Shown: in pieces, positions 1 through 20,739 of the stretch
How the letters are laid out: each line of letters begins with the position of its first letter
Position numbering within the stretch: the stretch's first letter is position 1
Notes under the pieces: generated by a model
Seen by the model: the letters and a program-made list of their open reading frames with translations, nothing else
Databases searched by the model: none
What the model was told of the DNA's origin: nothing
From: Candidatus Altarchaeum sp.
Lineage (GTDB): Archaea; Altiarchaeota; Altiarchaeia; Altiarchaeales; Altiarchaeaceae
Assembly (NCBI GenBank): GCA_018260615.1
Contig: JAGWDQ010000134.1
Span: forward strand, 1 to 20,739
Direction: 5' to 3'
Length of the DNA: 20,739 bases
Program-made: the position numbers and the translations under genes

Positions 1-94
1 TTAATTAATAATTTACAAGAATATAAGTGGCCTACTTTCATATGCTACATAACCGATACGAATTTTAATATAACCTAAAAAATAATACAATAAT

Positions 95-913
95 ATGATG
101 CAAAAAATTAAATCATTAATTACTGGAATAATTCCAAAGAAGTATTACCCTCAATTTATGGAAATGTATACCAAATGCAGATATCTATTTTTGTTTCCAC
201 TATATGTCGGCAGTAAATTTAAATGTCCATTTTGTGGAGGGCACTTTAGAAAATTTTTACCGGCAGGATTAGACCTTCCGGTATTGAGAGAGAAGCATAT
301 TGTGGGTGTAGGTTATAGATTAAATGCAATATGTCCTTGTTGTAATTCAACCGATAGGGAACGCCTTATATATTTATATCTCAAACACAAGACCAATTTT
401 TTTCATGAAACTCTCAAAGTATTGCATGTTGCACCGGAAATGAATTTACAAAAAGTTCTTAAGAGTTGTCCGAATATAAATTATATCAGTGCAGATATTG
501 ATTCCCTTTTAGCAATGGTCAAAATGGACATTACAAATATTGGATATGGCGACAACTCATTTGATTTTATTATTTACAATCATGTTTTAGAACACATACC
601 AGACGATAAGAACGCCATGTCGGAATTATACCGGGTGTTGAAATCGGGGGGAGGGGCAATTTTACAGGTTCCCATATCTTTATTACTTAATAAAACTTAT
701 GAAGACCCAACAGTTGTAACACCTGAAAAAAGAGAAATTTTATTTGGTCAGAATGACTATGTCAGAATTTATGCTAAAGATTACAAAGATAGACTTGAAA
801 GTGTCGGGTTTTCTGTTGAAGTTTATTCTACAAAAGAATTTGGTGAATCTTTTATTCATAAATATAGGTTACTAAAAAATGAGAATATATACATTTGCTC
901 AAAACAGGAGTGA
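95..913 (+). CDS. Class I SAM-dependent methyltransferase with N-terminal CxxC...CxxC motif (glycan-cluster-associated type)
   Basis: 272 aa. CPFCGG and CPCCNSTDRERL cysteine pairs, motif I variant VLHVAPE, YISADID, and FDFII.NHVLEHIPDD. Start is either ATG 95 or ATG 98. Confidence 0.85.
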   Translation: MMQKIKSLITGIIPKKYYPQFMEMYTKCRYLFLFPLYVGSKFKCPFCGGHFRKFLPAGLDLPVLREKHIVGVGYRLNAICPCCNSTDRERLIYLYLKHKTNFFHETLKVLHVAPEMNLQKVLKSCPNINYISADIDSLLAMVKMDITNIGYGDNSFDFIIYNHVLEHIPDDKNAMSELYRVLKSGGGAILQVPISLLLNKTYEDPTVVTPEKREILFGQNDYVRIYAKDYKDRLESVGFSVEVYSTKEFGESFIHKYRLLKNENIYICSKQE

Positions 914-1105
914 AAACCATAGAATTTGAATAAAATTTAAAGTTATTAAACAACATGCTCAATATGAATATTTACACTAAGTTTACTTGGAATCAAATTT
1001 TAATACTTTATGTATTAATAGGAACAATAGTATGTAATATTTTACCAATTCCTGAATTGGCAAAAGGAGCAATAGCAATAAATAGAAATAAATCCAATAA
1101 ATAAT

Positions 1106-3325
1106 ATGAGAATTTCATTAAGTTTAATAGGGTTGGTGTATGTTGTAGTAGTAGGAGTTTTATGCCATATCTTACCAATTCCAGAAATTGTTAAAGGATT
1201 TTTGGCACTACCGGTCTTTCTAATAATCCCATACATGATAGGTAACGCTTCATTTTATGCCATAAAATATTTCTTAAGGATTGATGATGAGACGAATAAA
1301 ATTTCAAGATTTATTATATATTGGTGTATAGGGACAATAGTTATAACTTTGTTAGCGATGTTTTTAGAAAGTATAAATATGTTTAATATTTATTCTTATG
1401 TGGGATTTCTTGGAATTTTATCTATGTGGGGGGTAATTAAAGACACCTCTAAAAATAGATTGTGCAATAAAAAAATAACTCACAAAAATAAGGGTTATAC
1501 TTTTAATCGTATTTTTCCCTTATTGTTATCTTTTTTAATTGGGATTATTCCTGCGATATTTATTTCTCATTTTTCACCATTTCCATTTATTTATGGGATA
1601 GATTGTTTTCACCACAGCTTTTCCTCTGGGGTAATTATCAATCATGGGCACTTTTTCCTTGATAGTTCTTATTTCCCAACATTTCATCTCTTTATCTCTG
1701 TTCTTACTGTTATTTTTAATGCGCATTTAGAAACGATGTCTTTTTTCTGGACTGCCAGATTTCTTACATATCCTGCATGTGCAGTTGGAATTTATTTGTT
1801 TATTTATCAAATATCAAAAGATAATAAAATCGCTTTGTTGGGATCGTTTATTGGCGTGTGGTTCATGATGATTGTCCCACAATATATGCCACTTTCCATA
1901 CATTATTACTTTACTCCAAAGATAATGGTAGACATTTTATTCCCTTTTTTCTTATATCTCATACACAAAACTTTGATTGCAAATAAAAAAATATTTATGT
2001 TCAAAAGTAAAGACCTGGTTATCTTATTAACTCTGCCTCTGGCATATATTCTGTTTCTTTTTGTGATAGACCACTGGATAAAGCAGATATACGATATCTA
2101 TTCCATTGTAATTCTTACATCAATACTTATATACATTTTTATCCTGAAAAAAGTAACCACAGATACAAATAAAACGGAGGCATTCATATTAACTGTTGTA
2201 TGTCTAACTCTTTTTTATTTTCATAAACCAATGGGTTTATTGGCAATAATGATCATTCTGTTATGGTGTTTTAGTATATGGTTCGCACAAAAATCAAAAT
2301 TCAAATCCTTTTTGATTATTTATTTGTGGATGTTATTTGTACTATTATTCTTCCTCTTACAATTTTTCGATATTCTACAATTTCAGACCATAGGAATGCG
2401 ATATGGCGGTAGCGATGAAAATCTGCCTGTTAGGGGGTACATACATTTTATACATTCCACTATTACTTCTTCAGTGATATCTCCTCTTTTTCTATTCCTT
2501 TGTATTGGTATGACATACGCATTGTTTTTTGATAGACAAAAGTATTTGCATCTTTCTTTAATATTCATAGTATTTTTTATATTTTTCATATCTTTTTTGC
2601 CAGTAAAATTTATGGAGCGAGTGTTTCCATTTGTTGTTCCATTTTTCGTATACTTTGTATCTCTTGGTATAATTCAACTATCAAATATGATAAGAAAAAC
2701 TTATAAATCAAAACTTGCACAGCCCCTCTTTATTACTTTGATAATAGTAATTGTAGTTATTGTGGCAATTAACCCATACATGTCGTATATAAATAAAATT
2801 GTTTCACCATCAAATCCTCATTTTACATTTTATACTGAAAAGGAGTATGATACATATAGGTGGCTTGGTGAAGTTACTAAAAACCGGGATGCCATTATAA
2901 TAACTGACTCACTTACTAGATCCCTTGCTAGTGGAATCTCTCAAAAAGATGTATTTGGTGGGGGCGTAACTTATAAGCAGTATGTTGACTTATCTATTGC
3001 AGAAATATTATTCACAAATGATTCCCAGAAAGCGTATGAACAACTAAATTTTTTACTTACAAACAAAACTTTTACATGTTATTGGTATATGAATTCACCA
3101 CAAACACAAAAATGCGACTATAATCTAACGGGCGCAATTATTATTATTGCTCCACGGACAGAAAACGCGTATAAACGATTATACCCCGAAAAAAATTTAG
3201 AACTTAACTTGAAAAAATTTTACGATTCCGCTTTTTTCACCGTACTATATAAAGACGATGAAAATAAAATTTATATCTTCGGAGTAAATCCGGAGCCGGG
3301 AGTGCCATTTAAAATTCAGAACTAA
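1106..3325 (+). CDS. Multipass membrane protein, probable GT-C-fold glycosyltransferase or glycan-modifying enzyme
   Basis: 739 aa with many hydrophobic segments, a polar loop motif YGIDCFHH, a conserved-looking MERVFP near the last helices and a soluble C-terminal domain of about 180 aa. Sits beside a flippase. Function is inferred from topology and context. Confidence 0.55.
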   Translation: MRISLSLIGLVYVVVVGVLCHILPIPEIVKGFLALPVFLIIPYMIGNASFYAIKYFLRIDDETNKISRFIIYWCIGTIVITLLAMFLESINMFNIYSYVGFLGILSMWGVIKDTSKNRLCNKKITHKNKGYTFNRIFPLLLSFLIGIIPAIFISHFSPFPFIYGIDCFHHSFSSGVIINHGHFFLDSSYFPTFHLFISVLTVIFNAHLETMSFFWTARFLTYPACAVGIYLFIYQISKDNKIALLGSFIGVWFMMIVPQYMPLSIHYYFTPKIMVDILFPFFLYLIHKTLIANKKIFMFKSKDLVILLTLPLAYILFLFVIDHWIKQIYDIYSIVILTSILIYIFILKKVTTDTNKTEAFILTVVCLTLFYFHKPMGLLAIMIILLWCFSIWFAQKSKFKSFLIIYLWMLFVLLFFLLQFFDILQFQTIGMRYGGSDENLPVRGYIHFIHSTITSSVISPLFLFLCIGMTYALFFDRQKYLHLSLIFIVFFIFFISFLPVKFMERVFPFVVPFFVYFVSLGIIQLSNMIRKTYKSKLAQPLFITLIIVIVVIVAINPYMSYINKIVSPSNPHFTFYTEKEYDTYRWLGEVTKNRDAIIITDSLTRSLASGISQKDVFGGGVTYKQYVDLSIAEILFTNDSQKAYEQLNFLLTNKTFTCYWYMNSPQTQKCDYNLTGAIIIIAPRTENAYKRLYPEKNLELNLKKFYDSAFFTVLYKDDENKIYIFGVNPEPGVPFKIQN

Positions 3326-4589
3326 TCTGATGAGAAAGTTTTAGACGAGCAAGAATCCAGATGATACCAATTGCTTGACCAATCAACCACCCATACCCAA
3401 CACCAATTAATCCAAAATAAAACATAAGTAAAGTTCCGGATATTATTGCAGGTATTGTTATCAGAAAATTAAAGATTATCGTTTCCTTCATTTTCTTTTT
3501 TATAAGCAACTCAACTAAATATATCCTATTTATCACAAAAAAGTAAATAGAAATTGTAAAGATATACCACAAATCTAATGAGTTTAAATATGTTTCTCCA
3601 AATAAAGAAAGAACAAATTTTCCAAACAAAAATACGCCAATAATACTAATTGTAGCAATTATTAATGAAGATTTTAGTCCTTTATTCCTGTTTTTTTTTA
3701 TTTCGTTCATATTATAAGAACCCTCTATAAAAAAAGACATTATTGTTGACATAAGAAATGTCCTAATTAGTGTAAATATTACCCATACAAGAAAAAAATA
3801 TGCTGTCATTTCTGCAGAGAGAATGTTAAGAATAAGTATCGGGAGCAGCAAACCGAAAAGCCCTGAAGCAATTGATGAAAAATAATTTGTGAGAATATAG
3901 TTAAAATTTTTCTTTATAATGTCAAAACTTATATTCAATTTAAAAATTATTAATCTTGCTTTGTATAAAAGAAATAAAGAAATAAAAACACCCAGCAATG
4001 TTCCAATTCCTGTGGAATAAAAAATTCCTATATACAAAAAAGAAACAAATAAAGGCAATAGAATAATTTTTCCGATATTTGTTACTATCTGTTCTACAAG
4101 GATGTATTTTGTCTTTCTGAATGCCATGAATATTCCATTAAAAAGTGCAACTATCGTAGAAAAAATTGCAAACAAAATAAAAATAAATCCATAAAACAAA
4201 TTTTCTTTTAAGAAAATTAATTTTGAAGAAAAAATCTCTATAAAAAATACAAAAATAAATGACATGAGCAATACTATAAAACAACTTATCATGAGAAAGG
4301 AAAATACCAGTTTATTTTTATCTAAAGAAGATGCAGAAGGAACAAGTTTTATTAGTGCATTACCAAATCCACCAGTCATAGAAAACAAAATTATCAAACT
4401 TATTGCAGAAAACATTGCAGAATATATTCCAATATCAGACGCTGAATAAAGACGAGTTGCTACCATTAAAAATATAAAACCAAGCAATCCATTAACAATA
4501 TTGGAAAGCATCAGATAAAATGAATTTTTATACAAATTATCAGCATAAAGACCTCTTACAATTTTTCTAAAATTTTCAATTATTGTCAT
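3309..4589 (-). CDS. Wzx/MOP-family oligosaccharide flippase (polysaccharide biosynthesis protein)
   Basis: 426 aa, about 12 hydrophobic helices, typical N-terminus NSFYLMLSNIVNGLLGFIFLMVATRLYSASDIG and C-terminal FGLIGVGYGW. Confidence 0.85.
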   Translation of the reverse strand: MTIIENFRKIVRGLYADNLYKNSFYLMLSNIVNGLLGFIFLMVATRLYSASDIGIYSAMFSAISLIILFSMTGGFGNALIKLVPSASSLDKNKLVFSFLMISCFIVLLMSFIFVFFIEIFSSKLIFLKENLFYGFIFILFAIFSTIVALFNGIFMAFRKTKYILVEQIVTNIGKIILLPLFVSFLYIGIFYSTGIGTLLGVFISLFLLYKARLIIFKLNISFDIIKKNFNYILTNYFSSIASGLFGLLLPILILNILSAEMTAYFFLVWVIFTLIRTFLMSTIMSFFIEGSYNMNEIKKNRNKGLKSSLIIATISIIGVFLFGKFVLSLFGETYLNSLDLWYIFTISIYFFVINRIYLVELLIKKKMKETIIFNFLITIPAIISGTLLMFYFGLIGVGYGWLIGQAIGIIWILARLKLSHQISSEF

Positions 4590-4659
4590 TTTAATTTATT
4601 TTTGTTTTTAATCTCTAATGATTAATTTATAATTCCAATTTTAGTTTATAAATTGTAAT

Positions 4660-7600
4660 ATGTCTAAAAATTTATCAAAAACAGGAGCGGTATTTTTTGT
4701 GGCAATAACCATTATATTATTGTTAATTTACGGAAATCCATACGCTCCGCCAGTTATTGAACAGGGCAATTTAAAATTAACCCTTGCCAAAGAACTTCCG
4801 GAGCCGTATGCATATTTATACAATAAAGACAAGAAAATCCTGACAATTAGTCCCTGGCAGGCATTAATAAAATACGATGGAAAAGCAAGAGTAATTTATC
4901 TTTATGGAAGCAATGCTACATGGTTTAACGGCAGTGATGACAAGCAAATTAATGTTGAAAATAATAAAATAATTATTAAATATTCAAACCCGTCAAAAGA
5001 CCCGAGCGAAGTAAGAATTACATTTTCTCTTGATGAAGAAAAATTAAATTATAAGGTTGAAGGTAATTTTTCCGATCCGGAAAAAATTGAAGCATTTTCC
5101 TGCGGAGTTCTTGGTAAAGGAAGTTACGGAGAAGATTATGAAAGGATTTTGACCCCTTCTGATGATGTTATAGAAAATAAAGAAAACAAATCATTCACAT
5201 TCATTAAAGGTTTTCAAATTCCTGAGATAAATAAAAATTATAATTTAATGATTTCAAATTCCACAATGCTTAATATAAGTGGAAAATTTATTAAAATAGA
5301 AATCTCAAATCCTCCACATGCTCATGTTTCCAGATTTTATGTTAATCCAAACGAAACATTAACAATTAAAGTTCAGGAACCGATTGAATTAAATTTAACA
5401 GATAAGAGCAATTTAAAATTAACCCTTGCCAAAGAACTTCCGGAGCCGTATGCATATTTATACAATAAAGACAAGAAAATCCTGACAATTAGTCCCTGGC
5501 AGGCATTAATAAAATACGATGGAAAAGCAAGAGTAATTTATCTTTATGGAAGCAATGCTACATGGTTTAACGGCAGTGATGACAAGCAAATTAATGTTGA
5601 AAATAATAAAATAATTATTAAATATTCAAACCCGTCAAAAGACCCGAGCGAAGTAAGAATTACATTTTCTCTTGATGAAGAAAAATTAAATTATAAGGTT
5701 GAAGGTAATTTTTCCGATCCGGAAAAAATTGAAGCATTTTCCTGCGGAGTTCTTGGTAAAGGAAGTTACGGAGAAGATTATGAAAGGATTTTGACCCCTT
5801 CTGATGATGTTATAGAAAATAAAGAAAACAAATCATTCACATTCATTAAAGGTTTTCAAATTCCTGAGATAAATAAAAATTATAATTTAATGATTTCAAA
5901 TTCCACAATGCTTAATATAAGTGGAAAATTTATTAAAATAGAAATCTCAAATCCTCCACATGCTCATGTTTCCAGATTTTATGTTAATCCAAACGAAACA
6001 TTAACAATTAAAGTTCAGGAACCGATTGAATTAAATTTAACAGATAAGAGCAATTTAAAATTAACCCTTGCCAAAGAACTTCCGGAGCCGTATGCATATT
6101 TATACAATAAAGACAAGAAAATCCTGACAATTAGTCCCTGGCAGGCATTAATAAAATACGATGGAAAAGCAAGAGTAATTTATCTTTATGGAAGCAATGC
6201 TACATGGTTTAACGGCAGTGATGACAAGCAAATTAATGTTGAAAATAATAAAATAATTATTAAATATTCAAACCCGTCAAAAGACCCGAGCGAAGTAAGA
6301 ATTACATTTTCTCTTGATGAAGAAAAATTAAATTATAAGGTTGAAGGTAATTTTTCCGATCCGGAAAAAATTGAAGCATTTTCCTGCGGAGTTCTTGGTA
6401 AAGGAAGTTACGGAGAAGATTATGAAAGGATTTTGACCCCTTCTGATGATGTTATAGAAAATAAAGAAAACAAATCATTCACATTCATTAAAGGTTTTCA
6501 AATTCCTGAGATAAATAAAAATTATAATTTAATGATTTCAAATTCCACAATGCTTAATATAAGTGGAAAATTTATTAAAATAGAAATCTCAAATCCTCCA
6601 CATGCTCATGTTTCCAGATTTTATGTTAATCCAAACGAAACATTAACAATTAAAGTTCAGGAACCGATTGAATTAAATTTAACAGATAAGAGCAATTTAA
6701 AATTAACCCTTGCCAAAGAACTTCCGGAGCCGTATGCATATTTATACAATAAAGACAAGAAAATCCTGACAATTAGTCCCTGGCAGGCATTAATAAAATA
6801 CGATGGAAAAGCAAGAGTAATTTATCTTTATGGAAGCAATGCTACATGGTTTAACGGCAGTGATGACAAGCAAATTAATGTTGAAAATAATAAAATAATT
6901 ATTAAATATTCAAACCCGTCAAAAGACCCGAGCGAAGTAAGAATTACATTTTCTCTTGATGAAGAAAAATTAAATTATAAGGTTGAAGGTAATTTTTCCG
7001 ATCCGGAAAAAATTGAAGCATTTTCCTGCGGAGTTCTTGGTAAAGGAAGTTACGGAGAAGATTATGAAAGGATTTTGACCCCTTCTGATGATGTTATAGA
7101 AAATAAAGAAAACAAATCATTCACATTCATTAAAGGTTTTCAAATTCCTGAGATAAATAAAAATTATAATTTAATGATTTCAAATTCCACAATGCTTAAT
7201 ATAAGTGGAAAATTTATTAAAATAGAAATCTCAAATCCTCCACATGCTCATGTTTCCAGATTTTATGTTAATCCAAACGAAACATTAACAATTAAAGTTC
7301 AGGAACCGATTGAATTAAATTTAACAGATAAGAGCAATTTAAAATTAACCCTTGCCAAAGAACTTCCGGAGCCGTATGCATATTTATACAATAAAGACAA
7401 GAAAATCCTGACAATTAGTCCCTGGCAGGCATTAATAAAATACGATGGAAAAGCAAGAGTAATTTATCTTTATGGAAGCAATGCTACATGGTTTAACGGC
7501 AGTGATGACAAGCAAATTAATGTTGAAAATAATAAAATAATTATTAAATATTCAAACCCGTCAAAAGACCCGAGCGAAGTAAGAATTACATTTTCTCTTG

Positions 7601-8676
7601 ATGAAGAAAAATTAAATTATAAGGTTGAAGGTAATTTTTCCGATCCGGAAAAAATTGAAGCATTTTCCTGCGGAGTTCTTGGTAAAGGAAGTTACGGAGA
7701 AGATTATGAAAGGATTTTGACCCCTTCTGATGATGTTATAGAAAATAAAGAAAACAAATCATTCACATTCATTAAAGGTTTTCAAATTCCTGAGATAAAT
7801 AAAAATTATAATTTAATGATTTCAAATTCCACAATGCTTAATATAAGTGGAAAATTTATTAAAATAGAAATCTCAAATCCTCCACATGCTCATGTTTCCA
7901 GATTTTATGTTAATCCAAACGAAACATTAACAATTAAAGTTCAGGAACCGATAGAGTTAAATTTAACCCAAACCTATCCGATAACCGTCTCAACATCAAA
8001 AAAAATTTGGGATGGAATTCACATTTATAAAAACGGAACCAAAATTTTATCCCTGTCTACATGGGAAGCAATATTTAAACATGACGGAAGAACACAAAGA
8101 TTACTTTCCAGCTTAAAGTATGATGAAGATTATCCGAACAAATTACTCTTTAACTACAACAATTCGGCAAAAATAACCAAAATTTCAGAAATAAAACAAA
8201 ACAACAAAACAACCGGCTATGAAATGAATGTTTCATGGGTCAATGAAAGCAGAGATGTTCAGGAGATCGGATTTAGCATAAAAATCTATGAAAACAAAAG
8301 TTATGCGGAAATCAAATACATTTACAGAACAAAAAACGCTTATGTTAATTTAGAACCATTATCCTACGGAATATCATTTGATAAAAACAAATTTACATAT
8401 ATAAAGGTCGTAAAAAACAGCGAAATAACAGGAAACATAAAAAGAAGTCCTGTAGAAAATGAAAAGAAGGGCTATCTGAATTTTGCAGGATGCGAACAGG
8501 GAAAATGCGATAAAATAATAGCGGATCAGTGGTTCATAGATAAAGGAAACAAGAATTATGAAAAAGCCGTTGAAATTAAAGGTAATTTCAGCAGAATAGG
8601 GCATTATTTTACCTATAATCTTGTCCGGTTTTATATGGATGACTTTAAAGAGCCGTTAAAAATATATGTTGATTGA
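4660..8676 (+). CDS. Membrane-anchored or secreted surface protein with five identical 214-aa domains plus one diverged C-terminal domain
   Basis: 1338 aa. N-terminal basic + hydrophobic segment (KTGAVFFVAITIILLLIYG), beta-rich repeats, 8 N-x-S/T sequons per repeat. Confidence 0.8.
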   Translation: MSKNLSKTGAVFFVAITIILLLIYGNPYAPPVIEQGNLKLTLAKELPEPYAYLYNKDKKILTISPWQALIKYDGKARVIYLYGSNATWFNGSDDKQINVENNKIIIKYSNPSKDPSEVRITFSLDEEKLNYKVEGNFSDPEKIEAFSCGVLGKGSYGEDYERILTPSDDVIENKENKSFTFIKGFQIPEINKNYNLMISNSTMLNISGKFIKIEISNPPHAHVSRFYVNPNETLTIKVQEPIELNLTDKSNLKLTLAKELPEPYAYLYNKDKKILTISPWQALIKYDGKARVIYLYGSNATWFNGSDDKQINVENNKIIIKYSNPSKDPSEVRITFSLDEEKLNYKVEGNFSDPEKIEAFSCGVLGKGSYGEDYERILTPSDDVIENKENKSFTFIKGFQIPEINKNYNLMISNSTMLNISGKFIKIEISNPPHAHVSRFYVNPNETLTIKVQEPIELNLTDKSNLKLTLAKELPEPYAYLYNKDKKILTISPWQALIKYDGKARVIYLYGSNATWFNGSDDKQINVENNKIIIKYSNPSKDPSEVRITFSLDEEKLNYKVEGNFSDPEKIEAFSCGVLGKGSYGEDYERILTPSDDVIENKENKSFTFIKGFQIPEINKNYNLMISNSTMLNISGKFIKIEISNPPHAHVSRFYVNPNETLTIKVQEPIELNLTDKSNLKLTLAKELPEPYAYLYNKDKKILTISPWQALIKYDGKARVIYLYGSNATWFNGSDDKQINVENNKIIIKYSNPSKDPSEVRITFSLDEEKLNYKVEGNFSDPEKIEAFSCGVLGKGSYGEDYERILTPSDDVIENKENKSFTFIKGFQIPEINKNYNLMISNSTMLNISGKFIKIEISNPPHAHVSRFYVNPNETLTIKVQEPIELNLTDKSNLKLTLAKELPEPYAYLYNKDKKILTISPWQALIKYDGKARVIYLYGSNATWFNGSDDKQINVENNKIIIKYSNPSKDPSEVRITFSLDEEKLNYKVEGNFSDPEKIEAFSCGVLGKGSYGEDYERILTPSDDVIENKENKSFTFIKGFQIPEINKNYNLMISNSTMLNISGKFIKIEISNPPHAHVSRFYVNPNETLTIKVQEPIELNLTQTYPITVSTSKKIWDGIHIYKNGTKILSLSTWEAIFKHDGRTQRLLSSLKYDEDYPNKLLFNYNNSAKITKISEIKQNNKTTGYEMNVSWVNESRDVQEIGFSIKIYENKSYAEIKYIYRTKNAYVNLEPLSYGISFDKNKFTYIKVVKNSEITGNIKRSPVENEKKGYLNFAGCEQGKCDKIIADQWFIDKGNKNYEKAVEIKGNFSRIGHYFTYNLVRFYMDDFKEPLKIYVD
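4766..7952 (+). repeat. Intragenic tandem repeat, 642-bp unit, about 4.96 copies
   Basis: The anchor gcaatttaaaattaacccttgcc starts at 4766, 5408, 6050, 6692 and 7334 (period 642). Translated units are identical and DNA spot checks showed no differences. Identity ends at 7952. Confidence 0.95.
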
Positions 8677-8691
8677 AAACAAATTTATTAA

Positions 8692-9188
8692 GAAAAAATA
8701 TCAGCAAATACTGGATTAGCAGGATTTGTTGAAAATGTGAAACCACGCGATGTCAAAATAGTTGTAGAAGGAGAGGAAGAGAAAATTAAAAAGTTTATTG
8801 AAAAAATAAAAATTAACGAGTATCCGGTAGATGTTAAAGAAATAAATGTCTCTTATGAAGAACCAACAAATGAATTTGAGTATTTTGAAATAAGACAGGG
8901 CGATTGGGAAGATGAAATTGTAGAAAAGGCAGATGTGATTGTAGCGTTGCTTTCCAAATGGGTGGATTCACAAGAAAAATTGGTTACTGTACAGGAAAAG
9001 ATGTTTGAGAAATGGGAACTTGCAAATAGATGATGTTGAAAGAGATAAAACAGGATACGGGAGAAATGAACACAGACATAAAATCAATTCCGTGACTGGT
9101 TGAAGAAGTACATATTTTAAAAATTCGTCAGGAAAATATGGAAATGAAAATTATGAAAATAAAAGGAATGATTAAAACAGAAGTGTAA
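8692..9188 (+). pseudogene. acyP: 5'-truncated, frameshifted acylphosphatase with coiled-coil C-terminal tail
   Basis: Frame opens after a TAA at 8689 and reads EKISANTGLAGFVENVKPRDVKIVVEGEEEKIKKF, the acylphosphatase core, but lacks strand 1 and the VQGVGFR-type catalytic loop. The tail continues in another frame as MMLKEIKQDTGEMNTDIKSIP*LVEEVHILKIRQENMEMKIMKIKGMIKTEV* with an internal TGA at 9093. Confidence 0.7.
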
Positions 9189-9224
9189 AAGTAGATGTTC
9201 CGGTTAGTGGTTTCTGTCAGTAAA

Positions 9225-9362
9225 ATGAATTAATTTTATGGCCGAGAAAATGAACTCGGAGTTGGCATACATGTGAAAATAACAGACGAAAAATAAAATT
9301 TACGGAAAAATGGAATTATTGCTTTTGATTTATCTGATTTCAGGTTAAGAATGAGGACATGA
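9225..9362 (+). pseudogene. Possible remnant of an archaeal ATPase (ATPase_2/AAA-type) gene
   Basis: Reads MN*FYGRENELGVGIHVKITDEK*NLRKNGIIAFDLSDF. FYGRENEL resembles the F.GRE.EL N-terminal motif of these ATPases and IIAFD resembles a Walker B. Short, two stops, no Walker A. Confidence 0.3.
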
Positions 9363-9420
9363 CCTTTTGAACATATAAATAATTTATGATAAATTTAATG
9401 TAACCATTCAGCCACCCAAA

Positions 9421-9447
9421 AAATCACCTCACTTCGTTCGGAGATTT
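9421..9447. repeat. Imperfect hairpin with acttcgttcg loop
   Basis: aaat-cac-ctc-acttcgttcg-gag-attt. The minus strand contains AC-GAA-GT, a GNA-triloop mini-hairpin related to the element at 11039 and 16392. Confidence 0.45.
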
Positions 9448-9484
9448 AAAATAAATTTTAAATACTAAAAAACATAAGTTTTTT

Positions 9485-9515
9485 AATCTTTAAAAATCTG
9501 TAAGATTTTTAAATA
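9485..9515. repeat. 31-bp dispersed palindromic repeat, copy 1
   Basis: aatctttaaaaatctgtaagatttttaaata, identical to 18051-18081. Contains the perfect 11-bp inverted repeat tttaaaaatct-gta-agatttttaaa. Confidence 0.85.
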
Positions 9516-9592
9516 CCCTCTGAATAGTTACTAATATTTAATAATAAGTTCATCATCTAATTCTGAAAACAATTGCCCACCACATTTTAATT

Positions 9593-9607
9593 AGACATCT
9601 GATGTCT
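9593..9607. promoter_or_regulatory. Candidate operator palindrome upstream of the RACo gene
   Basis: agacatc-t-gatgtct, 7-bp perfect arms, about 110 bp upstream of ATG 9716. Single copy, so weak. Confidence 0.25.
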
Positions 9608-9715
9608 TGCGTTTTGAAAATATTTAATAATAAAAATACTAATTCTTAAATCTTTAATATTTGATATTCTTTAATAATTAATTTTCATTTAAAAACAAAA
9701 TTCATTTAAAATACG

Positions 9716-11719
9716 ATGCCTTCAAAAATTTTATTCAGGATAGAGGGAAAAGAGAAGGAAAATGACGAGCTTATAAAGGAGATAGTTGTTAGCGACGAAG
9801 AAATTTCTGCAAGGGAATCATTGCTGACTCTTGCCGCAAAGAACGATATAGCAATTTCAAATTTCTGCAACGGGAGAGGAAAGTGCGGAAGGTGTAAAAT
9901 AATAATAAATTTTGATGAACAGGGAAAGTTAGACATAAACAAGGAACTGCTCTCAAAGGTATTAAAGCCGGAAAAAATTTTAAAGGGCTATATTCTTGCA
10001 TGTCTGGCATTTCCGAAAAACAATACGAATATTGAGGTCATTGTTCCTTCTGAGTCCATTGAATCAAAGTATGAGGTGTTAAGCGGAAAGGCAGTAAAGA
10101 TTACAGACAGGGAAATTTCCGGCGATGCGGGAGTGGCAATAGATATCGGGACAACAACAGTGGCAACATATCTCGTGGATTTATCAAACAATGGTGTTGT
10201 TGCTTCGGAAGGAAGTTATAACGGACAGGTTAGATTCGGAGCTGATGTTATGACAAGAATGAATTATATTATTGAAAATAAAACCGGAGATGAGGCATTG
10301 CAGAACGCAATCGGAGCAACAATAAACATTCATTTAAAAAATTTATCGGAAAGGAAAAAATTTCAAAAAATTTCAAAAATCGTTGTTTCTGGAAATACCG
10401 TAATGACTTATTTATTTCTCAAAAAAAATCCGCTGGAAATCAGGGACGGTGCATACAATAATCCGAATTTTAAGAGAGCATACACTGTTAAAGGACGAGA
10501 TGTCAGGTTAAAATACGGTGCCGAAGATGCGGATGTTTATTGCGTTCCGGGACTGGGAAATTATGTCGGAGGAGATATTACATCCGATATTATAATTTCC
10601 GAAATTTTTAAAGAAGATAAAATTTGCCTTGTGATAGATGTTGGAACAAACGGAGAGGTTGCACTCGGAAACAAAGAATGGCTCGCTGTGTGTGCAACAT
10701 CCGCGGGACCTGCATTTGAAGGAGGAGAAGTCAGATGCGGAATGAGGGCGATGAAGGGTGCAATTGACCGCCTAAAGATAGAAAATCAGGGCAGAGATGT
10801 TATTTACAGAGTTATCGGAGGAGAATTTAATAAACCCGAAGGAATATGCGGAAGCGGATTGATTATTTTAATTGCAGAACTGATGAGGAACGGATTAATA
10901 GATGCGAACGGGAAATTTAACAGAAAATCAGCGGAGAAAACAGAACGGCTCAGAAAGTCAAAATATTATGAAGAACAGGGACAGGAAATTTATGAGTATG
11001 TTGTTGTTTATGGCAATGAAACAGAGGGTAAAGAGGACATAAGTTCGCTTCGCTCTCATATATCAGAAGCAAGTTCTGATATTACAATAAATGAGAAAGA
11101 CCTTGAAAATTTAAAATATACAAAAGCAGCGATATTTTCAGGAGTGATGACATTGTTAAGAAATACAGGTGTGAAATTTGATGAAATAAATAAAATTTTT
11201 ATTGCAGGCGGATTTGGAAATTTCATTGATTTGGAATCTGCCATATTGGTTGGATTGTTTCCGGATGTTGAAAGGGAAAAGTATAAATTTATAGGAAACG
11301 GTTCATTAGACGGAGCATACAGACAATTAATTGATGAGAATGCGAGAAAGACGGCCGAAAACATTGCCTCAAATGTAACTTATGTTGACTTATCCAGAGA
11401 CGGAAATTTTGTTGATGAATATAGTGCCGCTTTATACTTTCCTCACAGCAGGCTGGATTTATTTCCGACATGGAAAAATTTTGAAGGTATGAGAGGAACA
11501 AATGAGATAGAAATTTCAGATAATAAAGAAATAAAAGAGATAAAAGAAAAAGAGAAGGAAGAAACCAAAGAGATAAAAATTGCAGAAGTTAGTAAAGAAG
11601 CAAAAGAAATTAAAATTAGTGAGGATAAAGAAAGGCAGACAAAAATTTTAAAGGAATCAAAGATGTTCAGGATTGAGGGATTTAAGATAGAAGGTGATGA
11701 ACTTGAAATTGAGATGTAA
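9716..11719 (+). CDS. acsV: Reductive activator of corrinoid Fe-S protein (RACo): 2Fe-2S ferredoxin + ASKHA ATPase domains, with an extra K/E-rich C-terminal tail
   Basis: C-x5-C-x2-C (FCNGRGKCGRCKI) plus distal LAC; ASKHA motifs AIDIGTTTV, VIDVGTNGEV, SAGPAFEGG, GICGSG, IAGGFG. cdhD lies nearby. Confidence 0.9.
   Translation: MPSKILFRIEGKEKENDELIKEIVVSDEEISARESLLTLAAKNDIAISNFCNGRGKCGRCKIIINFDEQGKLDINKELLSKVLKPEKILKGYILACLAFPKNNTNIEVIVPSESIESKYEVLSGKAVKITDREISGDAGVAIDIGTTTVATYLVDLSNNGVVASEGSYNGQVRFGADVMTRMNYIIENKTGDEALQNAIGATINIHLKNLSERKKFQKISKIVVSGNTVMTYLFLKKNPLEIRDGAYNNPNFKRAYTVKGRDVRLKYGAEDADVYCVPGLGNYVGGDITSDIIISEIFKEDKICLVIDVGTNGEVALGNKEWLAVCATSAGPAFEGGEVRCGMRAMKGAIDRLKIENQGRDVIYRVIGGEFNKPEGICGSGLIILIAELMRNGLIDANGKFNRKSAEKTERLRKSKYYEEQGQEIYEYVVVYGNETEGKEDISSLRSHISEASSDITINEKDLENLKYTKAAIFSGVMTLLRNTGVKFDEINKIFIAGGFGNFIDLESAILVGLFPDVEREKYKFIGNGSLDGAYRQLIDENARKTAENIASNVTYVDLSRDGNFVDEYSAALYFPHSRLDLFPTWKNFEGMRGTNEIEISDNKEIKEIKEKEKEETKEIKIAEVSKEAKEIKISEDKERQTKILKESKMFRIEGFKIEGDELEIEM
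11039..11061. repeat. 23-bp REP-like element, copy inside the RACo coding sequence
   Basis: ataagttcgcttcgctctcatat, exact match to 16392-16414. Followed by the perfect hairpin atatcagaa-gcaag-ttctgatat at 11060-11082. Confidence 0.85.
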
Positions 11720-11742
11720 ATTTATGGGCAATTAGTAATGAA

Positions 11743-13128
11743 ATGAATACAAAAAATTTAATCGGTTTAATCAAAAAAGGAGAATCACAGACACTTGAAT
11801 TCAAAAAGAGTTTCGCCGAGACGGATGAAATTCTGGAAACGATTTGCGCGTTTGCGAATACAAACGACGGAACAACTTTGGTTGGTATTTCAGATGAAGG
11901 AAATCCTATCGGTGTAACAATTGGTAAAGATACATTGGAGAAAATTTCACAGAGAATCAGAGAGGGCTTTGATCCTGTTGTTTTTCCTTACATAGATGTT
12001 GGAGAAATTGATGGCAAAAAAATAGTTATCATAGAAGTTGCCGAGGCACAGGAGAAGCCGGTTTTATTCAGACATGTTGCATACAAGCGGGTTGGAAAAA
12101 CAAGCCCAAAGATTTCGGCAGGCGAGGTAAGAAAAATATCTAAGAACTCCGGAGAGAAGGTTTACTGGGACGAAGGAATTTGCAGGGATGCCACACTTAA
12201 AGATATTGATGAGGAAAAGGTGAGATGGTTTTTGAGAAAGGCAAAATATGAGAGAAATTTTGATGTTGATCCTAAAACACCTGTAAAAGAAGCACTTGAA
12301 CGACTGAAATTACTTAAAAGAGAAAAATTAACCAACGCGGCAATTTTATTGTTTGGAAAAAATCCGCAAAAATTCTTTTTGCAGGCGAAAATAAGATGCG
12401 CCCGGTTTAAAGGTGTGGATGGACTTGATTACATAGATATGAAAGTACTTGAAGGCACAATACCTGAAATGAGAGAAAACACCATAAAATTCATAATGCA
12501 GCACACGAAACACGGAGTTTTCTTTGATGAGAACAGGCGTTATGATAAGTGGGAGTATCCTTTCAGAGCATTGGAGGAGTTGCTGATTAATGCGTTAGCA
12601 CACAGAGAGTATGAATCAACATCGGATATACAGGTTTCTGTCTATGATGATCGTATAGAAATATGGAATCCTGGGGAATTGCCGGAATCATTAACCCCTG
12701 ATGATTTGAAGAAAAAACACAAATCAATACCAAGAAATCGTTTAATTGCCGGAACTTTGTTTTTGATCAAATACATTGAGCAGTGGGGCAAAGGAACAAA
12801 CAGGGTTATTAAAGAACTGTCAGAGCATAAGCTATCTGAACCGGCATTTCAAAATTTATCCGGCGGGTTTGAAGTTATTGTTTATGGTCCCGGAAGGGCA
12901 TTTGAAGAAGAAATTGAGAAAGAAAAATTTCATATTCTTGATATAAATAAAAGACAGAAAAATGCGATAAGATATATTAAGCAAAACGGCAATATAACTA
13001 CAAGAGAATATATGGGAATAAATAATGTCTCTGATAAGACGGCTTATATAGAATTAAATGATCTTTTCGTAAAAAAGATATTCGACAGGGTTGGCGTTGG
13101 AAGGATAACGAAATATGTTATAAAATAA
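11743..13128 (+). CDS. Schlafen/AlbA_2 domain + RecG-C-terminal-like HATPase_c_4 domain + C-terminal winged HTH (putative regulator or nuclease)
   Basis: GESQTLEFKKS and ICAFANTNDGTTLVG (AlbA_2); YPFRALEELLINALAHREY, DDRIEIWNPG, RNRLIA, IEQWGKG (HATPase_c_4); ITTREYMGINNVSDKTAYIELNDL...GVGRITKY (wHTH). Confidence 0.85.
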   Translation: MNTKNLIGLIKKGESQTLEFKKSFAETDEILETICAFANTNDGTTLVGISDEGNPIGVTIGKDTLEKISQRIREGFDPVVFPYIDVGEIDGKKIVIIEVAEAQEKPVLFRHVAYKRVGKTSPKISAGEVRKISKNSGEKVYWDEGICRDATLKDIDEEKVRWFLRKAKYERNFDVDPKTPVKEALERLKLLKREKLTNAAILLFGKNPQKFFLQAKIRCARFKGVDGLDYIDMKVLEGTIPEMRENTIKFIMQHTKHGVFFDENRRYDKWEYPFRALEELLINALAHREYESTSDIQVSVYDDRIEIWNPGELPESLTPDDLKKKHKSIPRNRLIAGTLFLIKYIEQWGKGTNRVIKELSEHKLSEPAFQNLSGGFEVIVYGPGRAFEEEIEKEKFHILDINKRQKNAIRYIKQNGNITTREYMGINNVSDKTAYIELNDLFVKKIFDRVGVGRITKYVIK

Positions 13129-13133
13129 AGGGA

Positions 13134-13214
13134 GTAGTGAAAAGGTAGTGAAAAGGTAGTGAAACAATAGGGATGAGGTAATAGTGATATGTGTTGACGC
13201 AAGGTTGACGCAAG
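13134..13214. repeat. Two short direct-repeat arrays, both with 11-bp period
   Basis: gtagtgaaaag x2 + gtagtgaaa at 13134, 13145, 13156; gttgacgcaag x2 at 13193 and 13204. Confidence 0.85.
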
Positions 13215-13329
13215 AAATAAATATCCAATTGGTGTCCGATTCAAAGAGTGTTAGAATGCTGTTGAGTTCCAAATAAAGAACAGCACCAAAATTTAATAAA
13301 TTTCAAATTAAATTTATATAATTTTAAAA

Positions 13330-13674
13330 ATGTCCGGCGAAAAGAAAAAAACAGAGGAAATTATTGACAGTAATATTGAGAGTGGTCTTGAAGAGACCCC
13401 TTATGGAATTAAGAAAAATTTAAAGGTAAATTGCTGTCTGAAATTTAAAAATTTCAAAGTTAAAGCAGGAAAAATACGGCTAAAATTTCCAGTTGAACTC
13501 GCTCAAAAAGCAGTTACTGAAAAAACAGCGGAAGGCGAAAAGGCAATATCCGAAGAAAATTTTAAAGGCGGAGAAGAGATTGAATTAAAAAATGTATGTC
13601 TGAAAGAATGCGAGCTGACAATTGATATTCCGCAGATTATCCAGGAAATAATTTCATCAAAAGGAAAAGAATAA
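13330..13674 (+). CDS. Hypothetical 114-aa protein, stand-alone paralogue of the CdhD N-terminal extension
   Basis: Residues 37-108 align without gaps to CdhD residues 32-103 with 30/72 identities (KFKNFK, FP, AQKA, EK, EKAI, KGG, P...Q.II), counted by hand. Confidence 0.8.
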   Translation: MSGEKKKTEEIIDSNIESGLEETPYGIKKNLKVNCCLKFKNFKVKAGKIRLKFPVELAQKAVTEKTAEGEKAISEENFKGGEEIELKNVCLKECELTIDIPQIIQEIISSKGKE

Positions 13675-13713
13675 AATCAACAAAGCACAAAATAAAACAA
13701 AAACATTAAATTT

Positions 13714-13750
13714 AATTGAAAGTAAAAATTTAAATTGAAAGTAAAAATTT
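13714..13750. repeat. 18-bp direct duplication spanning the TPR gene start
   Basis: aattgaaagtaaaaattt at 13714-13731 and 13733-13750. The second copy contains the TTG start at 13735. Confidence 0.75.
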
Positions 13751-16338
13751 TGCAGGGATATGGATTATTAGAGATTGCAGCAGTTGGAGTAATTTTGATT
13801 TTAAGTGTGTTAATAAGCGGGTGCGTAGAAAATGACGATACAAACAAGCACAATGATTTGGGACTTTCATACTATGAGTCAGGCAATTTTGAAGAAGCAG
13901 AGAAGGAATTTAGAGCGGCAATAAAGCTCAATCCAAATCTTGCAGTATTTCATACCAATCTAGGACAAACATTGCAAAATTTAAATCGTTATGAAGAAGC
14001 AGAGAAAGAATTTAAAGAAGCAATAAGGATATATCCAAATTATGCTGGTGCACACAATAATTTAGGATATTTATTGTATAATTTAAACAGATATGAAGAA
14101 GCGGAGAAGGAATATAGGGAAGCAATAAGAATAGATCCGAATCTTGCCATACCTCATAATAATTTAGGGCTTTTATTGCAAAATTTAAAACGCTATGAAG
14201 AAGCGGAGAAAGAACTTAGAGAAGCAATACGACTAAATTCAAATCTTGCCGTAGCACATAGTAATTTAGGACTTTTATTGAAAGATTTAAAACGCTATGA
14301 AGAAGCGGAGAAAGAACTTAGGAAAGCAATAGGGATAGATTCAAATTTTGCCGAAGCACATAATGGTTTAGGACTTTTATTGAAAGATTTAAAACGCTAT
14401 GAAGAAGCGGAGAAGGAATACATTGAAGCCATACGAATAAATCCTAATCTTGCCATACCCCATTATAATTTAGGGGTTTTATTGTATGATTTAAAACGCT
14501 ATGAAGAAGCGGAGAAAGAATACAGAGAAGCAATAAGAATTGATCCCAATGATGCTGGAACATACAATAATTTAGGGTTTTTATTGTATAATTTAAACAG
14601 ATATGAAGAAGCGGAGAAGGAACTTAGGGAAGCAATACGACTAAATCCAAATCTTGCTGAAGCACAAAGTAATTTAGAAGTTTTATTGAAATATTTAAAA
14701 CACTATGAAGAAGCGGAGAAAGAATACAGGGAAGCAATAAAGATAAATCCAGATAATGCCGATGCACATTATAATTTGGGAAATTTATTGCAGAATTTAA
14801 AACACTATGAAGAAGCAGAGAAAGAATACAGAGAAGCAATAAAGATCAATTCAAGTTTTGCTGCGGCACATAATAATTTAGGAAATTTATTGGATGATTT
14901 AAACCAATATGAAGAAGCAGAGAAAGAATACAGAGAAGCAATAAAAATAAATTCCGATTATTCCGATGCACATAATAATTTAGGACTTTTATTGTATAAT
15001 TTAAAACGCTATGAAGAAGCGGAGAAAGAATACAGAGAAGCAATAAATCTTAATTCAAGTTTTGCTGAAGCACATAATAATTTAGGACTTTTATTGTATA
15101 ATTTAAAACGCTATGAAGAAGCGGAGAAAGAATACAGAGAAGCAATAAATCTTAATTCAAGTTTTGCTGAAGCACATAATAATTTAGGACTTTTATTGTA
15201 TAATTTAAAACGCTATGAAGAAGCGGAGAAAGAATACAGAGAAGCAATAAATCTTAATTCAAGTTTTGCTGAAGCACATAATAATTTAGGACTTTTATTG
15301 TATAATTTAAAACGCTATGAAGAAGCGGAGAAAGAATACAGAGAAGCAATAAATCTTAATTCAAGTTTTGCTGAAGCACATAATAATTTAGGACTTTTAT
15401 TGTATAATTTAAAACGCTATGAAGAAGCGGAGAAGGAACTTATAGAAACAATACGACTAAATCCAAATCTCGTGGTGGCACATTATAATTTAGGAGATTT
15501 ATTAAGAGATTTAAACCGCTATGAAGAAGCGGAGAAACAATACATGGAAGCAATAAAGCTCAATTCAAGTTTTGCTGAAGCACATAATAATTTAGGGTAT
15601 TTATTGTACAATTTAAATCGCTATGAAGAAGCGGAGAAGGAATACAGAGAAGCAATACGACTAAATCCAAATTATGCTGATGCACATAATAATTTAGGAT
15701 ATTTATTGTCAGATTTAAAACGCTATGAAGAAGCGGAGAAGGAATATAGAGAAGCAATACGAATAAATCCAAATTATGCTGATGCACATAATAATTTAGG
15801 ATATTTATTGTCAGATTTAAAACGCTATGAAGAAGCGGAGAAGGAATATAGAGAAGCAATACGAATAAATCCAAATTATGCTGATGCACATAATAATTTA
15901 GGATATTTATTGTCAGATTTAAAACGCTATGAAGAAGCGGAGAAGGAATATAGAGAAGCAATACGAATAAATCCAAATTATGCTGATGCACATAATAATT
16001 TAGGATATTTATTGTCAGATTTAAAACGCTATGAAGAAGCGGAGAAGGAATATAGGGAAGTAATAAGGATAAATCCAAATTATGCTGATGCACATAATAA
16101 TTTAGGATATTTATTGTACAATTTAAACAGATATGAAGAAGCGGAGAAGGAATACAAAGAAGCAATACGAATAAATCCAAATGATGCTGAAATACATGCA
16201 AATTTAGGAATTTTATATGCAAAAATCGGGAAAATTGATGATGCAAAAGAAGAAATTTTAAAAGCAAAGGAATTGTTTGAAAAACTGGGAAGAACTGATG
16301 ATGTTAAACTTTGTGATGAATTTTTGAAAAATTTATGA
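13735..16338 (+). CDS. Lipoprotein with 24 tandem TPR repeats
   Basis: Hydrophobic signal ending in the lipobox LISG-C, then 24 x 34-aa units with consensus AxAHNNLGxLLxxLKRYEEAEKEYREAIxxNPNx. TTG start is uncertain. Confidence 0.9.
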   Translation: MKVKILQGYGLLEIAAVGVILILSVLISGCVENDDTNKHNDLGLSYYESGNFEEAEKEFRAAIKLNPNLAVFHTNLGQTLQNLNRYEEAEKEFKEAIRIYPNYAGAHNNLGYLLYNLNRYEEAEKEYREAIRIDPNLAIPHNNLGLLLQNLKRYEEAEKELREAIRLNSNLAVAHSNLGLLLKDLKRYEEAEKELRKAIGIDSNFAEAHNGLGLLLKDLKRYEEAEKEYIEAIRINPNLAIPHYNLGVLLYDLKRYEEAEKEYREAIRIDPNDAGTYNNLGFLLYNLNRYEEAEKELREAIRLNPNLAEAQSNLEVLLKYLKHYEEAEKEYREAIKINPDNADAHYNLGNLLQNLKHYEEAEKEYREAIKINSSFAAAHNNLGNLLDDLNQYEEAEKEYREAIKINSDYSDAHNNLGLLLYNLKRYEEAEKEYREAINLNSSFAEAHNNLGLLLYNLKRYEEAEKEYREAINLNSSFAEAHNNLGLLLYNLKRYEEAEKEYREAINLNSSFAEAHNNLGLLLYNLKRYEEAEKEYREAINLNSSFAEAHNNLGLLLYNLKRYEEAEKELIETIRLNPNLVVAHYNLGDLLRDLNRYEEAEKQYMEAIKLNSSFAEAHNNLGYLLYNLNRYEEAEKEYREAIRLNPNYADAHNNLGYLLSDLKRYEEAEKEYREAIRINPNYADAHNNLGYLLSDLKRYEEAEKEYREAIRINPNYADAHNNLGYLLSDLKRYEEAEKEYREAIRINPNYADAHNNLGYLLSDLKRYEEAEKEYREVIRINPNYADAHNNLGYLLYNLNRYEEAEKEYKEAIRINPNDAEIHANLGILYAKIGKIDDAKEEILKAKELFEKLGRTDDVKLCDEFLKNL
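14968..15434 (+). repeat. Identical 102-bp TPR-coding tandem block A (about 4.6 copies)
   Basis: gcacataataatttaggacttttattg recurs at 14968, 15070, 15172, 15274, 15376. Confidence 0.9.
15662..16055 (+). repeat. Identical 102-bp TPR-coding tandem block B (about 3.9 copies)
   Basis: taaatccaaattatgctgatg recurs at 15662, 15764, 15866, 15968 and, as the start of a diverged unit, at 16070. Confidence 0.9.
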
Positions 16339-16391
16339 ATATGAATAAAATAATGAACAATCATAACAAAATCCAAATAAATCAAATCCAA

Positions 16392-16414
16392 ATAAGTTCG
16401 CTTCGCTCTCATAT
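16392..16414. repeat. 23-bp REP-like element, intergenic copy 18 bp upstream of the cdhD start
   Basis: ataagttcgcttcgctctcatat, exact match to 11039-11061. Confidence 0.85.
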
Positions 16415-16432
16415 TTTTAAATAAATTTAAAA

Positions 16433-17842
16433 ATGGCTGAAAAAAATAACGATGTAGAAATTACATTATTCGGAGAAGAAGAAAATAAAAACATACTTGA
16501 AAAAATACTGAAAAGCAAGGCAAAGATAAAATTTAAAAATTTCAAGTTACTTGCCGATGATGCGGAAATTATATTTCCTTCGTTTCATGCACAAAAGGCA
16601 TTACTTGAAAAATCAACAGGTAAAGAAAAGGCAATTCTTGAACGGCTGATGAAAGGCGGTGGGGCAATAACGATTGAGGACTTTGAAGCAAGCGGCGAAG
16701 AATTTGAAATAACCCTTCCTTCGTTTGTTCAGCAGATTATAACCGCAGGATTTGGCGGAGGAAGAGGAATGCAGGGTGCAGAGTCAGTAAGGGCAATTGA
16801 AAGATTACTTGAATTTAAATTTGATATTTCAAAAATTACTGAAAAATATCCGATGCAGATATCGGAGGTAACATTGGGAGCAACGAGAACAGAAGGAGGA
16901 AGCCGGGATACGAGTGTAAAAATTGGCGGACAAAAGACAATGCCGTTTTATTTCTTTGAAAGTTCTTCAGGCAATAAGCCGGTTATTTCCAATGATGTAT
17001 TTGACATACCTGAGGGAGTTCCAAGAGTTGTGAAAGAGTGTTTTAAAATAGGTGATAAGACAGATAAAGAAATAATGGCAGATGCCGGAGAATGGGCAAA
17101 ATTCAGAGTTGAAAAATCCAATGCAAAGGTAGTGACTATTCATTTAATCAGCACAGATCCGAATGTTAAAGATGCAAGTGTTCAGGATGCGATGAAAACA
17201 GTTGCCCATATATTGCAGTCGGTTAAAGTTCCTATTGTTGTCGGCGGTTCGGGAAATCCTGTAAAAGACCCTTTAATATTTAAAGAAGCGGCAGAGATGT
17301 TTGCCGGAGAACGACTATTATTTTCAACAATTGCCGGTGATATGGAATATGAAGATGTTGTTAAAGCATGTACCAGATACGGTCACAACCTTGGAACGCT
17401 TGTTTCAATGAATCCTGATGATATGAGGCGTCTGAACGGCGGCATATTAAAGGCGGGACTGCCAAGAAACCAGTTAACAATGGATCCGTTTACAGCAGGA
17501 GTTGGTTACGGAATAGAATATTCAATTTCTTCACTGGAAAGATGTCGTCTGGCTGGATTATTGGGCGAGGAATCGCTCGCGGTTCCGATAATATCTGCAA
17601 CTTCAAATGTATGGGCGGCGAGAGAGGCGTGGAAGAAAAATGATGAATGGGGACCAAGAGAACTAAGAGGTCCATTATATGAGTCAGCAACCGGACTTGT
17701 AGCGTTGTTGTGCGGAGCGGACATATTTTATTCATTAGATGTGCTTGCTATTGAATTGTTAAACAAAATCATTGATTCCACTCACGAATTAAAAGAAGAA
17801 ATGGATAAGAAAAGTAACTATCTTTCATGGATTACTGCGTAA
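16433..17842 (+). CDS. cdhD: Acetyl-CoA decarbonylase/synthase delta subunit (small subunit of corrinoid Fe-S protein) with an N-terminal extension of about 110 aa
   Basis: LGATRTEGGSR..VKIGGQKTMPFY, VTIHLISTDP, PIVVGGSGNPVKDP, MDPFTAGVGYGIEYS, ERCRLAGL.G and final WI are CdhD/AcsD signatures. Confidence 0.95.
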   Translation: MAEKNNDVEITLFGEEENKNILEKILKSKAKIKFKNFKLLADDAEIIFPSFHAQKALLEKSTGKEKAILERLMKGGGAITIEDFEASGEEFEITLPSFVQQIITAGFGGGRGMQGAESVRAIERLLEFKFDISKITEKYPMQISEVTLGATRTEGGSRDTSVKIGGQKTMPFYFFESSSGNKPVISNDVFDIPEGVPRVVKECFKIGDKTDKEIMADAGEWAKFRVEKSNAKVVTIHLISTDPNVKDASVQDAMKTVAHILQSVKVPIVVGGSGNPVKDPLIFKEAAEMFAGERLLFSTIAGDMEYEDVVKACTRYGHNLGTLVSMNPDDMRRLNGGILKAGLPRNQLTMDPFTAGVGYGIEYSISSLERCRLAGLLGEESLAVPIISATSNVWAAREAWKKNDEWGPRELRGPLYESATGLVALLCGADIFYSLDVLAIELLNKIIDSTHELKEEMDKKSNYLSWITA

Positions 17843-17880
17843 GACATTTAAAAATTTAAAATTTAAAAAATCTACAAAAA

Positions 17881-18017
17881 TTGACCAAAGAAGGGAGTGA
17901 AGTCGTGACATTTTGTCACGGGTTGAAGTTGTTATCTCATGATAAAAAATGAGGGAGACAAATTGTGCAAAGACAGAAAGCATATTTAGAATTATAATGT
18001 CAATTCCTTCAAATAAA
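17881..18017 (+). pseudogene. Internal fragment of a third Bro-N paralogue with a frameshift in an A6 run
   Basis: LTKEGSEVVTFCHGLKLLSHDKK, then in the shifted frame MRETNCAKTESIFRIIMSIPSNK, matching the downstream genes' KYTTDCANTENIFRIIQSIPSPK. One extra A at 17944-17949 would join the two frames. Confidence 0.8.
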
Positions 18018-18030
18018 GATTGTGAAATAC

Positions 18031-18081
18031 TGAAAATCTATAGGATTTTCAATCTTTAAAAATCTGTAAGATTTTTAAATA
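18031..18081. repeat. 31-bp palindromic repeat copy 2, preceded by a variant palindrome
   Basis: 18051-18081 equals 9485-9515. tgaaaatc-tatag-gattttca at 18031-18051 is a second, related inverted repeat. Confidence 0.85.
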
Positions 18082-18163
18082 AATTTAAACCGTAAAATTT
18101 TAGGAGCAATTTCCAAAACAAATTCACTTTAAGTCAAAGGCATATAAATTTATTACAATTAAA

Positions 18164-19039
18164 ATGGAATCAGATAACGCATTAGTTGTATTTCAGGGAA
18201 ATGGCATCAGAAGAAGATGGTATAACGAACAATGGCATTTTGTAATTGTAGATGTTGTTGAGATTTTAACTAATTCGTTACAACCCGAAGGGTATATTAA
18301 AGATATGCGGCGGCGAGACCCTGAACTTTCTAAAGGGTGGGGGCAAATTGCCACCCCCCTTTTAATACAAACTAAAGGTGGACCCCAGAAAATAAATTGT
18401 GCCAGTACAGAAGGAATTTTTCGTATTATACAGTCAATTCCTTCCCCTAAAGCAGAACCTTTTAAGAGATGGCTTGCCAAAGTCGGTTACGAGCGAATAC
18501 AGGAAATAGAAAACCCTGAAATTGCACAGGAACGGGCAAAGGAATACTATGAACTTAAAGGTTATCCTAAGGACTGGATTGATAAACGGCTCAGGGGAAT
18601 CGCCATCAGGCAAGGATTAACAGACGAATGGAAACAGAGAGGGATTGAAGAGAAAAAGGAATATGCAATTCTCACAAATGAAATTTCAAAGGCAACATTT
18701 GGCGTATCAATCAAAAACCATAAAGAAATAAAAGGTCTTGACCCGAAGTTTAAAAACCAGAATTTACGAGACCACATGACGGATTTGGAATTAATTTTCA
18801 CAATGCTCGGCGAGGCATCAACAACAGAAATCGCAAGAAGTAAAGATGCACAAGGTTTTAATGAAAATATGAATGCTGCAAGAAAAGGCGGCGGAATTGC
18901 AGGAAATGCGAGACAGGAATTAGAATACGAATCAGGAAGGAAAGTTGTAAGTAGTGAAAATTATTTGGAAATTACAGGTAAAGTTCATAAAATTAAGAAA
19001 TTAGAGGACAAAAAATCAGAAAAGAAAACCGGCAAATAA
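18164..19039 (+). CDS. Bro-N domain protein (phage antirepressor-like DNA-binding protein), copy 1
   Basis: IRRRWYNEQWHFVIVDVVEIL, CASTEGIFRIIQSIPSPKAEPFKRWLAKVGYERI, NLRDHMTDLELIFTMLGEASTTEI. Confidence 0.85.
   Translation: MESDNALVVFQGNGIRRRWYNEQWHFVIVDVVEILTNSLQPEGYIKDMRRRDPELSKGWGQIATPLLIQTKGGPQKINCASTEGIFRIIQSIPSPKAEPFKRWLAKVGYERIQEIENPEIAQERAKEYYELKGYPKDWIDKRLRGIAIRQGLTDEWKQRGIEEKKEYAILTNEISKATFGVSIKNHKEIKGLDPKFKNQNLRDHMTDLELIFTMLGEASTTEIARSKDAQGFNENMNAARKGGGIAGNARQELEYESGRKVVSSENYLEITGKVHKIKKLEDKKSEKKTGK
18425..18839 (+). repeat. 415-bp identical block shared by the two Bro-N genes (partner 19309-19723)
   Basis: Read base by base from attatacagtcaattcc to gaaatcgcaagaa; no differences found. 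Offset 884 bp. Confidence 0.9.
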
Positions 19040-19044
19040 TTAAA

Positions 19045-19926
19045 ATGGAATCGGATAAAGCATTAGTTGTATTTCAGGGAAAGAAAATCAGAAGGGAGTG
19101 GTATAATAATGAATGGTACTTTTCAGTAGTTGATGTTATTGAAGTTTTAATTGACAGCCAAAGACCAAGGAAGTATTGGTCAGATTTAAAAGTCAATCTT
19201 CTGAATGAGGGTTTTGAGTTGTCCGATAAAATCGGACAACTGAAGTTGCTATCATCAGACGGTAAAAAATACACAACAGATTGTGCAAATACTGAAAATA
19301 TATTTAGGATTATACAGTCAATTCCTTCCCCTAAAGCAGAACCTTTTAAGAGATGGCTTGCCAAAGTCGGTTACGAGCGAATACAGGAAATAGAAAACCC
19401 TGAAATTGCACAGGAACGGGCAAAGGAATACTATGAACTTAAAGGTTATCCTAAGGACTGGATTGATAAACGGCTCAGGGGAATCGCCATCAGGCAAGGA
19501 TTAACAGACGAATGGAAACAGAGAGGGATTGAAGAGAAAAAGGAATATGCAATTCTCACAAATGAAATTTCAAAGGCAACATTTGGCGTATCAATCAAAA
19601 ACCATAAAGAAATAAAAGGTCTTGACCCGAAGTTTAAAAACCAGAATTTACGAGACCACATGACGGATTTGGAATTAATTTTCACAATGCTCGGCGAGGC
19701 ATCAACAACAGAAATCGCAAGAAACAGAGATGCGCAGGGGTTTCCTGAGAACCAGCGAGCTGCAAGAGAAGGAGGTGAAGTTGCAGGAATAGCAAGACAG
19801 GATCTTGAAAAAAAAACCGGTAAAAAGGTCATAAGCAAAGATAATTATCTGGAGATTAGAGGAAATGCGGAGAAATTATTGACTAATTCAAAAACCAAAA
19901 GAACTGATAAAACAAAACATCAATAG
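19045..19926 (+). CDS. Bro-N domain protein, copy 2
   Basis: IRREWYNNEWYFSVVDVIEVL, RKYWSDLK, QLKLLSSDGKKYTTDCANTENIFRIIQSIPSPKAEPF; same central core as copy 1. Confidence 0.85.
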   Translation: MESDKALVVFQGKKIRREWYNNEWYFSVVDVIEVLIDSQRPRKYWSDLKVNLLNEGFELSDKIGQLKLLSSDGKKYTTDCANTENIFRIIQSIPSPKAEPFKRWLAKVGYERIQEIENPEIAQERAKEYYELKGYPKDWIDKRLRGIAIRQGLTDEWKQRGIEEKKEYAILTNEISKATFGVSIKNHKEIKGLDPKFKNQNLRDHMTDLELIFTMLGEASTTEIARNRDAQGFPENQRAAREGGEVAGIARQDLEKKTGKKVISKDNYLEIRGNAEKLLTNSKTKRTDKTKHQ

Positions 19927-20030
19927 AAATTTAAATTTCAACATCATAAAATTTAACCTTTAAAAATAAACAAGGATAACATGGAACAAAGAGATAAATT
20001 TATACTTTACGAACATTAATTAATAATAAA

Positions 20031-20252
20031 ATGGAAACCGGAGAAATATTAAAAAAGGATTCTGAATGGCTATCTGAGAATATGGCAAAACTGCAGGAAA
20101 GTTATGAAGGCAAGTGGATTGCGATAGTAAATAAAAAGATAATTGCGTTTGGAAAAAACTTTGGAGAGGCATTTGACCTGGCAAAGAAGAAATTCCCAAA
20201 TATAAATCCGCTTATTGATTATGTTCCAAAAAAAGAGGCACTGATACTATAA
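20031..20252 (+). CDS. DUF5678-family small protein
   Basis: 73 aa, WLSENMAKLQESYEGKWIAIVNKKIIAFGKNFGEAFDLAKKKFP..PLIDYVP fits the recalled family pattern (Y.GKWIA...G...EA...A). Confidence 0.75.
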   Translation: METGEILKKDSEWLSENMAKLQESYEGKWIAIVNKKIIAFGKNFGEAFDLAKKKFPNINPLIDYVPKKEALIL

Positions 20253-20256
20253 AAAT

Positions 20257-20670
20257 ATGGAAACCTCAAAATACGAATTAGAATATTCCGAAAATTTCGG
20301 TAAAATTTTAAGACCGAAGGTCCTGGCAAGAATTATAAATCCCCTTACCGGTGACTTTATTGATGTTCGTTGTTATGTTGACACCGGAGCAGATATATCT
20401 CTCTTGCCACAGTCAGCCGGAAAAAGAATTAATCTGGATGTAGAATGCGGCAAGCGGGCGGTATTCCGAGGCATAAGCCAGAAAAAAGAATGCTCAGTAG
20501 AAGCATATATTCATGAAGTCAAAATCAGATTGTGTGAACATGAATTTGAATCCCTAATGGCATTTTCACCTGTTGAGGATTTGCCACCATTAGTTGGAAG
20601 ATTAAAAGCACTGGATTATTTTGAGATATGTCTAAACGGAAAAGAAATAAAATTTAAATATTTAATATAA
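20257..20670 (+). CDS. Retropepsin-like (clan AA) aspartyl protease
   Basis: Catalytic VDTGA motif, RPKVLARI upstream, PPLVGRL corresponding to the ILGR motif; 137-aa single domain. Starts 4 bp after the DUF5678 stop. Confidence 0.85.
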   Translation: METSKYELEYSENFGKILRPKVLARIINPLTGDFIDVRCYVDTGADISLLPQSAGKRINLDVECGKRAVFRGISQKKECSVEAYIHEVKIRLCEHEFESLMAFSPVEDLPPLVGRLKALDYFEICLNGKEIKFKYLI

Positions 20671-20739
20671 GCATGACTAAAAATGTAACTTCTCAATAAC
20701 TTGTGGAAAGATGATAAAACCAACTACTTGTTTGTAATA

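Follow-up and report, generated by a model that had tools for sequence, protein, structure and literature searches.

Why does a reductive activator end in a segment that resembles the beginning of a subunit of the corrinoid protein? Altiarchaeum is a subsurface archaeon, ACDS is its carbon-fixing complex, and RACo re-activates the cobalt cofactor of that complex. In the window analysed here, a stretch of 20,739 nucleotides, an original prediction had seen one short motif in RACo, in an orphan 114-aa protein and in CdhD, and had proposed that it tethers RACo to the complex. The reading that we prefer, and to which we give a probability of roughly 0.55, is that archaeal ACDS subunits carry terminal docking elements, that in Altiarchaeum the CdhD element has been copied within CdhD, into the gene for the 114-aa protein and onto RACo, and that the resulting tail tethers RACo.

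The motif was proposed as a 17-residue pattern, h-x-h-x-x-h-x-h-x4-h-x-h-x-h, with five copies, and all five were found at the coordinates claimed for them, on the + strand: one in RACo (aa 651-667, 11666-11716), at its extreme C-terminus, two in the 114-aa protein (copy 1, aa 37-53, 13438-13488; copy 2, aa 84-100, 13579-13629) and two in CdhD (copy 1, aa 32-48, 16526-16576; copy 2, aa 79-95, 16667-16717). The copies also differ in net charge as predicted, from -4 in RACo and -6 in CdhD copy 2 to +7 in 114-aa copy 1. The pattern as such has a density of 2.3-5.3 matches per 1000 aa in this AT-rich proteome, with about 3-7 matches expected in the three proteins together against the five seen, and therefore the generic pattern alone is not evidence. 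In addition, since the 114-aa protein is a paralogue of CdhD aa 1-110 over its whole length, four of the five copies cannot be counted as independent. The signal that exceeds chance is that of profiles built from independent sequences. Of the idea that one motif links the three proteins, what stands is that the motif marks termini of ACDS subunits across archaea: the start of CdhD, the end of CdhC and, as a related version, the start of CdhA. What links the proteins of the window is instead a CdhD N-terminal element of about 31 aa, which has been duplicated inside CdhD, also exists as a separate gene and has been copied onto RACo.

The gene for RACo, the reductive activator of the corrinoid protein (9716..11719, + strand), encodes 667 aa with the Pfam families Fer2, Raco_middle and RACo_C_ter. 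The domain set is complete (2Fe-2S ferredoxin, middle and ASKHA ATPase domains; PF00111 E 1.5e-5, PF17651 2.8e-42, PF14574 4.6e-88) and is the same as in RACo of Carboxydothermus hydrogenoformans. The protein presumably carries out the same ATP-dependent re-reduction of Co(II). The RACo-CoFeSP complex of C. hydrogenoformans, described by Hennig et al., is reportedly formed through folded domains, not through a tag. In the AF2 monomer model of the Altiarchaeum protein, built from 42 sequences, the core is well predicted (mean pLDDT 82.8, core mostly above 85). Bacterial and other archaeal RACo proteins stop shortly after the ASKHA domain, whereas those of Altiarchaeum alone continue into a linker and a tail. 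As predicted, the RACo copy stands behind a K/E-rich, low-complexity linker at aa 590-636 (11483..11623, + strand). This linker is variable: in nine orthologues it is 39-90 aa long with 46-63% K+E, the sequences cannot be aligned to each other, and AF2 gives low-confidence helices at 584-615 and 627-647. The 31-aa terminal element that follows (11624..11716, + strand), which includes the hairpin-like 17-mer, was checked in relatives and is kept in all nine orthologues while the linker varies; the last 25 aa have a mean pairwise identity of 72% among eight distinct tails.

In the genomes and libraries that were searched, the genus Altiarchaeum alone yielded the tail and the 114-aa gene. Neither turned up in the searched members of the other Altiarchaeia, or at 13 RACo genes that other archaea have next to their cdh operons. 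Within the genus, 4/4 genomes have an orthologue of the 114-aa gene and keep the order RACo-114aa-cdhD, with the 114-aa gene always just upstream of cdhD. The two additions are thus confined to one genus and are no general archaeal feature.

Profile comparison supports the RACo tail as specifically CdhD-like. As the canonical CdhD N-terminal helix-plus-hairpin element we take a profile defined in this analysis from 40 archaeal loci. The 31 C-terminal residues of RACo can be aligned with the 40 CdhD N-termini without gaps and end to end (hhalign probability 88%, E 3e-6; range 84-88%, E 3e-6 to 7e-6, in the same register), scoring 23.9 against 5.2-11.3 for 30 column-shuffled controls. The 31-column match takes in the preceding helix and stops exactly at the end of RACo. 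Under an ungapped matrix trained only on other archaea, the tail is the best of 717,395 genome positions, and further copies of the window take ranks 6 (CdhD copy 2), 7 and 38 (CdhD copy 1). The next-best matches in the genome, PQQ-propeller Ser/Thr kinases, were set aside as unrelated to ACDS. The tail also shares 42% identity with the start of CdhD in a related Altiarchaeales genome. Its charge, like those of CdhD copy 2 and 114-aa copy 2 (-2), falls inside the acidic class of the canonical element (-2 to -9), and CdhD copy 1 (0) and 114-aa copy 1 fall outside it.

A tail unrelated to ACDS, serving RACo itself in dimerisation, autoinhibition or the binding of another partner, would owe this likeness to convergence of short acidic amphipathic strands. 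The match is indeed short, and the tail's matrix score was reached in 2/5 trials with shuffled proteomes (0-1 matches each). HMMER E-values were not significant: with a 22-column HMM of the CdhD element, 114-aa copy 2 and the RACo tail came third and fourth at E 14-17, and CdhD copy 2 scored badly. HMMER treats short, biased profiles poorly, which is why ungapped matrices with shuffled-proteome controls were used. That the tail is found in RACo of one genus only would fit convergence as well. However, convergence would have to reproduce 31 ungapped columns including the helix, at a profile score of 23.9 against at most 11.3 for shuffled profiles, together with the identity to a related CdhD and an end point at the very terminus of RACo, in the gene cluster that also encodes the other copies and in the one lineage that also has the 114-aa gene. 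Moreover, AF2 does not dock the tail back onto RACo, which speaks against a role within the molecule and for the docking reading. The tail is left unstructured in that model, which in itself favours neither side. We consider convergence highly improbable; the reading that fits best is a putative docking of RACo to ACDS.

The source of the element is apparent in cdhD itself (16433..17842, + strand), whose 469-aa product is the small subunit of the corrinoid iron-sulfur protein (TIM-barrel domain PF03599 starting at aa 145, E 2.5e-45); of its ACDS partners, CdhC is encoded on contig C70 of this genome, and CdhE and CdhA on C111. Before a Gly-rich linker, which begins at 16748, CdhD has an N-terminal extension of about 105 residues (aa 1-105, 16433..16747, + strand) consisting of two hairpin-plus-helix units. 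It precedes the TIM barrel and belongs to a kind of region that bacterial AcsD lacks; the Dehalococcoidia locus L101 is without it. In hhalign comparisons, unit 2 matches the canonical element with 95.5% probability (E 1.5e-8) and copy 1 with 70.6%, and the two units match each other (84%, E 7e-6): the extension is an internal duplication. The 114-aa protein (13330..13674, + strand) is a free-standing paralogue of this extension, as BLASTP to CdhD indicates (39% identity over 92 aa, E 5e-14, in an alignment spanning the full length): it corresponds to the complete extension and ends exactly at the point of the Gly-rich linker. A search with the two-unit module among 1.84 billion representatives yielded two real clusters only. 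In P0242, a relative of the 114-aa protein, the middle region has diverged and both copies are retained. A bacterial repeat protein matched by the module, P0244, looks like a product of chance or convergence. In the same search, 11 stretches of a protein of 1856 aa (P0243) were matched.

These features of the 114-aa protein could also be those of an assembly regulator, and not an adaptor, which keeps the size or stoichiometry of the complex in check by capping or diluting CdhD oligomers, with the RACo tail binding CdhD, CdhC or CdhA directly. A whole extension that stops where the linker starts would suit a regulator of this kind; the constant position of the gene directly upstream of cdhD and the two copies kept in P0242 despite its diverged middle are in line with it too. 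All this would suit an adaptor equally well. Copy 1, however, is far more basic in the 114-aa protein (+4 to +7 across orthologues) than in CdhD (0 to +1); this suggests that the partner has changed and that copy 1 is not a plain mimic. We regard the regulator as unlikely. Under the docking reading, the 114-aa protein would co-assemble with the CdhD scaffold. Its basic copy 1 (+7) may partner the acidic RACo tail (-4), which is an idea rather than a result. An origin of the first copies of CdhD and the 114-aa protein from the CdhC tail found no support: they rank 103 and 139 in the CdhC matrix, at the level of shuffled proteomes.

The CdhC tail enters the picture through the statement, in the original prediction, that archaeal CdhC has a similar motif at its C-terminus. 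This proved correct: the motif is present in 97/113 CdhC homologues outside the genus Altiarchaeum, and the majority of 80 named archaeal loci have it as well. The CdhC tail is basic (+3 to +8, mean +4.5) and the CdhD element acidic (-2 to -9, mean -5.5), in ranges that do not overlap. The tail of the genome's own CdhC takes rank 1 in the CdhC matrix at a charge of only +1, and the Altiarchaeum CdhA N-terminus looks degenerate; therefore the canonical partners may have changed in this genus. A 19-column HMM of the CdhC tail run in HMMER picked out CdhC of this genome alone (E 0.7) and missed every copy in the window. When all ORFs of the 80 cdh loci were scanned, no other protein family proved to have the CdhD or CdhC element.

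The same CdhD, CdhC and CdhA termini have been considered in a recent study. The CdhD N-terminal region was identified by experiment as the oligomerisation scaffold of ACDS, which oligomerises CoFeSP (Zimmer et al. 2026 preprint, PMC13370988). A leucine-zipper helix that assembles into a hexa- to octameric coiled coil is described as part of this region; the sole element tested was the coiled-coil helix of M. acetivorans CdhD 45-68, and the oligomerising construct, residues 43-88, lacks the hairpin (PMC13370988). Unlike that coiled coil, our helix-plus-hairpin element precedes the helix and is more widespread: of 61 full-length CdhD sequences from archaea, nearly all have it (45 by strict pattern, Methanosarcinales variants by eye), whereas the Methanosarcina-type helix motif occurs in 11 of them and was not found in the window, where the helix between the CdhD copies has only a weak G-x-E-x-A-I-L likeness to it. 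The preprint describes the terminal regions as disordered and suggests that those of CdhA and CdhC act as tethers; it notes that these two lack biochemical data and that ACDS needs 'additional uncharacterized structural elements' (PMC13370988). All its CdhC-CdhD crosslinks lie within folded domains, none joining the CdhC tail to the CdhD N-terminus, and the sole crosslink between termini is CdhA E15 to CdhC K452 (PMC13370988), which falls inside or beside our terminal motifs. This one link speaks for the docking reading; the position of the CdhC-CdhD crosslinks and the construct without a hairpin speak against it. Its main text names no motif, strand, beta-sheet or hairpin, and mentions RACo only in a structural comparison. 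Our analysis differs in adding a charge-opposed CdhC counterpart, and an extension of the element in Altiarchaeum to RACo and a free-standing protein. In methanogens, ACS (CdhC) has a C-terminal extension of about 75 aa, 'of unknown function' and not resolved by cryo-EM (PMC11474084), for which that paper discusses no motif or partner; the basic hairpin-like motif sits at its end.

Whether such termini pair specifically is a separate matter. Every element has a pLDDT below 50 in the AF2 monomer models (the 114-aa protein, with 8 sequences, reaches 36, and in the ESM Atlas 0.40 with no usable neighbours), so that we infer even the hairpin fold from the alternating hydrophobic pattern. These values, the disorder described in the preprint and the opposite charge classes would all suit flexible charged tails that hold together by fuzzy, multivalent electrostatics without specific pairing, the RACo tail merely adding RACo to the cloud. 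Pure charge tails, however, would not be expected to keep conserved hydrophobic positions in a strict i, i+2 register, a fixed [KE]-[NDG] kink and a fixed length over many phyla, nor would they explain why the RACo tail is constant beside a linker that varies. On balance we find the fuzzy arrangement quite improbable. The more ambitious extreme, a 'hairpin code' in which the CdhD, CdhC and CdhA elements zip into intermolecular beta-sheets that hold the 2-MDa ACDS together from within its core, with Altiarchaeum adding a free-standing adaptor and a tagged RACo by which the cofactor-repair enzyme is drawn in, is possible, if doubtful.

We return to the docking reading, under which the ACDS subunits would carry an acidic helix-plus-hairpin at the start of CdhD, a basic element at the end of CdhC and a related one at the start of CdhA. 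These probably fold only when paired, in an intermolecular beta-sheet with charge complementarity. In the genus Altiarchaeum, the CdhD element would have been copied three times: inside CdhD, as the two-unit 114-aa gene and onto the RACo C-terminus. The RACo tail may take the site in the ACDS core that is normally held by the CdhD element, and the ATP-dependent activator, so tethered, would stay beside the corrinoid protein that needs re-reduction. The tag is probably how parts dock onto ACDS, because a free-standing copy of the scaffold is encoded next to the tagged RACo. Recruitment of an enzyme to a scaffold by a short terminal element on a flexible linker is familiar from dockerin-cohesin pairs, PKS/NRPS docking domains and beta-strand augmentation. 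The likeness to these systems is one of analogy only, without a relationship in sequence or fold, and the elements described here are about 17-31 aa long.

With short, conserved, charge-opposed elements named at exactly those CdhA, CdhC and CdhD termini, the assembly of the five-subunit, 2-MDa ACDS particle becomes testable. Altiarchaeum provides a natural experiment, in which the CdhD element has been moved onto RACo and also freed as a separate protein, which argues for a portable docking module. The Altiarchaeum case also suggests that an ACDS complex can incorporate the repair of its cofactor.

All five 17-residue copies of the original prediction (one at the RACo C-terminus, two in a 114-aa protein, two in CdhD) lie where it placed them, but their shared loose pattern is by itself at chance level, with five matches in 1262 residues in an AT-rich proteome where it occurs 2.3–5.3 times per 1000 aa. 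The 114-aa protein (13330–13674, forward strand, without Pfam match) is a paralogue of the CdhD N-terminal extension in its entirety (39% identity over 92 aa in BLASTP, E 5e-14), the alignment spanning the first residues up to the Gly-rich linker of CdhD. In CdhD (16433–17842, forward strand), where PF03599 begins only at residue 145, this extension is an internal duplication of a unit of ~30 aa comprising a hairpin-like segment, a Pro and a short helix (unit 1 versus unit 2: hhalign 84%, E 7e-6). Four of the five copies are therefore one module seen four times.

The evidence for the fifth copy, the RACo tail, is of a different kind. RACo is encoded at 9716–11719 on the forward strand and carries the domains Fer2, Raco_middle and RACo_C_ter. 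Across nine Altiarchaeum RACo sequences (70–97% identical overall) the linker differs in sequence and in length (39–90 aa), and average identity over the last 25 residues is 72%. Across all ORFs of this genome that are 100 aa or longer (717,395 positions), a 17-column matrix trained on 40 CdhD elements, all from other archaea, gave its highest score to the RACo C-terminal 17-mer; CdhD copy 2 ranked 6, copy 2 of the 114-aa protein 7 and CdhD copy 1 38. Five shuffled proteomes gave 0–1 hits reaching the RACo score. Furthermore, RACo's final 31 residues match the canonical CdhD N-terminal element ungapped and end to end, helix included (hhalign 88%, E 3e-6), with a score of 23.9 as against 5.2–11.3 for 30 column-shuffled profiles, and they share 42% identity with the N-terminus of CdhD from a related Altiarchaeales genome. 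Matrix rank and profile match together indicate that the RACo tail is a copy or very close mimic of the CdhD N-terminal element, not of the CdhC tail. The next-best matrix hits, unrelated to ACDS, are a repeated motif of type L-N-x-E-G-F-E-S-D ahead of the kinase domain in three PQQ-beta-propeller or stand-alone Ser/Thr kinases of this genome (contig C121, 3576–7340 and 18156–20990; contig C59, 6849–8225). RACo also contains a short in-frame insert (~11033–11071, aa 440–452; AF2 pLDDT <50) that is absent from its closest orthologue, P0002.

Each of the four genomes of the genus has the 114-aa gene and the order RACo-114aa-cdhD. Three of them give a readable RACo tail; in the fourth (G001), an assembly gap within the linker, a run of N at ~2378–2632 of locus L009, leaves no in-frame reading of the tail, the repetitive K/E-coding linker being apparently hard to assemble. 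With these queries, 37 other Altiarchaeia genomes yielded neither the tail nor the 114-aa gene, and neither did other Altiarchaeales RACo or 13 cdh-operon-adjacent RACo genes of other archaea. Against 1.84 billion representative proteins, a two-unit module profile recovered only two real clusters, the 114-aa family and a 103-aa variant that retains both copies and not the middle region. A match (E 8e-5) to P0244, a secreted bacterial protein of 380 aa in which a unit containing F-K-N-F-D-K-H-R-E-K-I-H-L is present five times, is probably chance or convergent.

Two further genes lie in this region. An AlbA_2 (Schlafen-like)/HATPase_c_4 gene (Pfam; 11743–13128, forward strand) separates RACo from the 114-aa gene; it is missing here in three genus relatives, where the two are adjacent, and is thus probably an insertion. 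Between the 114-aa gene and cdhD, a TPR protein (13735–16338, forward strand) has a lipoprotein-like N-terminus and runs of near-identical 34-aa repeats; it is 867 aa long, versus 158 and ~93 aa for the proteins encoded there in genus relatives L011 and L015, which looks like a recent repeat expansion. The other ACDS genes are off-window, with cdhC alone on contig C70 and cdhE, possibly cdhB, and cdhA on C111; together with RACo-114aa-cdhD on C134, the ACDS genes are scattered over three contigs, whereas a single operon is usual in most other archaea.

We surveyed the terminal elements of ACDS subunits more widely, in 120 CdhC homologues and 80 named archaeal cdh loci. The CdhC tail motif named in the original prediction is real: a basic C-terminal ending of type FKIILKNAKIHAEKVIIKK is present in 97 of 113 CdhC outside the genus. 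At the start of archaeal CdhD stands a short helix of the L-L-x-L-L-x-K type, and an acidic segment of type ELELEDFEMEVGDLEIWL, slightly shorter in Methanosarcinales, comes next; the CdhA N-terminus has a related segment, type FSIEDLENVQITIG. A core h-x-h-[KE]-[NDG]-h-x-h is common to all three, ungapped and in one register. Net charges of CdhD elements (−2 to −9, mean −5.5) and CdhC tails (+3 to +8, mean +4.5) do not overlap. Of 61 full-length CdhD from archaea, nearly all have the hairpin-like element; the Methanosarcina-type coiled-coil helix motif was found in only 11. The sole bacterial locus of the set (Dehalococcoidia, L101) has none of the three elements, and among the 80 loci the CdhD or CdhC element was found in no further protein family. 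In some Altiarchaeales relatives (L023, L024, L027, L031), Methanotrichaceae (L094, L097) and P0133–P0146, the basic CdhC tail is replaced by an alternative C-terminal ACS module, a ~45-aa domain that looks like a winged helix; in these lineages CdhD, and CdhA where readable, retain their N-terminal elements.

A terminal-extension scaffold of ACDS is already known. The ACS C-terminal extension is described as unresolved and of 'unknown function' (PMC11474084). In a 2026 preprint (PMC13370988), M. acetivorans CoFeSP oligomerises via CdhD residues 45–68, and the 'disordered' termini of CdhA (1–43) and CdhC (401–470) are proposed to bind this CdhD region, by its authors' admission without biochemical data; further uncharacterised elements, they state, must stabilise the complex. 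The words 'motif', 'strand', 'beta-sheet' and 'hairpin' were not found in its main text. The sole terminus-to-terminus crosslink in the preprint joins CdhA E15 to CdhC K452, which map, approximately, within the CdhA segment (as numbered on a Methanosarcina sequence) and within the basic CdhC motif, 18 residues before the end of a 470-aa CdhC. Every CdhC-CdhD crosslink of that study sits in folded domains, which is mild evidence against a pair of CdhC tail and CdhD hairpin. As far as our literature searches reach, charge-opposed elements, a tagged RACo and a free-standing scaffold paralogue have not been described before.

The docking or scaffold interpretation of the original prediction is thus partly supported, its scaffold and tether context by independent data and the preprint. 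The terminal elements may be docking modules that fold upon pairing. Their alternating hydrophobic residues point to amphipathic strands, and their opposite charges to heterotypic partners. In monomer structure models all elements have pLDDT <50, and the RACo tail is not docked onto RACo. The network seems rewired in Altiarchaeum, given a CdhC tail charge of only +1 and a CdhA N-terminus whose second strand no longer shows the hydrophobic pattern. This CdhA (C111, 23892–26519; 876 aa), which has an HTH-like insert in its ferredoxin module, lacks the hydrophobic second strand that related Altiarchaeales CdhA elements show. In every orthologue, copy 1 of the 114-aa protein has a strongly basic charge (+4 to +7, counted from sequences), versus a neutral CdhD copy 1, making it a candidate partner of the acidic RACo tail, and the protein may be a source of additional docking sites. 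Docking of RACo to ACDS via its tail is, from sequence comparison, a well motivated and statistically grounded candidate; with this tail, the activator would take a place in the ACDS core, replacing or alongside a CdhD element.

What the first reader, a model, noticed from the sequence alone, without database searches (positions are those of the whole stretch)
17904..19241. Three Bro-N variable segments, each encoded by a different DNA palindrome centred on the same codon
Seen: in the most divergent part of the Bro-N domain, just before the conserved L-x-L...C-A-x-T-E segment, each paralogue carries its own GC-enriched inverted repeat. Copy 2: agttgtccgat-aaa-atcggacaact (19217-19241, perfect 11-bp arms, encodes LSDKIGQL). 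Fragment: cgtgaca-ttt-tgtcacg (17904-17920, VVTFCHGL). Copy 1: gggtgg-(ggg)-caa-a-ttg-ccaccc (18335-18356, GWGQIATPL). The aligned peptides put all three symmetry axes on the equivalent codon (K, F, I). The sequences are unrelated to each other, so the symmetry is what is conserved. Established: Bro-N is a DNA-binding domain of phage antirepressors and baculovirus Bro proteins. Inference: the gene may encode its own operator inside the specificity region, or the hairpin may drive template-switch mutagenesis that changes both arms together and so diversifies DNA-binding specificity. I cannot tell whether this has been described before.
Basis: partly seen in the sequence, partly recalled or inferred. 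Interest (0 to 1): 0.85.

Follow-up and report, generated by a model that had tools for sequence, protein, structure and literature searches.

The report
Conserved coding palindrome in Bro-N genes
A family of candidate anti-phage DNA-binding genes found in archaea, bacteria and viruses keeps a DNA palindrome at one fixed spot in its coding sequence. The two arms change together even when this alters the protein, I found no published description of it, and its function is still unknown.

Summary
All three palindromes are where stated. Copy 2 is a perfect 11+3+11, the relic is 7+3+7, and copy 1 is better read as 15-bp arms with 2 mismatches at 18332-18362.

- **Extent.** The same spot is palindromic in every paralogue of this genome and in 127 of 127 non-redundant homologues from archaea, bacteria and viral contigs. 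On average 10.1 of 12 positions are paired, against 6.2 after synonymous resampling and 3.0 at other centres.
- **Covariation.** Eleven of twelve pairs covary. One pair switches by purely synonymous double changes with no intermediates.
- **DNA, not mRNA.** G·T is not favoured over A·C, so the conserved object is DNA.
- **Other families.** The true DinD subfamily, including E. coli K-12 dinD, has its own version at the same structural place. RhuM and DUF1016 genes of this genome carry analogous palindromes.
- **Protein context.** The palindrome encodes the link between the predicted recognition helix and the wing of a winged-helix-like domain. Its class tracks one face of that helix, and a symmetric dimer is predicted.

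Best reading (0.35): the palindrome is the dimer's own binding site, inherited with the helix as an ~80-nt cassette, with arms homogenised by template switching. The rivals are a functional hairpin and a neutral self-maintaining palindrome. No binding has been shown.

This scan noted the phenomenon before on other DNA.

The parts
19045..19926 (+). Copy 2. Bro-N domain gene (293 aa) and a full-length match to PADLOC phage-defence candidate PDC-S13. It starts 5 nt after the stop codon of copy 1.
   Evidence: ORF list. Pfam PF02498, 44.1 bits against a cut-off of 25.6. PADLOC PDLC04920, E 1.2e-121.
18164..19039 (+). Copy 1. Bro-N domain gene (291 aa) of a divergent N-terminal subtype. Roughly the middle 440 nt of the gene is 100% identical to copy 2.
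   Evidence: 41 bits; E 4.3e-112.
17860..18020 (+). Decayed relic of a third Bro-N gene, covering about residues 44-97, with a frameshift and stop codons. It is closest to paralogue C80 of the same genome.
   Evidence: tblastn shows 1 TGA and 1 TAA. DNA alignment. blastn gives 88% identity over 43 nt to C80.
19214..19244 (.). Palindrome of copy 2. The core 19217-19241 is a perfect 11+3+11. The axis is a19229, the middle base of the Lys62 codon. It encodes residues 58-66.
   Evidence: (I25). DNA fold -11.3 kcal/mol, z -6.4.
18332..18362 (.). Palindrome of copy 1. It has 15-bp arms with 2 mismatches. The axis is a18347, the first base of the Ile62 codon.
   Evidence: DNA fold -10.7 kcal/mol, z -2.35. 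Subtype relatives L034, L040 and C68 are also palindromic here.
17904..17920 (.). Palindrome of the relic, a perfect 7+3+7. The same 17-mer occurs in the intact paralogue C80 and in a second relic at C44:47394.
   Evidence: DNA fold z -4.5.
19162..19242 (+). Hypervariable 'specificity cassette' of copy 2 (residues 40-66). It comprises the predicted recognition helix (41-54), a turn, and the palindrome-encoded link into the first wing strand.
   Evidence: AF2 model, pLDDT 88. Information profile. Class table. Identity between paralogues is lowest here.
18281..18361 (+). The equivalent cassette of copy 1 (residues 40-66).
   Evidence: Alignments. Inferred by position from the copy 2 model.

Best explanation
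**Shown**
- This is a DNA-level, two-fold symmetric element. It is not an mRNA structure and not a by-product of the peptide.
- It sits at one fixed place in the coding sequence of a widespread Bro-N/DinD-like gene family (PADLOC candidate PDC-S13).
- Its two arms evolve in concert, and this overrides both codon choice and amino-acid identity.
- It encodes the link between the predicted recognition helix and the wing of a winged-helix-like domain.
- With that helix it forms an ~80-nt hypervariable cassette that exists in discrete classes. The cassette is shuffled among otherwise similar gene backbones.

**Inferred (most likely mechanism)**
- The palindrome is the cognate binding site of the gene's own homodimeric product.
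- Because it lies within 60 nt of the codons for the specificity helix, protein and site are always inherited together. That gives a promoter-independent way for a mobile, often promoterless gene to recognise or throttle itself, for example as a transcription roadblock.
- The strict symmetry is kept by arm-to-arm copying (intrastrand template switching on the transient hairpin). One event rewrites both half-sites and the encoded peptide.
For: **Reality and selection**
- Every paralogue is palindromic at this place.
- 127 of 127 non-redundant homologues have at least 8 of 12 pairs. The mean is 10.07, against 6.22 after synonymous resampling and 3.04 elsewhere in the same genes.
- 11 of 12 pairs change on both sides. 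The covariation score is 0.649 against 0.203 in shuffles (0 of 500 reach it) and at most 0.12 when partners are slid.

**DNA, not RNA**
- G·T 21 against A·C 18 in this subfamily.
- G·T 7 against A·C 22 in the DinD subfamily.
- There is no Rfam match.

**Not tied to the codon register**
- The axis is on codon base 2 in the main type, on base 1 in the copy-1 type, and between codons in the DinD type.

**Deep conservation, which argues for function**
- The DinD subfamily carries it at the same structural spot: E. coli K-12 dinD nt 174-205 and about 60 of 71 metagenomic relatives.

**Enrichment**
- 7 of the 11 strongest G/C-containing palindromes of the 2.2-Mb genome lie in Bro-N, RhuM or DUF1016 genes or their relics.

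**Link to DNA recognition**
- The AF2 model (pLDDT 88) has a helix at 41-54 and then a beta-hairpin at 63-82.
- The best structural matches are DNA-binding winged-helix-like domains: DdrC N-terminal domain Z 8.1, rmsd 3.5 over 93 residues; Dachshund 6.9; Mbp1 4.6.
- Palindrome class predicts residues 40, 43, 46-48, 51 and 52 (MI/H 0.66-0.90). It does not predict the equally variable residues 69-77 or residues up to 38 (about 0.3).
- The class table pairs helix motifs with half-sites. For example, R-Y-W-S-D-L-K goes with GTACGA, K-Y-W-x-D-L-K with GTCCGA, and D-Y-W-[YF]-[KR] with GTCGACA.

**Dimer**
- The homodimer model scores 0.70, with the best of 3 controls at 0.00.
- That mark was reached by 20 of 30 proteins solved as pairs of one chain and by 1 of 23 solved as single chains. 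These counts hold only roughly because my own alignment was used.
- The runs agree in at least 95% of contacts and the partner pLDDT is at least 80.
- The interface is two-fold (109:109, 112:112, 91:91) and includes residues 51 and 54-57 at the C-terminal end of the helix.

**Promoterless context**
- Copy 2 starts 5 nt after copy 1.
- Homologues sit in unrelated neighbourhoods.
Against: - **Outer-arm pairs.** They switch identity freely within a class yet are essentially never asymmetric. A-T against G-C at 11 nt from the axis is 66 against 51 with 0 unpaired of 117; T-A against C-G occurs at 10 nt. Two independently read half-sites would not behave so. It needs real intrastrand pairing or arm-to-arm copying.
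- **Location.** The site lies about 185 nt inside the ORF, not at a promoter.
- **Few second copies.** Only 2 of about 144 loci hold a second cognate copy within 1.5 kb, and both look like duplicated fragments.
- **Linkage.** Helix-palindrome coupling could be plain linkage inside a block too divergent to recombine internally.
- **Weak fold matches.** The top Z of 8.1 is within the range the tool reports for unrelated best hits. Foldseek and the PDB sequence searches found nothing.
- **No direct data.** The dimer is only a model, and no DNA binding is shown for this subfamily.
Confidence: 0.35

Rival explanations
1. It is a functional DNA hairpin or cruciform that works without sequence-specific binding by the gene's own product. 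The structure would form on single-stranded or underwound DNA. It would act as a cis signal for recombination or cassette exchange next to the specificity helix, for stalling replication or transcription, or as a target of a structure-specific enzyme.
For: - Pairing as such is conserved while base identity is free at the outer arm, with no one-sided intermediates.
- The hairpins are stable as DNA.
- The same kind of element occurs in three gene families that share a defence-island or mobile lifestyle: Bro-N/DinD, RhuM and DUF1016 (PMC9881135 for their association with type I R-M loci).
- Short orphan copies and relics lie near genes: C44:17237, C44:47402, and three upstream of L033.
- Paralogues are mosaics whose least similar part surrounds the palindrome.
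Against: - No machinery is identified.
- Arms of 11-15 bp need strong underwinding to extrude.
- It does not explain why the element sits in the DNA-binding-domain codons, directly after the recognition helix, in every subfamily.
- It does not explain why helix residues on one face are class-specific.
Confidence: 0.2
2. It is a neutral, self-maintaining quasi-palindrome. Once present in a tolerant linker, intrastrand template switching keeps copying one arm onto the other faster than point mutation separates them. The symmetry then persists and drifts without any function.
For: - Strict Watson-Crick symmetry at every position that the protein tolerates. Persistent mismatches occur only where amino-acid constraints conflict: 13 nt from the axis, and 6 nt from the axis in the S-P-I-W-V class.
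- No wobble bias.
- A heavily decayed relic (C44:17237) still has perfect 11-bp arms.
- Template switching at quasi-palindromes is an established mutational mechanism (PMC7202029, PMC13100816).
Against: - Retention is universal across very divergent subfamilies, while the arms are fully rewritten and the frame register shifts.
- The elements are strongly concentrated in three families: 7 of the 11 strongest palindromes of the genome.
- The C·T mismatch of one class is stably kept in 11 diverse genes, and a pseudogene (C99:24522-24809) has gained an uncorrected mismatch. The drive therefore cannot be overwhelming.
Confidence: 0.17
3. It is an mRNA hairpin that regulates translation, processing or stability of the transcript.
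For: Covariation of a stem inside a transcribed region. A stable fold.
Against: - A·C mismatches on the sense strand are as common as G·T or more common: 18 against 21, and 22 against 7.
- The varying synonymous pair shows 0 G·U of 117.
- Complementarity usually runs to within 2 nt of the axis, leaving a 3-nt A/T loop.
- There is no Rfam family.
- Non-transcribed-looking relics keep the palindrome.
Confidence: 0.05
4. It is chance, or a side effect of the amino-acid sequence or codon usage.
For: Part of the symmetry is carried by the peptide: 6.2 of 12 pairs survive synonymous resampling, against 3.0 at random centres.
Against: - The observed 10.07 exceeds each gene's own resampled mean in 100% of the 127 genes.
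- Synonymous double switches occur.
- The peptides differ completely between classes while the symmetry stays.
- Only 0.07% of other centres reach 9 pairs.
Confidence: 0.01

Closest known systems
[quoted passage not shown] 2019, PMC6649704)
   Same: Inverted repeats are embedded in frame in functional protein-coding genes. Both arms code, and nucleotide symmetry and protein function are kept at once.
   Different: - Those repeats are long (up to 284 bp), numerous, scattered over many genes of one organelle lineage, and lie in conserved protein regions.
- Here one short (25-33 bp) palindrome sits at a single homologous position of one protein superfamily across archaea, bacteria and viruses.
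- It lies in the most variable segment of the protein.
- Its arms have been rewritten many times.
Quasi-palindrome template-switch hotspots (Ripley model; E. coli reporters, PMC7202029; arm homogenisation and expansion in yeast promoters, PMC13100816)
   Same: A short imperfect inverted repeat with a tiny spacer, in which one arm can template the other. This predicts concerted two-arm changes, as seen here.
   Different: Those are mutational hotspots seen in the laboratory or as recent events. This is a position-fixed element retained family-wide. No de novo event was observed here.
Intragenic binding sites of a gene's own or a related regulator: a parS site inside spo0J/parB, and the PurR roadblock operator inside purB (own knowledge, not checked here)
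   Same: A palindromic protein-binding site lies inside a coding sequence. In the parS case it lies inside the gene of the protein that binds it.
   Different: Those sites are sequence-conserved. They are not placed in the specificity-determining codons and do not diversify into classes together with the protein. Binding is not shown here.
Integron attC sites
   Same: Structure, not sequence, is conserved. They function as folded single-stranded DNA and are associated with mobile gene cassettes.
   Different: attC sites are non-coding, longer and imperfect, with defined extrahelical bases. They need an integron integrase, and none of these features was seen here.
Bro-N domain proteins and E. 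coli DinD (PF02498; NF008573)
   Same: The window genes carry a Bro-N domain and a C-terminal half weakly similar to DinD. E. coli dinD has a palindrome at the equivalent spot.
   Different: The window genes are not DinD equivalogs (20 bits against a cut-off of 242). I found no paper that mentions the palindrome.

Membership tests
Bro-N domain (Pfam PF02498) | HMM match above the gathering score | tested here: met
   41.0 and 44.1 bits against a cut-off of 25.6, covering profile positions 1/2-92 of 96.
DNA damage-inducible protein D, equivalog NF008573 | Full-length match above the curated cut-off (242 bits) | tested here: not met
   The window genes score 20.2 and 19.9 bits, in the C-terminal half only. 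The separate paralogue C124:19910-20761 scores 363 bits.
PADLOC phage-defence candidate PDC-S13 | Full-length match to model PDLC04920 | tested here: met
   E 1.2e-121 and 4.3e-112 over residues 1-284/285. The family is a candidate; defence activity cannot be tested here.
Winged-helix / APSES-like DNA-binding fold | Structural similarity of the domain model to solved members | tested here: inconclusive
   VIA-align gives DdrC N-terminal domain Z 8.1 (rmsd 3.5, 93 aligned), Dachshund 6.9, Ski 5.8 and Mbp1 4.6. Foldseek finds no match at E<=0.001.
Structured RNA element (Rfam family or RNA stem) | Match to a curated RNA family, and G·U tolerated far more than A·C on the sense strand | tested here: not met
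   No Rfam hit is near any gathering score. G·T against A·C is 21 against 18 and 7 against 22.
Quasi-palindrome subject to template switching | A short-spacer inverted repeat able to fold, with arms changing in concert | tested here: met
   DNA folds of -7.4 to -11.3 kcal/mol. 11 of 12 pairs change on both sides, and the synonymous pair is 66 A-T and 51 G-C with 0 unpaired.
Quasi-palindrome subject to template switching | Directly observed template-switch mutation events | not testable with these tools
   This needs mutation-accumulation or deep amplicon sequencing.
Autoregulatory operator bound by the gene's own dimer | A two-fold symmetric site and a two-fold symmetric protein dimer | tested here: inconclusive
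   The symmetric site is shown. The dimer is only a model: score 0.70 against a best control of 0.00. The mark was reached by 20 of 30 known one-chain pairs and 1 of 23 single chains, and the counts are rough because my own alignment was used.
Autoregulatory operator bound by the gene's own dimer | Sequence-specific binding of the product to the site | not testable with these tools
   No protein-DNA tool or assay is available.
Autoregulatory operator bound by the gene's own dimer | Symmetric positions are conserved in identity within a specificity class | tested here: not met
   This holds for the inner arm. At 10 and 11 nt from the axis both base-pair identities occur within each class while the symmetry stays perfect.

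The most novel reading that the evidence does not exclude
The specificity helix of a DNA-binding protein and the palindromic site it recognises are written into one ~80-nt cassette of the gene itself. A single hairpin-templated copying event then rewrites both half-sites and the adjoining peptide at once. This creates new, mutually orthogonal protein-site pairs that travel with a promoterless mobile defence gene and let it regulate or mark itself wherever it lands. The same logic would apply to DinD, RhuM and DUF1016/YhcG genes.
Probability: 0.2. Interest if true: 0.9.

Novelty: new variant of a known kind. Interest (0 to 1): 0.78.

Why it matters
- **Coding sequences.** Coding sequence is usually assumed to be shaped by the protein and by codon usage. 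Here a DNA symmetry dictates up to nine codons of a protein across an entire superfamily found in all three kinds of hosts. This is a hidden second layer of information in genes that are common in defence islands.
- **If it is a self-site.** It would be a new way of keeping a DNA-binding specificity and its target genetically inseparable, and of generating orthogonal specificities in one step.
- **If it is a self-maintaining hairpin.** It would be the clearest natural case of template switching steering protein evolution.
- **Testability.** E. coli K-12 dinD carries the element, so the question can be tested directly in a standard laboratory strain.
- **Annotation.** Such palindromes and their orphan relics should not be mistaken for terminators, MITEs or repeats.

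Tried and rejected
- **Rfam.** A scan of 17700-20100 at E<=10 gave only chance-level hits.
- **PDB searches.** A profile search by sequence gave nothing meaningful, with the best E at 0.49 against flavivirus polymerases. Foldseek against PDB found no match at E<=0.001.
- **Second cognate copies as promoter operators.** I searched for a second copy of each gene's own 15-mer core within 1.5 kb. Only 2 of about 144 loci have one, and both have flanks that look like duplicated gene fragments. A general promoter-proximal operator is therefore rejected.
- **Orphans in the own genome.** A pattern scan found only the known genes plus chance hits. The two orphans (C44) were found through exact-core and strong-palindrome scans instead.
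- **Loop inversion.** The central triplets AAA/TTT and AAT/ATT are reverse complements and both occur within classes. All stepwise intermediates also occur, so inversion cannot be claimed.
- **Recombination hotspot at the 3' edge of the palindrome.** I considered inferring this from the sharp drop in the information profile. I rejected it as an inference, because fast-evolving residues give low information regardless of linkage.
- **Intrinsic terminator.** Rejected: no T-run follows the palindrome.
- **Paralogues all carrying different classes.** This is suggestive of orthogonality, but my rough estimate puts it at only about 1 in 15 by chance, so I did not use it.
- **Literature.** Searches for Bro-N or dinD with palindrome or inverted repeat, RhuM/DinD, and BRO proteins found no description of the element. 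Zemskov 2000 (PMC112195) is not held.
Full report
**What is in the window.**
- Two tandem genes, 18164-19039 and 19045-19926 (+ strand), carry a Bro-N domain (Pfam PF02498, 41 and 44 bits against a cut-off of 25.6).
- Both match the PADLOC phage-defence candidate PDC-S13 over their full length (E 4e-112 and 1e-121).
- They are not DinD equivalogs (20 bits against a cut-off of 242).
- Upstream, at about 17860-18020, lies a decayed relic of a third copy with a frameshift and stop codons.
- The window is contig C134 of a 2.2-Mb, 32% GC assembly.
- The closest homologues, and the same CdhD neighbour, are in Altiarchaeales assemblies. I infer that the host is an archaeon of that group.

**The observation.**
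- All three inverted repeats exist at the stated places.
- Copy 2, 19217-19241, is a perfect 11+3+11.
- The relic, 17904-17920, is a perfect 7+3+7.
- Copy 1 is best described as 15-bp arms with two mismatches, 18332-18362, centred on a18347.
- In copy 2 and the relic the axis is the middle base of the same codon.
- In copy 1 the axis falls on residue 62 as well, but on the first base of the codon.
- As single-stranded DNA the three fold with z-scores of -6.4, -2.4 and -4.5 against shuffles.

**It is a family-wide feature.**
- The genome holds at least eight paralogues or fragments. Each has its own 7-15-bp-arm palindrome at this place.
- I fetched 80 loci from genomes (archaea and many bacterial phyla, 57-76% identical proteins) and 80 from viral contigs.
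- In an alignment of 84 genes the centre codon is the only column with a mean palindrome score of 3 or more: 8.2, against an overall 1.16, with an SD of column means of 0.59.
- In 127 non-redundant genes, 10.07 of the 12 positions at 2-13 nt from the axis are Watson-Crick. Redrawing synonymous codons gives 6.22, and other centres of the same genes give 3.04, SD 1.55.
- Every gene has at least 8 pairs. Only 0.07% of other centres reach 9.
- On an ungapped 35-column alignment of 117 distinct sequences, 85.8% of cells pair, against 60.5% in shuffles.
- 11 of 12 pairs change on both sides.
- The covariation score is 0.649, against 0.203 in shuffles (0 of 500 reach it) and 0.03-0.12 when partners are slid.

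**Selection or copying acts on nucleotides, not on the peptide.**
- The arms lie in codon register, so amino acids change in complementary pairs: S with G or R, Y or H with V, D with I, T with C, P with W.
- The pair 11 nt from the axis joins the third base of a Glu/Gln codon to the first base of a Leu codon, and both sites are synonymous. It is A-T in 66 sequences, G-C in 51, and unpaired in none.
- The register with the reading frame differs between subtypes. The axis is on codon base 2 in the main type, on base 1 in the copy-1 type, and between codons in DinD. A codon-symmetry artefact is therefore excluded.

**DNA, not RNA.**
- G·T is a wobble pair on the sense strand. It is no commoner than A·C: 21 against 18 here, and 7 against 22 in the DinD subfamily.
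- Most non-pairs are other mismatches at positions where amino-acid constraints conflict.
- Rfam has no match.

**Depth of conservation.**
- A more distant Bro-N paralogue of this genome is a true DinD (C124:19910-20761, NF008573 363 bits). It has a 9-bp-arm palindrome at the equivalent spot.
- E. coli K-12 dinD has 15-bp arms with one mismatch at nt 174-205.
- In about 60 of 71 metagenomic DinD relatives the best palindrome of the whole gene is at this spot. The outer arms are conserved and the inner arms covary.

**Other families in the same genome.**
- One RhuM gene and four DUF1016/YhcG genes of this genome also carry coding palindromes.
- With the Bro-N copies, these account for 7 of the 11 strongest G/C-containing palindromes in 2.2 Mb.
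- Milman et al. 2023 (PMC9881135) report DUF1016 and RhuM as enriched neighbours of inverting type I R-M specificity genes. They do not mention palindromes.

**Where it sits in the protein.**
- An AlphaFold2 model of residues 1-120 (pLDDT 88) has a beta-hairpin, helix 28-35, helix 41-54, a short turn at 59-62, a beta-hairpin at 63-69/75-82, and then helices.
- Foldseek found nothing.
- VIA-align's best matches are DNA-binding winged-helix-like domains: DdrC N-terminal domain Z 8.1, Dachshund 6.9, Ski 5.8, Mbp1 4.6. These values are only suggestive.
- By analogy, helix 41-54 is the recognition helix and 63-82 the wing. The palindrome (residues 58-66) encodes the link between them.

**A discrete cassette.**
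- Among paralogues, identity is lowest (25-60%) around the palindrome, while other parts are up to 100% identical. This is a mosaic, gene-conversion pattern.
- The inner-arm class predicts residues 40, 43, 46-48, 51, 52, 55 and 56 (MI/H 0.66-0.90).
- It does not predict the equally variable residues 69-77, nor anything up to residue 38 (about 0.3).
- Positions 50, 53 and 54 vary freely within classes.
- Positions 40, 43, 47 and 51 have the spacing of one helix face.
- Helix motifs and half-sites go together.
- This is what a specificity determinant and its target would look like. It is also what linkage inside a block too divergent to recombine internally would give.

**Dimer.**
- A homodimer model scores 0.70, with the best of 3 controls at 0.00.
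- That mark was reached by 20 of 30 proteins solved as pairs of one chain and by 1 of 23 solved as single chains. The counts are rough because my own alignment was used.
- The runs agree in at least 95% of contacts, and the partner pLDDT is at least 80.
- The interface is two-fold and includes residues 51 and 54-57.
- This supports a dimer and does not show one.

**What the data say about mechanism.**
- The outer-arm behaviour (free identity, never asymmetric, no intermediates) cannot come from two independently read half-sites.
- It requires real intrastrand pairing or copying of one arm from the other, which is the template-switch mechanism known for quasi-palindromes (PMC7202029, PMC13100816).
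- A purely neutral drive is hard to square with three observations:
  - retention is universal across very divergent subfamilies with rewritten arms;
  - the elements are concentrated in three families;
  - one class keeps a stable mismatch, and a pseudogene has an uncorrected new one.
- I therefore favour a selected DNA element whose arms are homogenised by template switching.
- Its position next to the recognition-helix codons, the class coupling and the predicted dimer make the protein's own binding site the most likely identity (0.35).
- A structure-dependent cis element follows at 0.20, a neutral self-maintaining palindrome at 0.17, and an mRNA hairpin at 0.05.
- A rationale for a self-site inside the ORF is that these genes are often promoterless insertions: copy 2 starts 5 nt after copy 1, and neighbourhoods are unrelated. 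This is inference.
- Against the self-site reading, a second cognate copy within 1.5 kb is rare: 2 of about 144 loci.

**Novelty.**
- I found no paper describing this element.
- The nearest published phenomenon is the coding palindromes of Nematomorpha mitochondria (PMC6649704). It differs in length, distribution and conservation pattern.
- Earlier notes of this scan report the same phenomenon in other genomes, in Bro-N, DinD, RhuM and DUF1016 genes.
- I re-tested the DinD claim and, for one genome, the RhuM and DUF1016 claims.
- Their later checks priced 'own product binds or cuts a hairpin' low for DUF1016. I treat that as a caution, not as evidence.

Noticed in passing
window 9489-9513 and 18055-18079: An identical 25-nt AT-rich perfect palindrome (11-bp arms, 3-nt spacer) occurs twice in intergenic DNA. 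One copy is upstream of the RACo-like gene and one lies between the Bro-N relic and copy 1. It may be a shared regulatory or termination signal.
   Followed up: no
window 4660-8676: The 1338-aa ORF contains a 642-nt tandem repeat. Each unit carries the same 8-bp-arm hairpin, at 5067, 5709, 6351, 6993 and 7635.
   Followed up: no
G000:C4:7832; C91:3454; C140:16438; C147:14168; C142:13545: One RhuM gene (PF13310) and four DUF1016/YhcG genes (PF17761 plus PF06250) of the same genome carry strong in-frame palindromes. In the DUF1016 genes the outer arms are shared and the inner arms differ.
   Followed up: partly
G000:C124:19910-20761, and E. coli K-12 dinD (L187:2761-3585): A true DinD equivalog in this archaeal genome and E. 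coli dinD both have a palindrome at the structurally equivalent spot. In E. coli the axis overlaps a GATC.
   Followed up: yes
G000:C44:17237 and C44:47402: Two short orphan relics consist of little more than the cassette and palindrome. The first is heavily decayed yet has perfect 11-bp arms of a class with no intact gene in this 87%-complete assembly.
   Followed up: partly
L033:1200-1480 and L049, 56 nt upstream of the start codon: Three orphan palindromes of different classes, one of them cognate, lie upstream of the L033 gene. An 11-bp-arm palindrome of a non-cognate class lies in the L049 promoter region.
   Followed up: partly
window about 18440-18880 versus 19320-19760: Copy 1 and copy 2 are 100% identical over roughly 440 nt of their middle parts while their 5' thirds differ. 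Copy 1 is also 100% identical to paralogue C99a over its 3' end. This points to recent gene conversion among paralogues.
   Followed up: partly
window 20031-20670: A small DUF5678 gene is followed by a retropepsin-like aspartyl protease gene, a compact two-gene module just downstream of the Bro-N genes.
   Followed up: no
L017:370-1443 and L020:192-1280: In two Woesearchaeota loci a RhuM gene lies immediately upstream of the Bro-N/PDC-S13 gene. In L019 (Altiarchaeales) the gene sits between CdhD-like genes, as it does in this window.
   Followed up: no
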